Assembly: GCA_030697795.1 (NCBI GenBank)
Contig: JAUYOV010000006.1
Location: 21,722-85,721 of the forward strand
Direction: 5' to 3'
Length of the DNA: 64,000 bases
Source: a bacterium
GTDB taxonomy: Bacteria > Patescibacteriota > Minisyncoccia > JACQLN01
Positions 1-64,000 of the stretch are shown here, piece after piece. Positions within the stretch are counted from its first letter, which is position 1. Every line of letters starts with the position of its first letter. The translations under genes were made by a program, and so were the position numbers. Below the pieces are notes generated by a model. That model had not been told where the DNA came from. It searched no databases and was given only the letters and a program-made list of their open reading frames with translations.

Positions 1-2
1 AA

Positions 3-236
3 CGGGTCGCAAACAAAAAAGACCTCGTGGAATTTTCTAGAAAATACAGGCTTGCCATCTGGTTCCCTACCATATTTGGGGTTGATACCGAAATATTAGA
101 AAGCCCATTTGGACCAATTACAAGGGTTTATGAAATAATCGGTCCAGGACAAGTTGAACAGACTGAGCAAAATTTAATTAGGGGACTTCCCCGAGGGTCA
201 TTGATACTTTTCATAGAGGACAAGCAGTTTGAATGA
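3..236 (+). CDS. hypothetical protein, 5'-partial (frame open to window start)
   Basis: Frame of ORF 27..236 has no stop back to position 3. Followed by a hairpin terminator. Confidence 0.35.
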   Translation, partial: RVANKKDLVEFSRKYRLAIWFPTIFGVDTEILESPFGPITRVYEIIGPGQVEQTEQNLIRGLPRGSLILFIEDKQFE

Positions 237-270
237 ATTAAACCTATCATGACGACACAAACCACGGTAG

Positions 271-301
271 CCGGCTGGCTAAAAAACCAGCCGGATTTTT
301 T
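271..301 (+). terminator. rho-independent terminator
   Basis: Stem ccggctgg / ccagccgg with an 8-nt loop, followed by attttttg. Confidence 0.6.
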
Positions 302-379
302 GTGCAATCTATCGAGGTTGAACCTCAATAGAGGGGTTTAAAAAATAAACAAGTCTATCAATTTAATCCACCTTATCTT

Positions 380-943
380 TTGATGATCTTACTTCTAACG
401 GGGTATAATTACTTTATGAGTTCTATCTTAAATTATTTAGTGGATTTATCTCGTAATATAAATTCTAAATTCGATCTATTTTTTTTAGGCGCGCAGAGAA
501 TGGATACTTATTTTATAATTGGTTTTTTGGTGGCTTCGTTTTTAATTTCCATACTTTTAAAAAGGCGCAAGATAATATTGCTGGCGGTAGCGGTGTATAT
601 GGTTACGGCTTTATATCAAGCCTTGCCGTTTGATTGGGCTTTGGCTTATGGCAATAATGTTTATATTTTCTTGGGCGCGGTTTTAACCATATTCTTTTTG
701 CTTTACGCTACCATTGCTAAAGGTATTTATGGGGGAGCGAGCAATGATCACGCTGGTAGGATAAAGATGACTTTGCTTTCGGTTATAACGCTTGGTTTTT
801 TGGTTTCTAGCGCGCTTAACTTTGTGACCGATGTAGATGTCTTAAGTAATATAGCTTTGGTAGATAAACTTTTTTCGGGCGATATTAGCCGAGGCATTTG
901 GGCAGGATTGCCTTTATTAGGATTCTTGCTTTTGAGAAAATAG
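380..943 (+). CDS. hypothetical integral membrane protein
   Basis: Several hydrophobic segments. No recognisable motif. Confidence 0.45.
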   Translation: MMILLLTGYNYFMSSILNYLVDLSRNINSKFDLFFLGAQRMDTYFIIGFLVASFLISILLKRRKIILLAVAVYMVTALYQALPFDWALAYGNNVYIFLGAVLTIFFLLYATIAKGIYGGASNDHAGRIKMTLLSVITLGFLVSSALNFVTDVDVLSNIALVDKLFSGDISRGIWAGLPLLGFLLLRK

Positions 944-1014
944 GTTAGTCACATCAAGGTCAGACCTTTGGTTTGATTTTTTGCCTTATTTTTTGCTATT
1001 ATGCCTTAAGTAAT

Positions 1015-1087
1015 CCGCCCGTAGCTCAGTTGGTAGAGCAGCTCCCTTTTAAGGAGATGGTCGTAGGTTCGACTCCTACCGGGCGGA
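1015..1087 (+). tRNA. tRNA-Lys (anticodon UUU)
   Basis: Cloverleaf read by hand: acceptor ccgcccg/cgggcgg, D-arm gctc..gagc, anticodon loop cuUUUaa, T-arm gtagg-ttcgact-cctac, discriminator a. No encoded CCA. Confidence 0.85.
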
Positions 1088-1228
1088 CAGATTAAGTATT
1101 TAGAAATTAGTAATTAGAAATTAGAAATTTAGTTGATATGTATCTTTTTTATTTCACATTAGCTATAATTTTGGGATTAGTTTGGGCGTATTTTTTTAAT
1201 CTTAAAAAAAGAAAAAAATAATAAAAAA

Positions 1229-2437
1229 ATGAATCGAAAATCTATCAGTTTATTTGTATTTGCCTTAGCGTTGGTGCTTACCGCTTTCTATGGCGGTTTT
1301 TTCTATGGTAAAAGCCAAGTGCCTGCTATTTATTCAATTGAAGGCGTTGGTAACAAGGCCTTAAACCAACCCGATGATATAGACTTTAGTTTGTTTTGGG
1401 ATGCGTGGAAAATTATTCAAGATAAATATGTAGATAGGTCCAGCTTAGATAAAAAGAAAATGGTTTATGGCGCTATAGACGGCATGGTCAAATCGCTTAA
1501 AGACCCGTACACTACTTTTTTTGAACCGGTGGAAGCTAAGCAGTTTAAAGACGATGTTTCGGGTTCGTTTGGTGGCATTGGCGCCGAGATTGGCATTAGA
1601 AAAGAAATTTTAACAGTTATTTCTCCGTTAGAAGATTCTCCAGCTCAAAAAGCTGGTTTAAGGGCGGGCGATAAAATTTTAAAAATTAACGATACTATTA
1701 CGGCCGATATGGGCATAAGCGAAGCGGTGAGTTTAATACGCGGGCCCAAAGGTACTGCGGTTAAATTAACCATAAGCAGAGCGGGTGCTGATGCTGTAAA
1801 AGAAATTAGCATTGTGCGCGACGACATTAAAATTCCTACTGCCAAATGGCAACTTAAAAACGACAAAATTGCCTACATTCAATTATTTAATTTTGGAGAA
1901 ACTGCGCCCTTTGAATTTAGAAAAACAGTGCTGGATGTTTTACGCAGCCCAGCCGATAGAATTGTTTTAGATTTAAGAAATAACCCCGGCGGTTATTTAG
2001 AAGTTTCTCAAGATATTGCTGGTTGGTTTATGGAATCAGATAGTGTTGTCGCCATAGAAGATTTTGGCAATGGCACACCATCCAAAAAATATCTAGCCAA
2101 TGGTAATTCTGTTTTAAAAAATATGCCGATAGTGGTTTTAATGAATGAAGGCTCGGCTTCGGCCTCCGAAATTTTAGCAGGAGCTTTACGCGATAATAAA
2201 AAAGTAAAATTAATAGGCGCTAAAAGTTTTGGTAAAGGTTCGGTGCAACAGTTAGAAAATATGCGCGAAGGCACCAGTTTAAAAGTTACTATTGCCAAGT
2301 GGTTAACGCCTTCGGGAAAATCTATTATGCAGGAGGGTTTAGAACCCGATGTTAAAATTGAATTTACCAAAGATGATATTGATAATTTAAAAGATCCGCA
2401 ATTGGATAAAGCCATAGAAATTATATTAACAAAATGA
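1229..2437 (+). CDS. ctpA: carboxyl-terminal processing protease (S41 family) with PDZ domain
   Basis: N-terminal TM, PDZ-like KAGLRAGDKILKIN, S41 motifs LDLRNNPGG and GSASASEILAGAL, and KSFGKGSVQ. Confidence 0.85.
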   Translation: MNRKSISLFVFALALVLTAFYGGFFYGKSQVPAIYSIEGVGNKALNQPDDIDFSLFWDAWKIIQDKYVDRSSLDKKKMVYGAIDGMVKSLKDPYTTFFEPVEAKQFKDDVSGSFGGIGAEIGIRKEILTVISPLEDSPAQKAGLRAGDKILKINDTITADMGISEAVSLIRGPKGTAVKLTISRAGADAVKEISIVRDDIKIPTAKWQLKNDKIAYIQLFNFGETAPFEFRKTVLDVLRSPADRIVLDLRNNPGGYLEVSQDIAGWFMESDSVVAIEDFGNGTPSKKYLANGNSVLKNMPIVVLMNEGSASASEILAGALRDNKKVKLIGAKSFGKGSVQQLENMREGTSLKVTIAKWLTPSGKSIMQEGLEPDVKIEFTKDDIDNLKDPQLDKAIEIILTK

Positions 2438-2564
2438 CAAATTTCTAATAACTAATTTCCAATCAAATCCCAAGGTCTAATTACAAATGATTAAAAATAT
2501 TTTGACATTAGACATTCAAGCATTTAATATTGATTAGTAATTAGATATTAGGCATTAGATATTT

Positions 2565-3011
2565 ATGAGAGTGGTTTTACTAAAAGACGTACCAAAACTT
2601 GGCAAAAAGTCTGATGTAAAAATGGTTTCGCCGGGGTATGCCAAAAACTTTTTGTTTCCGCGTGGTTTGGCTATGGTTTTGACTTCAGCTGTGGCTATGG
2701 ATTTAGATGTTCAAAGCGAGGCTAAAAAGAAACAAGCCGAGAGGGAGCTTGTTGAGATGGAAAGTATGGCTCAAAAGTTGGAAGGTTTAGAGATTGAAAT
2801 TCCAATGAAGGTTTCTAAAGAAGGCATTGGTTATGCTAGTTTATCGGCTCAAAAAATTGCTGAAACTTTAAGCGGTATTGGTTTTAAAATAACTAAAAGC
2901 CAAATCAAGATTAAAAATCCTATCAAAAAACTGGGCGATCATATGGTTATGGTATCTTTGCCTCACGGTTTAGAATCCGAAGTGAAGATTATAGTTGTAG
3001 AGGAGGAATAA
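2565..3011 (+). CDS. rplI: 50S ribosomal protein L9
   Basis: MRVVLLKDVPKLGKKSDVKMVSPGYAKNFLFPRGLA is the canonical L9 N-terminus. Length 148 aa. Confidence 0.9.
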   Translation: MRVVLLKDVPKLGKKSDVKMVSPGYAKNFLFPRGLAMVLTSAVAMDLDVQSEAKKKQAERELVEMESMAQKLEGLEIEIPMKVSKEGIGYASLSAQKIAETLSGIGFKITKSQIKIKNPIKKLGDHMVMVSLPHGLESEVKIIVVEEE

Positions 3012-3028
3012 GGATAAAAATTAAAAAA

Positions 3029-3055
3029 GGACCGCCCTTCCTGGAAGGGCGGTCC
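3029..3055. terminator. family B palindrome acting as bidirectional terminator between convergent rplI and rpmA
   Basis: ggaccgcccttcc-t-ggaagggcggtcc, flanked by aaaaaa and tttt. Confidence 0.7.
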
Positions 3056-3066
3056 TTTTGTCTTCG

Positions 3067-3339
3067 CTAAATCACACTAACGGTCTTTACTAATTTCTTA
3101 TGCCCAGTAAAATCCATTTTCACTTTAGTGCTAAATTTTACTATGCCATCTTTTCCAGCGTAGAGCGTGTCGTCGCCACCCTTTTTAACATTTTTACCAG
3201 CCCAAACCTTACTGCCTCTTTGTTTAACTATAAGATTACCAGCTTTGGCTATTTGGCCGTCGTGGAGTTTTATACCTAATCTTTTTGATCTAGAATCGCG
3301 ACCTAACGCGGTAGATCCAGTTGCCTTTGTATGTGCCAT
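3067..3339 (-). CDS. rpmA: 50S ribosomal protein L27
   Basis: [24 protein letters not shown]...[11 protein letters not shown]...[13 protein letters not shown] matches the L27 consensus. Confidence 0.9.
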
Positions 3340-3550
3340 ATTTTTCTAAATTTATTCTAAATTTAGCTAAAAATATGAGCATCCCTCCGAAGCTCTGAAA
3401 GAGCGAAGGGGGACAGCCATATTCATAACTATCTGATTCGCAAAATTTATGCAGGACACTGTCCAAAATCGTCCCAACATTCTAACAAACCTTTCCCTTT
3501 CTCGTCAACAGTCACAAAATTATGCTATAGCATAAAAAGCTGACTATTAT

Positions 3551-3602
3551 ATACCTTTAGTACACCGAGCATACGATCGTATGCTCGGTGTACTAAAGGT
3601 AT
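3551..3602. repeat. family A palindromic element, copy A1 (perfect 52-bp palindrome, core GAGCATACGATCGTATGCTC)
   Basis: atacctttagtacaccGAGCATACGATCGTATGCTCggtgtactaaaggtat. Intergenic. Confidence 0.85.
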
Positions 3603-3773
3603 ACCCCTCGACTTCCCTCAATTTGACTCGGGACAAGGTCGCTCAAGGTAATCCCTCGTCGCTCTGCCCCCTCGGGATATTTTTCGCCCTTATTTTTATA
3701 TTATATTGTTTGCGAAAAACAAAACCCGCAAGGTTTGACCTTGAACGGGTTACCCGGAATACTCCGGAAGTGC

Positions 3774-4058
3774 TTACGCTCTATATCGTTTACTTTCACG
3801 ATAGACATTGCCGAGGGCAGTCATAAATTCCGAGCTACGCAAATTCTCTGCCAGCGCGGCACGCTTCTTTGAAGGAACGTCGCCGAGAAACTCATCAACA
3901 TGGGCGAGGACGTCATGCCTGTCGACTGGTTCACCCCGGTTCGCACGGTCTGCAAACTCCATTAAAACATCCGCTGTGGTCAGAGGGCGACCCAGCCGCT
4001 CTTTGAGATCTACGAGCATCTGTCTAGCCATTGATTCATTACTCTTTTGGTCTGACAT
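3774..4058 (-). CDS. hypothetical protein; local GC about 55% versus about 36% background
   Basis: Strong SD (aaggaggtaacagt-ATG on minus strand). Compositionally foreign. No recognisable domain. Confidence 0.45.
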   Translation of the reverse strand: MSDQKSNESMARQMLVDLKERLGRPLTTADVLMEFADRANRGEPVDRHDVLAHVDEFLGDVPSKKRAALAENLRSSEFMTALGNVYRESKRYRA

Positions 4059-4152
4059 ACTGTTACCTCCTTATTTTGGGGAAAGAACTATATATTTAGT
4101 CTAGAACAAGATTTACAATAAGTAAAGAAAGGTCATATTTTGAATTCAATAA

Positions 4153-4178
4153 CCCTACTTCGCTAAAGCTACGCAGGG
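4153..4178. repeat. family C hairpin element, copy C1 (ccctac-ttcgctaaagctac-gcaggg)
   Basis: Intergenic, downstream of ychF. Same loop sequence as the copies at 15395 and 43866. Confidence 0.7.
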
Positions 4179-4196
4179 CAGGCATTTCCACCTTTT

Positions 4197-5282
4197 TTAG
4201 ACTCTGAATTCAATCACGTCGCCGTCTTTGACGATATATTCCTTACCTTCAATGCGCAATAGGCCTAGATCGCGGGCTTTGGACCATGAGCCGGCTTCTA
4301 GGAGTTTGTCCCAGCGTATTACCTCGGCTCGTATAAAACGCTCTTCAAAGTCGGAATGGATGGCCCTGCCTGCACGAGGGGCTTTGGAATCAATAGGTAT
4401 AGTCCAAGCGCGGGTTTCGTCTTCGCCTGTGGTGAAGTAGGTCATTAAGCCCAAAGTTTCGTAGCTTTTGCGTATAAGCTTTTTTAAGCCAGTTTCTTTA
4501 ATGCCCGCCATTTCTAGTATTTCTTTTTTGTCGGCGTCAGTCGCGTTTGACGCGATTTCCTCAATCCCGATAGCTATGGCTAAATAGGGAATATTTCCAA
4601 GGAGTTTTTTTAAAGCTTCATCTGGTTGCCAGTTTTCTTCAAGTTCCGTTTCCGAAATATTAAATACAACCAGCATTGGTTTGTATGTTAAAATGCCGAT
4701 TTCGTAGGCGATTTTAATTTCGTCAGAATCAAGCTGGTCGTGGAGCAATTTGTTTTCTTCCAACAAATTTTTTATTTTCTGCAAGACATCTCGGCGTTTA
4801 ACTTTAATTTTGTCGCTCCGCCAGCTGGCGGATTTGGCTTCGGATTCAGCTCTGGTTAATGCTTTAGAAACTATGTCTAAATCTTTTAAAATTAATTCTA
4901 AATTTATGATTTCAAAATCCCGCACAGGATCTGGTGTGTTTTCTACATGTATAATATTGTCGTTTTTAAAAACTCTAACTAGGTGCAAAATAGCATCTAC
5001 ATCGCGAATGTTATTTAAAAATTCATTGCCTAAACCTAAGCCCTGCGAAGCGCCTTTTACTAAACCAGCAATATCGGCAAATTCTATTATGGCCGGCACG
5101 GTTTTTTTGGAATGAGAAAATTCGCTTAGTTTTTGTAAGCGTTCGTCTGGTATTGCAACCACGCCGATATTAGGGTCAATAGTTGCAAAAGGATAGTTAG
5201 CTATCACTACTTCCTTTTGGGTTAAGGTTTTAAATAGAGTAGATTTTCCAACGTTGGGTAAACCAACAATACCGATCTTCAT
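4197..5282 (-). CDS. ychF: ribosome-binding ATPase YchF (Obg-like GTPase family)
   Basis: MKIGIVGLPNVGKSTLF G1 motif and C-terminal TGS-like YIVKDGDVIEFRV. Start taken at the MKIGIV Met (5282). The longer ORF to 5339 reads through a GC-rich 5'UTR repeat. Confidence 0.88.
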   Translation of the reverse strand: MKIGIVGLPNVGKSTLFKTLTQKEVVIANYPFATIDPNIGVVAIPDERLQKLSEFSHSKKTVPAIIEFADIAGLVKGASQGLGLGNEFLNNIRDVDAILHLVRVFKNDNIIHVENTPDPVRDFEIINLELILKDLDIVSKALTRAESEAKSASWRSDKIKVKRRDVLQKIKNLLEENKLLHDQLDSDEIKIAYEIGILTYKPMLVVFNISETELEENWQPDEALKKLLGNIPYLAIAIGIEEIASNATDADKKEILEMAGIKETGLKKLIRKSYETLGLMTYFTTGEDETRAWTIPIDSKAPRAGRAIHSDFEERFIRAEVIRWDKLLEAGSWSKARDLGLLRIEGKEYIVKDGDVIEFRV

Positions 5283-5369
5283 GCATGCGAATAGCGCTCG
5301 CTCGTGCTTCGCACTCGCGAAATGCGAATGCGCCCACACGAATCAAATGCTATAATTATTCAAGATAAC

Positions 5370-6791
5370 ATGACTAGCAATATATTTCACGAATACGATA
5401 TTCGAGGGCACTATCCAGCAGAAGTTAACGAAACTATTTTTTATAACTTAGGTAAAGCGTATTACGAAGCTTTTAAACCTAAAAAAATTGCTATTGGGCG
5501 CGATTCAAGATTATCGTCGGACACTTTATTTTTGTATTTAGCTTCGGCGTTACAAAATGGGAAAGTAAAAATTATAGATCTAGGCTGTGTGAGCACACCT
5601 TTTTGTTTGTGGTATTCGCAAAAATATAAAGTGGATGCCTTAATGATAACAGCTTCTCATAATCCTAAAGATGAAAACGGGCTTAAGCTTTTTTCGGCAA
5701 AAAATGGAATAGTAGATAAGCTTAATGGTTTGGGTAAATTAGAAACCAAGTTTAAAGGCATTGGTATAAGCGAAGCTAAAATAGAACACAAAATTGATTC
5801 AAAAAAACATTCGCCCATAGCCGAATATGTTGATTTTATAATTAAAAAATATACTCCTGCTTCGCCCACCCTTCGCACAAGGCTACGGAGTGGCACGGCA
5901 AGGCTTCGCAGGATAAGCAAAATCAAAATCGCGCTAGATCTTTCTAATGGTTCGGCCGGGCAGGAATTTATTTTGGCATTGGAAAAATTAAAAATAGATT
6001 TTGCCACTTTAAACGAAACCCCCAACGGAAAATTTCCCGCGCATAGTCCCAATCCACTTTTAGCCGAAAGCCAAAAAGGCATAAAAATATTGCTTAAGCA
6101 GAGTAAGTTTAGTTTTGGCGCAATTATAGATGGTGATGGCGACAGAATTTTGTTCTTAGATGAACTAGGCGAAGTAGTAGATTCAAGTTATATATTTTCT
6201 TTGTTTATAGAAAATTATCTGCCCTATAAAAAAGCTAAAGCGATTGTAAAAAATATTGCTATTGGGCGGATTGTAGACGAAATTGCCAAGAAAAAAGGCT
6301 TGCAATTAGGCGTGGTGCCGGTGGGCAGAACCAAAATGCAGACGGTTATGAAAAAAATTAAGGCGGAAATGGGTGCAGAAAAATCTGGGCATTATTTTTT
6401 TAAAGATTTATATTATGGCGATAATGCCGTCGCCGCAATACTGGCCATGGTTTTTATTTTAGCTAAAAAGAAAAAATCTTTGTCTAAACTTTTAGAGCCC
6501 TATAAAAATTATATAATTATTCCAGAAATAAACATTCCTTTTGAGGGCAGGGTGGATAAAATTTTAGGCGCCATAAAAGATAAATATAAAAACGAAAACA
6601 TAAGCGAGATTGACGGCTTAACCGTAGAGAATCCAATCCCCGCAAAATCGCAAGGCGATAGCGGGGCAAGCTGGCGGTTTAACCTGCGCCGATCTAACAC
6701 CGAAAGCGTCTGGCGATTGAATCTAGAAGGTAAAAATAGGGAAGAGGTTGATAAGTTGAAAGAGGAGGTAGAGAATATCTTAAAATCTTAA
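5370..6791 (+). CDS. alpha-D-phosphohexomutase (phosphomannomutase/phosphoglucomutase/GlmM-like)
   Basis: Active-site TASHNP, metal loop DGDGDR, C-terminal phosphate loop FNLRRSNTE. Start at MTSNIF. Contains an in-frame GC-rich insertion coding TPASPTLRTRLRSGTARLRRIS (about 5863-5930). Confidence 0.85.
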   Translation: MTSNIFHEYDIRGHYPAEVNETIFYNLGKAYYEAFKPKKIAIGRDSRLSSDTLFLYLASALQNGKVKIIDLGCVSTPFCLWYSQKYKVDALMITASHNPKDENGLKLFSAKNGIVDKLNGLGKLETKFKGIGISEAKIEHKIDSKKHSPIAEYVDFIIKKYTPASPTLRTRLRSGTARLRRISKIKIALDLSNGSAGQEFILALEKLKIDFATLNETPNGKFPAHSPNPLLAESQKGIKILLKQSKFSFGAIIDGDGDRILFLDELGEVVDSSYIFSLFIENYLPYKKAKAIVKNIAIGRIVDEIAKKKGLQLGVVPVGRTKMQTVMKKIKAEMGAEKSGHYFFKDLYYGDNAVAAILAMVFILAKKKKSLSKLLEPYKNYIIIPEINIPFEGRVDKILGAIKDKYKNENISEIDGLTVENPIPAKSQGDSGASWRFNLRRSNTESVWRLNLEGKNREEVDKLKEEVENILKS

Positions 6792-6871
6792 AAATAGCAC
6801 GAGTCAGCGATCGCTGACTCGTGCTAAATGTTCTCCCTTAATACTCCCTTAGTAGTAAATAATAGTAAAAT

Positions 6872-8773
6872 TTATACTTGAATCAATACTGGCAAAATCA
6901 TTGGCCGGCGGTGAGTTTTTTGGAATAAGAATTGGCCCAAGCGTTCTTTTATTTCTTCCTTTATAAGCGCATCGTTAAAGGGGTGTTCGCTGGCCGTAGC
7001 GCCTTCCACAACTTTTCTAATAATCATTCTAGCGTCTAACAACATTTGTTTGTTGTCGCGCAAATAAATAAATCCACGGGAAATAATATCTGGGCTACCA
7101 CGCACTCGGCCACTTTTTGAATCTACCACAGCTACCACCATAAACATGCCATCTTCGGCTAGCATTTGTCTGTCGCGAAGTACTACTGAACCGACATCAC
7201 CAACACCCAAACCGTCTACCATAACCATCTCGGCCGGCACCGATTTTTTATCTACAGAAATTTGATCGGCAGTTACTCTAACCACATTGCCATTTTCTAC
7301 TACAACTATGTTTTCTTCTGGCATACCAAAACGTAGCCCAAGATCTTTCATCGCAAATAACATTGAAAGTTGGCCGTGGACAGGCATTAAGAATTTTGGC
7401 CTAACCAATTCCAACATATACATTAAATCGTCCTGTTGGCCGTGTCCGCCGGCGTGAATATCTAGCATTTTGTAGTTGTAAACTTTTACGCCGTGCCTAA
7501 GTAAATTATCTTTTAAATGCTGAATAGTGCGTTCATTGCCGGGAATAATAGAGGAAGAAAATATAATAGTATCTCCCTTTTTAAGTTCCAGTTGTTTGTG
7601 GCGGTGGGTGGCTAAACGCATCAAAACGGCGTTTTCTTCGCCTTGGCCGCCGGTACCCAAAACAGTAATTTTGCTGTCTGGGTATTTATTGCTTTCGGAA
7701 GCAGAAATTAAAGTACCTTTTTTAGTTTTGATGTAGCCCAAAACTTTAGAAACTTCTACCGCAGCTTTCATGCTAAAGCCTTCCACCACCACTTTACGAT
7801 TATATTTTTCGGAAATAGCAATAATTTGTTGGACGCGGTTAATGGCCGATGCAAACATACCCACAATAATTCGGCCCGGCGCTTCTTTAATTAATTTTTC
7901 TAAGTTGTCTTGAATATCGGATTCAGAAATAGAATGGCCCGGTTCTTCGGCGCCCGTACTGTCGCTCATAACCAAAAGCAAACCATCGTCGCCAATCTTT
8001 TTTAAGCGATCGATCTCGGCGGGTTTATCTATAACAGGATTATGGTCAAATTTAAAATCCGAAGTGCACATTATATTGCCCACTGGAGTTTTAATAAGCA
8101 AAGCCATATCGTCGGGAATACTGTGGTTGATGTGGATAAATTCAACTTCAAACACGCCAATTTTTCTTTTATCACCGCTTCTTATTTCGTCTATCATTAA
8201 CTTGGGCAGTTGTTTAAATTCTTCGTGGCGTTTTATAACCAAACCCTTGGTTAACGGCGCGGCATAGATCATTGGATTCTCTAGGCGTTCTAGCATATAA
8301 GGCAAAGCGCCAATGTGATCAAAGTGGCCGTGTGTAAAAATAAGACCGCTTATTTTATCTGTTTTATCTTCCAAATATTTTATATTAGGAATTAAAAGAT
8401 CTATACCCGGCATATCTTCCTCGGGAAATCTTACGCCAGCATCAATCAGCAAAATATCGCGATCGTCTTTATCGTAATCACGCCATTCTATCACCGTCAT
8501 ATTTCGGCCAACTTCGCCTAAGCCTCCTAACGGGATAATTCTTAAACAGTTTTTCTGCGGAGTTTTTGCCTGTTGTTCTGCGTTTTCTTCGTTGTTTCTT
8601 GGCATGAAGTTTGCCCTTGGGGTTCTTGGCCCACGAAAACTGTCTCCATCTTGGCTTGAGGATGATCTGAAAAATAGTTTACCTGAATTTGATGGTCGGC
8701 CACTGTGCCTGTTACCTTGTCTATTATTTTGTCTGTTACCACTATGTGGTCTGTATGGTTGATTCATAGTCAA
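6872..8773 (-). CDS. rnj: ribonuclease J (metallo-beta-lactamase / beta-CASP)
   Basis: IIPLGGLGEVGRNM and HGHFDHIGALPY. About 75-aa Arg/Asn/Ser-rich disordered N-terminal extension. Confidence 0.85.
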   Translation of the reverse strand: MTMNQPYRPHSGNRQNNRQGNRHSGRPSNSGKLFFRSSSSQDGDSFRGPRTPRANFMPRNNEENAEQQAKTPQKNCLRIIPLGGLGEVGRNMTVIEWRDYDKDDRDILLIDAGVRFPEEDMPGIDLLIPNIKYLEDKTDKISGLIFTHGHFDHIGALPYMLERLENPMIYAAPLTKGLVIKRHEEFKQLPKLMIDEIRSGDKRKIGVFEVEFIHINHSIPDDMALLIKTPVGNIMCTSDFKFDHNPVIDKPAEIDRLKKIGDDGLLLVMSDSTGAEEPGHSISESDIQDNLEKLIKEAPGRIIVGMFASAINRVQQIIAISEKYNRKVVVEGFSMKAAVEVSKVLGYIKTKKGTLISASESNKYPDSKITVLGTGGQGEENAVLMRLATHRHKQLELKKGDTIIFSSSIIPGNERTIQHLKDNLLRHGVKVYNYKMLDIHAGGHGQQDDLMYMLELVRPKFLMPVHGQLSMLFAMKDLGLRFGMPEENIVVVENGNVVRVTADQISVDKKSVPAEMVMVDGLGVGDVGSVVLRDRQMLAEDGMFMVVAVVDSKSGRVRGSPDIISRGFIYLRDNKQMLLDARMIIRKVVEGATASEHPFNDALIKEEIKERLGQFLFQKTHRRPMILPVLIQV

Positions 8774-8876
8774 ATATTAAATTACTAATTTCTAATATCC
8801 AATTTCTAATAAAAACCTAAATGTCTAAATGATTTAATCTTAATTAGACTTTTAAGCATTAGATATTTTATTAGTG

Positions 8877-8960
8877 TGCCCTCGAGAGGATTTGAACCTC
8901 TATGAGCTTGCGCTCGCAGCGACCTGAACGCTGTGTGTCTGCCGATTTCACCACGAGGGC
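8877..8960 (-). tRNA. tRNA-Leu (anticodon CAG), class II with long variable arm
   Basis: Minus-strand reading: acceptor gccctcg/cgagggc, anticodon stem cagcg / loop uuCAGgu, long variable arm, T-arm gaggttcaaatcctc, discriminator a. Confidence 0.8.
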
Positions 8961-8969
8961 TCTCTTCTT

Positions 8970-10712
8970 TTATTTCTTTATTCTCTTAGTAGCGGTATGC
9001 CATTTATTTATATTTTCAAACCTTTGGGACGGAGTATTGATGGCTTCGGCATTAAGGCCTTTAATTTTTCCAGATACAGCATAAATATAATTTGGACTAT
9101 AAAGGAATATAGCTGGAATATCTTGCATTATTATTTTCTCAAAGGCCTCATAGTTTTTTATTCTTTTGGTTGGATTATTTTCTTGCCGGGCTGATTCTAA
9201 AAGGCCATCAACTTTTTTATTATTGTATAAAGCTAAATTTAAACCAGGATCTCTTCTTTGGGTAGAATGCCAGAAAGAGAATGGGTCGGGGTTTAAACTC
9301 AACACCTCTCCAAAAAGTATGGCTTGATATTGGCGAGGCCTAATATTTTGGGTTTGAATGCCGTTAACGGGCACAACATCTAAATCTACTTTAGCTCCTA
9401 TTTTTTCCCAGTTTTGCTTTAGAGCGCTGGCCACTTGAGTGTGTTCGGGCCAATCGGTTGTGGTTAAGGCAAATTCTAATTTTGTTATTTTTCCTTTTAT
9501 TTTTTTCTCTCTTAGGCCATCTGCGCCAACTTTCCAGCCAGATTTATCGAGCACGTTTTTAGCGGTCTCAATATCAAAGTCATACTTTGTGTTTGATTCA
9601 TTAATTTTTAAAAGCCCAAAAGGCAACGGGCCGTTTTGAATTTGAGCTTCTTCTTTTAAAATATCTTTTACTATATCTTCCTTGTCTGTAGCATAAGATA
9701 AAGCTTTTCTGACATCGGTTTCAGCTAAAACATCGGATCTAGTTTGGTTAAAGAATACACCGTAATATCTAGGAAGTTTTATGTCGTAAAAAATTAGATC
9801 TCTGGATTTTTTAAGTTCGGTTTTGTCTAAAACTGAACTCAAAGAAAAGCCATCAATTTCGCGGCGCTTAAAAGCGCTAACAAGGTCTTCTTGATTTTCG
9901 TAGAAACGGATTCTTAGCAGAGAGATATTTGCTTTTTCATAATAGCGCGGATTAGGAGAAAACTCCATAGACTTTATAATTCCCGAAGCATTTTTTGTTA
10001 TTTTTGTAACTTGATATTGGCCCAAGCCTACCGGTTTTAAATTGAGCTGGGTTAATAAAAAGTTTTGAGGCTGAACGTTTTCCCAAATATGGCGAGGGAG
10101 AATGCCCAAGGTAGCGTTTTCCAAAAAGGGTTCGTAGGCTACGGGTAATTTTATTATAAAGCTATGATCATCTATTTTTTCTATTCTGACACCTTGCCAG
10201 TTATTTCTAAGCGGGCTTTGAAACTTGGAATCCTTAATTAGGTTTATGGTAAAAACCACATCATCTGTTGTTAAGGATTTTTTATCTGGCCAGCTTAAGT
10301 TTTCCCTAAGCTTAAATTCATAAATTTTGCCGTTGTCTCTTATTTGATAACTTTCGGCGAGGTCCGGAATAATTTCTCCTTTTTCATTATGTTTAACTAA
10401 GCCCGAAAAAACTAAAGTGGTTAAATCGCGATCAACTTCGCTAGCCGAAGCCAAGGCGGGGTTAATATAGCGCGGTTCGCCAATAATGCCTTCGGCATAT
10501 GTACCGCCCTCGGAAGCAGCCGAGGTTCTTAAAAACCAATAATCATAAACGCCTAAAAATAGGGTAGAAGTAATAGCTAAGCCTAAAAACACTAAAACAG
10601 CGTTTATTTCTTTTTCGCTTAACTGCCTAAGCAAGTAACGCCAGTGTTTAACCGATAACGAACGCAAAAATTTTATACGTTCCCAAATTTTTTTAAATTT
10701 TTCTTTCAACAA
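8970..10712 (-). CDS. ABC-type peptide/nickel substrate-binding protein, family 5 (OppA/DppA-like), N-terminal TM anchor
   Basis: Length 580 aa. N-terminal hydrophobic anchor then a family-5 SBP-like sequence. No adjacent permease genes. Confidence 0.7.
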   Translation of the reverse strand: MLKEKFKKIWERIKFLRSLSVKHWRYLLRQLSEKEINAVLVFLGLAITSTLFLGVYDYWFLRTSAASEGGTYAEGIIGEPRYINPALASASEVDRDLTTLVFSGLVKHNEKGEIIPDLAESYQIRDNGKIYEFKLRENLSWPDKKSLTTDDVVFTINLIKDSKFQSPLRNNWQGVRIEKIDDHSFIIKLPVAYEPFLENATLGILPRHIWENVQPQNFLLTQLNLKPVGLGQYQVTKITKNASGIIKSMEFSPNPRYYEKANISLLRIRFYENQEDLVSAFKRREIDGFSLSSVLDKTELKKSRDLIFYDIKLPRYYGVFFNQTRSDVLAETDVRKALSYATDKEDIVKDILKEEAQIQNGPLPFGLLKINESNTKYDFDIETAKNVLDKSGWKVGADGLREKKIKGKITKLEFALTTTDWPEHTQVASALKQNWEKIGAKVDLDVVPVNGIQTQNIRPRQYQAILFGEVLSLNPDPFSFWHSTQRRDPGLNLALYNNKKVDGLLESARQENNPTKRIKNYEAFEKIIMQDIPAIFLYSPNYIYAVSGKIKGLNAEAINTPSQRFENINKWHTATKRIKK

Positions 10713-10760
10713 ATGATTAATTAGCTATATTAGCGTTAGATTCGCTATATTAGCGAGAAG

Positions 10761-10970
10761 TTATAAAACTATATTAGCTAGAGCCGTGCCAAAAAACAAA
10801 ATAGATAAGATAATTGTAGCTACGAAAAGATATTTTTCGGGGCCTCTTTTGGTGTGATGAAATTCTCCTTCACCTCCAAAAGCGCCAGATAAGCCCGAGC
10901 CTTGGCGCTGAAGCAAGACAGTAATTATTAATAAGACAGCTAAAACGATTTGTATTATATTTATTATCAT
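10761..10970 (-). CDS. secG: preprotein translocase subunit SecG
   Basis: 69 aa with two TM segments and a central Gly-rich loop (LLQRQGSGLSGAFGGEGE). Confidence 0.7.
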   Translation of the reverse strand: MIINIIQIVLAVLLIITVLLQRQGSGLSGAFGGEGEFHHTKRGPEKYLFVATIILSILFFGTALANIVL

Positions 10971-10979
10971 TTTTGCAAT

Positions 10980-11045
10980 CCCGTTAGAAACAGTCCGCCC
11001 CTAGGCCCTTTGGGCGCGCAGAGCGCGGGCGTGGTTTCTAACGGG
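10980..11045. repeat. family D element: 12-bp inverted repeat (cccgttagaaac / gtttctaacggg) enclosing a 42-bp GC-rich multi-hairpin core
   Basis: Seen directly. Immediately downstream of secG. Confidence 0.6.
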
Positions 11046-11161
11046 ACAATAAAAACCTACCCTTTTAGGGTTAAAAACAGAGTATTTGTTAAGTAAAAAG
11101 AGGTTTTTTTAGTACAGTTTAATGGTAGCAATTTGAGTTAGATAAGTCAATTTTAAAATAA

Positions 11162-11190
11162 AAGACCGGCAGTTGCGTTTGCAACTGCCG
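11162..11190 (-). terminator. rho-independent terminator of the 11200..11568 gene
   Basis: ccggcagttgc-gtt-tgcaactgccgg, followed by a T-run on the minus strand. Confidence 0.7.
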
Positions 11191-11199
11191 GGTGATTGG

Positions 11200-11568
11200 T
11201 CACGAGGTGCTCATGACCCTCACATTTGATGATCCAGAGCAGACAAGAATGAACCTAGATCTGGCTAACTCTTTGTCTGACCTGTACACCAGATCCAGAC
11301 CTTTTTTTGGGTTGCCCGGATCGCTTGCGAGGCAGAGGAAGAATTCGGTATGGCGAGACTTCCTCACATCGACAAACTCTCTGGAAGTTGCCACCTTGAC
11401 CTCTTTGCCTAGCGTGCCATCTTTCTTTTTTAGGCACGCTACGAGACCGCGTCTAGTGGAAAGCAGCAGATGCTCGGCTCCGTTCTTAAAATAGCCGGCA
11501 ACACTGTATCCTTCGGGCAATTCCACACTGCTTAGGTCTGGAACTTCTCTGGTCGTTTGCATTTCCAA
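11200..11568 (-). CDS. hypothetical protein, GC-rich (about 50%)
   Basis: ORF with a GGGAGA SD and a terminator downstream. Compositionally foreign. May be spurious in GC-rich DNA. Confidence 0.4.
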   Translation of the reverse strand: MEMQTTREVPDLSSVELPEGYSVAGYFKNGAEHLLLSTRRGLVACLKKKDGTLGKEVKVATSREFVDVRKSRHTEFFLCLASDPGNPKKGLDLVYRSDKELARSRFILVCSGSSNVRVMSTS

Positions 11569-11872
11569 TTCTCCCCAGATATTGGAAATAGGTTATTGCT
11601 TGCCCGCGTCAAACACGGGATGAAAAATCTTTATTTCTAGATGACCTTTAAGTATTCTCCTTTCTGCCGCATTTGAGTTTGGAGGTCATCGTCTCCCCCT
11701 TTAGATTTTAAGAGGGCTGACTAACGGGGGTAGTAGAGGGGAGGTCCACTAGTCCGTTCCGTCAGCGTAGTACATACGCTTAGGTTGTCAGCCCTCATTT
11801 TTCATGAGGATCGGTAAAACTTAAGGTACTAATATACTAATTAAAATCTTTTATTGTTAAGTTGTCAAGCCT

Positions 11873-13261
11873 TTATTTAGAAATAGCTTTTCTATGCAAT
11901 TTTCTATGATAGTTTATAGCAAATCGGTGAGCTTCATCGCGGATTGATTGAAAAAGATATTTTAAGCTTCTGCCAAATTTTTGAGCCAGTATCGGTTCTT
12001 TATTTTCGGGCAAATAGATTTCTTCTAATTTTTTAGCTAAAGATACAACTCTAATTTTGGTGGGGGACAATATTTCTAGCGCTGCATTTAGTTGTGTTCG
12101 GCCGCCATCCACGATTATCAACTGGGGCAGTGTCCAGTTATTGTTTAATCTGCGTTTAATAATTTCGGCTATCATAGCGGGATCGTTTATACCGTGCACG
12201 GTTTTTATTTTAAATTTTCTATATTCGTTTTTATTGGATTTGTATTCGCCGTTTTCTTGCAGTTCAAAAACAACCATAGAACCCACGGCTTCTGCGCCTT
12301 GAAAATTAGAGACGTCAAACGTCTCTAATCTTTTTGGGTTTTCTTTAAAGCCTAGTAACGTAAAATCGGATTTGTCGTCTTTAAATATAGAAGGCGAAGC
12401 AAATTCAAATTTTTCGGTTAATACTTTGGTATGTTTTAAAACAGAATCAAGGTTTGTTATTTGGTTTTTAATAGTTTTAGCTAATTCAAAGTTTTGGTTT
12501 TTTATTACTTGTTTTATTTCTTTTTTAAATTCTTTAAGTAAAACTTGGCTTCGGCCGGATAGCACCGATTTAATTGCCCGAATGTTTTTTTTATATTCAT
12601 TTAGCATGAGTCTGCGATCGCTGGCTCGTGCTAAGTTTGTTGATTTAAGGCAACAGAAAGTTAAGCACCGGCCCATATGTGCATTTAAACATTTGGTCTC
12701 ATGTTTTTGCTTGCAGGTGCAGTAGGGAAAAATATCGCGTAAAATATGCAAAGTTTTTCTAACAGCAGTGCCGTCGGTGAAAGGACCTAAACAGCTTTTA
12801 GTTTTTAGCTTATAGCTGTTAGGTTGATGCAGAGGAATAATTTTAGGGAATTCTTCTTTAGCTTGCCCTGAGCCCGTCGAATGGGTAATAGCAACGTATA
12901 AATAGTTTTTACTATCACGCATTAAGACATTAAACTTGGGTTTGTGTTTTTTAATAAGCTCGGATTCTTTTATTAAGGCTGCTATTTCCGAGTCAGTCCG
13001 CAATATTTCTATATCGGTAATTTCGGCAAGCATTTTAACTTTTGCTGGATTAAAAAACTTAACCCCTTTGTGCTTGTCCTCCGAAGCTTTAGCGAAGGAG
13101 GAAAAGTAGCTTTTGACTCTATTTTTTAAATTCCCCGATTTGCCAATATAAATAATCTCGCCGGCTTTATTCTTGAATAAATACACCCCCGGCGAAGCAG
13201 GTAATTTGGCTAGTTTTTTAGTGATTGACAGCATTTTCATTATCTGGTAATAATAAGACAA
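11873..13261 (-). CDS. uvrC: excinuclease ABC subunit C, short form without C-terminal (HhH)2 domain
   Basis: GIY-YIG module GVYLFKNKAGEIIYIGKSGNLKNRVKSYF and RNaseH-like endonuclease motif DEAHRFAINYHR. True start probably a few codons inside (MKMLSI). Confidence 0.8.
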   Translation of the reverse strand: MSYYYQIMKMLSITKKLAKLPASPGVYLFKNKAGEIIYIGKSGNLKNRVKSYFSSFAKASEDKHKGVKFFNPAKVKMLAEITDIEILRTDSEIAALIKESELIKKHKPKFNVLMRDSKNYLYVAITHSTGSGQAKEEFPKIIPLHQPNSYKLKTKSCLGPFTDGTAVRKTLHILRDIFPYCTCKQKHETKCLNAHMGRCLTFCCLKSTNLARASDRRLMLNEYKKNIRAIKSVLSGRSQVLLKEFKKEIKQVIKNQNFELAKTIKNQITNLDSVLKHTKVLTEKFEFASPSIFKDDKSDFTLLGFKENPKRLETFDVSNFQGAEAVGSMVVFELQENGEYKSNKNEYRKFKIKTVHGINDPAMIAEIIKRRLNNNWTLPQLIIVDGGRTQLNAALEILSPTKIRVVSLAKKLEEIYLPENKEPILAQKFGRSLKYLFQSIRDEAHRFAINYHRKLHRKAISK

Positions 13262-13302
13262 CGAATCAGTTACGGCAAGTTCTTAAACAAAGGAGGCTCA
13301 AG

Positions 13303-13515
13303 ATGGTACATTTAAGACTTACACATGCGTGTGAAAGTGGTGATCACGAGATGTGTTCAGGTGGTGAGGGATCTCCCGATACTTTTGGAGGTTGGAAATG
13401 CACCTGTCATTGTCATCACAAAAATGTTCCTTATGAAGAAACGATGAGTGCTAAGATAGCCGCACACCAATTTAGAGATGTTAAGCACTGGAATTTTAAT
13501 AGAAAACCTTCATAA
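13303..13515 (+). CDS. small Cys/His-rich protein (70 aa), putative metal-binding
   Basis: Strong SD aaaggagg plus 6 nt plus ATG. Sequence ...THACESGDHEMCSGG...GGWKCTCHCHHKN... . Flanked by two hairpin terminators. Confidence 0.5.
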   Translation: MVHLRLTHACESGDHEMCSGGEGSPDTFGGWKCTCHCHHKNVPYEETMSAKIAAHQFRDVKHWNFNRKPS

Positions 13516-13540
13516 AAAAAGCTCCACATTGGATACAAAA

Positions 13541-13605
13541 CTCCCGAAGGGTTACCCTTCGGGAGTTTTATATCCAGCACCTTTTTATTAGAAAAGGTGC
13601 TGGAT
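13541..13605. terminator. two tandem hairpins forming a bidirectional terminator
   Basis: ctcccgaagg-gtta-cccttcgggag + T-run; and atccagcacctttt-tattag-aaaaggtgctggat. Confidence 0.65.
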
Positions 13606-13854
13606 CTATTTTACCGCGAACATTTCTTCTAAACGATTTACTCGGCGTTCCAAACCTTTGATTTGTTCGCCCTGTTGTTTGAGAATTATTTTTTCTATAT
13701 TATCTATTCTTTCCCCAAGATGTTTCTCAACTTTATCGAGCTGTTCTTTGGTGGCCATCTTGTTTTCAATACTGGTTATCTTACTTTCAACACTATTAAA
13801 ACCACGAGCTACCATTCGGGCTAAATCTTCGATTGTAGTTTTTTTGGCTGGCAT
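13606..13854 (-). CDS. small coiled-coil protein (82 aa), paralogous to 51697..51954
   Basis: Shared pattern ...RIDNIEK.. / ..RLDRRFDDLEKKLD... with heptad-like spacing. Confidence 0.45.
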   Translation of the reverse strand: MPAKKTTIEDLARMVARGFNSVESKITSIENKMATKEQLDKVEKHLGERIDNIEKIILKQQGEQIKGLERRVNRLEEMFAVK

Positions 13855-13892
13855 AATACATCCATTATAGACTCAGTCATAAACAAGTCAAA

Positions 13893-13923
13893 CCCCGCCC
13901 TTGAGGTAGTCTCAAGGGCGGGG
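13893..13923. repeat. family B-related palindrome, copy B4 (ccccgcccttgag-gtagt-ctcaagggcgggg)
   Basis: Shares CCGCCCTT...AAGGGCGG arms with B1-B3. Lies in the divergent region upstream of uvrA. Confidence 0.6.
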
Positions 13924-13961
13924 TGGATTTTTGGCGGGTTTTGATGTAGAATGGGTGGTTT

Positions 13962-16916
13962 ATGTCTAGCCAAGATTACATCAAAATCCGCGGGGCGAGG
14001 GTGCATAATTTAAAAAATGTTAGTTTAGACATTCCCAAAAACAAGTTGGTGGTTATTACCGGCCTTTCGGGTTCGGGCAAGTCGTCGCTGGCGTTTGATA
14101 CGCTGTATGCTGAAGGGCAAAGAAGATATGTAGAAAGTTTGTCGGCTTATGCTCGGCAATTTTTAGGCATTATGGATAAGCCCGATGTGGATTCCATAGA
14201 TGGCTTGTCGCCGTCAATATCCATAGACCAAAAAAGCGTATCAAAAAATCCGCGCTCTACTGTTGGTACTATTACCGAAATTTATGATTACCTGCGTTTG
14301 TTGTTTGCTAGAGTCGGCAAACCTCATTGCCCCAAGTGTGATCGCGTAGTTTCGCGCCAAAGTCCAACGCAAATAACAGATAAAATTTTAAAATTTAAAA
14401 AAGGCACGGCTTTAGTAATTTTGGCGCCAATCATTCGCGATCAAAAAGGTGAACACAAAGCAGTTATTATGAAGTTATCAAATTCCGGCTATGCCAGAGT
14501 TAGAGTTAACGGTGAAATTTTAAAAGTTGAAGAAGCTTTAAAATTAAATTTAGAAAGATACAAGCGCCATTCAGTAGAAGCTGTGATAGACAGAGTGACC
14601 CTAGAAAGTGATCCCTCCTCCTTCGCCCCCACTTCGCCAAGGCTACGAGGGGCAAGCAGGGCTTCGGAGGACAAGGATCTTCGTGCTCGCATTGCGGAAT
14701 CCATAGAACAAGCTCTTAAATTAGGTGACGGTTTGATGATTGTCCAACACCTGGTGTTGGACAAGTATTCAAAAAAGGACCGCCCTTCCAGGAAGGGCGG
14801 TCCTTCCGAGGAGCTGTTTTCCGAAGCGATGTCGTGCGCTTATTGTGGTATAAATTTTCCAAATGTTGAACCAAGATCATTTTCTTTTAATAGCCCGCAC
14901 GGCGCTTGCCCGCATTGCACAGGTTTAGGTAATACCAAAGAAATTGATCCAGATTTAGTTTTTCCAAGCAAGCATATAACTTTGGCGGAAGGCGCCATTA
15001 AGCCGTGGGCTTCGGCTTCGCACCGCGTCGGCTACCAAGGTTGGTATTGGAGTATTGTGGAAGAAATTTCGCAAAAATACAGTTTTTCAGTTTCGGTGCC
15101 TGTAAAAGATTTACCGCAAAAATTTATAAACATTATTTTATATGGTGACAAAGATCGCGATGGCGATTTTGAGGGAGTTATTCCAAATTTATTGCGCCGT
15201 TACCGCGAAACCGAATCAGAATTTACCAGAGCCGAGATAGAACGCTATATGATAGATAAGGTTTGTCCGGTATGTAAGGGCGCACGTTTAAAGCCAGAAG
15301 TTTTAGCGGTTAAGTTTTTAGGAAAAAATATTAGCTATGTGGCAGATTTATCTATAAATGAATGCAAAAAGTTTTTTTCGGAGATTAAAGGTGGCCCTGC
15401 TTCGCTAAAGCTACGCAGGGTAAACTTAACCCAATCGGAGCTTCAAATAACTTTGCCAGTAGTTAAAGAAATTTTAAACAGATTAGATTTTTTGCTAAAT
15501 GTCGGGCTAGATTATTTAACACTTTCTCGTTCTTCGGCTACGCTTTCTGGTGGTGAAGCTCAACGTATTCGTTTAGCTACACAAATTGGTTCTGGTTTAA
15601 CAGGGGTTCTATATATACTAGACGAACCTTCTATTGGTTTGCATCAGCGCGATCAAAATAGGTTAATTAAAACGCTTAAACATTTACGCGACATCGGCAA
15701 CACTGTAGTGGTGGTGGAACATGATGAGCAGACTATCAATAATGCCGATTGGGTGATAGATGTAGGGCCGGGCGCGGGTAAACACGGCGGTAAAATAGTT
15801 TTTGAAGGAACGCCTCAACAGCTCAAAAAATCAGATAGCATTACAGGGCAGTATTTGTCTGGAAGGAAGAAAGTAGAAGGTGGAAAATTGAAAACGGAAA
15901 AGAAAAATTTATCTTCTACTTTCCATAATCTACCTTCTATTGTTATCAAAGGCGCACAGGAAAATAATCTCAAAAACATTACAGTCAAAATTCCCTTGGG
16001 ACAGTTTGTAGCAATCACGGGCGTTTCGGGTTCGGGTAAGTCTAGTTTGGTAAACGATATTTTGGCTAAATTTTTATTGCAAAAATTTTATAATGCTAAA
16101 GAATCTCCCGGAAAATTTACAGAAATAACTGGTTGGGAAAATTTAGATAAAGTTGTGGTGGTAGACCAAAGCCCGATAGGCCGAACACCGCGTTCTAACC
16201 CAGCCACATATACCGGAATGTTTAGTGTTATTCGCGATTTATTTGCCGCCACGCGCGAAGCAAAAGTTAGAGGTTTCGGGCCAGGCCGGTTTAGTTTTAA
16301 TGTAAAAGGCGGCAGATGCGAAGTGTGCGAAGGGCAGGGGGTAAGAAAAATTGAAATGCATTTTTTGCCCGATGTTTATGTGGAGTGCGAAGAATGCCAT
16401 GGCACGCGCTATAACAAAGAAGCGCTAGAGGTGGAATACAAAGGCAAAAATATTGCTCAAGTTTTAAAAATGCCGGTGGAAGACGCTTTTGAATTTTTTA
16501 AAAATATTCCCTCGTTAAAACAAAAAATTGGAACATTGCTGGAAGTCGGTTTAGGTTATATGGAATTAGGCCAGCCGGCTACCACATTGTCTGGCGGGGA
16601 GGCTCAAAGAATAAAACTTGCCACAGAATTATCGCGGCGCGATACGGGCAAAACTTTATATAGTTTGGATGAACCAACCACGGGTTTGCATTTTGAGGAT
16701 ATAAATAAACTGCTTAGGGTTTTGCATTTGCTGGTTGAAAAAGGCAATACGGTTTTAGTTATTGAACATAATTTGGATGTTATTAGAACGGCGCATCATA
16801 TTATAGACTTAGGTCCAGAAGGCGGTAATGGCGGAGGCAAAATTGTAGCGGTGGGCACTCCGCAGCAAATCAGCCAAACTAAAAATAGTTACACTGGACA
16901 GTTTCTGCGTAAGTGA
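13962..16916 (+). CDS. uvrA: excinuclease ABC subunit A
   Basis: Two ABC ATPase modules ([23 protein letters not shown]; [13 protein letters not shown]), Zn-finger Cys clusters, LSGGEAQR signatures. 984 aa because of three in-frame palindromic-element insertions. Confidence 0.95.
14777..14803. repeat. family B palindrome, copy B2, in-frame inside uvrA (encodes [12 protein letters not shown])
   Basis: aaaaaa-ggaccgcccttcc-a-ggaagggcggtcc. Same flank as terminator copy B1. Confidence 0.85.
15395..15420. repeat. family C hairpin, copy C2, in-frame inside uvrA (encodes [10 protein letters not shown])
   Basis: ccctgc-ttcgctaaagctac-gcaggg. Stem fully compensated relative to C1 and C3. Confidence 0.8.
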
Positions 16917-16918
16917 TC

Positions 16919-16953
16919 GGAAGGACCGCCCTTCCAGGAAGGGCGGTCCTTCC
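16919..16953. repeat. family B palindrome, copy B3, immediately after the uvrA stop (35-bp near-perfect palindrome)
   Basis: ggaaggaccgcccttcc-a-ggaagggcggtccttcc. Marks the left edge of a GC-rich island. Confidence 0.85.
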
Positions 16954-17047
16954 TGTACTCAATATTGACATTATTGGCAAATATTTGCTATGTTTTATGA
17001 GTTCTTTTTTAACTAATTTCCCAAAACCCTTTATAATGGGAGGAACT

Positions 17048-18106
17048 ATGAAACTCGGATTTTACAGCTTTGACGTAGCTCCAGGAAACAACATAGCTAT
17101 ACTGGCGGCCGAAGCCAGAAGAAGGGGGCATGAGGTAGTTGATCCCGAGAAACAAAAGCCGGTTAGTGATAGAGCCATGGTTGAACTCATGACTTGCGAT
17201 ATGGTTGTAACAGGGCTTTCGTCTTTTAAAACGGAAATGGAGCTCGATGTTGCGCGTTATTTGAAAAATGAGACCAAGTGGGTTGTGTTGGAAGACGTGC
17301 CAGAATCTTGTCTGCGGCCAAAGGCGCGTGATTTTGCCAACAGGGCAGATTTACTTTTGATGGCTCCTCATACCAAACCGGAAGATGCTGCACGTTTTGG
17401 TTTTAGGAGAAATATCTGCTTGGGTCCGCCTCCGCTCTGGGGCAAGGAATACAACGAACTGATAGCGGCTAAAGAAGCTAATGTCCGACAGAATATGGAG
17501 AAGGTTGTTATGGGTGGCAACCCCATACAGCTTCAGACTAGTGATGTCGTGGTCGGCTTGGTGGGTGGAAAAGATTCACCAATAAACGATCTAGTTCTTG
17601 GGATGCTCATTCAGGCGTTAGCTGGTCATCATAAAGCCGTTGTTGGTTTTAGCCAACATCCTGGTGAGAAGGCTACAAAACCAGAAGATGAAGAGCGTTT
17701 TACGCGCGCTTTTCAAGAGCGGGCTGAAATGTTGAGCCGAATTTGGCATCTTTCTAAAAACTGGAAAGGTGTTGAAGTTGGGGCTGTAGCAGATGTGATG
17801 ATTTACGCCGGTGGCACCAACGCCAGTATTTCGGGCGCCTATGCTAGGATTCCTGGTATCTATCTAGATCTTCCGGAAGTTCGGGCAAGAATGGTAACAC
17901 AAAGCGGTAAAGAAACATGGTTTGTGGCTGAACTTGGTGGAGCGCTTGTTGTGGACAACAAGGAAGATCTTGGCCCGATGATCAAAACTGCATTGAGCAA
18001 TGAAGGGAGACAGTATCTGCTTGATATGCAAGAGAAAAATTTTCCATTGCCTGAAGATTGGCATACGGAAAAGAAGATCATCGATTATTTGGAGTGTTTA
18101 GTTTAG
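17048..18106 (+). CDS. hypothetical protein (about 352 aa), GC about 48-50%, compositionally foreign
   Basis: Long ORF. Start chosen at MKLGFYSF with a GGAGG upstream. The ORF 16913.. N-terminal extension overlaps the palindrome and is unlikely. Confidence 0.5.
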   Translation: MKLGFYSFDVAPGNNIAILAAEARRRGHEVVDPEKQKPVSDRAMVELMTCDMVVTGLSSFKTEMELDVARYLKNETKWVVLEDVPESCLRPKARDFANRADLLLMAPHTKPEDAARFGFRRNICLGPPPLWGKEYNELIAAKEANVRQNMEKVVMGGNPIQLQTSDVVVGLVGGKDSPINDLVLGMLIQALAGHHKAVVGFSQHPGEKATKPEDEERFTRAFQERAEMLSRIWHLSKNWKGVEVGAVADVMIYAGGTNASISGAYARIPGIYLDLPEVRARMVTQSGKETWFVAELGGALVVDNKEDLGPMIKTALSNEGRQYLLDMQEKNFPLPEDWHTEKKIIDYLECLV

Positions 18107-18131
18107 GAAATTAGTGTATCCGCTCCGACCT

Positions 18132-18158
18132 CGTGTCGGAGCATTTTTAATTTTAGTT
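18132..18158 (+). terminator. rho-independent terminator (copy 1 of a duplicated terminator)
   Basis: gctccgac-ctcgtg-tcggagc + ttttt. A near-identical copy lies at 18817. Confidence 0.7.
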
Positions 18159-18318
18159 GTCCAAATGGCATAGTCAGCAATTTATGCGATCACATAAATT
18201 GCTGACCGGTGCTAATTATTGCAAGAAACTATACGACGCAAAATTTGGGTTGTCTTACTGGGGTTGACCCCGTTAGAGATCGCGCGGGCTCGTAGCGACC
18301 CCCCATCTCTAATTGGGG

Positions 18319-18346
18319 TTGACACCTTCTTGTATATACGTATAAT
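18319..18346 (+). promoter_or_regulatory. consensus sigma70-type promoter (TTGACA-16nt-TATAAT)
   Basis: Seen directly. Preceded by direct repeats ctggggttgac and an inverted repeat tagagat/atctcta. Confidence 0.55.
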
Positions 18347-18349
18347 GAA

Positions 18350-18846
18350 ATAGTTCACTAAAATAACACAGGTAGAGGTAATGGCGGGTCGCTTCAAGCG
18401 AACCTCACTAAAGGCGGGGCAGGGAACTCCCCTCCAGAGTACCAAACCCCGCTTGTAAGCCAAACAGGATTCCATATCGGGCTATGTCCGGTTTGGAATG
18501 TCCTCCCTCCCCACGATTCTCGTGAGTTGGGCGTGGTCCGATACCTGTTTAGCTGAAAGGCTGGATGCGACCGCTAGGCATCCAGCCCGAAATTAAAACT
18601 CTGCAAGGGCAGAGGATGTAGTTCTTTATAATTTTGTTTGGCCAGAAAGGTCTCTTGAAAACGAGTAGAGCTTTGCCTCTCGACCTCGTATTCTTCCCGG
18701 ATCTTTCTGGCCTTGTATAGTCGAGGAACTTTTACGGTTCATCTTCTCCTGTTCGTCTTTCTTCCTTTCAACGGATTGGGGTTGATTGCCGTGCAGAGGG
18801 AAGTTCCTCGCACTCCCGCTCCGACCTTGCGTCGGAGCGGTTTTTT
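18350..18846 (+). ncRNA. candidate structured non-coding RNA (about 500 nt), class unknown
   Basis: GC-rich (about 52%) segment with no convincing ORF, between a consensus promoter and a terminator. Multiple long-range complementary segments, e.g. ggccagaaag...ctttctggcc and ggctggatgc...gcatccagcc. Confidence 0.35.
18817..18846 (+). terminator. rho-independent terminator (copy 2)
   Basis: ccgctccgac-cttgc-gtcggagcgg + tttttt. Confidence 0.7.
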
Positions 18847-18911
18847 AATTCCCTACAGGAATCCCGCACAAAGTGCGGAGAGGAGATCATTTAATCTAGA
18901 TAGTTCAAATT

Positions 18912-18949
18912 ACGTGTCCTGAGCATACGATCGTATGCTCAGGACACGT
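18912..18949. repeat. family A palindromic element, copy A2
   Basis: acgtgtcctGAGCATACGATCGTATGCTCaggacacgt, a perfect 38-bp palindrome. Same core as A1 with different compensated arms. Confidence 0.85.
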
Positions 18950-19143
18950 TTCAGAATTTATATACATATTAAAAAATCACTAGAAAAATTTAGAAAACCA
19001 AAAGAGCTTGACCCTAGTTCTAACATTTGCTACATTATCAATCGTAATAGAAGAGTGATAAAATCATTTAGATAATAGAGCATAGAAGGTGGAAAGTAGC
19101 TTTAAATCTATCTTCTAAAATCTACTTTCTAAATTTCAAACAT

Positions 19144-19434
19144 ATGATAAAAATCAAACCACTATCAGATCGGGTCTTAATTGAACCCATGACCAAAGAA
19201 GAAAAAACTAAATCGGGAATTTATTTGCCTGATACGGTAGATAAAGAACGTCCCGAACAAGGCCGGGTTTTGGCGGTGGGTCCGGGCAAGGTTGATGATG
19301 GCGAAATTATAAAAATGTCTGTAAAAAAAGGCGATGTGGTTTTGTTTACCAAATATGGCCCTAACGAAATAAAGGTTGCTGGCAAGACTTATTTAATCGC
19401 ACGCGAAGATGATATACTCGCAATTTTGGAATAA
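19144..19434 (+). CDS. groES: co-chaperonin GroES
   Basis: MIKIKPLSDRVLIEP...GIYLPDT...GRVLAVGPG is the classic Cpn10 sequence. Confidence 0.9.
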   Translation: MIKIKPLSDRVLIEPMTKEEKTKSGIYLPDTVDKERPEQGRVLAVGPGKVDDGEIIKMSVKKGDVVLFTKYGPNEIKVAGKTYLIAREDDILAILE

Positions 19435-19484
19435 GTTCCAAAATTGCGAAATTTCTAATATCTAATTACTAATTTCTAAAAAAT

Positions 19485-21137
19485 ATGGCAAAGCAAATAT
19501 TATTTAACGAAAATGCTAGAACCGCCATGAGGCGGGGCATAGACAAGCTGGCCGAAGCTGTAAAAATGACGCTGGGTCCGCGTGGCCGCGCGGTGGTTAT
19601 AGAAAAAAGTTACGGCGCGCCTCAAGTAACTTTTGATGGCGTTACGGTAGCTAAAGAAATTGAACTTGCCGATAAATACGAAAACTTGGGCGCGGAGTTT
19701 GTAAAACAAGCCGCCGACAAAACCAATACCAACGTGGGTGATGGCACCACTACGGCGGTGGTTTTGGCTCAAGCTATGATCAAAGCCGGCGAAGAATCTA
19801 TCAGCAAGGGCGGGTTTAATGTTATTCAATTGGCCAACGAACTTAAAGAAGTTTCTAACGCAGTTATAAAAACTTTAGAAAGTCAGCGCGAACTCATTAA
19901 CGATAACAAAAAAATCCAAGAAGTAGCCACGCTTTCGGCCAAAGACACCAACATTGGCAAACTTATCGCCGAAGTGGTAAAAGAAGTTGGTAAAGACGGT
20001 GTAATTTCGGTGGAAGATGCCAACACCGTGGGCAGTTCTTACGAAGTGGTGGAAGGCATGCAGTTTGACCGAGGTTACATTTCGCATTATATGGTAACCA
20101 ACGCCGAAAAAATGGAAGCAGTTTATGAAAACCCTTTAATACTTATTACCGACAAAAAAATATCTGCCTTAACCGATTTTTTGCCGTTTCTAGAAAAATT
20201 AGCCAAAGCCGGCAAAAAGAATTTAGTGATTATTGCGGAAGACGTAGAAGGCGAGTCTTTGGCTACGTTAATAGTCAACAAAATTCGGGGCACGTTTAAT
20301 GCTCTCGCCATTAAAGCTCCGGGTTTTGGCGACAGACGCAAAGATATGCTAGAGGATTTAGCTATTTTAACCGGGGGCGAAGTTGTGACCGAAGAAAAAG
20401 GTTTGCGCTTGGACGCCATAGAAATAGATGTTTTGGGACAAGCCAAAAAAGTTATTTGTGCTAAGGAAAACACAACCATTATTGGCGGCGCGGGTAAAAA
20501 AATAGAAATAGAAAAAAGAATTAAGCAAATAAAATCGCAAATAGAAAAAAGCACTTCCAATTTTGACAAAGAAAAACTAGAAGAAAGATTAGGCAAGCTT
20601 GCTGGCGGAGTGGCTATTATAAAAGTGGGCGCGCCCACCGAATCGGCTCAAAAAGAATTAAAACAGCGGGTGGAAGATGCGGTGGCGGCCACCAAAGCGG
20701 CTATGGAAGAAGGTATTGTGCCTGGGGGTGGTATGGCCTTCTTTAATATAGTTTTTAAAAAGGATGTCAAAAATAAAAGTGAATTACCCGTAGCTTTAGC
20801 TGCGGCCAAAATAATGTTTAAAGCTTTAAGATCGCCGGTGGAGGCTATTATAGAAAACAGCGGTGAATCTATAGATGAAGTTATAGCGGAATTAATGCAA
20901 GCTAAGAAAGCACCGAATTCCAGTTGGCTTGGTTTTAACGCTTTAACCAATAAAATTGAAAACCTAAAAGATTATGGCATTGCGGATCCCTTAAAAGTTA
21001 CTAAAACGGCTTTTATAAATGCCGTATCAGTCGCTAGCAACTATTTAACCGTGGGCGCGGCTATAACCGAAATTCCAGAAAAAAATCCGCCAGCAGGCGG
21101 AGCCTCTATGCCGCATGGGGGAATGGAAGACTATTAA
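19485..21137 (+). CDS. groEL: chaperonin GroEL
   Basis: [35 protein letters not shown]... . 550 aa with a Gly/Met C-terminus. Confidence 0.95.
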
Positions 21138-21272
21138 ACAAACTCTAAGCACTAAATACTAAATTCTAAACAAATCTCAAATCTTAATTTTCCAAAAAGT
21201 TTAAAATTTGTGATTTAAATATTGTTTAGGATTTAGATATTAGAATTTAGAGTTTACTGATATAATAAACAC

Positions 21273-21842
21273 ATGACATTAACTACTTGGATTCTAATAG
21301 GTGTGGGCGGTGTAATAGTCCTTTGGATTATCTACGCCTTTAATCGTTTGGTTACTTTGCGTACGCGCATAGAGGAGGCTTTTTCCGATATTGAGGTTCA
21401 GTTAAAACGCAGGTATGATCTTATTCCTAATATAATAGAAGCTGTAAAAGGTTATATGGGGCATGAGCGTTCGGTATTTGAAAATGTAACGCAGGCTCGT
21501 TCGGCGGCTATGTCCGCGTCAAACGCGTCAGGGGCACATGAGAAAGCAGAGAAAGAGAACGCGCTGTCTAATACATTAAAAACTCTGTTTGCAGTTTCCG
21601 AAAACTATCCCGATCTTAAAGCCAATGCTAATTTTTTAGATTTACAACGCGAACTGGCCGACACCGAAAATAAAATCCAAGCCGCTCGCAGATTCTATAA
21701 TGGCAACGTACGCGATCTTAACATTAAAATTGATTCGTTTCCGTCCAATCTTATCGCCGGCTCGTTCGGTTTTAAAAAGAAAGAATTTTTTGACCTAGAC
21801 GATAATTCTCCTGCCCAAGAACCGGTAGCGGTGAAGTTTTAA
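21273..21842 (+). CDS. lemA: LemA family protein
   Basis: N-terminal TM plus RLVTLRTRIEEAFSDIEVQLKRRYDLIPN. Confidence 0.85.
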   Translation: MTLTTWILIGVGGVIVLWIIYAFNRLVTLRTRIEEAFSDIEVQLKRRYDLIPNIIEAVKGYMGHERSVFENVTQARSAAMSASNASGAHEKAEKENALSNTLKTLFAVSENYPDLKANANFLDLQRELADTENKIQAARRFYNGNVRDLNIKIDSFPSNLIAGSFGFKKKEFFDLDDNSPAQEPVAVKF

Positions 21843-21868
21843 GTTCTTGGTTTAAGTACTCTACGAAT

Positions 21869-21898
21869 TTGACAGAGCTTTATATAGTATGCTATCAT
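21869..21898 (+). promoter_or_regulatory. sigma70-like promoter for the diversified ORF (TTGACA-18nt-TATCAT)
   Basis: Seen directly. An AAGGAG SD lies 8 nt upstream of ATG 21982. Confidence 0.45.
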
Positions 21899-21981
21899 TA
21901 TAACAGCATAAATAATGCTGTTCTTTTCCATAAACCCGCGACAGGTCTTAGAGGACAAGTCGCAGAAAAGGAGAACAAGTC

Positions 21982-22575
21982 ATGGCTCATGACAGGTTCA
22001 CATTCAATAGCGCCGGCCAGACTCATGAACTGGAGATGGCGATGGATCGGGCTGGTGGGTACAATGCCGCGATAGTAAAGCGGATGTGCAAAGGTGATCG
22101 ACTCACGCACATTCGGGAATATCTTCTTGGCTTGGCCGAGATTACATATCCCGAGCACATCATCAACTGCAGTGCCGACCCGTTCGTGCCTGAAGGCTGG
22201 AGCGTGGAAGAGCATCAGAAGAGCGGTTCTTTCAAATGGAGTCCCGCCGAGGTGCAGTTCTACCTCTCCGAGCTTCAGAAGCAAGACAAGGTTATCAAGG
22301 GAGATGAGCTTCGCCATGAATTGGCAGGTAAGCCGGTTTACAACGCGAACGTTCTTGATTATCTGCTGGCTCACCCTCATTTGATTCCCGAAGCGTGGAA
22401 AAAAGATGAGCAGGGACGCACCCAATACATCTTTTTCTGGGGAACCATTTACCGCGGCCGGGGCGGCGGCCTCTATGTGCGTTGCCTTTGTTGGGGCGGC
22501 TGCGGGTGGGGCTGGGGCTGCGGCTGGCTGGGCGGCGGCTTCCGCGGCGGCGGCCCCGTGGCTCTGCGCGCATAG
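21982..22575 (+). CDS. putative DGR variable (target) protein; C-terminal Gly/Cys/Trp-rich variable region ending ...GFRGGGPVALRA
   Basis: GC about 58% ORF with own promoter and RBS. Its last about 40 codons equal the VR copy of a TR/VR repeat pair (see findings). Confidence 0.6.
   Translation: MAHDRFTFNSAGQTHELEMAMDRAGGYNAAIVKRMCKGDRLTHIREYLLGLAEITYPEHIINCSADPFVPEGWSVEEHQKSGSFKWSPAEVQFYLSELQKQDKVIKGDELRHELAGKPVYNANVLDYLLAHPHLIPEAWKKDEQGRTQYIFFWGTIYRGRGGGLYVRCLCWGGCGWGWGCGWLGGGFRGGGPVALRA
22451..22572 (+). repeat. variable repeat (VR), coding, 3' end of ORF 21982..22575
   Basis: 122 bp homologous to 22958..23079. Differs only where the other copy has A. GC-rich 3' end, then hairpin 22640-22672. 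Confidence 0.75.
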
Positions 22576-22957
22576 TACTTTGACCCTTGGAATCTTGGGC
22601 TTTTCTTTAGCCCTTGATCCCTTGGGTCTTTTTAATTTAACCCAGTCAGAAGTAAAACTTCTGACTGGGTTTTGTAAAAAATCTAAAATGAATTAAGATT
22701 AACTCGGATACTAGGCGAATCTGCCGGCGGTTACGGCTTCCGGCGGCCGAATTCCGAGGCAAGCTATGCCAGAGTGGGAACGGCCACGGCTTTTCCCAGC
22801 GTGCTAACTTGATCTCTAAAAAACAAAGATACTTGGTGTAGGGTGCTGGTGGATTAGTTTCGCTTTGGCGAACGAGATCCCAAATAAAATACAGCCTTGA
22901 GATCGGTTTGTTTTATAACCTTCTAGGGGCAGTGGTATGGATGGCATCCTATACGCA

Positions 22958-23079
22958 ACCGCGACCGGAACGGCAACCTCTATGTGCGTTACCTTTATTG
23001 GAACGACTACGAGTGGAACTGGAACTACAACTGGCTAGACAACGACTTCAACGACAACAACCCCGTGGCTCTGCGCGCA
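22958..23079 (+). repeat. template repeat (TR)-like copy, non-coding, AAC/GAC/TAC-rich
   Basis: The frame is closed by a stop at 22924 and has no start. Adenines here correspond to G (once C) in the VR. Followed by hairpin ctccccaa...ttaggggag plus a T-run. Confidence 0.75.
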
Positions 23080-23273
23080 ACTATTTTTATTTCTCCCCAA
23101 TTATTTAGGGGAGTTTTATTTTTTTAAATATGATTGTTCAAGATGGTAAAGAACAGTCACTAATTTATGCTATAGCATTTTTTGATGACTATCATAGAGA
23201 TAGAAACAGCGTGACATCCGATGTCATTCAGCGGTGTTTATTATTTTACCCTTTATGTATATACTTTCTTTGT

Positions 23274-24200
23274 ATGAATATATATAACCAAAAGGATGCA
23301 AATGTACGTAAAACGTGGCTTTTGATGGCCGTGTTTTTTGGTGTGGTAATTGGTATCGGCTGGGTGGTTAGTCAATATTACCAAGATCCAAGTATTCTCT
23401 ATATCGCAGTTATTTTTAGCATAGGTATGAATTTTATAAGCTACTGGTTTTCCGACAAAATTGTTTTGGCTTTACATAAAGCCAAAGCAGTGGAATTAAA
23501 ATCAAACCCAGAACTTTTTAGAATTTTAGAAAATTTAACTATTACAGCTGGTTTACCCCTACCCAGATTTTTTGTAATTAACGATCCCGCTCCCAACGCT
23601 TTTGCTACCGGTAGAAATGCCAAACACGCGGTGGTGGCGGTTACATCGGGTCTGTTAGAAAAATTAGACAGGTCCGAAATCGAAGGCGTGTTAGCGCACG
23701 AGCTTTCACATATCGGAAACAGAGATATGTTGGTCTCAACTGTAGCTGTTGTTTTGGTTGGTTTTGTTTCTATTATTTCTGATATGTTTATGAGATCCTT
23801 ATGGTTTAGAGGTGGCGATAATGATAATAGGGGAAGCAATGGAATAATTATTATTGTTGGAATTTTACTTTCTATATTAGCGCCAATTTTTGCTACGCTG
23901 ATTCATTTAGCAATTTCTCGTAAGCGCGAATTTTTAGCTGATGCTTCGGCTGTTTTGTTAACGCGCTATCCTGAAGGCTTGGTTTCGGCTTTAAAGAAAA
24001 TTTCTCAATACGATCATCAACCAATTCGTACAGCAACTAATGCCACCGCTCATTTGTTTTTTGAAAATCCATTTGGAGCCGACGCAGATGGCGATGGCAT
24101 TCCCGATCACAAACAAAAAGTGCCTTGGCTGGCTAAATTATTTTCTACTCACCCCCCAATAGAAGAGCGTATAAAAGCTTTGCAGGGGTTGACCCCGTAG
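23274..24200 (+). CDS. htpX: zinc metalloprotease HtpX (M48)
   Basis: HELSHIGNRD (HEXXH), N-terminal TMs, usual partner of lemA. The ORF's upstream extension (23130..) is likely not translated. Confidence 0.85.
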   Translation: MNIYNQKDANVRKTWLLMAVFFGVVIGIGWVVSQYYQDPSILYIAVIFSIGMNFISYWFSDKIVLALHKAKAVELKSNPELFRILENLTITAGLPLPRFFVINDPAPNAFATGRNAKHAVVAVTSGLLEKLDRSEIEGVLAHELSHIGNRDMLVSTVAVVLVGFVSIISDMFMRSLWFRGGDNDNRGSNGIIIIVGILLSILAPIFATLIHLAISRKREFLADASAVLLTRYPEGLVSALKKISQYDHQPIRTATNATAHLFFENPFGADADGDGIPDHKQKVPWLAKLFSTHPPIEERIKALQGLTP

Positions 24201-24372
24201 TAACTTGAGCTGAAGGTTTTTAATATCAAACCAAATTTGGTAGTGGATTACTTAATCAATGGTTTAGTGAGTATCTTTGTGTAAAGAGAATCTAAATTTA
24301 AAAACCTTGGTTTGATTACAGCTCAACTACTACGGGGTTGAAAGTTTAGAAATTTAGAGTTATATTTTTAAT

Positions 24373-24630
24373 ATGAAAAAACAAGCTATTGTTAAAACTA
24401 AGTATGGCGATCACCTGATTGTTTTGGAGCGAGATGGCAAAAATTATATGGTAACTGTGCCTGGTTTGCGGGAAATAATAACCCAAGGAGAAAATATTGC
24501 TCATGCTAAAGATATGGCCAAAGAGGCTATCGAATTAACGATAGAATGTTTGGTTGAAGAAAATATAAAGAATAATAAAAAAATTTCTTTTAAGAAACTG
24601 GCTAAGCAATTTGCAACGATTAATGCATGA
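24373..24630 (+). CDS. hicB: HicB-family antitoxin
   Basis: 85 aa with an ...VPGL..I.TQGENIAHAKDMAKEAIELTIE pattern. Overlaps hicA by 4 nt. Confidence 0.7.
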   Translation: MKKQAIVKTKYGDHLIVLERDGKNYMVTVPGLREIITQGENIAHAKDMAKEAIELTIECLVEENIKNNKKISFKKLAKQFATINA

Positions 24631-24857
24631 GTATAATCCCGATTCTTAGCTCGCGTCAGCTACTTTCCGTCCTGCTTAGAGCAGGGCTCAAAATTATTAG
24701 GCAAAATGGAAGCCATATTCGGCTTTATAATCCTGTAACAAAAAGAAGTACAACTTTGTCGATGCACGCAAGAGATTTATCCCGCAAGATAATTACTGGA
24801 ATAATAAAACAGACTGGTTTGTCTGTTAAAGAGTTTCTTGATATTTTGGGCAAGTAA
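24627..24857 (+). CDS. hicA: HicA-family mRNA interferase toxin
   Basis: 76 aa with the RQNGSHIRLYNP...T.L..H...L...I..GIIKQTGLS (YcfA-like) pattern. Confidence 0.7.
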   Translation: MSIIPILSSRQLLSVLLRAGLKIIRQNGSHIRLYNPVTKRSTTLSMHARDLSRKIITGIIKQTGLSVKEFLDILGK

Positions 24858-24932
24858 TAAAGGAGGAGTCGCATGTGGGTTTGGAATAAAAGTTTTTATT
24901 CCAAACGGGTTTCATCAAGTTGTTAATACGGC

Positions 24933-25017
24933 GGAGAGGTCGCATAGTGGTCTAGTGCGCTCGCTTGGAAAGCGAGTGTGGGGAAACCCACCGCGAGTTC
25001 GAATCTCGCCCTCTCCG
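24933..25017 (+). tRNA. tRNA-Ser (anticodon GGA), class II
   Basis: Acceptor ggagagg/cctctcc, anticodon stem ctcgc / loop uuGGAaa, long variable arm, T-arm gcgag-ttcgaat-ctcgc, discriminator g. Confidence 0.8.
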
Positions 25018-25057
25018 CCGTGTTTATAATTAAAAGAAACCCCGGAACTAGTGCACC

Positions 25058-25108
25058 GCCTTGGAAAGGCGGCATACCTTTACCGGTATCGTGGGTTCAA
25101 ATCCCACC
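25058..25108 (+). other. tRNA 3' fragment (anticodon arm with GGA, variable arm, T-arm, acceptor 3' strand, encoded CCA) lacking a 5' acceptor/D-arm
   Basis: ccgcc-ttGGAaa-ggcgg ... gtggg-ttcaaat-cccac-ctcctcc-g-cca. No complementary ggaggag upstream. Confidence 0.45.
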
Positions 25109-25149
25109 TCCTCCGCCAGTTAGGAAGTCCGGTGTTAAACATACCACTC

Positions 25150-25247
25150 TTACAAAAATTGAGAGTAATGTGGTTATAAAGCCAAGCGTGCAAACGGTCG
25201 CCAAGATTGCCAAAGCGTTAGATGTTCTAATGGAAGATTTGCTATAA
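25150..25247 (+). pseudogene. C-terminal fragment of an Xre-family HTH gene (..LTKIESNVVIKPSVQTVAKIAKALDVLMEDLL*)
   Basis: Recognition-helix and C-terminal HTH_3 pattern without helices 1-2 or a start codon. Abuts the tRNA fragment. Confidence 0.4.
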
Positions 25248-25292
25248 TAAAAAGGTCAATTATAAAAATTAAACTGAAAGGATGTAAAAAAT

Positions 25293-25478
25293 ATGAAAAC
25301 TCTAAAATGCGACCTATGCGAAGCAACAGCAGAAGGCGAAACATTTGAAGCGTGGATGAAGGCTCTCATGCCTCACTACATGAAAGCTCACGCTGACGTG
25401 ATGAATGACCCTAAAAAGACTAAGGAAGACCAGCAGAAGTGGATGGTTGAAAATAAAGCAAGGTTTGAAGCTACTTAG
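25293..25478 (+). CDS. DUF1059-family small metal-binding protein
   Basis: MKTLKCDLCEATAEGETFEAWMKALMPHYMKAH. Confidence 0.6.
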   Translation: MKTLKCDLCEATAEGETFEAWMKALMPHYMKAHADVMNDPKKTKEDQQKWMVENKARFEAT

Positions 25479-25517
25479 AATAAGGTCGAACAAATTAACA
25501 AACTAACTTAAAAAACT

Positions 25518-25739
25518 ATGAAAAAATTTACTTGTAGAGAAATGGGCGGTCCGTGCGATACAGAGTTTGCAGGAGAAACCATGCACGATGTCGGCGGAAT
25601 GGGCGGCAAGCATATTATGAGCACGACTGACGAAGCTCATAAACCGCTACGCGAGCAAATGGCTAAATCCACAAAAGAAGAACAAGATAAGTGGTTTGTG
25701 TGGTTCAAGGGTTTGTGGGACAAGAAAGCCGAGGTCTAG
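25518..25739 (+). CDS. DUF1059-family small protein (tandem paralog)
   Basis: MKKFTCREMGGPCDTEFAGETMHDV... . Same architecture as the preceding gene. Confidence 0.55.
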   Translation: MKKFTCREMGGPCDTEFAGETMHDVGGMGGKHIMSTTDEAHKPLREQMAKSTKEEQDKWFVWFKGLWDKKAEV

Positions 25740-25769
25740 TTTTTAGAATGTAATCAAAAATAAAAACTT

Positions 25770-26213
25770 ATGATAGAAATAAATACGTTACAGATCAATG
25801 TTATTGCTGTACTGGTGGCAACAGTTGTGACTTTCATTCTCGGATTTTTTTGGTACGCTAAACTTTTTGCGAAACCGTGGATGAGAGAAATGGGCTATGA
25901 CCCCAACATGAGACCTGATGGAAAAACAATGGTAAAAGGCATGGCACTCATGGTTATTGGAAATTTCCTTTTCGCGTGGGTTCTTGCGTTCTACTTTGCA
26001 GGCTGGCGGCTTCTTCCGGGTGGGCCTGCCGAATTTGGGACACTAGCCTTTGCACTTAATTCTGGCCTCTCTGTGTGGATTGGGTTTTTTCTCTCCGTTC
26101 ATTTGAGTAAAGTTGCTTGGGAAAAACATTCATGGAAGTTATTCTTCATTAACAGTGGATATCATTTGGTTGCGACAGGAGTTGTTGCCCTTATTCTTGC
26201 GTATTGGATATAA
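25770..26213 (+). CDS. hypothetical membrane protein (4 TM)
   Basis: Hydrophobic segments. Hairpin downstream. Confidence 0.45.
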   Translation: MIEINTLQINVIAVLVATVVTFILGFFWYAKLFAKPWMREMGYDPNMRPDGKTMVKGMALMVIGNFLFAWVLAFYFAGWRLLPGGPAEFGTLAFALNSGLSVWIGFFLSVHLSKVAWEKHSWKLFFINSGYHLVATGVVALILAYWI

Positions 26214-26309
26214 AAGTAATGTCACTCCGAAGGTTGAACCTTCACTAGTTTGAGTTAAGGCTTAACGGGCGTGGTTGGTATGATTTTTAATCAGTGATAA
26301 AATAGTGGT

Positions 26310-26693
26310 ATGGAAAATTCTAAAAAAATTAAATGGGTTTTGCGTATTGCCGCCGCCGGAGAATTTGCTGGTCATGGCGTTTTTGCTTTGCAAGGCAAAA
26401 AAGCGTGGGTAGAATGGTTTTCTATTTTTGGAGTTTCTGATACAAGCCTCGCAACTCAACTTTTGTTTTTTATTGGTTTATTAGATATTACACTCGCCAT
26501 CCTTATTTTAATAAAGCCTATTCCCATCGCGCTTTTATGGATGACATTCTGGGGATTTTGGACGGCGTTGATGCGCCCAATAGCTGGCGAGCCAATTTGG
26601 GATTTTGTGGAGCGTTGGGCCAATTGGGGCGTGCCATTGGCTTTGCTTCTTTTAATTGGCTGGCCCAAAAAATTTCGGGAATGGTTTAGGTAG
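26310..26693 (+). CDS. hypothetical membrane protein
   Basis: Hydrophobic, Trp-rich. Confidence 0.4.
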   Translation: MENSKKIKWVLRIAAAGEFAGHGVFALQGKKAWVEWFSIFGVSDTSLATQLLFFIGLLDITLAILILIKPIPIALLWMTFWGFWTALMRPIAGEPIWDFVERWANWGVPLALLLLIGWPKKFREWFR

Positions 26694-26770
26694 CTTTATG
26701 TTAAGCTACTTGCATTTTTTAGGGATTCAGGTACTATTGGTAAAAGCTTAATCAATAAAAATAAAAATAT

Positions 26771-27019
26771 ATGGCAAACAGTGCATTTATGAAACCAATG
26801 AATATCAGTTCCGAGTTAGCTGAAGTCGTTGGTAAGGGGCCTATGCCTCGTTCGGAAGTTGTTAAAAAACTCTGGGTCTATATTAAAAAGAACGGTCTTC
26901 AAGATACTGTTAACAAGCGCAATATAAACGCCGATGCCAACCTTAAGAAAGTTTTCGGCGGTAAGGGTACGGTTAGTATGTTTGAAATGACCAAGCTTGT
27001 TTCCAAACATCTTTCCTAA
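26771..27019 (+). CDS. SWIB/MDM2 domain protein
   Basis: ELAEVVGKGPMPRSEVVKKLWVYIKKNGLQD...KRNINADANLKKVFGGK...SMFEMTKLVSKHL is the SWIB-domain pattern. Confidence 0.7.
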   Translation: MANSAFMKPMNISSELAEVVGKGPMPRSEVVKKLWVYIKKNGLQDTVNKRNINADANLKKVFGGKGTVSMFEMTKLVSKHLS

Positions 27020-27137
27020 AATATCTTTGTGTAAAAGCAAGAACATCCTAATTTATTTAGGGTGTTTTTGAATTAGCCCTTAAAGAGTTGGTCAGCTCAA
27101 TTTGGTTGACCTACTGATACACTTTTGATACACTGAA

Positions 27138-27362
27138 TTGATGCCTACTGCAAAAACTAGAATCAATATAAGTTTGCCAGACGAAGTCAAAGAAGCACTT
27201 CAAAAGCTGGCTAAGCGTGACCGAGTGCCCGAAGCTACCAAAGCCGCTCGGTTGCTCGAGGTTGCTTTGGAAGTAGAGGAAGATTTATTTTGGAATGAAA
27301 TTGCCGAAAAACGGGATAAAAAACAGGCTAAATTTATTTCTCACGCTAACGCTTGGAAGTAA
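27138..27362 (+). CDS. ribbon-helix-helix antitoxin (CopG/RelB-like)
   Basis: 74 aa, RINISLPDEVKEALQKLAKRDRV. Overlaps the downstream toxin gene. Confidence 0.6.
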   Translation: MMPTAKTRINISLPDEVKEALQKLAKRDRVPEATKAARLLEVALEVEEDLFWNEIAEKRDKKQAKFISHANAWK

Positions 27363-27640
27363 TGTTTAAAATATTTTATCATTATTTGGTAACGCAAGAT
27401 GATATTCCAAAACTATCGACTGTATGGAAAAAGAATATTCGGCGCGCTATTGAAACAAAATTAATAACAAATCCGGAGGTTTATGGCAAACCACTCCGCC
27501 GATCGCTCAAAAATTACCGCAAACTCCGCGTGGGGGATTATAGGGTTATTTTTAGAATTGATGGCAGTAGTGTCAAAATATTTGTTATTCAACATAGATC
27601 CATCGTTTATTCTGTTATTGAAAAACGTATTGGAGTCTGA
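27353..27640 (+). CDS. RelE/ParE-family toxin
   Basis: ...GKPLRRSLKNYRKLRVGDYRVIFRIDGSSVKIFVIQHRSIVY. Confidence 0.75.
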   Translation: MEVMFKIFYHYLVTQDDIPKLSTVWKKNIRRAIETKLITNPEVYGKPLRRSLKNYRKLRVGDYRVIFRIDGSSVKIFVIQHRSIVYSVIEKRIGV

Positions 27641-27839
27641 TATTGTCTTTCGTATATAATATAAATCCCGCACCTTTTCAGAGTAAAACATTTATACGTT
27701 TAAAAGGTGCGGGATAAATAACATGTAGATGTGATCATCGCGCATTTTGGCAACGGTGGATAATTTTACGTGTGTTTGCTGTTGCAGAAAATATATTGTG
27801 TTATAATTAAAACAATTTACTAGTTCTAATTTTTTTAAC

Positions 27840-29006
27840 GTGAATAATATTTTACCAATTTTAACAGGTATCGCCATGATTGGCGGTTCGGTTTTGGCTT
27901 TGGAAGGCGTAAATAAAATCGCTGGCGGCGAATTTTATTTGGCCAGTGTCAGCCATTTAGCCCAAGAATCTGCGCAAACAGCCGCGGCTGTGGTTGAGTC
28001 GCAACCATCAACCGCAGAACAGTATATGCCACCATCAGCTCCAACCCCTCCGCCCGCGCCAGCTGAATCAACGGTTACTACATCTAGTTCAGGAGTTCAA
28101 ACATCATCTGTATCTTCACCAACTCAAAATCAAATGGAGGGTCAGAATAATAATGGTGATAATAATAGAGAAAACAAGGAGAATTTTCAAGAGTTTATTG
28201 ACCCAAAACAAATACAAGATGGTTTAAGGAATATGAATCAGTTTAGAAATGAACTGCGCCGTACCATCCGTGATGTTAGAAGGCAAGCCAGCGAAACAGA
28301 TATGGTAGAACTTACGAGCGTTTTGGCCGAAGTAGATAAATTATACGCCACCGCAGCTAATTCATCCGATTTAAATGATGCCAATGATGCTGTGCGAGAA
28401 TTTTATGATAATCAATTTTGGGATAAAATAAATAGCGTTAGAGCGCGCTTACAAATTCCTAAAGAAATAAAACAAATAAGCCAGTCTATTAAGCGTTTGG
28501 ATAAGATACTTCTGACTAAAAATATTCAAAATATCGGCTTAGATATAGCTAAAGCCCAAGGGACGCTAGCCGAAATGAAACAAGCCGCCGATAAAGTTCA
28601 AAGTTTATATAATAGTGGTGAGTATCAAGATGCCCAAGAAGAAATGAGGCTTTTCCACGAGGGTGGTCACCCCGGCGAGATTGAAGGTGTTATCTTTAGG
28701 ATTCGTGACATCAAAAATATGGCCAAGCGGGTTAAAGACGCTACCGTTAGGGCCGAAATAGATGGAGTTTTGCAGGAAGTTATAGACACTTTTAACGCCG
28801 GTGAATACCGCGACGCCCGCGAAACTTTGGATGAATATGCCGACGACCTCCAGCGCCTAATTAGCCAACTTGTCCAAAGCCAGTCGCGCCGAGGTTACAG
28901 CCGCACCAACTCGATTTCCCGAGTCAAAAATTTGGAAGAATTGGTTGTAAAAAAACTTCAAGAGAGCGGTCAAGCTACTGGCACAGTTAATCCTTTTGCG
29001 AGGTAA
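27840..29006 (+). CDS. secreted hypothetical protein (signal peptide, Ser/Thr/Pro-rich linker, alpha-helical C-terminal region)
   Basis: N-terminal hydrophobic leader. No known domain. Hairpin terminator at 29009-29045. Confidence 0.45.
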   Translation: MNNILPILTGIAMIGGSVLALEGVNKIAGGEFYLASVSHLAQESAQTAAAVVESQPSTAEQYMPPSAPTPPPAPAESTVTTSSSGVQTSSVSSPTQNQMEGQNNNGDNNRENKENFQEFIDPKQIQDGLRNMNQFRNELRRTIRDVRRQASETDMVELTSVLAEVDKLYATAANSSDLNDANDAVREFYDNQFWDKINSVRARLQIPKEIKQISQSIKRLDKILLTKNIQNIGLDIAKAQGTLAEMKQAADKVQSLYNSGEYQDAQEEMRLFHEGGHPGEIEGVIFRIRDIKNMAKRVKDATVRAEIDGVLQEVIDTFNAGEYRDARETLDEYADDLQRLISQLVQSQSRRGYSRTNSISRVKNLEELVVKKLQESGQATGTVNPFAR

Positions 29007-29094
29007 AAATTATAAGGTCTGACTTCCTAGGGGGTCAGGCCTTTTTGTAAAAATTAAAAAATATAATAATAAAAAATAAATAAATTAGGCCAAT

Positions 29095-32000
29095 ATGAAA
29101 AAATCAATAATCGTTTCATTATTAATAAGTTTGACGTTGGTGCTTTCGGCCCAAGCTCAAACATCTTCTTCTCCAACTTCGATAGAAGATCTGCAAAAAC
29201 AGATCCAGCTCTTGTTGAGTCAGATGAGTTCGCTCCAAAAAGAGATTACAACTTTAAAATCATCCACGTCAAACGTGGCAGTGCCCGTTGCGCCAACAAC
29301 TTCTTCCATAGCGCCACCGCCCAATATTTCTTTACCCTTTGTGCGACCCACTTCACCATTCACTTCGCCGGAGATAGACGAATCGGAAGTGACTGGAACT
29401 GAAACCGAATTTATCCCTCCGCCAATATTAACCCGTTCGCTTTTGCGCGGTTCGCGAGGCGAAGATGTAAGGCAACTGCAGGAATTTTTAGCGCAGGATC
29501 CTACCATTTATCCTGAAGGGTTTACATCGGGCTATTACGGTATCGGCACCGAGGCCGCGGTAAAAAGATGGCAAGCTAAAAACGGCGTGCCGGCCGTGGG
29601 CATAGTCGGGCGCCAAACTATTGCTAAATTTAAAACATTTGTGGCGACTTATTCTCCTCTTCGACCGACAGTGCCCGTTGGACCTCTCCCTTTCCCTAGT
29701 TATTGTCCGGTTTATGCCTATATGCCGACTTGCAAAGAAGATCAATCGCCTAAAGATGCTAATGGTTGCCAAGTCTGCCAGCAAAAATTAATCACTGATC
29801 CAATAAAACCGGTAATCTGCCCGGCCTTGGCTACGGTTGATTCCTGTCCAGCCGGCGAGGAACGGATTGTTACATATAAATCAACGCAATGTGGCGTTTA
29901 TTATGCCTGCAAACCGCGCGAAATCAGCCGAGCCGACAACACTATCGCCACTTTAAAAAAGATTTCATCTATACAAACCGACAACAGATTTACTGTTAAC
30001 TTATACGATCCTGAAGGCGTTCAAAAATTTGCGATCTATAATTCTAAAGGCGCTGAAATTCATTTGGGTTACCCAGCCTGCAAAAAAGAATGGTCTTCGC
30101 CCGTGATCAGCGCCGATAGTGCGGAATTTCCGCTTAAATTGTTGCTAGCTGATTGCGCCAGTTCGCAGTATAGTACTATCTTAAGCACCTCCGTGGTGAC
30201 TAAACCGATTGTGGAAGGGCTGACTTTCCCCTATACCTTTGCCAACGGCAAAGTGGTTAGTTCTTCCAATGAAGCCAGATCTTATTGCTACGCCAATGGT
30301 CCGAGTAGTGGCCAAAGTGTGGCCGCCGAATGCGAAACAAAATTTGGTGTAATTTACACCTCTGTAACTCCTGTTACTTCGGACCGGGCTGTTTATTTGT
30401 CTGACGCTTTTTCGAGTTGTATGTCTAGATCTGGTTTCTTGGCTGATGCCAAGCAAATTAAAACTTGGGCTCAATCTTCCGAGCCTATTCCTTGGTCAGT
30501 TTTAACCAGCGCATCCCAAAATACGGTACAGGCTTGTGAAAGAGAATACTATGGCCAAAGCACAGTGGAAACCGGCTCGGCTATGTGCACCGATGGTAAA
30601 GATAACGACGGCGACGGCTTTATTGATGCGGCCGATTCCAGTTGCGGTAGCACTTATATTGTTACACCGCCGACTGGTCAAAAAGAACAGATTTGGAATT
30701 CTCTAGGCTTAAAATCTTGGATCAAATCCGATGCCGATTCAGCTAGAATCACGCAGTTAAAATCGGTTTGTGCCAGCGTGCCGAATAGTTCTAATATCTG
30801 GACGTCTAACGCCGGTAATTATTCCAGCGCCGACTTTGGCATGCCCGACACCTCTAAATGCCAAAGGGCATCTAGTTGCACAGCCGGCCAATATTTTGAT
30901 GGCGCGGCTTGTGTTACTACTGCTAGCACTAGTACCGGCTTAGTGGAAAATAGTTATGGACTTTGCAGTGACAGTATAGACAATGATCGTGATGGTTTGA
31001 TTGATTCGGCTGACTCAAGTTGCGCTGGATTTACATCTTCCACATCTACTTACGCTTGTTCCGACGGCCGCGATAACGATAGTGATGGTTTGATTGATTA
31101 TCCCAGCGACACTGGTTGCTATGCCAAGGAAGATACTTCGGAAGATGTTCCCACTACAACCACTAGCTGTTCCCAGTACGGTTCCGGCTGGCACACTATG
31201 GGTTCCGACGGCAACTGCTTTGACACCTACATGACAAACTACCGCACTGCTAATGGCACATTATATTCTTGCACCGCCACGCCAACCACAGGCTGTTCCG
31301 GAACAACTACAACTACCACCGGTAGCACTTGCGATAGCAGTTTAACCGCGCTCTTGGGCACTGGCTGCCACTTTATGTACAATGATTCTTCTGGAAAACA
31401 AGTCTTCTGCGATAACTCAATGACCAAATCAGCTAAACAAGGTGACACCGCCACTACTGCCGGCTGTTCATCATACACAACAACTACAACGAGTAACTGG
31501 CCAACCGATCAAACCAGCTGTTCCAGCCAAGGCTATAATTGGTGCACAACCACAGGTAGCAGTAGTGGCTGGTGCCAATCAAGTGTTTGCCCTTCTTCCA
31601 GTTCCACTAGCTCCGCTACCTGTACTTCTGGGCAATATTGGAATGGCACAGCTTGTGTGACGAATACTACAACCACCACTTCTACCGGTTCTTGTTCCCA
31701 ATATGGAGATGGCTGGCACACTATGGGTTCCGACGGCAACTGCTTTGACACTTACATGACAAACTACCGCACTGCTAATGGCACATTATATTCTTGCACC
31801 GCCACGCCGACCTCCGGATGCAGTAGCACAAGTACTTCCAGCACGGCCAGTTCTTGTCCTAATAGTCGGCTAACCGAACTTCTGGGTTCTGGTTGCCACT
31901 TTATGTACAGCACCCCAACCGGCAACATTTACTGTGATGGTCCTATGACTAAATCTGCTAGAGAGGGAGATGCCACAACCACATCCAGTTGCCAAGCGCC

Positions 32001-32301
32001 CACAACAACCACTACTACTTCTTCTACTTCATCAACCACTTCCTGCGCTGGTACACCAGTGTCCTGTACTAATGAAACCCAATGTTGGGGCGCCAGCTAT
32101 TATTGGTATGACGGCAGTTGCCATAGTTCGCCCCAATCCACCAGTACGACAATTTCCACTTCATCCACATCTTGCCCCAGCGGACAATACTGGAGTGGTT
32201 CGGCTTGTGTGAATTCAACACCGTCAGCTTCGGCTTACAATCAAATGAGAGATCAGTTAAAATCTATGGAAATTATTTTACGGGGCTTATTGGGAAGATA
32301 A
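29095..32301 (+). CDS. large secreted Cys-rich surface protein with peptidoglycan-binding (PG_binding_1-like) domain and internal repeats
   Basis: Signal peptide, coiled coil, SRGEDVRQLQEFLAQD...GYYG..TEAAVKRWQ, two about 90-aa repeats (SCSQYG.GWHTMGSDGNCFDTYMTNYRTANGTLYSCTATPT), C-terminal tail QMRDQLKSMEIILRGLLGR. Confidence 0.6.
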   Translation: MKKSIIVSLLISLTLVLSAQAQTSSSPTSIEDLQKQIQLLLSQMSSLQKEITTLKSSTSNVAVPVAPTTSSIAPPPNISLPFVRPTSPFTSPEIDESEVTGTETEFIPPPILTRSLLRGSRGEDVRQLQEFLAQDPTIYPEGFTSGYYGIGTEAAVKRWQAKNGVPAVGIVGRQTIAKFKTFVATYSPLRPTVPVGPLPFPSYCPVYAYMPTCKEDQSPKDANGCQVCQQKLITDPIKPVICPALATVDSCPAGEERIVTYKSTQCGVYYACKPREISRADNTIATLKKISSIQTDNRFTVNLYDPEGVQKFAIYNSKGAEIHLGYPACKKEWSSPVISADSAEFPLKLLLADCASSQYSTILSTSVVTKPIVEGLTFPYTFANGKVVSSSNEARSYCYANGPSSGQSVAAECETKFGVIYTSVTPVTSDRAVYLSDAFSSCMSRSGFLADAKQIKTWAQSSEPIPWSVLTSASQNTVQACEREYYGQSTVETGSAMCTDGKDNDGDGFIDAADSSCGSTYIVTPPTGQKEQIWNSLGLKSWIKSDADSARITQLKSVCASVPNSSNIWTSNAGNYSSADFGMPDTSKCQRASSCTAGQYFDGAACVTTASTSTGLVENSYGLCSDSIDNDRDGLIDSADSSCAGFTSSTSTYACSDGRDNDSDGLIDYPSDTGCYAKEDTSEDVPTTTTSCSQYGSGWHTMGSDGNCFDTYMTNYRTANGTLYSCTATPTTGCSGTTTTTTGSTCDSSLTALLGTGCHFMYNDSSGKQVFCDNSMTKSAKQGDTATTAGCSSYTTTTTSNWPTDQTSCSSQGYNWCTTTGSSSGWCQSSVCPSSSSTSSATCTSGQYWNGTACVTNTTTTTSTGSCSQYGDGWHTMGSDGNCFDTYMTNYRTANGTLYSCTATPTSGCSSTSTSSTASSCPNSRLTELLGSGCHFMYSTPTGNIYCDGPMTKSAREGDATTTSSCQAPTTTTTTSSTSSTTSCAGTPVSCTNETQCWGASYYWYDGSCHSSPQSTSTTISTSSTSCPSGQYWSGSACVNSTPSASAYNQMRDQLKSMEIILRGLLGR

Positions 32302-32318
32302 TCTAGATATTAAAGTAG

Positions 32319-34523
32319 ATGTCGTTCAAAAAAGTTTTTCTTAAAGTGTCTAAAGTATCTATTGTCCTTACCTTAGTGACGCTAGGCGGTTTTGCTTGTG
32401 CCGATATCGCTCTTGCGCAGAAAGTTGATCAAACTGCGCTCATAATCCAACTCCAAAAACAGATCCAACAACTCTTGAATCAAATCCAAACTCTCCAAAA
32501 AGAAGTTACAGAATTAAAAACTGAAACTGGAGTCGAGACAATTCCACTAGTGACTGCACCAGTAGGCGAGTCAGACGAAACAATTGAGTTACCCGAACTG
32601 ACTCGATCATTATCACTAGGCTCTCGAGGCGATGACGTTAAAAAACTTCAAGAATTTTTGGCGCGCGACAAAGAAATCTATCCCGAAGGCTTAGCCACAG
32701 GATTCTACGGGCCTAAAACTGTAGAGGCAATTAAACGCTGGCAAAGAAAAAACAATGTTGAGGTAGTAGGAAACGTAGGGCCAAAAACCATTGCTAAGTT
32801 TAGAGAACTAGGGCAGGGAGTAGTCCAAGGTTTGATTCAACAAGGCACGCCCTTGGGTATGATTCCGCCTGGTTTATTAACTGCACCTGGGATACAAAGA
32901 CAAATGGCCACCTCGACAAGCTCGGGACAAGCCACCTCCACTATTCCGATTATGCCTTATGCAACTATGACTCCGCCGACTTTGCCACAGGCAACTACCA
33001 CACCTGCTGTACCAGCGGTACCGGCTGTGCCGGCTATACCCGGTATTACCAGTGCAGTTCCGGCAACCCCAGCCACTCCGGCTCAGCCCGCTTCTACATC
33101 AACCAGTGCCAGTAACGAACTAAAAGTTATTTATCCTAATGGTGGTGAGACTTGGTATAAAGGCAACTCCTACACAATCACTTGGCAGAATCCGTTGGCC
33201 GCCAGGTTCACCGGCCAAGAAAAATATTACTGGAATATACTCTTAAAACGAGGTAACAATTCTTGGCAAGCCAATGATACCCCTGTGCCAGTAACCCAAT
33301 CTTCGTATGTTTGGTCTAAGTGGACTGGCTGGGCTGAACCAATTCCTAATGCCAGCGACTTTAAGGTGGGTGTTTCTTTGGTTGATACCTGTGCCGCACA
33401 AGTTGGCGGCATCTGCCCTTCGGCTAATATTTCTATAATTCCTGCCGGCGGCATTGATTACAGCGATAACTATTTTACAGCTACGTCAACACCGCCAACA
33501 ACCACGATTACTGATAGGACAGCGCCAACTATTTCTTCGGTCGTGGCAACCAGCATCACTTCCACCTCGGCAATTATTACCTGGATTACCGATGAACCGT
33601 CCGATTCGCAGATAGAATATGGTTTGAATAACCTTTTTGGAAATTTATCGGCGCTTGATACATCACTAACAACCAATCATTCCGTAACTTTAACTGGTCT
33701 AAACTCAAATACTACTTACTACTATCGGGTTAAATCTAAAGATATAGACGGATATTTTGCCTCAATGACTAATTATACTTTTATTACCCTTGCGGCCAGC
33801 GGTAGCTCATCCACTGCAACATGCTCGAATTTAACACTTGGATTCTCAAATAATAAAACCACATACGTGCTCGGTGAGAATGGTTATGTGACATACAGTT
33901 GCCCTTCAACTGTTTATGTGTGCATGAGAATAATCAACCCCGCTGGAGTTATAACAAACATCGGCTGTCACACTGCAACGTCCGGTATCGACGGTTTTGG
34001 TGGTCTTTCCTCGGTGGGAAACTACACCGCTCGCGCATGCTATGGTGCTACAGGTACTACAGATTGTCCAACAATCGCTGCATCTCTATCATTTACGGTC
34101 ATTGCGTCTGCCTCCAACGCCGACACCACACCGCCGGTGATTTCTTCAGTAAGCACAATGGATCCGGCCGCTAACAGTGCCACTATTGTTTGGTTTACCA
34201 ATGAAGCATCGGATTCGCAGGTGGAATACGGTTTGACAACTTCTTATGGAAATTCAACAACAGTCACTACCACTCTGAAAACTGAACACTCTATAGGTTT
34301 AACAGGTTTAACTCCAGCCAGTACCTACCATTACCGAGTTAAATCCAAAGACGGAGCTGGAAATCTTACAACAAGCAACGACTATACTTTTATTACCCTC
34401 ACAACTGCGGCCGCACCAACGCCATCAACCGCATCCACCACGCCTTCGGCCTCGGTCTACAGTCAAATGAGCGATCAGCTAAAATCTATGGAAATTATTT
34501 TGCGAGGTTTGTTGGGTAGATAG
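32319..34523 (+). CDS. large secreted surface protein with PG-binding domain and two fibronectin-III-like modules; paralogous end modules to the upstream gene
   Basis: Same leader/coiled-coil/PG-binding module, two FN3-like units (...SDSQIEYGL...YYYRVKSKD), identical C-terminal tail ..QMSDQLKSMEIILRGLLGR. Confidence 0.6.
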   Translation: MSFKKVFLKVSKVSIVLTLVTLGGFACADIALAQKVDQTALIIQLQKQIQQLLNQIQTLQKEVTELKTETGVETIPLVTAPVGESDETIELPELTRSLSLGSRGDDVKKLQEFLARDKEIYPEGLATGFYGPKTVEAIKRWQRKNNVEVVGNVGPKTIAKFRELGQGVVQGLIQQGTPLGMIPPGLLTAPGIQRQMATSTSSGQATSTIPIMPYATMTPPTLPQATTTPAVPAVPAVPAIPGITSAVPATPATPAQPASTSTSASNELKVIYPNGGETWYKGNSYTITWQNPLAARFTGQEKYYWNILLKRGNNSWQANDTPVPVTQSSYVWSKWTGWAEPIPNASDFKVGVSLVDTCAAQVGGICPSANISIIPAGGIDYSDNYFTATSTPPTTTITDRTAPTISSVVATSITSTSAIITWITDEPSDSQIEYGLNNLFGNLSALDTSLTTNHSVTLTGLNSNTTYYYRVKSKDIDGYFASMTNYTFITLAASGSSSTATCSNLTLGFSNNKTTYVLGENGYVTYSCPSTVYVCMRIINPAGVITNIGCHTATSGIDGFGGLSSVGNYTARACYGATGTTDCPTIAASLSFTVIASASNADTTPPVISSVSTMDPAANSATIVWFTNEASDSQVEYGLTTSYGNSTTVTTTLKTEHSIGLTGLTPASTYHYRVKSKDGAGNLTTSNDYTFITLTTAAAPTPSTASTTPSASVYSQMSDQLKSMEIILRGLLGR

Positions 34524-34606
34524 TCAATGGAGATTAGAACTCAGGCGCACGACCTTTGGGTACGGTGCCTTTTTCTTTTGGGTTAAATTATTGCTACGAT
34601 TAAAGC

Positions 34607-35320
34607 ATGGCTAAGATTGTGGTGGTGATTCCAACTTACAATGAGAAAGATAGTATAGCTAGGCTAGTGAAGCAGATTTTTGGCTTGGGCCTGCCAGATT
34701 TAAAAATGCTAGTGGTGGATGATAATTCACCCGATGGCACGGGCGAGTTGGTCGAAGAACTCAAGCTTAAATATCCCATAAGCATTATTCACCGATCCAA
34801 AAAAAGGGGCTTGGGCACGGCTTATGCTGTAGCTTTTAAATTTATTTTGGGTCAAAAAGAAAAGCCCGATTATATTGTTCAAATGGATGCCGATTTATCG
34901 CATAACCCTAAAAATATTTTAGATTTTCTAAACAAGATAGGGGAGTACAATGTGATTTTAGGTTCCAGATACATCAAGGGTGGTGGAATCGAAAATTGGG
35001 ACTTACTACGCCAATTAGTTAGTCGGTTTGGCAATATATATGCCAGGTTGGTTTTGGGGTTACCTTATAAAGATTTAACAGGTGGTTTTAAGTGTTGGCA
35101 GAGGGAAGTGTTAGAAAAAATTAATTTAGATTCTTTAAGTTCTACTGGCTATAATTTTCAAATAGAAACAACATATAAAGCCCATAAGTTGGGTTACAAA
35201 ATCTGCGAAGTGCCTATAGTTTTTATCGAAAGGAAAACAGGTACATCTAAGTTTAATTTAAACATAATCTGGGAAAGTTTTATAAAAGTTTTATGGCTAA
35301 GATTAAAAACTTTTTTATAG
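34607..35320 (+). CDS. GT2 glycosyltransferase, polyprenol-phosphate mannose synthase-like
   Basis: IVVIPTYNEKDSI...LVVDDNSPDGT...QMDADLSHNP. Confidence 0.8.
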   Translation: MAKIVVVIPTYNEKDSIARLVKQIFGLGLPDLKMLVVDDNSPDGTGELVEELKLKYPISIIHRSKKRGLGTAYAVAFKFILGQKEKPDYIVQMDADLSHNPKNILDFLNKIGEYNVILGSRYIKGGGIENWDLLRQLVSRFGNIYARLVLGLPYKDLTGGFKCWQREVLEKINLDSLSSTGYNFQIETTYKAHKLGYKICEVPIVFIERKTGTSKFNLNIIWESFIKVLWLRLKTFL

Positions 35321-35742
35321 AAAAAATAAAACCCCATAGTGATCAGGTTTTTTTAATTACAGTTATAGTTTTAGTTGGTGTGATCAGTTTCGGCTTAGGC
35401 CGTTTGAGCGCTAAATATAAAACAGCCGAGCTAAATATAAAAAGCACTATTGTTAATACTGCCGATTTAAATAAAATTGTTACAGATGATTCTGTCAAAA
35501 ACAAAACAACTGTTAAAAAAGAGAGTGCCCCATCTGCGGTAGAGGAGAGTGAGCCCAATGTTGCGGCTATAATATTACCGGCTCAAAAGATTGTAGGGAA
35601 CAGGGATAGCAAAATTTATCACTACGAAAATTGCGCGGGAGCGTTAAGGATGAAAGCAGAAAATAAAATTTACTTCGCATCTATAGTAGAGGCTAAATCG
35701 TCTGGGTTTAGACCTGCTGGGAACTGTCAAGGGCTAGAGTAG
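35293..35742 (+). CDS. membrane-anchored protein with C-terminal Ada-like Zn-binding domain
   Basis: N-terminal TM. C-terminal ..KIYHYENCAGALRMKAENKIYFASIVEAKSSGFRPAGNC resembles the Ada metal-binding fold. Confidence 0.4.
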   Translation: MAKIKNFFIEKIKPHSDQVFLITVIVLVGVISFGLGRLSAKYKTAELNIKSTIVNTADLNKIVTDDSVKNKTTVKKESAPSAVEESEPNVAAIILPAQKIVGNRDSKIYHYENCAGALRMKAENKIYFASIVEAKSSGFRPAGNCQGLE

Positions 35743-35776
35743 GGTGTGGATAAGTAAGTGTCGCACAATGTAGCTT

Positions 35777-35832
35777 ATACGACATAGTCCATTAAGAAGA
35801 CAAGGCAAGAATGGGACTATGTCGTATAAGCT
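35777..35832. terminator. long hairpin (about 20-bp stem) between convergent genes
   Basis: agcttatacgacatagtcc ... ggactatgtcgtataagct. A second AT-rich hairpin follows at 35836-35890. Confidence 0.55.
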
Positions 35833-35919
35833 GGAAAATATTTTGCAACATTACTTTTTAAGTAACATCGCAAAATATTTTCTTATTAAATTAAGCTGTC
35901 CGTAACTCACCTGCTACAG

Positions 35920-37227
35920 TTATAGATAATCCAACGGGTTTAAAGTTTTCCCATAGTTATAACTTATACGTAACTCCCCCGTCTTGGGATCTTTATAAGT
36001 GAAAAACTCCGTGAACACAGAAAAGTGTAAATGGGGTCCAGTAACATTACCGCTAGCGCCTTCATAACCTAAAATATCCCCAACAGAAACTTCATCACCC
36101 ACAGATTGGCTAGAGATTTTAGACATATGAGAATATAAAGTTACCAAGCCTCCGGGGTGTTGAATTGCAATCCAATTGCCCCAATAGCCATTGCAAGAAG
36201 GCTTAATATAGTTTTGGCAGGATTCTAATCCTTTAGCAACAATTTTGCCTCCGGCTGCAGCTTTTATGGGGCTGGCTAAGCCAGCAGTTATATCTATGCC
36301 GTTATGTCCTTGACCGCCATAAGCACCCCGCCTAGCATATCTGGTTAAGCCATAACTTTGAGTAATTTTGGCGTTATCTTCGGGCCAAGCAAATATTTTT
36401 GTGCCGGCTCTAGGTATTGTTTCGGCTTGAAAATAACTGACAAAGTTTTTTTCAACTAAAATTTGTTCTTCTATTTTTGCTAAACGCGATAACAAATCAG
36501 CTTGCTGTTGTTCTACTTGGTTTAACAATTGTTGATATATCTGCTCTTGGCCTTTGGTTACCTTAAGCACTGTATCCTTTCTAGTTTTTTGTTCTTGTTG
36601 GGCAGATTTCTGAACAGATAATTGGGTATTTTTATTTTCCAGTTCTTTTTTATTTTCTTTTAAATTTACTTCTTTATTTTCTAGATTATTTTTTAACCGT
36701 CTGGTATCTTTAAGAACATCGTTCATTTTCTTTTGCAAAGAATCTAAATGTTCTGTTTGTTTTACAGCCTCGGTTAGGGTTTTATATTTTAAGGCTCTTT
36801 CTAACAAGCTCTCTTCATCAAACTTGCGAAGCTCTCTTAAGATGCTAGCTAAGACTTCTTGTTTTTCACCGATGCTAAGTTGGGTTTTTTCTATATCTGT
36901 TTGAGTTTCTTTAATATCAAGGCGAGTAATATGAATTTGGTTTTCGGTCTTTTTAATATCCAAATTAAGTTTGCTAATTTGGGTGGTTATAGTGGCTATT
37001 TCGTTTTTTAAAGAAACTACCTCTCCCCTTTTAGAATCCAAGTTTTTTTGGTATTCGGTAATTTTGGCCTCTAGTTCGTCAATATTATTTTGTAAATTAT
37101 CTCTCTCACTTTTCAAGTTATCTAATTGGTCAGCTTCGGCTAAATTAGGCACGGAAATTAATACCAAACAAAAAAAAGCCAAGAAATACTTCAAAATATA
37201 TGTTTTTCTAAACCTCATATTAGCCAT
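35920..37227 (-). CDS. M23 family metallopeptidase with N-terminal coiled coil (EnvC/LytM-like)
   Basis: Signal peptide, long coiled coil, C-terminal M23 motifs (HNGIDI..., GGKIVAKG, HLHFSV). Start uncertain (MANMRFRK). Confidence 0.8.
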   Translation of the reverse strand: MANMRFRKTYILKYFLAFFCLVLISVPNLAEADQLDNLKSERDNLQNNIDELEAKITEYQKNLDSKRGEVVSLKNEIATITTQISKLNLDIKKTENQIHITRLDIKETQTDIEKTQLSIGEKQEVLASILRELRKFDEESLLERALKYKTLTEAVKQTEHLDSLQKKMNDVLKDTRRLKNNLENKEVNLKENKKELENKNTQLSVQKSAQQEQKTRKDTVLKVTKGQEQIYQQLLNQVEQQQADLLSRLAKIEEQILVEKNFVSYFQAETIPRAGTKIFAWPEDNAKITQSYGLTRYARRGAYGGQGHNGIDITAGLASPIKAAAGGKIVAKGLESCQNYIKPSCNGYWGNWIAIQHPGGLVTLYSHMSKISSQSVGDEVSVGDILGYEGASGNVTGPHLHFSVFTEFFTYKDPKTGELRISYNYGKTLNPLDYL

Positions 37228-37616
37228 TTTAACATAAATGATTCCCTCCCGCAGTTTCTGCGGGACTTCTTGGAAATAAAAAAAGTGCGTGTTTTTGTTG
37301 ACCACGCACTTGCTGTTTTTATAGGGTTAAGTATTCTTACCATCCTTTTTCTTCTAAGTTTTGAAGAATTTTGTTTTCAGATACACAGTATAGCAACATC
37401 GAACATATGCTGTATATGAAAAGTCCGTTCATTATTATTTTTTCGCTGATTTCTACAGCAAGGCAAAACATTGATGCAACTATTCCCATAGCCAGTATTA
37501 GGTATGAAATGCAAAGCCTAACTATGAATTTTCTTCCAAATTCAATGGTTATCATATTTACCCCTTTCTATTAAGGAACTTAATTGTGCACGTCTGACAT
37601 ATAATTGCAAATTTTA

Positions 37617-38909
37617 CTATATTTTGTCAATAGCTAGTTTTATTCTTCTTACAGACTCTTTTTTACCCAGTACATCTAAAATTTCAAAAGGGCTTGGAGA
37701 TTTGGCGAGTCCGGAGAGCGCTACTCTTAAAGGCCACAATAGGTCGCCTCGGCCGATGTCGTTGGCTTTAGGCATAAGTTCGGTGGTGGTGGTGTCTATA
37801 TCGAACGAATTTTCGGGCATATTTTCTAATATAGCTAAAACTGTCTCTAAATTTTCTTTAGTTTTTTCTTTTGGCGATTCTTTCCAGTTTAATAAGTCTG
37901 TTTCATAAACTGGTAAAGCAAATATAAAACCTGCCAGTTCTTTTATTTCGGAAAATATATTCAATCTATCTCTAAATAAGTGAGCTACTTTTATAAGCTG
38001 GGCCTCGTTTGGGTCATACATATCTAAATACGGTGCTATAAATTTAGCAATTTCCGCCGGCACCATATTTTTTATATAGTGATTATTTATAGAATCTAGT
38101 TTTTTATTATCAAAAACAGCACCTGATATTTGGACTCTAGAAATATCGAATTCTTTTATTAAATCGTCTAAGTTAAATATCTCTCTATTGTCTTTGGGAT
38201 GCCAGCCAATTAAAGCTAAAAAGTTAAGCATTGCCTCTGGCAAATAGCCTAGCTTAGTAAACTCGTTTACAGAAACAGCGCCGTGACGTTTGGAAAGCTT
38301 AGAACGATCAGTCGCCAATATTAAAGGTAGGTGGGCATACCTAGGCCTTTTAAACTCAAGCGCTTCAATTAGCTCAACTTGTTTATGGGTATTTGATGTG
38401 TGGTCTTGTCCCCTAATAACATCGGTAATATCCATTTCATGGTCGTCAACAACAACAGCAAAATTATAAGCAGGATTGCCATCGGATTTTATAAGCACTA
38501 TATTTTCTGGATCGCTGGATTTAAAGCCTATTGATGCTCTTAGAACTTCGTCTTTAAATATAATTTCTTTATATGCGGGTATCGTAAAAATTATAGCCAC
38601 ACCCTTTTCGCTTTCTACTTTTTGAGCTTTACCAGAGTTCACTAATTTATCTGCGTATTTTTTATATATTTCGATGCGTTCACTCTGCCTAACAATTCCC
38701 CCGTCCCAATTTAAACCCAGCCACTCTAGGCCGTTTGTAATATCTACTTCGTATTCGGGCTTGGATCTTGCTATGTCTGTATCTTCTATGCGCAATAAAA
38801 ATTCACCATGATTTTGTTTGGCGAATAAATAATTAAAAAGCGCGGTACGAGCCGTACCAACGTGCATATAGCCGGTGGGGCTGGGAGCAATACGGGTTTT
38901 CACTTTCAT
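37617..38909 (-). CDS. gltX: glutamate--tRNA ligase
   Basis: RIAPSPTGYMHVGTARTALFNYLFA (HIGH-class) and KLSKRHG (KMSKS). Confidence 0.9.
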   Translation of the reverse strand: MKVKTRIAPSPTGYMHVGTARTALFNYLFAKQNHGEFLLRIEDTDIARSKPEYEVDITNGLEWLGLNWDGGIVRQSERIEIYKKYADKLVNSGKAQKVESEKGVAIIFTIPAYKEIIFKDEVLRASIGFKSSDPENIVLIKSDGNPAYNFAVVVDDHEMDITDVIRGQDHTSNTHKQVELIEALEFKRPRYAHLPLILATDRSKLSKRHGAVSVNEFTKLGYLPEAMLNFLALIGWHPKDNREIFNLDDLIKEFDISRVQISGAVFDNKKLDSINNHYIKNMVPAEIAKFIAPYLDMYDPNEAQLIKVAHLFRDRLNIFSEIKELAGFIFALPVYETDLLNWKESPKEKTKENLETVLAILENMPENSFDIDTTTTELMPKANDIGRGDLLWPLRVALSGLAKSPSPFEILDVLGKKESVRRIKLAIDKI

Positions 38910-38993
38910 AAATTTCTAATGTCTAATATCTAATTTCTAATCAAACTATTAATATCTAATGACTAAGTTTAGAAATTAGTAATTAGAAATTGG

Positions 38994-40106
38994 TCATTTG
39001 GCCAAATCCAAAAGGATTTGTGCCAGCTGGCTGGCTGCATCTATTTTAGCAAATTTTTTGGCATTTTCACTCATTGAATCTAACTCCGAACTGTTATTTA
39101 ATATTTTTTCAATTACTTCCTTTAGCTTGTCCAGTTCATTTTCTTTTAAAACAACAGCAGCCCCAGTTTTGGCATAAGAAGACGCATTGACCGGTTGATC
39201 TCCGTTTTTTCTTTCTAAGGGAATTAAAATGCTTGGTTTACCAAAAGCCGCCAGTTCAAAAATTGTTCCAGCACCGGCTCGACCAATGGCAATGTCGCAT
39301 AATGTATAAGCAGAAGCCAACTCTTTTTCGTTTAAAAATGGTACGATCTTTAAATTATTGTCCAACACCAGGTGTTGGACAGATTGATAATTAGCCGCGC
39401 CCACGCTCCAAATCATATTAAAATTTTCTAATAGATCAGGCAGTATTTTAAAAATAGCTTTATTTATTCTCTGTGCGCCTTGCGATCCCCCGCTAATAAA
39501 TATCGTACACCGAGCATACGATCGTAAGCTCGGTGTACTTTCCTTTGGTGGAAAATCAAGAATTTTTTCGGCTTCTTCTTTGGTTAAATCCAGATACTTT
39601 AATCTGACCGGATTACCTACTACCTGAATATTTTTGCCCGCGAAAAAATTCTTAGTTTCTTCAAAAGATACGACAATATTATTGGTTACATAAGAAAGGA
39701 ATTTATTAGCAAGCCCCGGTATTGCGTCGGACTCATGTATGATTATTTTCTTAAATAAAATTTCGGCAGCTAATACAGGTAAAACACTACCATAACTGCC
39801 CTTGCCCAAAACCACATCTGGATTTATCGAAACTACTATTATTAAAGATTGAAAAAATGCAAAAGGAATTTTAATAATTTCCCAAATATGTTTAAACGAA
39901 AAATATCGCCTTATTTTACCGGCGGCGATTATGGTTTTAACAATTACGCTTTCTTCTCGCAAGGCGTTTAGCGAAAATTCTTCTGGACCAACAAAATATA
40001 TTTTTGCCTCTGGCGCTAGTTTTTTGATGGCTCTAGCTACGGCTACCAAGGGTAAAACATGCCCACCAGTTCCCCCACCACAGAGCATTATCTTAGGGTT
40101 TTTCAT
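38994..40106 (-). CDS. murG: undecaprenyldiphospho-muramoylpentapeptide beta-N-acetylglucosaminyltransferase MurG
   Basis: MLCGGGTGGHVLPLVAVA, the ..ISGGSQGA.. G-loop. Carries an in-frame family A palindrome. Confidence 0.85.
   Translation of the reverse strand: MKNPKIMLCGGGTGGHVLPLVAVARAIKKLAPEAKIYFVGPEEFSLNALREESVIVKTIIAAGKIRRYFSFKHIWEIIKIPFAFFQSLIIVVSINPDVVLGKGSYGSVLPVLAAEILFKKIIIHESDAIPGLANKFLSYVTNNIVVSFEETKNFFAGKNIQVVGNPVRLKYLDLTKEEAEKILDFPPKESTPSLRSYARCTIFISGGSQGAQRINKAIFKILPDLLENFNMIWSVGAANYQSVQHLVLDNNLKIVPFLNEKELASAYTLCDIAIGRAGAGTIFELAAFGKPSILIPLERKNGDQPVNASSYAKTGAAVVLKENELDKLKEVIEKILNNSSELDSMSENAKKFAKIDAASQLAQILLDLAK
39505..39538. repeat. family A palindromic element, copy A3, in-frame inside murG (encodes STPSLRSYARCT just before the GGS G-loop)
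   Basis: gtacaccGAGCATACGATCGTAaGCTCggtgtac, one mismatch. Arms identical to A1. Confidence 0.85.
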
Positions 40107-40142
40107 ATACTTACTTTAGCAGTATTTTTTTAAATAAAAAAG

Positions 40143-40167
40143 CAGGCAACCGATTGCCGGTTGCCTG
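40143..40167 (-). terminator. rho-independent terminator
   Basis: caggcaaccg-attgc-cggttgcctg with an A-run upstream on plus (a T-run on minus). Confidence 0.6.
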
Positions 40168-40174
40168 ATAGATT

Positions 40175-40885
40175 CTAAGTTCTTGCATAACTCCTTGTTG
40201 CTAGCACTTTGGCTTTATCTCTTGGCGAAAACATTCCAAATAGGGCATAAGCCAATTGATCAAGGATTATTTTCCCTATCGGAGTTAGTTCAAATCCTGG
40301 ATCAGCGAAGTCTATTTTTTTTACAGTTTCTAGAAGTATAGTCTCAACTTCATTTCTCCGGCATGTGACTTGCCACTTATCATTTACTTCCCACCTTACA
40401 TATGCTTTTACAACTTCTGAAATAGTAGCTTCATATCCTTCTTCAGCCATTCTTATCGCAGCTTTTGCTGGACCAGATTGGCAAATAATTGCAGACAGTA
40501 TAGCGTAAGAAAAAGCTTGGCGAAACTCATGCTTTGATTGCCAGCCTGCGTCTATCAAAGCATTTGCCCTGAACAATCCAAGCACAGAACCTGCAAAAGA
40601 TTGAGCTGTGCCCAAGCCATTTCTAAAAATTTCGTCACTGAGCATTTCAACCCAGCTATAACCCCAAGTCGGTCTTAATGAAAGAGCAGTCACAATTTTG
40701 GCAGTTGCTTCTGGATTCAGATTTCCTAAACAGAATTGCAGTACTATATATTGTTGATCGCGAGCTTGCTCTTTGTTTTGGCTCAACGGATCATATGCGA
40801 TCAGTTGTTCAAATACAGCCATTAGGTCTTGGCGTGTATCATTTCCAAACAAGATTACCCCTAGTTTCTTTGTAATAGCATCCAT
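40175..40885 (-). CDS. hypothetical protein inserted within the dcw cluster (GC about 43-46%)
   Basis: No recognisable motif. Adjacent to palindrome A4. Confidence 0.45.
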   Translation of the reverse strand: MDAITKKLGVILFGNDTRQDLMAVFEQLIAYDPLSQNKEQARDQQYIVLQFCLGNLNPEATAKIVTALSLRPTWGYSWVEMLSDEIFRNGLGTAQSFAGSVLGLFRANALIDAGWQSKHEFRQAFSYAILSAIICQSGPAKAAIRMAEEGYEATISEVVKAYVRWEVNDKWQVTCRRNEVETILLETVKKIDFADPGFELTPIGKIILDQLAYALFGMFSPRDKAKVLATRSYART

Positions 40886-41007
40886 AACACCCTCCTCTCG
40901 AAGGTTTATTCCCTCTCGGGAATATGTGTCTCCTCTCGGAGACGGTTTATGTAAAGGAACTTATAGCGAAATACTAACCGATAATCATTAATTTCGTCAA
41001 GCACAAA

Positions 41008-41043
41008 CATACCGCGAGCATACGATCGTATGCTCGCGGTATG
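41008..41043. repeat. family A palindromic element, copy A4
   Basis: cataccgcGAGCATACGATCGTATGCTCgcggtatg, a perfect 36-bp palindrome. Confidence 0.85.
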
Positions 41044-41152
41044 CAGACAAAATAGATATAAATTTCTTTAATAATGCAATGGTCACTAAAAAATGCTATA
41101 GCATAAATTGTTGACCGTAGATATTTTGCCAGTTCCTTACTTTGAGTTACTA

Positions 41153-42244
41153 TTATTTATTTTTAGCCACATTAGCCACCATACCCACGGCGGCGAGTTC
41201 TATCATTAAAGCGGTGCCGCCATAGCTTATAAAAGGCAAAGGGATGCCTGTAAAAGGTATCATACCTAAAATGCCAAGTGTGTTAATAAAAGCTTGTGTG
41301 CCTAGCCAAGCTACTACGCCTATAACCAAATAGCGTGAAAATAGATCTCTAGCCAGAGAGGCTATTTTGAGCCCGCTCAAAATCCAAATTAAAAAAGTTA
41401 GTAAAACCAATACAGCACCAATAAAACCAAGCTCTTCCGAGACCACGGCAAAAACCGAATCGCCTATGGTTTCTGGCAAGTAGTTATATTTTTGAATACC
41501 TTTGCCTAAGCCTAAGCCCACGAATTCTCCAGAACCTATGGCTATTAAGGCTTGTTTTAATTGATAACCCGAACCGGCGGTGTCTTTATTTGGGTTAAGA
41601 AATGAAGTGAATCTTTCTCTACGATAGGGTTCTATAGCAATTAAAGAAAAAAGTAAAATAATTCCAGTTAAAAAAACTAAACCCATAGTTTTTAAATCAG
41701 CTCCGGCCATAAAATACATTATAAAAGCCGTAGCGCAGATTATTATAAACGTGCCCATATCTGGTTCCAAAATTATTAACCCCCCGATAATTCCTGTCCA
41801 CAACAGAAAAGGAAAAATCATAATGGGTTTTTTAATTTTATCTTTTTTTGATTCTAGCCAGTGAGCTAAATATATAACTAAAGCCAGTTTGGCAAATTCA
41901 GAAGGTTGAAAGGAAAAACCAAACACACTTAGCCAGCGTTGAGCGCCTAAGGCGCCCAAGCCTATTTTAGGTACAAAAACTAAACCCAACAAAATTATAG
42001 CAAAAATCAGCAGGGGCAAGCCCAGTTTTTTTAGTAGGGCTATGTCGATTCTATAAAAAATAAAAAAAGCCAAAAGCCCTAGGCCTAGGCCATATATTAT
42101 TTGGTGTTTAAAATAGTAAAAACTTTCGCCGTGATTGGATTGAGATAGCGGTATAGAGGCATTGGTCATTACGGCTATACCCAGCAAAACCAAAACAGCA
42201 GTAGCCATTATAAACATTGTGGCCGCTTTACTATGGTTTTTCAT
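41153..42244 (-). CDS. ftsW: SEDS-family peptidoglycan glycosyltransferase FtsW/RodA
   Basis: 10 TM with conserved C-terminal ...GIPLPFISYGGTA.... Confidence 0.85.
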   Translation of the reverse strand: MKNHSKAATMFIMATAVLVLLGIAVMTNASIPLSQSNHGESFYYFKHQIIYGLGLGLLAFFIFYRIDIALLKKLGLPLLIFAIILLGLVFVPKIGLGALGAQRWLSVFGFSFQPSEFAKLALVIYLAHWLESKKDKIKKPIMIFPFLLWTGIIGGLIILEPDMGTFIIICATAFIMYFMAGADLKTMGLVFLTGIILLFSLIAIEPYRRERFTSFLNPNKDTAGSGYQLKQALIAIGSGEFVGLGLGKGIQKYNYLPETIGDSVFAVVSEELGFIGAVLVLLTFLIWILSGLKIASLARDLFSRYLVIGVVAWLGTQAFINTLGILGMIPFTGIPLPFISYGGTALMIELAAVGMVANVAKNK

Positions 42245-43836
42245 TTTTTAAAACCTCTTTTTAGGACTTGGCCCGCTAGAGTTCCGGAAAAACCAGATTC
42301 ACCTACTGCAATTTTTCCGTTTACCAAAACGTTTTTAATCCCCGAAGGATATTTTAAAGGATTTTCAAATGTCGAGTTATCTTTAATGTTTACTGGGTCA
42401 AAAATAACTATATCGGCAAAAAAATTTTTGGCTATAACTCCCCTATTTTTTAGACCCAACCATTCGGCTGGCTTAGCCGACATTTTATATACGGCTTCTT
42501 CTAGGCTTAAAACTTTTCTTTCTTTGACGTAACGCTCCAAAATTTTAGCAGTGGTGCCAAAAGAACGTGGATGTGGTACGGCGTTTCTTGGTTTAACTTC
42601 GTTATTGTAACCCGAACCGTCCGAAGCAATGATGCTGGCGGGGTGTTTTAACAAAATTTCAAAAACAGTTTCATCTATATCGTTCCAAAATACAGTAACT
42701 TGATCACGAGCGGCCAACAATAAATTTAATATAGCTTCGGCGCCAGAAATGTTTTGATCGCGCGCGACTTGAGCCAGGCTTTTACCCACAAAAAGCTGGC
42801 CCAGAGCACTCGTCGCTATGGTTATTTTTTCGTAAGGATAGTTTTTGTTTTCAATATCACGGACTATTTTTTCGTGTGTGCCGCTATTTTTTATTTTTTT
42901 AATAAGTTCATTTTTACCGCCAACGATAGCCCATTCTGGAAGCAAGAGATAAAGAATAATGGCTGAAGCTGTATAGGGGTAAACATCAAAACTTAAATTT
43001 GCGCCACTTTTTGAAGCTACATCAAACATTCGCAATAGTTTTTCGGCGGCAGCTATGTTTTTCTCGCCCAACATTTTTAAATGGCTAATCTTGGTTTTAA
43101 CTGGTGCATGGTGTAAAAAACCCAAAACCTCGTTTAAGGAGGCATAAACTTCAGCGCCCTCGTTTCTTAAATGAAAAGATGCTACTCCGTTAGAAAATTT
43201 AGTTGTGTTAAGGAGCTTAATAATTTCTTCTTCGCTGGCTAGCCTTTCGTGACTATAAGCCAACCCAACAGAAAACCCATATGAACCCTCGGCTAAAGAT
43301 CTTTTTAAAAGGGTATTAACCTGCATTTCTTCTTTAGGTGTTAAAGGCCTAACTGAATCGCCTACAAAATCTCTGCGCAAGGTGGCGTGTCCGGTAAGTG
43401 TGGCTACGTTAAGGCTAATTTTTCTTTTGGAAAGTGTATCTAAAAACTCGGCCATGCTAGACCAATTTATATTTGTCCCAGAGGTGCTGGCCCATTTTTG
43501 AACCGACACTAAAGAACCCTTAAGCAAAGGCGCTAGAGATGAGCCACACTGACCCATCAGGATTGTAGTTATACCCTGACGGACCATACTTTCTAAGACA
43601 TTGTCGTTTAAAATACTGCCGTAACTATCGGAATGGTTTTGAACATCAACAAATCCGGGAGACACCACCATACCTGAAGCGTTTATTTCTGTCTGGGCTT
43701 TAGCTTTAGCCAGATTTCCAATTTCAAAAATTTTATCGCCCACAATACCAACGTCGGCTTTAAAAGCAGGGCGTTTGCCCGTACCATCAACCACAGAACC
43801 ATTTTTTATGAGAATATCAAAAGCCATTTGAAACAA
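42241..43836 (-). CDS. D-aminoacylase-family amidohydrolase (N-acyl-D-amino-acid deacylase-like)
   Basis: IKNGSVVDGTG...DVGI.GDKI..IG...INASGMVVSPGFVDVQNHSD and C-terminal ...HPRSFGTTAKIL...LSLEEAVYKMSAKPAEWLGL. 4-nt overlap with ftsW. Confidence 0.75.
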   Translation of the reverse strand: MFQMAFDILIKNGSVVDGTGKRPAFKADVGIVGDKIFEIGNLAKAKAQTEINASGMVVSPGFVDVQNHSDSYGSILNDNVLESMVRQGITTILMGQCGSSLAPLLKGSLVSVQKWASTSGTNINWSSMAEFLDTLSKRKISLNVATLTGHATLRRDFVGDSVRPLTPKEEMQVNTLLKRSLAEGSYGFSVGLAYSHERLASEEEIIKLLNTTKFSNGVASFHLRNEGAEVYASLNEVLGFLHHAPVKTKISHLKMLGEKNIAAAEKLLRMFDVASKSGANLSFDVYPYTASAIILYLLLPEWAIVGGKNELIKKIKNSGTHEKIVRDIENKNYPYEKITIATSALGQLFVGKSLAQVARDQNISGAEAILNLLLAARDQVTVFWNDIDETVFEILLKHPASIIASDGSGYNNEVKPRNAVPHPRSFGTTAKILERYVKERKVLSLEEAVYKMSAKPAEWLGLKNRGVIAKNFFADIVIFDPVNIKDNSTFENPLKYPSGIKNVLVNGKIAVGESGFSGTLAGQVLKRGFKK

Positions 43837-43865
43837 GCTCGAAATTCAAATATCTAAATCCTAAA

Positions 43866-43891
43866 CCCTACTTCGCTAAAGCTTCGTAGGG
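43866..43891. repeat. family C hairpin, copy C3 (ccctac-ttcgctaaagcttc-gtaggg)
   Basis: Intergenic between mraY and the aminoacylase. Confidence 0.7.
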
Positions 43892-43990
43892 CACAGCAAT
43901 ATCATGCATTTGAATTTGCTTGCCCGCCGTAGTTTTAACAGAGGCGGGTTTCGGATTTCGAATTTCGTGCTTCGAATTTATTTTAGCATA

Positions 43991-45037
43991 CTACTTACCT
44001 ATCAGTTGTATGATAATACCAAGGGCGGCCATAACAGCTGAAATTATCCAAAATCTTTCCGTAACTTTGGTTTCGGGCCAGCCTTTGGCTTGAAAGTGAT
44101 GATGAATTGGGGCCGAAAGAAAAACTTTTTTACCTTTACGGAATTTTTTACTTATAACTTGAATAATAACCGAAGCCGATTCCACCATAGGCACAAAAGC
44201 TATAAGAGGCAAAACTAAAGTCGCATTGGTTAGTAAGGCAATAACTGCCAAAGTTACGCCCAGCGGCATAGCGCCGGTATCGCCCATAAAAAATCTGGCT
44301 GGGTGGATATTAAACCATAAGAAAGAAAGCAGGGCGCCCACCACCACTGCACAAAAAACACTAAGTTCGTATTTGCCTTCAAAAAAAGCTATTAAGCCAT
44401 AGCTGGCAAAGGCCGTTAGCATCAAGCCTCCAGCCAAGCCGTCTAGGCCATCGGATTCATTAACCGAAAAAGATGTAGCCACGATAATAAAAACAGCAAA
44501 AGGTATGTACCAACTTCCTATATCAAAGTTCCCTAAAAATGGAACCTTAACCGTTGTCCAATCTAATTTGAAATAAAACCATAACGCCCCTATTACAGCT
44601 ACTACTGTGTAAAGAACTAAACGATGCCGCATTTTTAACCCACCACCCTTTGGACCTATTTTAAAAACCCCAAGCAGGTCGTCGCCTAAACCTATAATGG
44701 CCGAAAAAATCATAATGCCTATCGGTAAAAGCGTTTGAGGCCGAGATAAAAAACTAAGGCTAGAAGCCAAGCTGTTGGGCATAAATTCTTTTAATAAGGC
44801 TAGCCCCGCGGTAAGAATTAATATTGTTAACCAAATAATAACCCCGCCCATAGTGGGCGTACCTTCTTTATCTTTATGCATAGCAGCAAAAACTGGCGCG
44901 CCTTCGGTGCGTATTTGCTTGCCTAAGCGGTATTTATATAAAATATTTGTCCACCATGGAGTTAAAACCATAGCCACAGCAAAAGCTCCAAAGGCTAAAG
45001 CTAAAATTCTGGCGACTTGAAATGAAACATCTAGCAT
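43991..45037 (-). CDS. mraY: phospho-N-acetylmuramoyl-pentapeptide transferase MraY
   Basis: Polytopic. DDxxG-like ..GLGDDLLGV.., NESDGLDGLAGG. Confidence 0.9.
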   Translation of the reverse strand: MLDVSFQVARILALAFGAFAVAMVLTPWWTNILYKYRLGKQIRTEGAPVFAAMHKDKEGTPTMGGVIIWLTILILTAGLALLKEFMPNSLASSLSFLSRPQTLLPIGIMIFSAIIGLGDDLLGVFKIGPKGGGLKMRHRLVLYTVVAVIGALWFYFKLDWTTVKVPFLGNFDIGSWYIPFAVFIIVATSFSVNESDGLDGLAGGLMLTAFASYGLIAFFEGKYELSVFCAVVVGALLSFLWFNIHPARFFMGDTGAMPLGVTLAVIALLTNATLVLPLIAFVPMVESASVIIQVISKKFRKGKKVFLSAPIHHHFQAKGWPETKVTERFWIISAVMAALGIIIQLIGK

Positions 45038-45039
45038 AG

Positions 45040-46038
45040 TTAGGTTTGCGTATTAATAGCTGGCCAAGACCAAGCTGTTTCTACCCAGTTTATTAATTTT
45101 CTTATTTGATTAAACTTGTCGTTAGAACCCAGCACTAAATATATAGTTTCGGTATTATTTAAACTCGTGGTCAGTAAAACCATATTGCCTAGGGCTCTAT
45201 TGGTAAAACCGGTTTTTCCACCTATAACGTTGGTGTATTCGCTTAGAAAAGGATTAGTTGATTTAAAATTATGAATAGCTACTTCGTTTAAAGATTGAGT
45301 GTTATAACTTGGCATTTTTAAAATATCCCAAACTAAAGTATATTTAGGATTTTCCCTTAGGTATTTTATAAATTTTGAAAAATCGCTAGCTGTACTAAAA
45401 GAATTTATATCTTCTAGGCCGGTGGGGTCTGTAAAATTAGAGTGTAGTAAGCCTAAGTCGTTAAATTTTAGGTTCATCATTCTTACAAATTCTCTAACGG
45501 GCGTGGCTTTGGCTTCGGGGTTGGTTTGCAGTTTTGAACCAACATGTTCGGCTAAAGCATAAGCCGCATCATTGGAAGATTCTAAAAGAGCAGCAGCTAG
45601 TAAATCTTTCATGGTAAGAATCTCCCCTTCTTTTAAATTACCGCTGTTACCCTCATTTTTAATGGCTCTAGCCGAAATAGACATTGTTTCTTGCGGGCTA
45701 GCATAATCTAAAACCAGGGCCACAGTCACAAGTTTGGTGAGTGAAGCTATAGGGCGAGGTTCATCTATATTTTTGGAATAATAATAAAAATCTTCTTTAA
45801 AATCCCAAGCTAACACAGCCACTGCCTCTGTTTCTATTTCCGGAATTTCAATATTTTTTTGAGGCAGAATTTTTACTTTTACCAGCGGGGTAGATTTTTT
45901 CTTGATATTTGAATTTAAAGCGGGAGTGTTAAAATAAGCGCTGGCCGCCATATATTTAGGCGTGCCAACTTGGTAAGACAAAAGCAACGTAGGAATAATA
46001 ACGAACGCACCAATTAAGATATATAAAATTTGTCGCAT
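45040..46038 (-). CDS. serine-type D-Ala-D-Ala carboxypeptidase (PBP5/6-like, S11)
   Basis: SxxK (ASLTKLVT), SxN (ESSNDAA), KTG (GGKTGFT). Confidence 0.8.
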   Translation of the reverse strand: MRQILYILIGAFVIIPTLLLSYQVGTPKYMAASAYFNTPALNSNIKKKSTPLVKVKILPQKNIEIPEIETEAVAVLAWDFKEDFYYYSKNIDEPRPIASLTKLVTVALVLDYASPQETMSISARAIKNEGNSGNLKEGEILTMKDLLAAALLESSNDAAYALAEHVGSKLQTNPEAKATPVREFVRMMNLKFNDLGLLHSNFTDPTGLEDINSFSTASDFSKFIKYLRENPKYTLVWDILKMPSYNTQSLNEVAIHNFKSTNPFLSEYTNVIGGKTGFTNRALGNMVLLTTSLNNTETIYLVLGSNDKFNQIRKLINWVETAWSWPAINTQT

Positions 46039-46583
46039 TAGTTTTGAAGTAGCTTTTCTGTTTTAAGTGTTTCAGCCTTTAATTCGTTATATTTTGGCAG
46101 TTCGTGTTCTTGGGCTAAACCTAATTTTTTTAAAGCGCCCAAAGATATTTGGTAAGTTTGGGGTTTTGCTGAATCGTTTTTATCTACTAAGCCTCTTAAT
46201 GTTAAATTACGCAAAGCATAAGCCGAATTTACACCCCTTAACACTTCTACCTCGCTTTTAGAAACTGGGCCTCTATAAGCCACCACAGCTAAAACTTCTA
46301 AACTGGCGGGTGTTAATTCTTCTTGTATCTCGCTTTTCACAAGCTTTTCTATATATTCTGATGCTTCTTTTCCCGAAACCAATTGCCATTTATCCTCTTT
46401 GTTTATAAGTTTGATGCCCCTGTTTTCTAGGTTAGTTTTTAAATTTTCTAAAGCTAAAACTACATTGTTACTAGAGGCCGAAGTTACTTCAGCTAATTTT
46501 TTTACGCTTATACTTTCGCCATAAGCAAAAAGAAGGCTTTCTAAAACTTGCTCTAAATTAATCAAATTTACTGGTTTAGCCAT
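46038..46583 (-). CDS. scpB: segregation and condensation protein B
   Basis: LESLLFAYGESISVKKLAEV... with two winged-helix repeats. Confidence 0.8.
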   Translation of the reverse strand: MAKPVNLINLEQVLESLLFAYGESISVKKLAEVTSASSNNVVLALENLKTNLENRGIKLINKEDKWQLVSGKEASEYIEKLVKSEIQEELTPASLEVLAVVAYRGPVSKSEVEVLRGVNSAYALRNLTLRGLVDKNDSAKPQTYQISLGALKKLGLAQEHELPKYNELKAETLKTEKLLQN

Positions 46584-47269
46584 CGCAATTTTATATCTTC
46601 AAAATTAGAATTTTGTTGGGCGGTAATTTTTAAACTCTTTAACAATTCTAACACACAAAGAAATGTTATTAACTTAACTTCTGGGTTAGCGGTATCGGCA
46701 ATTTGAGAAAAATTTAGTTCTAGTTTTTCTTTAATATCTTTTTCTAGATCCGCTGTTTTTTCTGCCAAGGAAACTTTTTCTATAAGCTGGGCTTGAGGAA
46801 TTCTTTGGGGCAAAGTAATTGTGCTTATTAAGCTTGTTAAAGAATCAGACAAAGCTTCACCTGTTAATTTTTTAGGAAAATAAAAAACAGGTTCCATTTT
46901 AGCCAAATAAGCTCGGTTATAATATCTACTGCCTTTTATATCCAACTTATGAATCTCTTTAGCTAGTTCTTTAAGTTTTTGATATTCGGCCAGTTGGTCT
47001 TTTAAACTTTGAATATCTTTTTCTTCTTCTGCGGTCAGCTTCAAAAAAGGCAAAAGTGCGCGCGATTTTATTAAAGCCAAACGGCCGGCAATATTTAAAA
47101 AATTGGCCATATCGGCCATAGCCAAGTTAGTAGAGCTTTTTAAATAATCTAAAAATTGACCAGCGACTTCGGCTAAAGATATTTCGGTTATTTCTAATTT
47201 TTTAGATTCTATAAGTTGATGTAATAAATCTAGCGGGCCTTCAAATTTTGCTAGTTTTAGTTGATACAT
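46568..47269 (-). CDS. scpA: segregation and condensation protein A
   Basis: FEGPLDLLHQLIESKKLEITEISLAEVAGQFLDYL. Confidence 0.8.
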   Translation of the reverse strand: MYQLKLAKFEGPLDLLHQLIESKKLEITEISLAEVAGQFLDYLKSSTNLAMADMANFLNIAGRLALIKSRALLPFLKLTAEEEKDIQSLKDQLAEYQKLKELAKEIHKLDIKGSRYYNRAYLAKMEPVFYFPKKLTGEALSDSLTSLISTITLPQRIPQAQLIEKVSLAEKTADLEKDIKEKLELNFSQIADTANPEVKLITFLCVLELLKSLKITAQQNSNFEDIKLRWLNQ

Positions 47270-47290
47270 ATTTTTTACAGTTTCATATGA

Positions 47291-49504
47291 CTAAAATAGA
47301 TTTCTCAACCAACGGAAAAGTCTTTTTGGCAGCTCTTTTATTTTTTGTACACTTTCTGATGGTTTTAGATTATTCTGTTTTGAATTTATTTTTTGATTTT
47401 TGTCGGCAGGTTCAATAACTATTGATTCCTTTTGTATTTGATTAGTTTTAGGTTGCTCTGTGGTTTTTTGTATATTTTGATTTGTTGTAGGTACGGCAAG
47501 ATTGCCCTTAGTATCTGTATCGGGAATGAATAATTTTAAAGAGCCAAGTTTTTTAAGATCTATATCTTCCAAAATAGAAACCCTTGAATAACTATTATTG
47601 CTCGTACCGCTATAGGTAATACCTGAATTACCCAACCAAGAATTGATTGTATTTATAGACAATATATACCCAAGCGCGTTTAACTCACCCTTAACTACGG
47701 CAGAGGGTATGCCTATAAATGTTCCGTCTTTAAGATATGCTCCTCCGCCAGAATTTCCGTATTCCAATATAGCAGTCGTTTTTATATAACTTCCATCTGT
47801 GCCGCTAAAATCTCCGCTTGTGTATGTAACTTTTGTGCCAAATTTCGCAGGGAAGCCATATGTAGTAACCTTAGTACCCAAGCGAAGATTACTACTACTT
47901 TTTGTTATATCAACACTTGTCAGATTTTTATTTTGAGGGTTTCTAATTTTTAGAATGGCAATATCTTGATTGGGTGAGATTTTTGTAATATCGGCTATAT
48001 GTCTGTCTCCAAAATATGGCTCATCATTAAAGTCATTTATAAATCCAACCAAGCAACCTAATGTCCCAGCTATAACATGCTTGTTAGTTAAAATAGTCCC
48101 ATTAGAATCAATAATCGTACCTGAACCTTGACTAGCTCTCTTCGCATCAACAGGACACAAAAGTTTAACAGTAGATTTTATTATAGCATCTTGATTTGAA
48201 ATTTCATCAGAACTATTTTGTGGTATTTGTTGTGTAGGTCTATTTGGTGCTTCGCAATATTGGTCAGTTGTTGGCGGTGCTGTTTCTACGCTTGAGCAAT
48301 CAAAAGTTTTTCTACAGCTTCTATTTTGTATTCCTGAAAGTGAGCAAGAATTCCAATCATCACAAGTCCATGTATCGGCATCGCAAGTTGGTTGTATAGG
48401 GATTATGGGCTTTGGTGGAGGCGTACAACTTTGGTTTAAAATAGGATTACCTCCAGTACAGCCGTTTGGCGATGCGGAAGTAATCGGTCGCGTTTGTTGT
48501 CCATTTACCGAGCATGTACTCCATGCAGAATATGTCCACGAGATACAGGGTGGGGGCGTATAAGTACATACTTGTGCGACTGACGGAGACGGAGTATCAA
48601 CATCTGAGCAATCAAAAGTCTTCGTGCAACTGCGTGATTGTTTGCCCTCTAGTGAGCAAGTGTTCCAATCACCACATGACCAAATGTCTGTAGTACAAGG
48701 CGGTGGAGTACTGGCGACATCAACAGAGAAGGAATTACTTATATAGTCCTTACCATCGGGCCCATCTACAGCACTAGAACATTCATCGTCAAGACATTTA
48801 ACTTTTACATAAAAAGATGTTTTGCCATATGGTCTTTTCAAATCGTCGAGATTAACTAAAACCCTTATCACATCATGCTCTCTAAGCACTATTTTATGGC
48901 TAGTGCCATTCGTTTCATAAACTCGAGCGTTGCTTACCGAAACATCTGGGTTGCCTGGCATGCCAAAATTTTCTCCGTGGATCCATACCTCAGTTCCTTG
49001 CGATGTAACTATCTTTCGCGTTACGCTGGTTATTTTAGGAGGACCCCATGGAATGATTTTAAGAGGAAAAGCATTACTTCTAACTGGCGATGTTTCTGAT
49101 GAATGAGATCTCTCTATCACGAGATAAAAATTTCTCGGGTCTTCAAAGTTACTAGGGTAGACGAGAATTTTTGTATCTGTCCAAGTGCCTGTAGTTTGTC
49201 CGCGATTATTGGGGCCGAAAACCCTTGACGAACCCTGACTGGTTCCAAAATATTCACCAATAATCTCGACTGGGGCTGTTTGAATATAGTTAATCGCACT
49301 CGGAGATATTGAGGTTATTTTTGGTAGTGGTCGTTTGCAGGCCTGACTAATAACTGGATCGCCCCCAGTACAAGTCTCTGGACCTAACGACGATACCGTT
49401 CTCGTCTGTTTTGCATCAACAGAGCAAACACTCCAGTCGGAATATATAAAAGGAGTACACTCGGTTTGTGCTTTGGTAACTTGAGCTAAAACAAAACCCG
49501 CCAC
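47291..49504 (-). CDS. secreted trypsin-like serine protease with four N-terminal Cys-rich repeats
   Basis: Repeats C..W.C..W..CS..G.Q.R.C (x4). Protease core GSGTIID..GTILTNKHVI ... GNSGGGAY. Confidence 0.6.
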   Translation of the reverse strand: MAGFVLAQVTKAQTECTPFIYSDWSVCSVDAKQTRTVSSLGPETCTGGDPVISQACKRPLPKITSISPSAINYIQTAPVEIIGEYFGTSQGSSRVFGPNNRGQTTGTWTDTKILVYPSNFEDPRNFYLVIERSHSSETSPVRSNAFPLKIIPWGPPKITSVTRKIVTSQGTEVWIHGENFGMPGNPDVSVSNARVYETNGTSHKIVLREHDVIRVLVNLDDLKRPYGKTSFYVKVKCLDDECSSAVDGPDGKDYISNSFSVDVASTPPPCTTDIWSCGDWNTCSLEGKQSRSCTKTFDCSDVDTPSPSVAQVCTYTPPPCISWTYSAWSTCSVNGQQTRPITSASPNGCTGGNPILNQSCTPPPKPIIPIQPTCDADTWTCDDWNSCSLSGIQNRSCRKTFDCSSVETAPPTTDQYCEAPNRPTQQIPQNSSDEISNQDAIIKSTVKLLCPVDAKRASQGSGTIIDSNGTILTNKHVIAGTLGCLVGFINDFNDEPYFGDRHIADITKISPNQDIAILKIRNPQNKNLTSVDITKSSSNLRLGTKVTTYGFPAKFGTKVTYTSGDFSGTDGSYIKTTAILEYGNSGGGAYLKDGTFIGIPSAVVKGELNALGYILSINTINSWLGNSGITYSGTSNNSYSRVSILEDIDLKKLGSLKLFIPDTDTKGNLAVPTTNQNIQKTTEQPKTNQIQKESIVIEPADKNQKINSKQNNLKPSESVQKIKELPKRLFRWLRNLF

Positions 49505-49559
49505 AATAGTTAGTAGCAGAACAGCTATTCTTGAATACTTTTTAAAAATTTTAATATTT

Positions 49560-49683
49560 TTATTTTATTAAATCACCAACATTAACTTCAAGGGCTTTCG
49601 CCACTTTCTTTAAGGTTTCAAGTGTCGGATTTTGATTTTTTCTTGTCTCAATTTTAAAAGTAATTTTATTTAGCGAACGAATC
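49560..49683 (-). pseudogene. Xre-family HTH C-terminal fragment (..KITFKIETRKNQNPTLETLKKVAKALEVNVGDLIK*), no start codon
   Basis: In frame behind the stop of ORF 49686..50006. A degenerate second copy lies at about 50017-50085. Confidence 0.35.
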
Positions 49684-49685
49684 CA

Positions 49686-50006
49686 TTATTTCGTGTTAAA
49701 ATGTAAAGTTATTTCATTTACTTTAACCCATTCTACGATGTATGATTTTTTGAGTGGACTTAGAAAATTTACTTTCAATTTTTTCTCATCAGAAAAATTT
49801 ACTATAGCACACCAAATGGGACCCCCAAATATATAATTTCTTCTGTTCTTTGTTTTTGTAGTTACAGTAATTATTAAGTTTTCTGGTGTAGTATATTCAT
49901 GTATATATTCACCGTCATGCTCTGGCATTTTTATCAAATCTCTTTTAAGTAATTGAACCTGTTCATTTTTTCTCAAAACCTCAAAGGGCTTCTTTTTGTT
50001 TTCCAT
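49686..50006 (-). CDS. hypothetical protein (106 aa) flanked by about 70-bp imperfect direct repeats
   Basis: ORF only. Confidence 0.4.
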   Translation of the reverse strand: MENKKKPFEVLRKNEQVQLLKRDLIKMPEHDGEYIHEYTTPENLIITVTTKTKNRRNYIFGGPIWCAIVNFSDEKKLKVNFLSPLKKSYIVEWVKVNEITLHFNTK

Positions 50007-50130
50007 TTTTTTACTTTATTAAATCATCAATACTCATCTCAATGGTTTTTGCAACCTTCTAAATTTTTGAAGTTTTATATGATACATCTATTAAAAAGCT
50101 CTAAACCCTAAAAACTAAACTCTAAAATAA

Positions 50131-51567
50131 TTACTTTTTCTCGATTACTTTGATTCCCAATTCCTTTAACTGCTTTTCCGAAATTTCCGCAGGTGCATCC
50201 ATCATTAAATCCCGGCCGTCGCCTGTTTTTGGAAACGAAAACACTTCACGAATGTTTGGCTCACCCGTAAGCAAAGTAACCAATCTATCTAACCCCCAAG
50301 CAATACCGCCATGAGGCGGTGTACCGTAACCTAGAGCTGTAAGCATATGCCCAAAGTTAGAAGAAATTTTTTCTTCTGAAAAACCCATAATTTCAAAAAC
50401 TTTCTTTAGCAGTTCTGGTTTATGGTTACGAATACTGCCACCGCCGATTTCGAAACCATTTAAAGCTATATCGTATTGCGTGGTTAAAATTTTATCTATA
50501 TTTTCTTTATTCATTAGCCATTCTATATGTTCATCTTTTGGTTTAGAAAACGGATTATGTGTAAACGTCCACTTCTTCGCTCCTTCGGAGCTTCGAAGTG
50601 CAGGCACTTTCTTATCCTCTTTAATTTCTTCAAAAAAAGGAAAGTCAACCACCCAACAAAAAGCTAACAGATCTTTATCATTTTTATTTTTTCTTAAGTC
50701 CGGTCGGTCGGTGCCATATTTTTCCATAGCTTCGGCGTAACTGACTCTGGGGAAAGGAGTTTCTTGTATTTTTTTATTTGGAAAGAGTTCTTTTATCAAG
50801 TTAGTCAGTAAAGATTCATTTAGGGCCATAACATCTTCTCTTTCCACAAAAGACATTTCTAAATCCAGCTGGGTAAATTCTGGTTGTCTGTCTCCCCTAG
50901 TGTCTTCGTCTCTGAAACATCTGGCAATTTGAAAATACCTTTCGAACCCCGCCACCATTAAAAGTTGTTTATATTGTTGCGGACTTTGAGGTAAGGCATA
51001 AAACTTGCCGTTTTGTAAGCGCGAAGGTACCACATAATCGCGGGCGCCTTCGGGAGTCGATTTAGTTAAAATAGGAGTTTCTATTTCTACAAATTCTTTT
51101 TTAGCAAGCCAGTTTCTAATAAATTGAATTATCTGGAAACGCGTGCAAATATTTTTTTGAAGCCTATCTCGGCGCAAATCTAGATAACGATATTTCATTC
51201 GTGTGTCCTCCCCTATTTCTAAACCGTCTGTATCCAAAGCAAAAGGCGGAGTTAGGCTCTCATTTAAAATTTTAAGCGCAGTAACTTGAAGTTCTACCTC
51301 GCCTGTAGGAATTTCCGAATTTATCATACCCTTGGGGCGTTCGGAAACTTGGCCTTCCAATTGCACCACAAAGCCCGTACGCAGGCTATCACCCAGTTTA
51401 TGTAGTTCAGTATTATTTGGCAAAAAGACGCATTGTAAGACGCCAGTTCTATCTTTAACGTCTATAAAGATAAGCTTGCCGTGGTCGCGCCTGCCCCAAA
51501 TCCAGCCGTAAACACTAACACTTTGCCCCTTGTTTTCAGGGGTTTTAGATATCAAAATCCGTTGCAT
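50131..51567 (-). CDS. aspS: aspartate--tRNA ligase (short, 478 aa)
   Basis: Class II motifs FRDEDTRGDRQPEFTQLD, GGSIRNH, GLDRLVTLL. Carries an in-frame GC-rich hairpin insertion coding PALRSSEGAK (50570-50600). Confidence 0.9.
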   Translation of the reverse strand: MQRILISKTPENKGQSVSVYGWIWGRRDHGKLIFIDVKDRTGVLQCVFLPNNTELHKLGDSLRTGFVVQLEGQVSERPKGMINSEIPTGEVELQVTALKILNESLTPPFALDTDGLEIGEDTRMKYRYLDLRRDRLQKNICTRFQIIQFIRNWLAKKEFVEIETPILTKSTPEGARDYVVPSRLQNGKFYALPQSPQQYKQLLMVAGFERYFQIARCFRDEDTRGDRQPEFTQLDLEMSFVEREDVMALNESLLTNLIKELFPNKKIQETPFPRVSYAEAMEKYGTDRPDLRKNKNDKDLLAFCWVVDFPFFEEIKEDKKVPALRSSEGAKKWTFTHNPFSKPKDEHIEWLMNKENIDKILTTQYDIALNGFEIGGGSIRNHKPELLKKVFEIMGFSEEKISSNFGHMLTALGYGTPPHGGIAWGLDRLVTLLTGEPNIREVFSFPKTGDGRDLMMDAPAEISEKQLKELGIKVIEKK

Positions 51568-51617
51568 ATAGCATTTATTCTAGCTTTTTTGTATTGAATT
51601 ATCAAACACGAGGTTCT

Positions 51618-51655
51618 GTAGTTGGCTCAACAATACCCACAGGGAAAAACCTGTG
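51618..51655 (+). terminator. hairpin with T-run
   Basis: atacccacagg-gaaaaa-cctgtgggtat + ttttttt. Confidence 0.5.
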
Positions 51656-51696
51656 GGTATTTTTTTGATAGAATTTGAGGTTGAGTTGGTGATTTT

Positions 51697-51954
51697 TTAG
51701 AACTTGAGATTCAAAGCCTGTTCTAGCTTAACAAATTTTCTTTCATGTTCCTCAATAATTTTTCTCACATCTAGTTTCTTTTCCAAATCATCAAACCGCC
51801 GATCAAGGCGTTTATCTTGGTTTTCAAATGCAACAGCGACTATTCTAGCCAGCTTTTCAGTCTGCTCATCGGTATAGCTTTTGAGTTCTTTAGTGAGTTC
51901 TTTAGTTTGAACGCCCAATAATTGTTGGATGTCTTTTTTAGTTAAGTTAACCAT
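51697..51954 (-). CDS. small coiled-coil protein (85 aa), paralog of 13606..13854
   Basis: See the paralog. Confidence 0.45.
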   Translation of the reverse strand: MVNLTKKDIQQLLGVQTKELTKELKSYTDEQTEKLARIVAVAFENQDKRLDRRFDDLEKKLDVRKIIEEHERKFVKLEQALNLKF

Positions 51955-52024
51955 AGATTCATTTTACTGCCATGTATAAATAAAAGTCAAAGTTTATTTA
52001 ACTGGTTAGTTTGTCTTTGTCGGC

Positions 52025-53653
52025 TCAATCGGTTTTTTGGTTTATATTATTCTTTCTGGCGTATTCTTCGGTTGGAATTGTGATGCTAAATGTACTGCCT
52101 TTGTCTTTACCTTCTGATTCGCCTTTTATAATACCTTTATGAGCTTCGGTCATAAGTTTAGCCACATACAAACCCAAACCTGTGCCTTCGGTATACATCA
52201 ATCGCCCGCCTTCGCCTCGCTCAAATTTTCTAAACAACCTGCTTTTACCTTCGGGAGTCATACCTACGCCTGTATCTTGCACTTTATAAACCAAATAATT
52301 ATTTTCTAAACGCAGGCTAACATTTACGTTGCCTTTGGCCGTATATTTTATAGAATTATCTATAAAATTAATAACCACTTGGCGAATTTTATCGGCATCA
52401 GCCCAAGCCCTGGGCAGGCCGTGCGGTTTTATCCAAGCGAGTTTTAAACCTTTATTTTCGGCCATAGCTTTTAGATCAAAAACTGTATCGTCTATCATTT
52501 GGGCTATATCCACCGGTCCAAACGTATAAATTATTCGGCCATCCTCTATGCGGTTTAGGTTTAAAAGATCATTCACCAAAACTATTAAACGCTCGGCCGA
52601 TTGAAAAACTTTTTCCAAAGTTGCGCTTTGAATTTCTTGAAGTTTGCCGTAACTGCCTTCTATCATCATAGAGATATAGCCTTTAATGGCAGTAAGCGGA
52701 GTGCGCAGTTGGTGCGAAACTATAGAAAGAAACTCTGATTTAGCTTCGTCCACTCTTTTAAGTTCATCGTTAGCTATCGATAACTGTATACTCATTTTTT
52801 CTAATTTTTCTCTTTGTTCCACTTCTTTAATAACGCTCCTTATTAGTAAAACTCCAGCAAAAGCAGTTAGTATAAATATACCGCCATTTATTACAAAATC
52901 TTGCAGTGTAGACGAGGTTGTCGTTCTAATAAGCAGAAAAACCCATATAGAAAAAGTTAATAATTCTGTGGCTACAACTTTAGAATTAAAAAGGTTATGT
53001 TTAAGCATGGCATAGCCAAAAAAAACTGGAAAAGCTGCAACTAGGAAGTTGCCGTAGGGTGGTACGGGAATGTTGTACCATAAAAAAAAGTTTGTTAGTC
53101 CCCCTCCAAAACCAAATATTGATCCTAAAATCACATAAAATGCCCGTCCTTTAATTTCTAAGGATGATTTTTTATATGTTTTTATTAATAGTGTTAAGGC
53201 ATAGCTAACCAATAAGCCGTACACAGAAGCAAGGTAAAAATGATATAAAATGCCTGGTTCCGGCCAAAATGGAAAAGATAACTTTGGTACTATGTTTTTT
53301 ATAAATAAATCCGGAAATATTAAAGAAAGTATTATTATAAGAAAGGTTAAGCCATAGACTAACTTTAGGATACGTTTTTCTGTTTCTTTTTTAAGAATTA
53401 AAATGATCCAGTGGAAATAAAATGCCGGAATTAAAGTAGAACCAATGGAAAATACTTTTATCCAGAAAGAGGCTGTTTCGTAACTGGTACTCAATAACCA
53501 CTGCCAATAGCCCAACGACCAGATAACCATGCCTGTCATCAATAAAAAAAATACGCGATTGATTTTATCGCGCCAGTTTTTATAAATAATAAACAAAGCA
53601 AAGCTTAAAGAAGCAATGCCATTTATCAATCCAGAAATAGCAAAAATTTCCAT
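52025..53653 (-). CDS. sensor histidine kinase (polytopic N-terminal sensor, HisKA + HATPase_c); no cognate response regulator adjacent
   Basis: H-box SHQLRTPLTAIKGY, N-box/G-boxes (..DTGVGM.., GTGLGL). Confidence 0.8.
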   Translation of the reverse strand: MEIFAISGLINGIASLSFALFIIYKNWRDKINRVFFLLMTGMVIWSLGYWQWLLSTSYETASFWIKVFSIGSTLIPAFYFHWIILILKKETEKRILKLVYGLTFLIIILSLIFPDLFIKNIVPKLSFPFWPEPGILYHFYLASVYGLLVSYALTLLIKTYKKSSLEIKGRAFYVILGSIFGFGGGLTNFFLWYNIPVPPYGNFLVAAFPVFFGYAMLKHNLFNSKVVATELLTFSIWVFLLIRTTTSSTLQDFVINGGIFILTAFAGVLLIRSVIKEVEQREKLEKMSIQLSIANDELKRVDEAKSEFLSIVSHQLRTPLTAIKGYISMMIEGSYGKLQEIQSATLEKVFQSAERLIVLVNDLLNLNRIEDGRIIYTFGPVDIAQMIDDTVFDLKAMAENKGLKLAWIKPHGLPRAWADADKIRQVVINFIDNSIKYTAKGNVNVSLRLENNYLVYKVQDTGVGMTPEGKSRLFRKFERGEGGRLMYTEGTGLGLYVAKLMTEAHKGIIKGESEGKDKGSTFSITIPTEEYARKNNINQKTD

Positions 53654-54571
53654 TTATTTTTTAGCTATTAAAACCGCGTGAATTTTTAACGGTTCGCAAA
53701 TGACCTTGGTATTTTTGGGTTCAAAGCCAGCCGCCAAAGCCATATCAATTAGATCTTGAGGCGTTCTATATATCATTGGCCAACCTACCACGCGCGAAAT
53801 AAATTTCTGTTCCCGATTGTGAATTATATTAGCTGTTACAAAAATCCCGCCTGTCCGTAAGTATTCGTATATAAACGACAACAAAACTATTGTCTTTGTT
53901 TGATTAAAATAATCTAGAAGCCCAACCATTTCAATAATATCAGGGTTTTCACCATTGCGGTAATGCTTATAAAAATTACCAGCAGTATCTATTATCCATG
54001 ATAAATCGTACTTTTGTAATAAATCCCCTGCTAGACTTTTGCTATAGTCGGCAGCGGCTGGATTTTTATCTAAAAACTTAACTGAAATAGGCCTAGCGGG
54101 TAAATTTAGTGCTTGTAAAACTTCTATTACCGCTCTAGCCGAACCAGAAGCTATGCTAAGAATATTTATTGGTCTATTATCGTTGATTTTATTTACAGCA
54201 TCTATGGCTAGGCTTATTTCTTTTTTTGTTAATTTTAACCTGTTTCTTACAGCTAGGGAGTTATTAAGTACGCCAAACCAAACCAGGTGCGCAATTTTTT
54301 GGAATAATCCGTTGGAGGCGTTAGTTCGCCCGTGATTGTAAAGCACTTCTAATGCTCGGTGTGTCGTAGCGTGTTCTATAACTTCTTCGGCTGATTTATG
54401 CGATTTTTTTATATAGGTCTGAAAACTTTTAGGTAGCAAATTAAGTACTGATGTTATTACAAAACTCAAAGCTTTTCTGGCAGGACCACTGATCTCATAA
54501 CCGTTACTCTTATCGTTATCTACAAAAATCTTAACTCCCCGATATTCTCCTATCTGTAAAAGATTATTCAT
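53654..54571 (-). CDS. class I SAM-dependent methyltransferase-like protein
   Basis: ILSIASGSARAVIE (Gly-rich motif I-like) and Rossmann-like alternation. Confidence 0.5.
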   Translation of the reverse strand: MNNLLQIGEYRGVKIFVDNDKSNGYEISGPARKALSFVITSVLNLLPKSFQTYIKKSHKSAEEVIEHATTHRALEVLYNHGRTNASNGLFQKIAHLVWFGVLNNSLAVRNRLKLTKKEISLAIDAVNKINDNRPINILSIASGSARAVIEVLQALNLPARPISVKFLDKNPAAADYSKSLAGDLLQKYDLSWIIDTAGNFYKHYRNGENPDIIEMVGLLDYFNQTKTIVLLSFIYEYLRTGGIFVTANIIHNREQKFISRVVGWPMIYRTPQDLIDMALAAGFEPKNTKVICEPLKIHAVLIAKK

Positions 54572-54663
54572 TTTTATTGTTTATTATAACAAAAACACCC
54601 GTCTTTTACACGGACGTTAAAGCGAGAATGGATTTTACCATTCACCTATTTTCTTTTGAGGTT

Positions 54664-55218
54664 TTAAAATTGATACACGAAAATTTTCTTAACTAAACGG
54701 TTGTTTTCTCCTAAATTTACCATCCGAACAGGTTGCCTATTTTTAAGTGGAAAACTGCAGGAAATAACCCTGGTGCCAGATGCTAATTCTTTTTCTAGTT
54801 TGGATTCTAGTTGATCAAGGATTTTCGGATACAAATACATATAAATACACGTGGCTGTTGTTAGGTTTTCTTTAAAAATATTACCTCTACGGATTTTTAT
54901 ATTCAGGTTCTTATTTATAATCAAATTTATTTTCGCTAAAGTTATGGCAATCAGCGATTTATCTAGGCCAATGTATTTGGCTTCCGGTTCATTGCGAAAG
55001 CAGGCCATAAGCACTCGGCCGTCGCCACAGCCCAAATCATAAACTACATCATTGCTTTTTATGGCCATGGTTTTAACCACAGCTTCTAAAGCCTTTCGGG
55101 GCAGAGGTACATAAGGTGCTTTTATGTCCTTTATAAAGCTATACGAATATATAATATATAAAATAAAAATTAAAGAAACCGCTACCAAAGTTAATCCCAT
55201 AAAGACGATATCAAACAT
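54664..55218 (-). CDS. membrane-anchored class I SAM-dependent methyltransferase
   Basis: N-terminal TM. VYDLGCGDGRVLMA. Confidence 0.6.
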   Translation of the reverse strand: MFDIVFMGLTLVAVSLIFILYIIYSYSFIKDIKAPYVPLPRKALEAVVKTMAIKSNDVVYDLGCGDGRVLMACFRNEPEAKYIGLDKSLIAITLAKINLIINKNLNIKIRRGNIFKENLTTATCIYMYLYPKILDQLESKLEKELASGTRVISCSFPLKNRQPVRMVNLGENNRLVKKIFVYQF

Positions 55219-55230
55219 AAGTATAGTTTC

Positions 55231-55776
55231 TTATTTTCTATAAACCCAAAAGATCTCTTTTTGGCCAATAAGGTCAAAATTAAACATCGGGAAGCCGGCG
55301 CTAGCAATTATAGCGCCGGTTTTTAATTCTTTTTTAAATTTATCGCCCAATAAGGCGTTTACATAGTTTAACTGAAACAAATAAACAAGGTCGTATTGGC
55401 TTAAATCTGTTTTCCAAAAATCCCCTCTTATAATATGCGCATTTTTTAAGCCGGCACGTTTTATTTTGTATCGACTATACCAAACAAGTAGCGGATTAAA
55501 TTCTATGCCGTAGCTTTCAAAACCCTGTTTGGCAAATTCTATAACTACTCGCCCATCGCCCGAACCTATGTCTACGATCTTTTTAGCATTTTCTTTTTTG
55601 GCAATTTCAAATAAATCTTCTAAAACATTTTTTCTATTTTTTCTATAAGACGGCATAAACGGCGCGCCCGTAAAAAGAAGGGGCAAGCCCAAAAGCAAAA
55701 AAGCTAAACCCAGCCCAGTTAAAATTATAATTTCTAGAATAACTAAAAATGTCATTGTTGTTTTTCCTTCTTGCAC
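55231..55776 (-). CDS. membrane-anchored class I SAM-dependent methyltransferase (tandem paralog)
   Basis: N-terminal TM. IVDIGSGDGRVVIEFAKQG. Confidence 0.6.
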   Translation of the reverse strand: MQEGKTTMTFLVILEIIILTGLGLAFLLLGLPLLFTGAPFMPSYRKNRKNVLEDLFEIAKKENAKKIVDIGSGDGRVVIEFAKQGFESYGIEFNPLLVWYSRYKIKRAGLKNAHIIRGDFWKTDLSQYDLVYLFQLNYVNALLGDKFKKELKTGAIIASAGFPMFNFDLIGQKEIFWVYRK

Positions 55777-55778
55777 AC

Positions 55779-55818
55779 ATCATACATTGAGCATACGATC
55801 GTATACTCAATGTATGAT
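55779..55818. repeat. family A palindromic element, copy A5
   Basis: atcatacattGAGCATACGATCGTATaCTCaatgtatgat, one mismatch. Arms again different but self-complementary. Confidence 0.8.
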
Positions 55819-55825
55819 TGTTAAA

Positions 55826-56416
55826 TTAGTTTAGGTTATAAATTTTTTCGGCTAAAAGCTGTGAGACAGTTTCTACTTCTTGGCTTGGAGTGATTTTATT
55901 TAGCTTAAATGCTCGGCCCACTATAATTTGTGTTCCTTGGTCTAATTTTATATAAACAGGCAGTATGGTAAGTTCGGGTATTTCCAAAGCCAGCACCGCC
56001 GCGCCCCTTTTGGGGCGCGGGAGTGAACCAGAGTTATGTCTTTCACCTGTAGGAAAAATTAAAAACACTCCCTTGCTTTGTAATACTTGCCGAGGCTTTC
56101 GCAACGAAACAGCTAGCCCTTGGCCATAATACGAAGGAAAAGTTTGCGTCAAAATAAAGAAAGGCCTTAAAAATATATTTTTGTAGTAACGATCATCTAC
56201 CATAAAAGTTATGGGCAGATAATGCGAGAAAAAAGGAAATAGTGTGCCAATAATTAAAGGATCAAAAAAACCTTGATGATTAGAAATAATCATAAGCGGC
56301 CGTGGCAAATTTTTTAAGTTTTCTTGTCCCATAATTTTAAACGAACCAAAAAACCGGCTACAAATAAAAGTAACCAGCCAAACTATTCTTTGGGCAACAG
56401 CGTAAACAATTATCAT
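55826..56416 (-). CDS. plsC: 1-acyl-sn-glycerol-3-phosphate acyltransferase-like
   Basis: HxxxxD (NHQGFFD) and FPTGER motifs. Confidence 0.75.
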   Translation of the reverse strand: MIIVYAVAQRIVWLVTFICSRFFGSFKIMGQENLKNLPRPLMIISNHQGFFDPLIIGTLFPFFSHYLPITFMVDDRYYKNIFLRPFFILTQTFPSYYGQGLAVSLRKPRQVLQSKGVFLIFPTGERHNSGSLPRPKRGAAVLALEIPELTILPVYIKLDQGTQIIVGRAFKLNKITPSQEVETVSQLLAEKIYNLN

Positions 56417-56432
56417 AACTTTTCGGCACTAG

Positions 56433-56885
56433 CTATTTAGACTTTAAATGATCTATAAAAAGAGTTCCATTTAAGTGATCCACCTCGTGAAGTATTAAGC
56501 GCGCCAATAGGCCTTTAACGCGAATTTTAAATTTTTCGCCTTTTTCATCTATAGCTTTTACAGTAACTTTGTCGGCTCGGGGCAGTTCGTGCCATTCGCC
56601 GGGCAAACTTAAACAGCCTTCCTCTTCGGAAACCAATTTTTTAGAAATTTGAGTGATTTTTGGATTAATAAAAACTGTATGCCCATCTTTGGCTATTTCC
56701 TCGGCGGCTATAAATAAACAAATATTTTTGCCAATTTGCGATGCAGCTAAACCCACGCCATTTTCAGCTTTTAACAAAACTTCTTTCATTTCTTTAATTA
56801 GCTTTAAAATTTCCGGCGTGATTTCTTTAACTGGTTCGGACTTTGAGCGCAATATTTTATTTTTTTGACCTGTAATTATTTCCAT
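56433..56885 (-). CDS. def: peptide deformylase
   Basis: GVGLAASQIG, EGCLSLPG, HEVDHLNG. Confidence 0.9.
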   Translation of the reverse strand: MEIITGQKNKILRSKSEPVKEITPEILKLIKEMKEVLLKAENGVGLAASQIGKNICLFIAAEEIAKDGHTVFINPKITQISKKLVSEEEGCLSLPGEWHELPRADKVTVKAIDEKGEKFKIRVKGLLARLILHEVDHLNGTLFIDHLKSK

Positions 56886-56886
56886 A

Positions 56887-57174
56887 TTATTTTGGAAAGT
56901 CTTTTATTATTTTTCCTATTGGTTTTTTAACTAAGCCTTTTAAAGCTCCAAAAAAGTATTTTCCACGCGCTTCCAAAGGTAAGTTTATTTTTTCTATAAC
57001 TCTTTTAGCCAGACCCCTTAAATCGCTTTCGTGGTAAAGTTTGGCGATCCCTAAATAGGCTGCGAATTTTTTAGGTTCGCGCATCAAGCGGGAAAGATCT
57101 TCGGCTAACAGATGCTCTTTTGAATGAAGCTTTTTGTTAACCTTATTGTTTCTTATTATATCGCCAATGCGCAT
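56887..57174 (-). CDS. hypothetical protein
   Basis: ORF adjacent to def. 1-nt spacing. Confidence 0.35.
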   Translation of the reverse strand: MRIGDIIRNNKVNKKLHSKEHLLAEDLSRLMREPKKFAAYLGIAKLYHESDLRGLAKRVIEKINLPLEARGKYFFGALKGLVKKPIGKIIKDFPK

Positions 57175-57240
57175 ATTTTGCTTGTTTTTATAGTAGCAAT
57201 TTACTGGCTATTTGCAAAACAATTAAGTATAATTTGAGCC

Positions 57241-58206
57241 ATGAAGGTAGCATTTGCTGGCACCAGTGAGTTTGCCGTCCCTATATTAAAAACCATAACA
57301 TCTCAAACAAATTGGGATGTGGCTTTGGTTATTTCCGAACCCGCCAAAGCTTCCGGCAGAAAAAATCAGTTAATAGCTTCCCCTATCTCTAAACTTGCCC
57401 AAGAGTTAAATCTAAATTTGTTAACTCCAGTTTCTATTAAGGATATTAAAGAAGATATTTTGAAGTCAAATCTCGATATTTTAGTCGTGGTTTCTTATGG
57501 CCAGATTTTGCCAAAAGATATTATATGTTTACCTAAATACAAAACTGTAAATATTCATCCATCGCTTTTGCCGCGCTTGCGCGGGGCTTCGCCCATTCAA
57601 ACAGCTTTAGCCCAAGGTTTAACCGAAACTGGTGTGTCGCTAATGCTAATAGACGGAAAAGTAGATCACGGCCCAATAATTTCGCAAGAGGTTTTTTTAA
57701 TTGATCAATCCGAAAATTACTTAACCCTAGAATTTAAATTAGCCCAAATAGGCGCGTCAATGTTTGTGCGCGATTTACCTAAGTATGTTTCGGGTGAACT
57801 CCAACCACAACCTCAAGACGATTCTCAAGCAACTTTTACTAAGATGCTTAAGAAAGAAGATGGTTTGGTTGATTGGTCTAAATCAGCCGATGATATTTAC
57901 AATCAATGGCGCGCCTACCTAAACTGGCCGGGTGTTTATACTTTTTTTAAAGATAAGTCTGGCCGTACTATCCGTCTTAAGCTGATTGAAGTCGAACTTC
58001 AATCAGCAGATCAATCAATATATGCGACATCGGATGTCGCATATAGAGTGGGTAAGGTTTTTACAGATGAATCTAAAAATCTTTATATTGCTTGTCGCAA
58101 AGACGCAATAAAACTAATTAGAGTTCAGGTAGAAAACTCTAAAGTTTTAACTGCAAGCGAATTCTTAAACGGTCACGGCTATGTAGTGAGTCAAAAATTA
58201 GAATAA
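57241..58206 (+). CDS. fmt: methionyl-tRNA formyltransferase
   Basis: NIHPSLLPRLRGASPIQ. N-terminal formyltransferase domain plus C-terminal domain. Divergent from def. Confidence 0.9.
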   Translation: MKVAFAGTSEFAVPILKTITSQTNWDVALVISEPAKASGRKNQLIASPISKLAQELNLNLLTPVSIKDIKEDILKSNLDILVVVSYGQILPKDIICLPKYKTVNIHPSLLPRLRGASPIQTALAQGLTETGVSLMLIDGKVDHGPIISQEVFLIDQSENYLTLEFKLAQIGASMFVRDLPKYVSGELQPQPQDDSQATFTKMLKKEDGLVDWSKSADDIYNQWRAYLNWPGVYTFFKDKSGRTIRLKLIEVELQSADQSIYATSDVAYRVGKVFTDESKNLYIACRKDAIKLIRVQVENSKVLTASEFLNGHGYVVSQKLE

Positions 58207-58208
58207 TT

Positions 58209-58649
58209 TTATCCAAATACCCAATTTAAAAGTTTGTTTTCAATCTTGTTCATTAAGTTTGTATCAGTAATTTTGCCTATTAGTTTATTCTGGGACAGGA
58301 CATTTCCGTCAATTCTTGTGGCCTGACAAATAACAGCTCTCATTGGTACTCTATAAGTAATGTCGCTATGCAAAAAAGTATAATCACTAATTTTAATTAT
58401 TTCATTAAATCTGTCTTCAATCATCCCCGATTTAGATAATGGTATTGCAAAAGCCATACTTTTAAACCACGACACTTGATCCAGCCATAATATTGCCGGT
58501 CTTGGTTTTGCTATAATGTTTGTGACTATATTTTTATTACCACAAAACTGGCATGGGTAATCTAAAATAGAAAAGGGTCTATTGCATTTTGAGCAACTGA
58601 TTATTTCTGGAAATTTGGTAACAAAAATAATATCCCATTTATTGAACAT
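58209..58649 (-). CDS. MazF/PemK-fold toxin with inserted CxxC...CxxC zinc ribbon
   Basis: KWDIIFVTKFP / KPRPAILWL / AFAIPLSKS / ..ICQATRIDGNVLSQNKLIGKITDTNLMNKIENKLLNWV align to MazF beta-strands and the C-terminal helix. CSKC..17..CQFCG lies in the S1-S2 loop. Confidence 0.55.
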   Translation of the reverse strand: MFNKWDIIFVTKFPEIISCSKCNRPFSILDYPCQFCGNKNIVTNIIAKPRPAILWLDQVSWFKSMAFAIPLSKSGMIEDRFNEIIKISDYTFLHSDITYRVPMRAVICQATRIDGNVLSQNKLIGKITDTNLMNKIENKLLNWVFG

Positions 58650-58654
58650 AATAT

Positions 58655-59191
58655 CTAAAACGGTAGATCAGATAACACAGCTTTTTCTTCTTCTGAATTT
58701 GAATCAGTTCCTTTCGCTATGTCCAGCAGAGAATCCATTTTTGAGTTTTTTACGATTGGCAAATTATAAATAATATCCAAAAGATTCTGTAAACTCAAAT
58801 TTCCAAAAGAATCGGCCACTTCATCAATAACTAATAGTTTTTCCGGTCCAAGAGATTTAAGTAGCTTTTCCTTAATTGGAATATGCTTTTTTAAATGATA
58901 TCTTGTATATTTTTTAACGCTATTGGATAGAAGTGGAAATTCCTTCGCTTCAATGTAGTTTAAACTAATCAGCTGGTTAGTATATTTATCTAACTCTACG
59001 GAATATGGACCATGTTTATATCTCTTATATTCTATCGAAGTTATTTTAGTTTTTAATTTTTTCATGGCTAACAAATCTGCTAAAAACAAAAGTTTTTGTA
59101 GATGAGTTTTTCCTAATATTCCGTCAAGTCTAGAAATAAAATAAAAAACGACCCCAAGAGTATTTTTATCTAATGTTTGCCCAGTTTTCAT
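58655..59191 (-). CDS. Panacea (DUF4065)-domain putative antitoxin
   Basis: ..KTHLQKLLFLADLL.. is the signature helix of DUF4065/SocA-like proteins. Sits 5 nt upstream of the toxin gene. Confidence 0.6.
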   Translation of the reverse strand: MKTGQTLDKNTLGVVFYFISRLDGILGKTHLQKLLFLADLLAMKKLKTKITSIEYKRYKHGPYSVELDKYTNQLISLNYIEAKEFPLLSNSVKKYTRYHLKKHIPIKEKLLKSLGPEKLLVIDEVADSFGNLSLQNLLDIIYNLPIVKNSKMDSLLDIAKGTDSNSEEEKAVLSDLPF

Positions 59192-59263
59192 AGATTTGAA
59201 CCTTTATCTTATTTAATTATAGCTCTTATGTAACAAGAAACAAAATTGTCGTTACATGAGTTT

Positions 59264-61957
59264 TTAATTAACCCCCTTTACAATTTTAATCTCCTCTTCC
59301 GTTAAGCCGTAAAGTTTATAGACTTCCACATCAATTTTTTTATCAGTTTTTTCTATTTCGGATTTAATTTTATTGTATTCGTTGGAGTTTTTTTCAACTT
59401 CGTGTAATTCCTTGTTAAGCAAGAGAATATTGTCCACCAAAATAATGATCTGTTTTTGCTGGTCAGTTGTTGCTTTATAAATTGGGAATCGAGCAAGTTC
59501 ATTAACTTTAAATTGTGGAAAAATCTTTCTTTGAAATTTATCAAAGGTTTTGGCAAACCACTGAGAAATAAGTTTTGAATTTAAAATCGCAAGGATATAT
59601 TTAAGATTGAATTCTTTTAATGGAGAAAAAATAACCATGCTATTTATATCGTTCAAGTATTCATCATCAATGAATACTGCATTGACACAATATGGAAGTG
59701 GCGATGGTATTTGCCTCACCAAAATTCTTTGGCCACTAAAAGGTACTGATTTCCTTGGTTCTGCTAGCCAATTTCCATAACTTAAATACTCTCCTGACCA
59801 ATCCAATAAATATCGCTTTACATCAACACCCTGAAGATATGGCCTAAAAGTATCGTTTTCTTTTTTACCAGAGTGAAATCTTCTTTCTTTTTTAATTTTC
59901 TCATCCTGAATGGGATTACCCTTACCAATTTGATAAGCTTTCAAACCTGTAGAAACCTCTGCAATTTCGCCGAGAAGAACTGTATTTTTAAGTTCAAGTG
60001 AGTCTTGTTTATTTTTTGTCTGAGAAATATTTATAACAAATTCATTTTGGTAAAAATCTTCAAGTTTGTGTTTAGATAAAATTGGGTTTTCACCAACTAA
60101 AATATCACCAACTTCAATATCTGTTGAGTCTGCTTTTCTAAAAAGCAAAAGACATGTATCCACACTAGCTTTGTTAAATATACTCTCAACCGTATTTATG
60201 ATTCTTAAGTCTGCAGTATTTTTTAGCAAAAACTCTCTAAGTTTGGAAAATGAATTTATAGTTAGCCAATTATTAGGAATAATATAACCAAAATCACCAT
60301 TTTTCTTAAGCAAGTTAAAACCTAATTCAATAAACAATGAGAAAGTATTTATTTGATATTGTTGTAATTTATAATTAGCGTAATAATATTCTTTTTCATT
60401 CTCATCAAAATTTCCACCTCGCGCAAAAATATAAGGCGGATTTCCTATAATCACATCGAACCCACCTTGTTTAAATACTTCTGGAAATTTTTCTCGCCAA
60501 TTAAAAGGCTTTTTGTCTTTAAAATTACTGCCGAAATATTTTTTAAGTTCTTCGTCTGTGCCCGAAATTAAAGAATTGCCATTTTTAATATTGCTTAAAG
60601 ATGGAAGTTTTTCTTTATCTTTTAAAACGCTTATCAATAAATTTAATCTGGCTATATCTACGGCTTTTTCGTCTAAATCTACGCCATAAATATTTTGAAT
60701 CAATATTTGTAAGCGAGTGCGCGTGTTATCTGGCGCGTTAAAATCTTTGTATTTCTCGGCAATAAGTTCTACTGCCTTAACCAAAAATGAACCCGAACCG
60801 CAAGCAGGGTCTAGTACTTTAATTTTTTGTAAATCGTAAATACTTTGGCACTTTTCTAAAACAGGTCCAAGAGCGTTTTTAACTATGTAATCAACTATAA
60901 AATCAGGCGTATAATAAATGCCCTGTTCTTTGCGTTTTTTGGCATCTTTAGCAACAGAAACTCCTTTTTTAGATTCTTCCAAGCGGTAACTTAAATAGTT
61001 TTCGTATACACCACCCAAAATATCTGCTGGAATAAATTTAAAATCATACTCGTAATAACCGTGTTTGCCATATAAAATATCTATTACTTCTTCGGTAGCT
61101 TCGTCATGTTCTTCCCATTTTTCAAAAGGATGTTCAGAAAATAGGTTAGAGTTATAAAATTCATTCAACTCTCTAAACTTAGAAACCATTCCTTGGTATA
61201 GGTCTTCTCTTTTTTCGTTAGATTTCCAACCACGAACCAATTCCTTTAAAATTGGTGGCTCTAAACCCCTGTCTTCGGCAACTCTTAAAAAAACCAGCCT
61301 GTCTAAAAGTTTTTGAACACCTTCATCAATTAAGTCAGTGGATAGATTATCATTATGTATTTTAAAACTTTTCGTAAGCAAAAGCCTGCATTCTTGAATA
61401 TCTTTATATAGCTTATCCCCCACAGAAACCTTCTGGAGCCGTTTGGAATACTTATCAGCATATTTATCTAGCCCTTTATCTAAAAAAGATTGTTTTGATA
61501 ATAATTGTAATCGATCAAAATCTTCCAAATAATTTTTGTAATCAATTTGAAAAATCAATCGATCGGCCAACGCGCCTTCTATCAGTTGTGAACTGAATAC
61601 TTTTATACTTTCAAAATCTGTAAGAACAGCATAATCAACTCCTTTGTTCCAAGAATATCTCATGGCCTGCCAAGCATATTCTTCTCTGTTTAAATCTGCC
61701 CTAAGAGGTTTGGCTTCAACATAAAGAACTGGGCGACTGTTTAAATGAAAACCATAATCAACTCGCCCGCCAGATATTTGGCTTTCTTCAGCAGAAACTT
61801 CATTTCTATTGGTAATATCCCAACCTAAAGCCTCAAAGAGTGGCGCGATAAAACTATGCTTAGTGTCTTGTTCTGTATAAGCTTGAACTCTGCCAGAACT
61901 AACCGCTTCTTCGTATTTTTTAATTAACGCTTCTATTTTTATTTTTGCTTCATCCAT
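59264..61957 (-). CDS. type IIG/IIL restriction-modification enzyme (MmeI-like: PD-ExK nuclease + gamma-class N6-adenine MTase + TRD)
   Basis: N-terminal D..(V)EAK nuclease motif (VDYGF....LYVEAKPL), MTase motif I VLDPACGSGSFL, motif IV IGNPPYIF. 897 aa. Confidence 0.7.
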   Translation of the reverse strand: MDEAKIKIEALIKKYEEAVSSGRVQAYTEQDTKHSFIAPLFEALGWDITNRNEVSAEESQISGGRVDYGFHLNSRPVLYVEAKPLRADLNREEYAWQAMRYSWNKGVDYAVLTDFESIKVFSSQLIEGALADRLIFQIDYKNYLEDFDRLQLLSKQSFLDKGLDKYADKYSKRLQKVSVGDKLYKDIQECRLLLTKSFKIHNDNLSTDLIDEGVQKLLDRLVFLRVAEDRGLEPPILKELVRGWKSNEKREDLYQGMVSKFRELNEFYNSNLFSEHPFEKWEEHDEATEEVIDILYGKHGYYEYDFKFIPADILGGVYENYLSYRLEESKKGVSVAKDAKKRKEQGIYYTPDFIVDYIVKNALGPVLEKCQSIYDLQKIKVLDPACGSGSFLVKAVELIAEKYKDFNAPDNTRTRLQILIQNIYGVDLDEKAVDIARLNLLISVLKDKEKLPSLSNIKNGNSLISGTDEELKKYFGSNFKDKKPFNWREKFPEVFKQGGFDVIIGNPPYIFARGGNFDENEKEYYYANYKLQQYQINTFSLFIELGFNLLKKNGDFGYIIPNNWLTINSFSKLREFLLKNTADLRIINTVESIFNKASVDTCLLLFRKADSTDIEVGDILVGENPILSKHKLEDFYQNEFVINISQTKNKQDSLELKNTVLLGEIAEVSTGLKAYQIGKGNPIQDEKIKKERRFHSGKKENDTFRPYLQGVDVKRYLLDWSGEYLSYGNWLAEPRKSVPFSGQRILVRQIPSPLPYCVNAVFIDDEYLNDINSMVIFSPLKEFNLKYILAILNSKLISQWFAKTFDKFQRKIFPQFKVNELARFPIYKATTDQQKQIIILVDNILLLNKELHEVEKNSNEYNKIKSEIEKTDKKIDVEVYKLYGLTEEEIKIVKGVN

Positions 61958-61971
61958 AAACTTACTTCTTG

Positions 61972-62766
61972 TTAATGATGTTTTCTAAAAATAGAAGTGA
62001 GGACAAAGGTTAAAAAGAAGATGCTGGCGCTGACTAAAATTATGGTAGGCCCCGGCGGAGAATTCAGAGTTGTAGTTGTAACTAAACCTAGCAAAACCGA
62101 GAGAAGACCAAAAATCATGCTCCATGCAGTCATAGTGCGGATTTGAAAGCTAAAGAGCTTAGCCGTAGCGGCGGGAATTATTATTAAAGCACTTATTAAT
62201 AAAGTTCCCACTAATTTAATACCCATAGCTACGCCCAGTGACAGCAATAATACGAAAAACATTTCGTATTTTTTTACATTTATTTTATCTACTTTGGCTA
62301 AATCCGGCGCGAAAGAAACAAAAGCAAAGTTTCTAAATTTAAGAAGCAAACTAACAATTATAACTATGGCCAGTATGGCCGACAACAAAACATCGCCCCG
62401 TGTTAGGTTTTCTATATTGCCTAAAAATGTTTCTAAAAGTTCTTCCGAAGGTATTAAAAGCGAACCTAGCGCTAAAGAAGTTGTAAAGAAGACTCCTATA
62501 ATTGCGTCTAAACCCAAATTCGCCTTGCCTTTTAAGAAAGAAATAACTAAACCGGCCAGCAAGGCAAAAGCCAGTATGCCCAAAAGCGCATTTATTTTAA
62601 ACGTAATAGAGAGGGCAATACCCAAAAGAATAATATGTGCCACCGCATCCGAAAGCAAAGCTTCTCGGCGCAGTATTACAAAAACGCCTAGCAAAGGCAA
62701 AGAAAGCCCTAACGATAAACTTATTAGTACGGGATAGATGTTATTTAAGATTTCAAGCCAATTCAT
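61972..62766 (-). CDS. ABC-3 family metal (Zn/Mn) transporter permease
   Basis: 8 TM ZnuB/MntB-like. Confidence 0.75.
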   Translation of the reverse strand: MNWLEILNNIYPVLISLSLGLSLPLLGVFVILRREALLSDAVAHIILLGIALSITFKINALLGILAFALLAGLVISFLKGKANLGLDAIIGVFFTTSLALGSLLIPSEELLETFLGNIENLTRGDVLLSAILAIVIIVSLLLKFRNFAFVSFAPDLAKVDKINVKKYEMFFVLLLSLGVAMGIKLVGTLLISALIIIPAATAKLFSFQIRTMTAWSMIFGLLSVLLGLVTTTTLNSPPGPTIILVSASIFFLTFVLTSIFRKHH

Positions 62767-62785
62767 TAGGCTAAATTTTTAATTT

Positions 62786-63547
62786 CTAATTACTAATTTC
62801 TAAACTCGGATGATCGTGTTCCAAACCATGCGCGTGTTTATGAACCGAAGCGTGATGGCCAAAAATTTCCTGCAAGGTCTCGGGTGTTAAAGTTTCTTGA
62901 GGCGTACCTTGGCAAACCAAGTCTTTATTTAAACAAATAACTTTAGTGGCAAATCTATAAACGATGGAAAGTTCATGCGAAACCATAACCATAGTCATAT
63001 TCAATTTTTTATATAAATCGTAAAGCAGGTTATAAACAGTTTCTTCGGTGCTAATGTCTATGCCAGCGGCTGGTTCATCAAAGAAAATAAGTTTAGGATT
63101 TTCTAGTAAACTTCGGGCTATAAGCATTCTTTGCATTTCGCCTTGAGAAAGATCGCCTAGCCTTTCGTTTATTAAGTGGCCAATTTTAACATCGTCTAGT
63201 CTTTGTTTAATCTCGTTTTCTTTCTTTTTGTTGGGCAACCAAAAATTTAGATCATTGCCTGTTTCAAACAAGAAAAATTCTTTAACGGTTAAAGGAAAAC
63301 CTTTTTCAAAAGATATTTTTTGAGGCACATAACTGGTTTCGGGTTTTTTATGCCAAGTAATGTCGCCCGTATAATTTGAATCTAAACCCAAAATACTGCG
63401 CACCAACATGGTTTTACCGGCGCCATTGGGGCCAATAATAGCTAAAATATCACCCTCAACAATATCAAAGGTGACATTTTTTAGAATTTGCTTTTTACCA
63501 AAACCAAAACCTAAGTTTTTTACGCTTATTATTTTTTCGGCCATCAA
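62786..63547 (-). CDS. metal ABC transporter ATP-binding protein with His-rich C-terminal tail
   Basis: Walker A GPNGAGKT, signature LSQGEMQR, Walker B IFFDEP. C-terminal HHASVHKHAHGLEHDHP. Confidence 0.8.
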   Translation of the reverse strand: MMAEKIISVKNLGFGFGKKQILKNVTFDIVEGDILAIIGPNGAGKTMLVRSILGLDSNYTGDITWHKKPETSYVPQKISFEKGFPLTVKEFFLFETGNDLNFWLPNKKKENEIKQRLDDVKIGHLINERLGDLSQGEMQRMLIARSLLENPKLIFFDEPAAGIDISTEETVYNLLYDLYKKLNMTMVMVSHELSIVYRFATKVICLNKDLVCQGTPQETLTPETLQEIFGHHASVHKHAHGLEHDHPSLEISN

Positions 63548-63558
63548 CTAAAATTTTT

Positions 63559-64000
63559 TTAGTTAGTAAACTTGAGCGTATCGGCCACCAAATTATGGAA
63601 AGATCTTTGTTCTGTATTTAAGCCATCGGATTCCATAAAATCTGTTTGTAATTGTACTACAGATTTGTCTTTTAATACATATGTAATCAGGGTAGTTGCT
63701 TTTTCGGCTGGCAAATATTCTTCGCGCCTAATGGCAGCGTTGCCATCTAGGGTTATTTTTTCTTCTTTAATTAAATAAAAACTATCATCTTCGGCATTAG
63801 CTGTGTCTATATCTTTTAAAAGAGATTCAACATCTGTATATTTTTCGTTTGATCTGGCCATCACTTTTAATATCGTTTTTTGATCTGGGCTGGCTACATA
63901 TAAATTTTCTTCGCCCACAAAGCCTCCGCCATAAGTTACGCGCCAGCTATAGGGATATTTAATTTGGAAGAGATTATTTGTTTTTGTTTGGTATAAGTAC
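63559..64000 (-). CDS. hypothetical protein, 5'-partial (frame open to window end)
   Basis: No stop in frame through position 64000. First gene of the metal ABC operon by position. Confidence 0.35.
   Translation of the reverse strand, partial: YLYQTKTNNLFQIKYPYSWRVTYGGGFVGEENLYVASPDQKTILKVMARSNEKYTDVESLLKDIDTANAEDDSFYLIKEEKITLDGNAAIRREEYLPAEKATTLITYVLKDKSVVQLQTDFMESDGLNTEQRSFHNLVADTLKFTN

Follow-up and report, generated by a model that had tools for sequence, protein, structure and literature searches.

Pairs of a Panacea antitoxin (PanA) with a MazF-like toxin (PanT) were described by Kurata et al. (2022, PNAS, PMC8832971) for P. moraviensis and B. ruminantium (HHpred cluster T5). These MazF-fold PanTs inhibit translation and are neutralized by PanA through a direct complex (PMC8832971), and direct neutralization was also reported for a stand-alone Panacea protein (PMC10440598). 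The Saccharibacteria entries of the Kurata survey are HigB/RelE-like toxins with an HTH-PanA, and the words "zinc" and "ribbon" are absent from the text and supplements of that paper (PMC8832971).

The locus presented here lies in a window of 64,000 nucleotides, the whole stretch of DNA that was analysed. As in the Kurata PanAT systems, a stand-alone Panacea antitoxin gene is found directly upstream of a small toxin gene; as with the Kurata MazF-like PanTs, the toxin has no CDD/Pfam match and its EndoA/PemK/MazF fold is visible only by sensitive methods. Compared with those PanTs, the family described here has a Cys4 ribbon and hosts from the candidate phyla radiation (CPR), to which the source bacterium of this window probably belongs as well. 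The first-pass annotation of this DNA had considered a Panacea antitoxin with a MazF-fold partner an unusual combination, which was overstated, since such pairs had been published and validated in E. coli (PMC8832971). Because this pairing was experimentally validated (Kurata 2022), novelty is confined to the inserted ribbon and to the restriction of the family to CPR, and does not extend to the system type itself, PanAT with a MazF-like toxin. The locus is probably a PanAT-type type II toxin–antitoxin operon formed by a divergent MazF/PemK toxin and a Panacea antitoxin, with the neighbouring restriction-modification (RM) gene being independent of it.

Gene layout, antitoxin and distribution of the pair

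All three open reading frames are on the minus strand: the panT-like toxin gene (58209..58649, 146 aa, a MazF/PemK fold with an inserted zinc ribbon; annotated by NCBI as "hypothetical protein", MDP3764566.1), the panA antitoxin gene (58655..59191, 178 aa) and a type IIG RM gene (59264..61957, 897 aa). The same three frames had been listed in the first-pass annotation, without their strand, and the gap of 5 nt it gave between the stop of the upstream 178-aa gene and the start of the toxin gene was borne out. The RM gene is 72 nt from the pair. Upstream of it in the direction of transcription, after a 14-nt gap, are ABC genes (an ABC-3 permease and an ATPase), and at the other end fmt is convergent with the toxin gene, its stop being 2 nt from the toxin stop. 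Thus, the order of the neighbours was restated; the identity of fmt was maintained (Formyl_trans_N and Formyl_trans_C domains present), and the proposed "zinc ABC operon" kept its permease and ATPase but lost the zinc label, being a putative metal transporter.

The GC content of the three-gene islet is 31.6% against 39.0 ± 3.4%, the lowest stretch of the window, and this anomalous base composition is counted among the observed results. Flanking direct repeats and att sites were sought around the islet, with nothing convincing found. As one part of the overall explanation, and judged jointly with it, the toxin, panA and RM genes probably form a 3.7-kb low-GC islet, horizontally acquired, between fmt and the ABC-3 metal-transporter operon. 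The earlier term "defence island" is plausible for it: its GC content is the lowest of the window, although the presence of the RM gene beside the pair is not conserved.

The 178-aa protein scores 48.7 bits for PF13274 (Panacea), above the gathering cut-off of 25.7 (E 1.7e-12; residues 31-143, 58763-59101), and the hallmark by which it had been recognized as Panacea/DUF4065, HLQKLLFLADLL, is inside this match. PF13274 is common to all of the approximately 90 close PanA relatives. The structural model of PanA is confident, with the C-terminal toxin-binding domain of DarG (PDB 7yk3) as the best structural match; PanA differs from DarTG in having no macrodomain and a partner toxin unrelated to DarT. 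With respect to MazEF and Kis-Kid, the antitoxin here is Panacea, whereas theirs have an AbrB/MazE or Kis fold. At its C-terminus, PanA has an acidic tail (residues 161-178, ending in D-L-P-F; 58658..58711, minus strand; pLDDT about 60), and 7 of 9 aligned PanA orthologues keep both the acidic stretch and a D-(L/I)-(P)-F terminus, the tail being a candidate neutralizing segment.

A promoter-like region for panAT was read from the sequence at 59216..59257 on the minus strand. It contains a perfect TATAAT as the putative −10 box of panA (59216-59221), preceded by an inverted repeat ATGTAAC-N16-GTTACAT (59228-59257), and is followed by an AAAGG Shine-Dalgarno motif (59201-59205). Other panAT loci also have −10-like boxes of their own. 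No conserved operator was found in front of panA: each locus has different inverted repeats, of a kind that AT-rich DNA would contain by chance. Tandem repeats encoding an RNA antitoxin ahead of the toxin gene, as in type III ToxN/CptN/AbiQ systems, were also sought and rejected, and no RNA antitoxin or known RNA family was found at the locus.

The toxin family is small, with 19 clusters among 1.84 billion representatives by HMMER, and it is a separate sequence family, since these 19 representatives are undetectable from any other protein by this method. The named hosts are Patescibacteria MAGs in every case, and the toxin was found in none of the INPHARED phages, PLSDB plasmids or IMG/VR. Gene callers often misplace the toxin start, and the records are annotated as hypothetical. 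In all 10 distinct contexts examined, panA is directly upstream of the toxin gene, in the same order and with a spacing of −8 to +8 nt, and PanA divergence tracks toxin divergence, while the other neighbours of the pair vary between contexts.

There is a small probability that the pair is not a growth-arresting toxin–antitoxin system. The MazF-fold/ribbon protein would then be a subunit that binds nucleic acids or serves as a sensor within a Panacea phage-defence or regulatory module, inert unless triggered. Panacea was proposed as a sensor by Ernits et al. (PMC10440598), PanA matches the PADLOC candidate PDC-M19A (3.3e-07), and mobile-element, methylase or nuclease genes are near the pair in 7/10 contexts. 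In addition, RAZR (PD-T7-4; PMC13017515) combines a Cys4 zinc finger with an RNase used in defence, the fusion acting as a phage sensor. The likeness to the predicted ribbon-bearing RNase here is an analogy only, RAZR having a HEPN RNase fold, an N-terminal rather than inserted ribbon and no antitoxin. Against a sensing module, the putative catalytic residues of the toxin are invariant, the two genes have the order, close spacing and lengths typical of type II toxin–antitoxin operons, and the pair is also located among housekeeping genes (contexts L009 and L014).

Fold of the toxin and its inserted ribbon

The AF2 run on the toxin used a 12-sequence alignment and no templates; two of the five models had pLDDT above 70 and three were below 60. 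The predicted structure has the SH3-like barrel and C-terminal helix of MazF/Kid, with IIFVTKFP as β1, RPAILW as β2, AIPLSKS as β3 and IENKLLNWV as the C-terminal helix. The strings quoted in the first-pass annotation are all present, and its strand assignments agree with the model. The predicted strands fall on conserved motifs, and fold searches by two methods against two libraries gave exclusively MazF/PemK structures as top matches.

At the sequence level, the intact toxin, in contrast to MazEF and Kis-Kid (PemIK), has no PF02452 match above the gathering threshold, so that the profile check suggested earlier failed for it; Pfam, NCBIfam, PADLOC and PHROGs gave no MazF/PemK match, and 0 of 12 intact family members matched PF02452 in Pfam. 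When the ribbon (residues 16-44) was cut in silico, PemK_toxin became the top Pfam family in 8 of 28 members, with a best score of 19.6 bits and all scores below the Pfam cut-off of 23.1; these matches are not independent trials since the members are related. Restoration of the PemK signal by excision indicates that a small inserted domain hides the family from profile searches. Sequence and profile searches of the PDB with the toxin returned zinc-ribbon-like noise or nothing relevant. Comparison of the family with a MazF profile by hhalign gave E values of 0.2, 0.2 and 0.076, none significant, the profile (three sequences plus 120 matches) being thin because the MazF search brought back close relatives alone. 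The family HMM scored about 2 bits against MazF sequences with hmmsearch, at noise level and with a consistent register. The model, the fold-search ranking and the ribbon-excised PemK_toxin matches support the toxin as a predicted divergent member of the MazF/PemK superfamily, as the first-pass annotation had read it.

In 30 family sequences, C19, C22, C33, C36, K48, R50 and P51 are invariant and position 72 is always Ser or Thr. R50 (codon 58500..58502, minus strand; motif K48-x-R50-P51) is the predicted catalytic arginine, equivalent to R29 of E. coli MazF and R25 of B. subtilis MazF, a role taken from the MazF literature, and S72 (58434..58436, minus strand; motif F-A/G-I-P-L-S) is the predicted equivalent of MazF T52/T48, being aligned to VPCT/AAIT. 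The register that pairs R50 and S/T72 with R29/T52 or R25/T48 comes from alignments that are statistically non-significant and mutually consistent. A third motif, Q109-A-T-R-I-D-G (58305..58325, minus strand), resembles Q-x-R-T-I-D of Kid and B. subtilis MazF and was aligned to EQIRTID and, in another alignment, to DQVKSI; Q109 and R112 are kept in 29/30 sequences and D114 in 27/30.

K-x-R-P at the start of β2 is a hallmark of PemK/MazF that is absent from CcdB. This bears on a second alternative with a low probability, similar to that of the sensing module, in which a toxin of the MazF/CcdB fold works in a CcdB-like way or on another non-RNA target (e.g., DNA gyrase) and is not an RNase. Against this alternative, the toxin has the invariant K-x-R-P and no Pfam match to CcdB (PF01845), every MazF/Kid structure ranked above CcdB, excision of the ribbon gave matches to PemK_toxin and never to CcdB, and the published MazF-like PanTs stop translation (PMC8832971). 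It is even less probable that the MazF-like fold was created by the modelling and that the true fold and function of the 146-aa protein are different: the alignment was shallow, most models had low pLDDT and no sequence match was significant, yet the template-free model retrieved only MazF/PemK structures as top matches in the fold searches, its strands coincide with the conserved motifs, and the excision of the ribbon provides independent sequence evidence.

In MazF, the β1-β2 loop is flexible, closes over the RNA and contacts the antitoxin. In the predicted MazF-like toxin, this loop is swapped for a zinc ribbon of about 29 residues (residues 16-44; 58518..58604, minus strand) that appears as a gap opposite MazF in the alignments, between β1 (residues 6-18) and the K-x-R-P strand (45-56). 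Both the model and the alignments thus confirm the earlier placement of the insertion in the loop covering the RNA groove of MazF. The ribbon has the form C19-x2-C22-x10-C33-x2-C36 (58542-58595, minus strand), with two conserved CxxC knuckles on a β-hairpin and predicted zinc binding; the cysteines had been correctly recognized, but their spacing is CxxC-x10-CxxC and not x17. The spacing between the knuckles could be measured in 19 members and is 10-11 residues in all but one of them. Zinc-ribbon Pfam matches in several members and a match to L32 were weak. A literature search combining MazF and zinc ribbon returned no relevant paper from the library covered, and a ribbon in a MazF-like toxin seems to be undescribed.

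The type IIG restriction-modification enzyme

Pfam matches of the 897-aa protein were Eco57I (9.2e-39), N6_Mtase (1.3e-24), TaqI_C (4.5e-20) and HSDR_N (8.8e-06), and PADLOC assigned it to REase_MTase_IIG (4.6e-104). On the minus strand, it encodes a PD-(D/E)xK nuclease motif D67...E81-A-K83 (61709-61759), methylase motif I PACGSGSF (residues 384-391; 60785-60808), NPPY (residues 506-509; 60431-60442) and a TaqI-like specificity domain (59480-59842). As in type IIG enzymes (Eco57I/BpuSI-type; MmeI), a single chain thus joins an N-terminal PD-(D/E)xK nuclease to a gamma-class N6-adenine methylase with NPPY and a C-terminal specificity domain. The motif order given in the first-pass annotation was correct for PD-(D/E)xK and NPPY, while the literal FxGxG was not found, motif I being PACGSGSF. 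Its label "MmeI-like type IIG" holds for type IIG, and the MmeI likeness is limited to domain order, since Eco57I and TaqI_C match best and MmeI-specific families are absent: the N-terminal, helical, TRD and C-terminal MmeI families gave no match at E ≤ 1, which argues against membership of the MmeI family proper, and MmeI_Mtase (2e-13) is overlapped by the far stronger Eco57I. No sequence match to a solved type IIG enzyme was found in the PDB; the best matches were BREX PglX/BrxX methyltransferases, followed by solitary adenine methylases such as M.BseCI and M.TaqI.

An integrated three-gene defence system formed by the RM enzyme and PanAT is highly improbable and largely refuted because the RM association is not conserved: the genes are adjacent on one strand with a common low GC content, and 3 other contexts also have DNA methylase or nuclease genes close to the pair, but a type IIG gene is beside it in 0 of 9 other contexts, L009, L011 and L014 are free of any RM gene, the methylases elsewhere belong to different families, and panA has its own −10 box. 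Within the same joint assessment as the islet, the 897-aa gene is probably an ordinary single-chain type IIG RM enzyme, independent of PanAT.

Proposed mechanism and significance

In the preferred reading as a PanAT operon, the panA and toxin genes would be transcribed from their own promoter as a type II toxin–antitoxin unit. The toxin would most likely be a sequence-specific endoribonuclease that blocks translation, with R50 and S72 in the roles of MazF R29/T52 and a rigid Cys4 zinc ribbon in place of the flexible β1-β2 loop. PanA, a stand-alone Panacea protein without HTH, would neutralize the toxin through direct binding, and its acidic tail could possibly occupy the RNA groove of the toxin in a MazE-like manner. 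The analysis shows the domains, the fold, the place of the insertion, the conserved residues and the strict pairing of the genes; from these we infer the toxicity, the RNase chemistry, the mode of neutralization, a part in phage defence, if any, and what the ribbon does. As to the ribbon, it is conceivable, more tentatively than the operon itself, that it adds a new function to a MazF toxin: a rigid metal-binding hairpin beside the predicted catalytic arginine, in place of the mobile β1-β2 gate, could provide a new RNA specificity (e.g., for structured tRNA or rRNA) or a surface read by Panacea or a phage trigger.

To our knowledge, the toxin–antitoxin and defence biology of CPR genomes has barely been explored. 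What is new here is a sequence-orphan toxin family, found only in Patescibacteria in named records, which is also a methodological example of how excising an inserted domain recovers a profile signal. It offers a natural experiment on the MazF β1-β2 loop, which shapes RNA recognition and antitoxin binding, with an invariant Cys4 ribbon in its place. If the ribbon were a surface for Panacea or a phage trigger, gating or neutralization would be unlike that of every characterized MazF. If the ribbon were proven to control specificity or gating, the view of how MazF toxins are tuned would be broadened and a tractable effector from CPR genomes would be available; in that case the family would represent an innovation specific to CPR and belong to the small number of toxin–antitoxin or defence effectors of these uncultivated bacteria that are open to experiment.

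Organization of the locus

The three open reading frames claimed in the first-pass annotation were all found, all on the minus strand: the putative toxin gene panT (58209–58649, 146 aa), the putative antitoxin gene panA (58655–59191, 178 aa) and a restriction-modification (RM) gene (59264–61957, 897 aa). All the peptide strings quoted there were located, as was the 5-nt spacing between the panA stop and the toxin start. The neighbours are indeed fmt and the ABC genes, but, read in the direction of transcription, the RM gene comes after those for the ABC-3 permease and ATPase, and fmt runs towards panT from the opposite strand instead of preceding it. The fmt stop (plus strand, 58206) and the panT stop (minus strand, 58209) are separated by 2 nt, with no terminator-like hairpin between them (58204–58211). 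The islet genes closely abut fmt and the ABC-3 permease gene, and the GC content of 58209–61957 is 31.6%, the lowest for any 3.75-kb stretch in the window (mean 39.0 ± 3.4%).

The panA gene has its own perfect TATAAT box (59216–59221) and Shine–Dalgarno sequence. Directly upstream of the box, within 59216–59257, an inverted repeat (ATGTAAC-N16-GTTACAT) could be an operator or the terminator of the RM gene; the other loci do not share it in front of panA. Neither an RNA-antitoxin repeat array nor an Rfam match was found at the islet. Outside it, three consecutive SAM-dependent methyltransferase-like genes (53654–55776, minus strand; 305, 184 and 181 aa) lie upstream of an acyltransferase gene and def, and two small ORFs without a Pfam match at E ≤ 0.001 (56887–57174, 95 aa; 63559–63918, 119 aa) flank the def-fmt region and the ABC operon.

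Toxin fold and the Cys4 insertion

The intact toxin gave no match to PemK/MazF models in Pfam, NCBIfam, PADLOC or PHROGs, only weak zinc-ribbon-like similarities, and PDB sequence searches returned no MazF/PemK match. The family is very small: 12 relatives were found among 5.8 billion clustered proteins, and HMMER over all 1.84 billion representatives recovered 19 clusters and no match beyond the family. The strand-by-strand MazF/PemK assignment proposed earlier agrees with the predicted elements (β1 6–18, β2 45–56, β3 66–73, helix 130–145). The four-cysteine insertion is also present, with spacing C19-x2-C22-x10-C33-x2-C36 instead of the x17 stated before, and is positioned between β1 and the K48-x-R50-P51 strand. 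This is the place of the β1–β2 loop, which in MazF and Kid structures folds over the RNA and contacts the antitoxin.

Profile–profile alignments of the family with MazF were all non-significant (E of 0.2, 0.2 and 0.076) and shared the same register, which sets the ribbon opposite a gap and pairs R50-P51 with MazF R29-P30, I-P-L-S72 with V-P-C-T52, and Q109 with Q77. All 30 family sequences compared share the four cysteines together with K48, R50, P51, F67, I69, I136, K139 and W143; each has Ser or Thr at position 72, and Q109 and R112 are each retained in 29. When residues 16–44 were deleted in silico, PemK_toxin became the top Pfam family in 5 of 10 members (8 of 28 in a larger set), while 0 of 12 matched PemK with the ribbon intact. 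The best match covered profile positions 2–101 of 109 (E 0.0011, 19.6 bits). Since all these matches fall below the Pfam cut-off of 23.1 bits and come from members related to each other, they are supporting evidence, not proof; they show the ribbon to be a true insertion, one that conceals the domain from profile searches. They also favour MazF/PemK over CcdB: a CcdB-like action of the toxin is unlikely, as the members that gain a match on excision hit PemK_toxin, albeit below cut-off, and none hits CcdB.

The PanAT pair across loci

A cognate PanA was found directly upstream of the toxin relative in every locus recovered, with a spacing of −8 to +8 nt. In the 15 loci, representing 10 distinct contexts with the window counted, PanA identity (42–67%) tracks toxin identity (49–63%). 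The other neighbours differ between contexts: an N6_N4 methylase–Mrr fusion (L001/L008), HNH and two methylases (L003), a SpoVG/HTH_17 element with endonuclease VII and an N6_N4 methylase (L007) or with a serine recombinase (L015), a TnsA-like gene (L010), an IS1595 transposase and a NERD nuclease (L013), or plain housekeeping genes (L009, L014). The PanAT pair is a conserved, mobile module. Where its host is named, this is a MAG of Candidatus Nealsonbacteria, 'Candidatus Saccharibacteria', Roizmanbacteria or 'Patescibacteria group'; searches of IMG/VR, of INPHARED phages and of PLSDB plasmids turned up no copy.

On the unrelated contigs of L007 (2952–6813) and L015 (1–4929), PanAT lies beside one common module (a 218–238-aa protein, SpoVG, a 379-aa protein and HTH_17). 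This is likely to be a prophage or integrative mobile element of candidate phyla radiation (CPR) bacteria, with PanAT as cargo; L015 adds zinc-ribbon proteins and its recombinase, a large one, and L007 its methylase and endonuclease VII. The toxin gene had been called too short at L014 (5572–6027) and L015 (about 5549–5992), giving 85-aa and 94-aa products; intact ORFs of 149–151 aa start 2–10 nt after panA. With such late starts, public records therefore under-call the family, besides leaving it unannotated.

The PanA subfamily comprises about 90 clusters (40–90% identity) with a sharp boundary: the next Panacea protein, at L016, is 31% identical to the PanA of the window, and its gene overlaps by 4 nt that of a 135-aa partner that does not resemble the toxin family. 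Another gene, 230 nt upstream, belongs to DUF4145, the domain family of the zinc-finger HEPN RNase RAZR, and the three may form another small defence cluster (L016, 2156–3878).

A PanAT type II toxin–antitoxin operon with direct neutralisation is the best-supported reading of the pair. It has published precedent: translation is inhibited by MazF-fold PanTs of P. moraviensis and B. ruminantium, which also complex with their PanAs (PMC8832971), and stand-alone Panacea domains neutralise directly (PMC10440598). The toxin would be a MazF/PemK-type endoribonuclease with the zinc ribbon replacing the gating loop, the antitoxin would neutralise it by direct binding and, we infer, its conserved acidic tail might mimic the MazE C-terminus in the RNA groove. 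That the pair is instead a trigger-dependent sensor module is about as doubtful as CcdB-like action, and a MazF-like fold arising as a modelling artefact is very improbable.

The type IIG enzyme and the place of the toxin family

The RM protein is a single-chain type IIG enzyme, as proposed, according to Pfam (Eco57I 9.2e-39, N6_Mtase 1.3e-24, TaqI_C 4.5e-20, HSDR_N 8.8e-06), PADLOC (REase_MTase_IIG 4.6e-104) and its motifs (D67...E81-x-K83, PACGSGSF 384–391, NPPY 506–509). PD-ExK and NPPY occur in the expected order, but methylase motif I is PACGSGSF, not FxGxG. Likewise, 'MmeI-like' fits the domain order but not the family: the one MmeI match is to the methylase domain (2e-13), and Pfam found none of the N-terminal, helical, TRD or C-terminal families of MmeI. 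The closest solved relatives by sequence are BREX PglX/BrxX methyltransferases, then solitary adenine methylases such as M.BseCI and M.TaqI. A type IIG enzyme accompanies the pair in the window and in none of the other 9 contexts; functional coupling between them is the least probable alternative, and the neighbour is an ordinary type IIG enzyme.

The combination of Panacea with a MazF fold, thought unusual in the first-pass annotation, was already published (PMC8832971). No description of a MazF-fold toxin with a zinc ribbon was found: a full-text search for MazF and 'zinc ribbon' gave nothing relevant, 'zinc' and 'ribbon' are absent from the Kurata paper (PMC8832971) and the supplements examined, and 'zinc ribbon' and 'Zn-ribbon' from the NetFlax supplements examined. 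RAZR, with its zinc finger on a HEPN RNase, offers an analogy only. The PanATs that the Kurata survey gives for Saccharibacteria combine a HigB/RelE-like toxin with HTH-PanA (PMC8832971), and therefore belong to a different family. The toxin thus represents a PanT family restricted, by its named hosts, to the CPR and carrying an inserted Cys4 ribbon.
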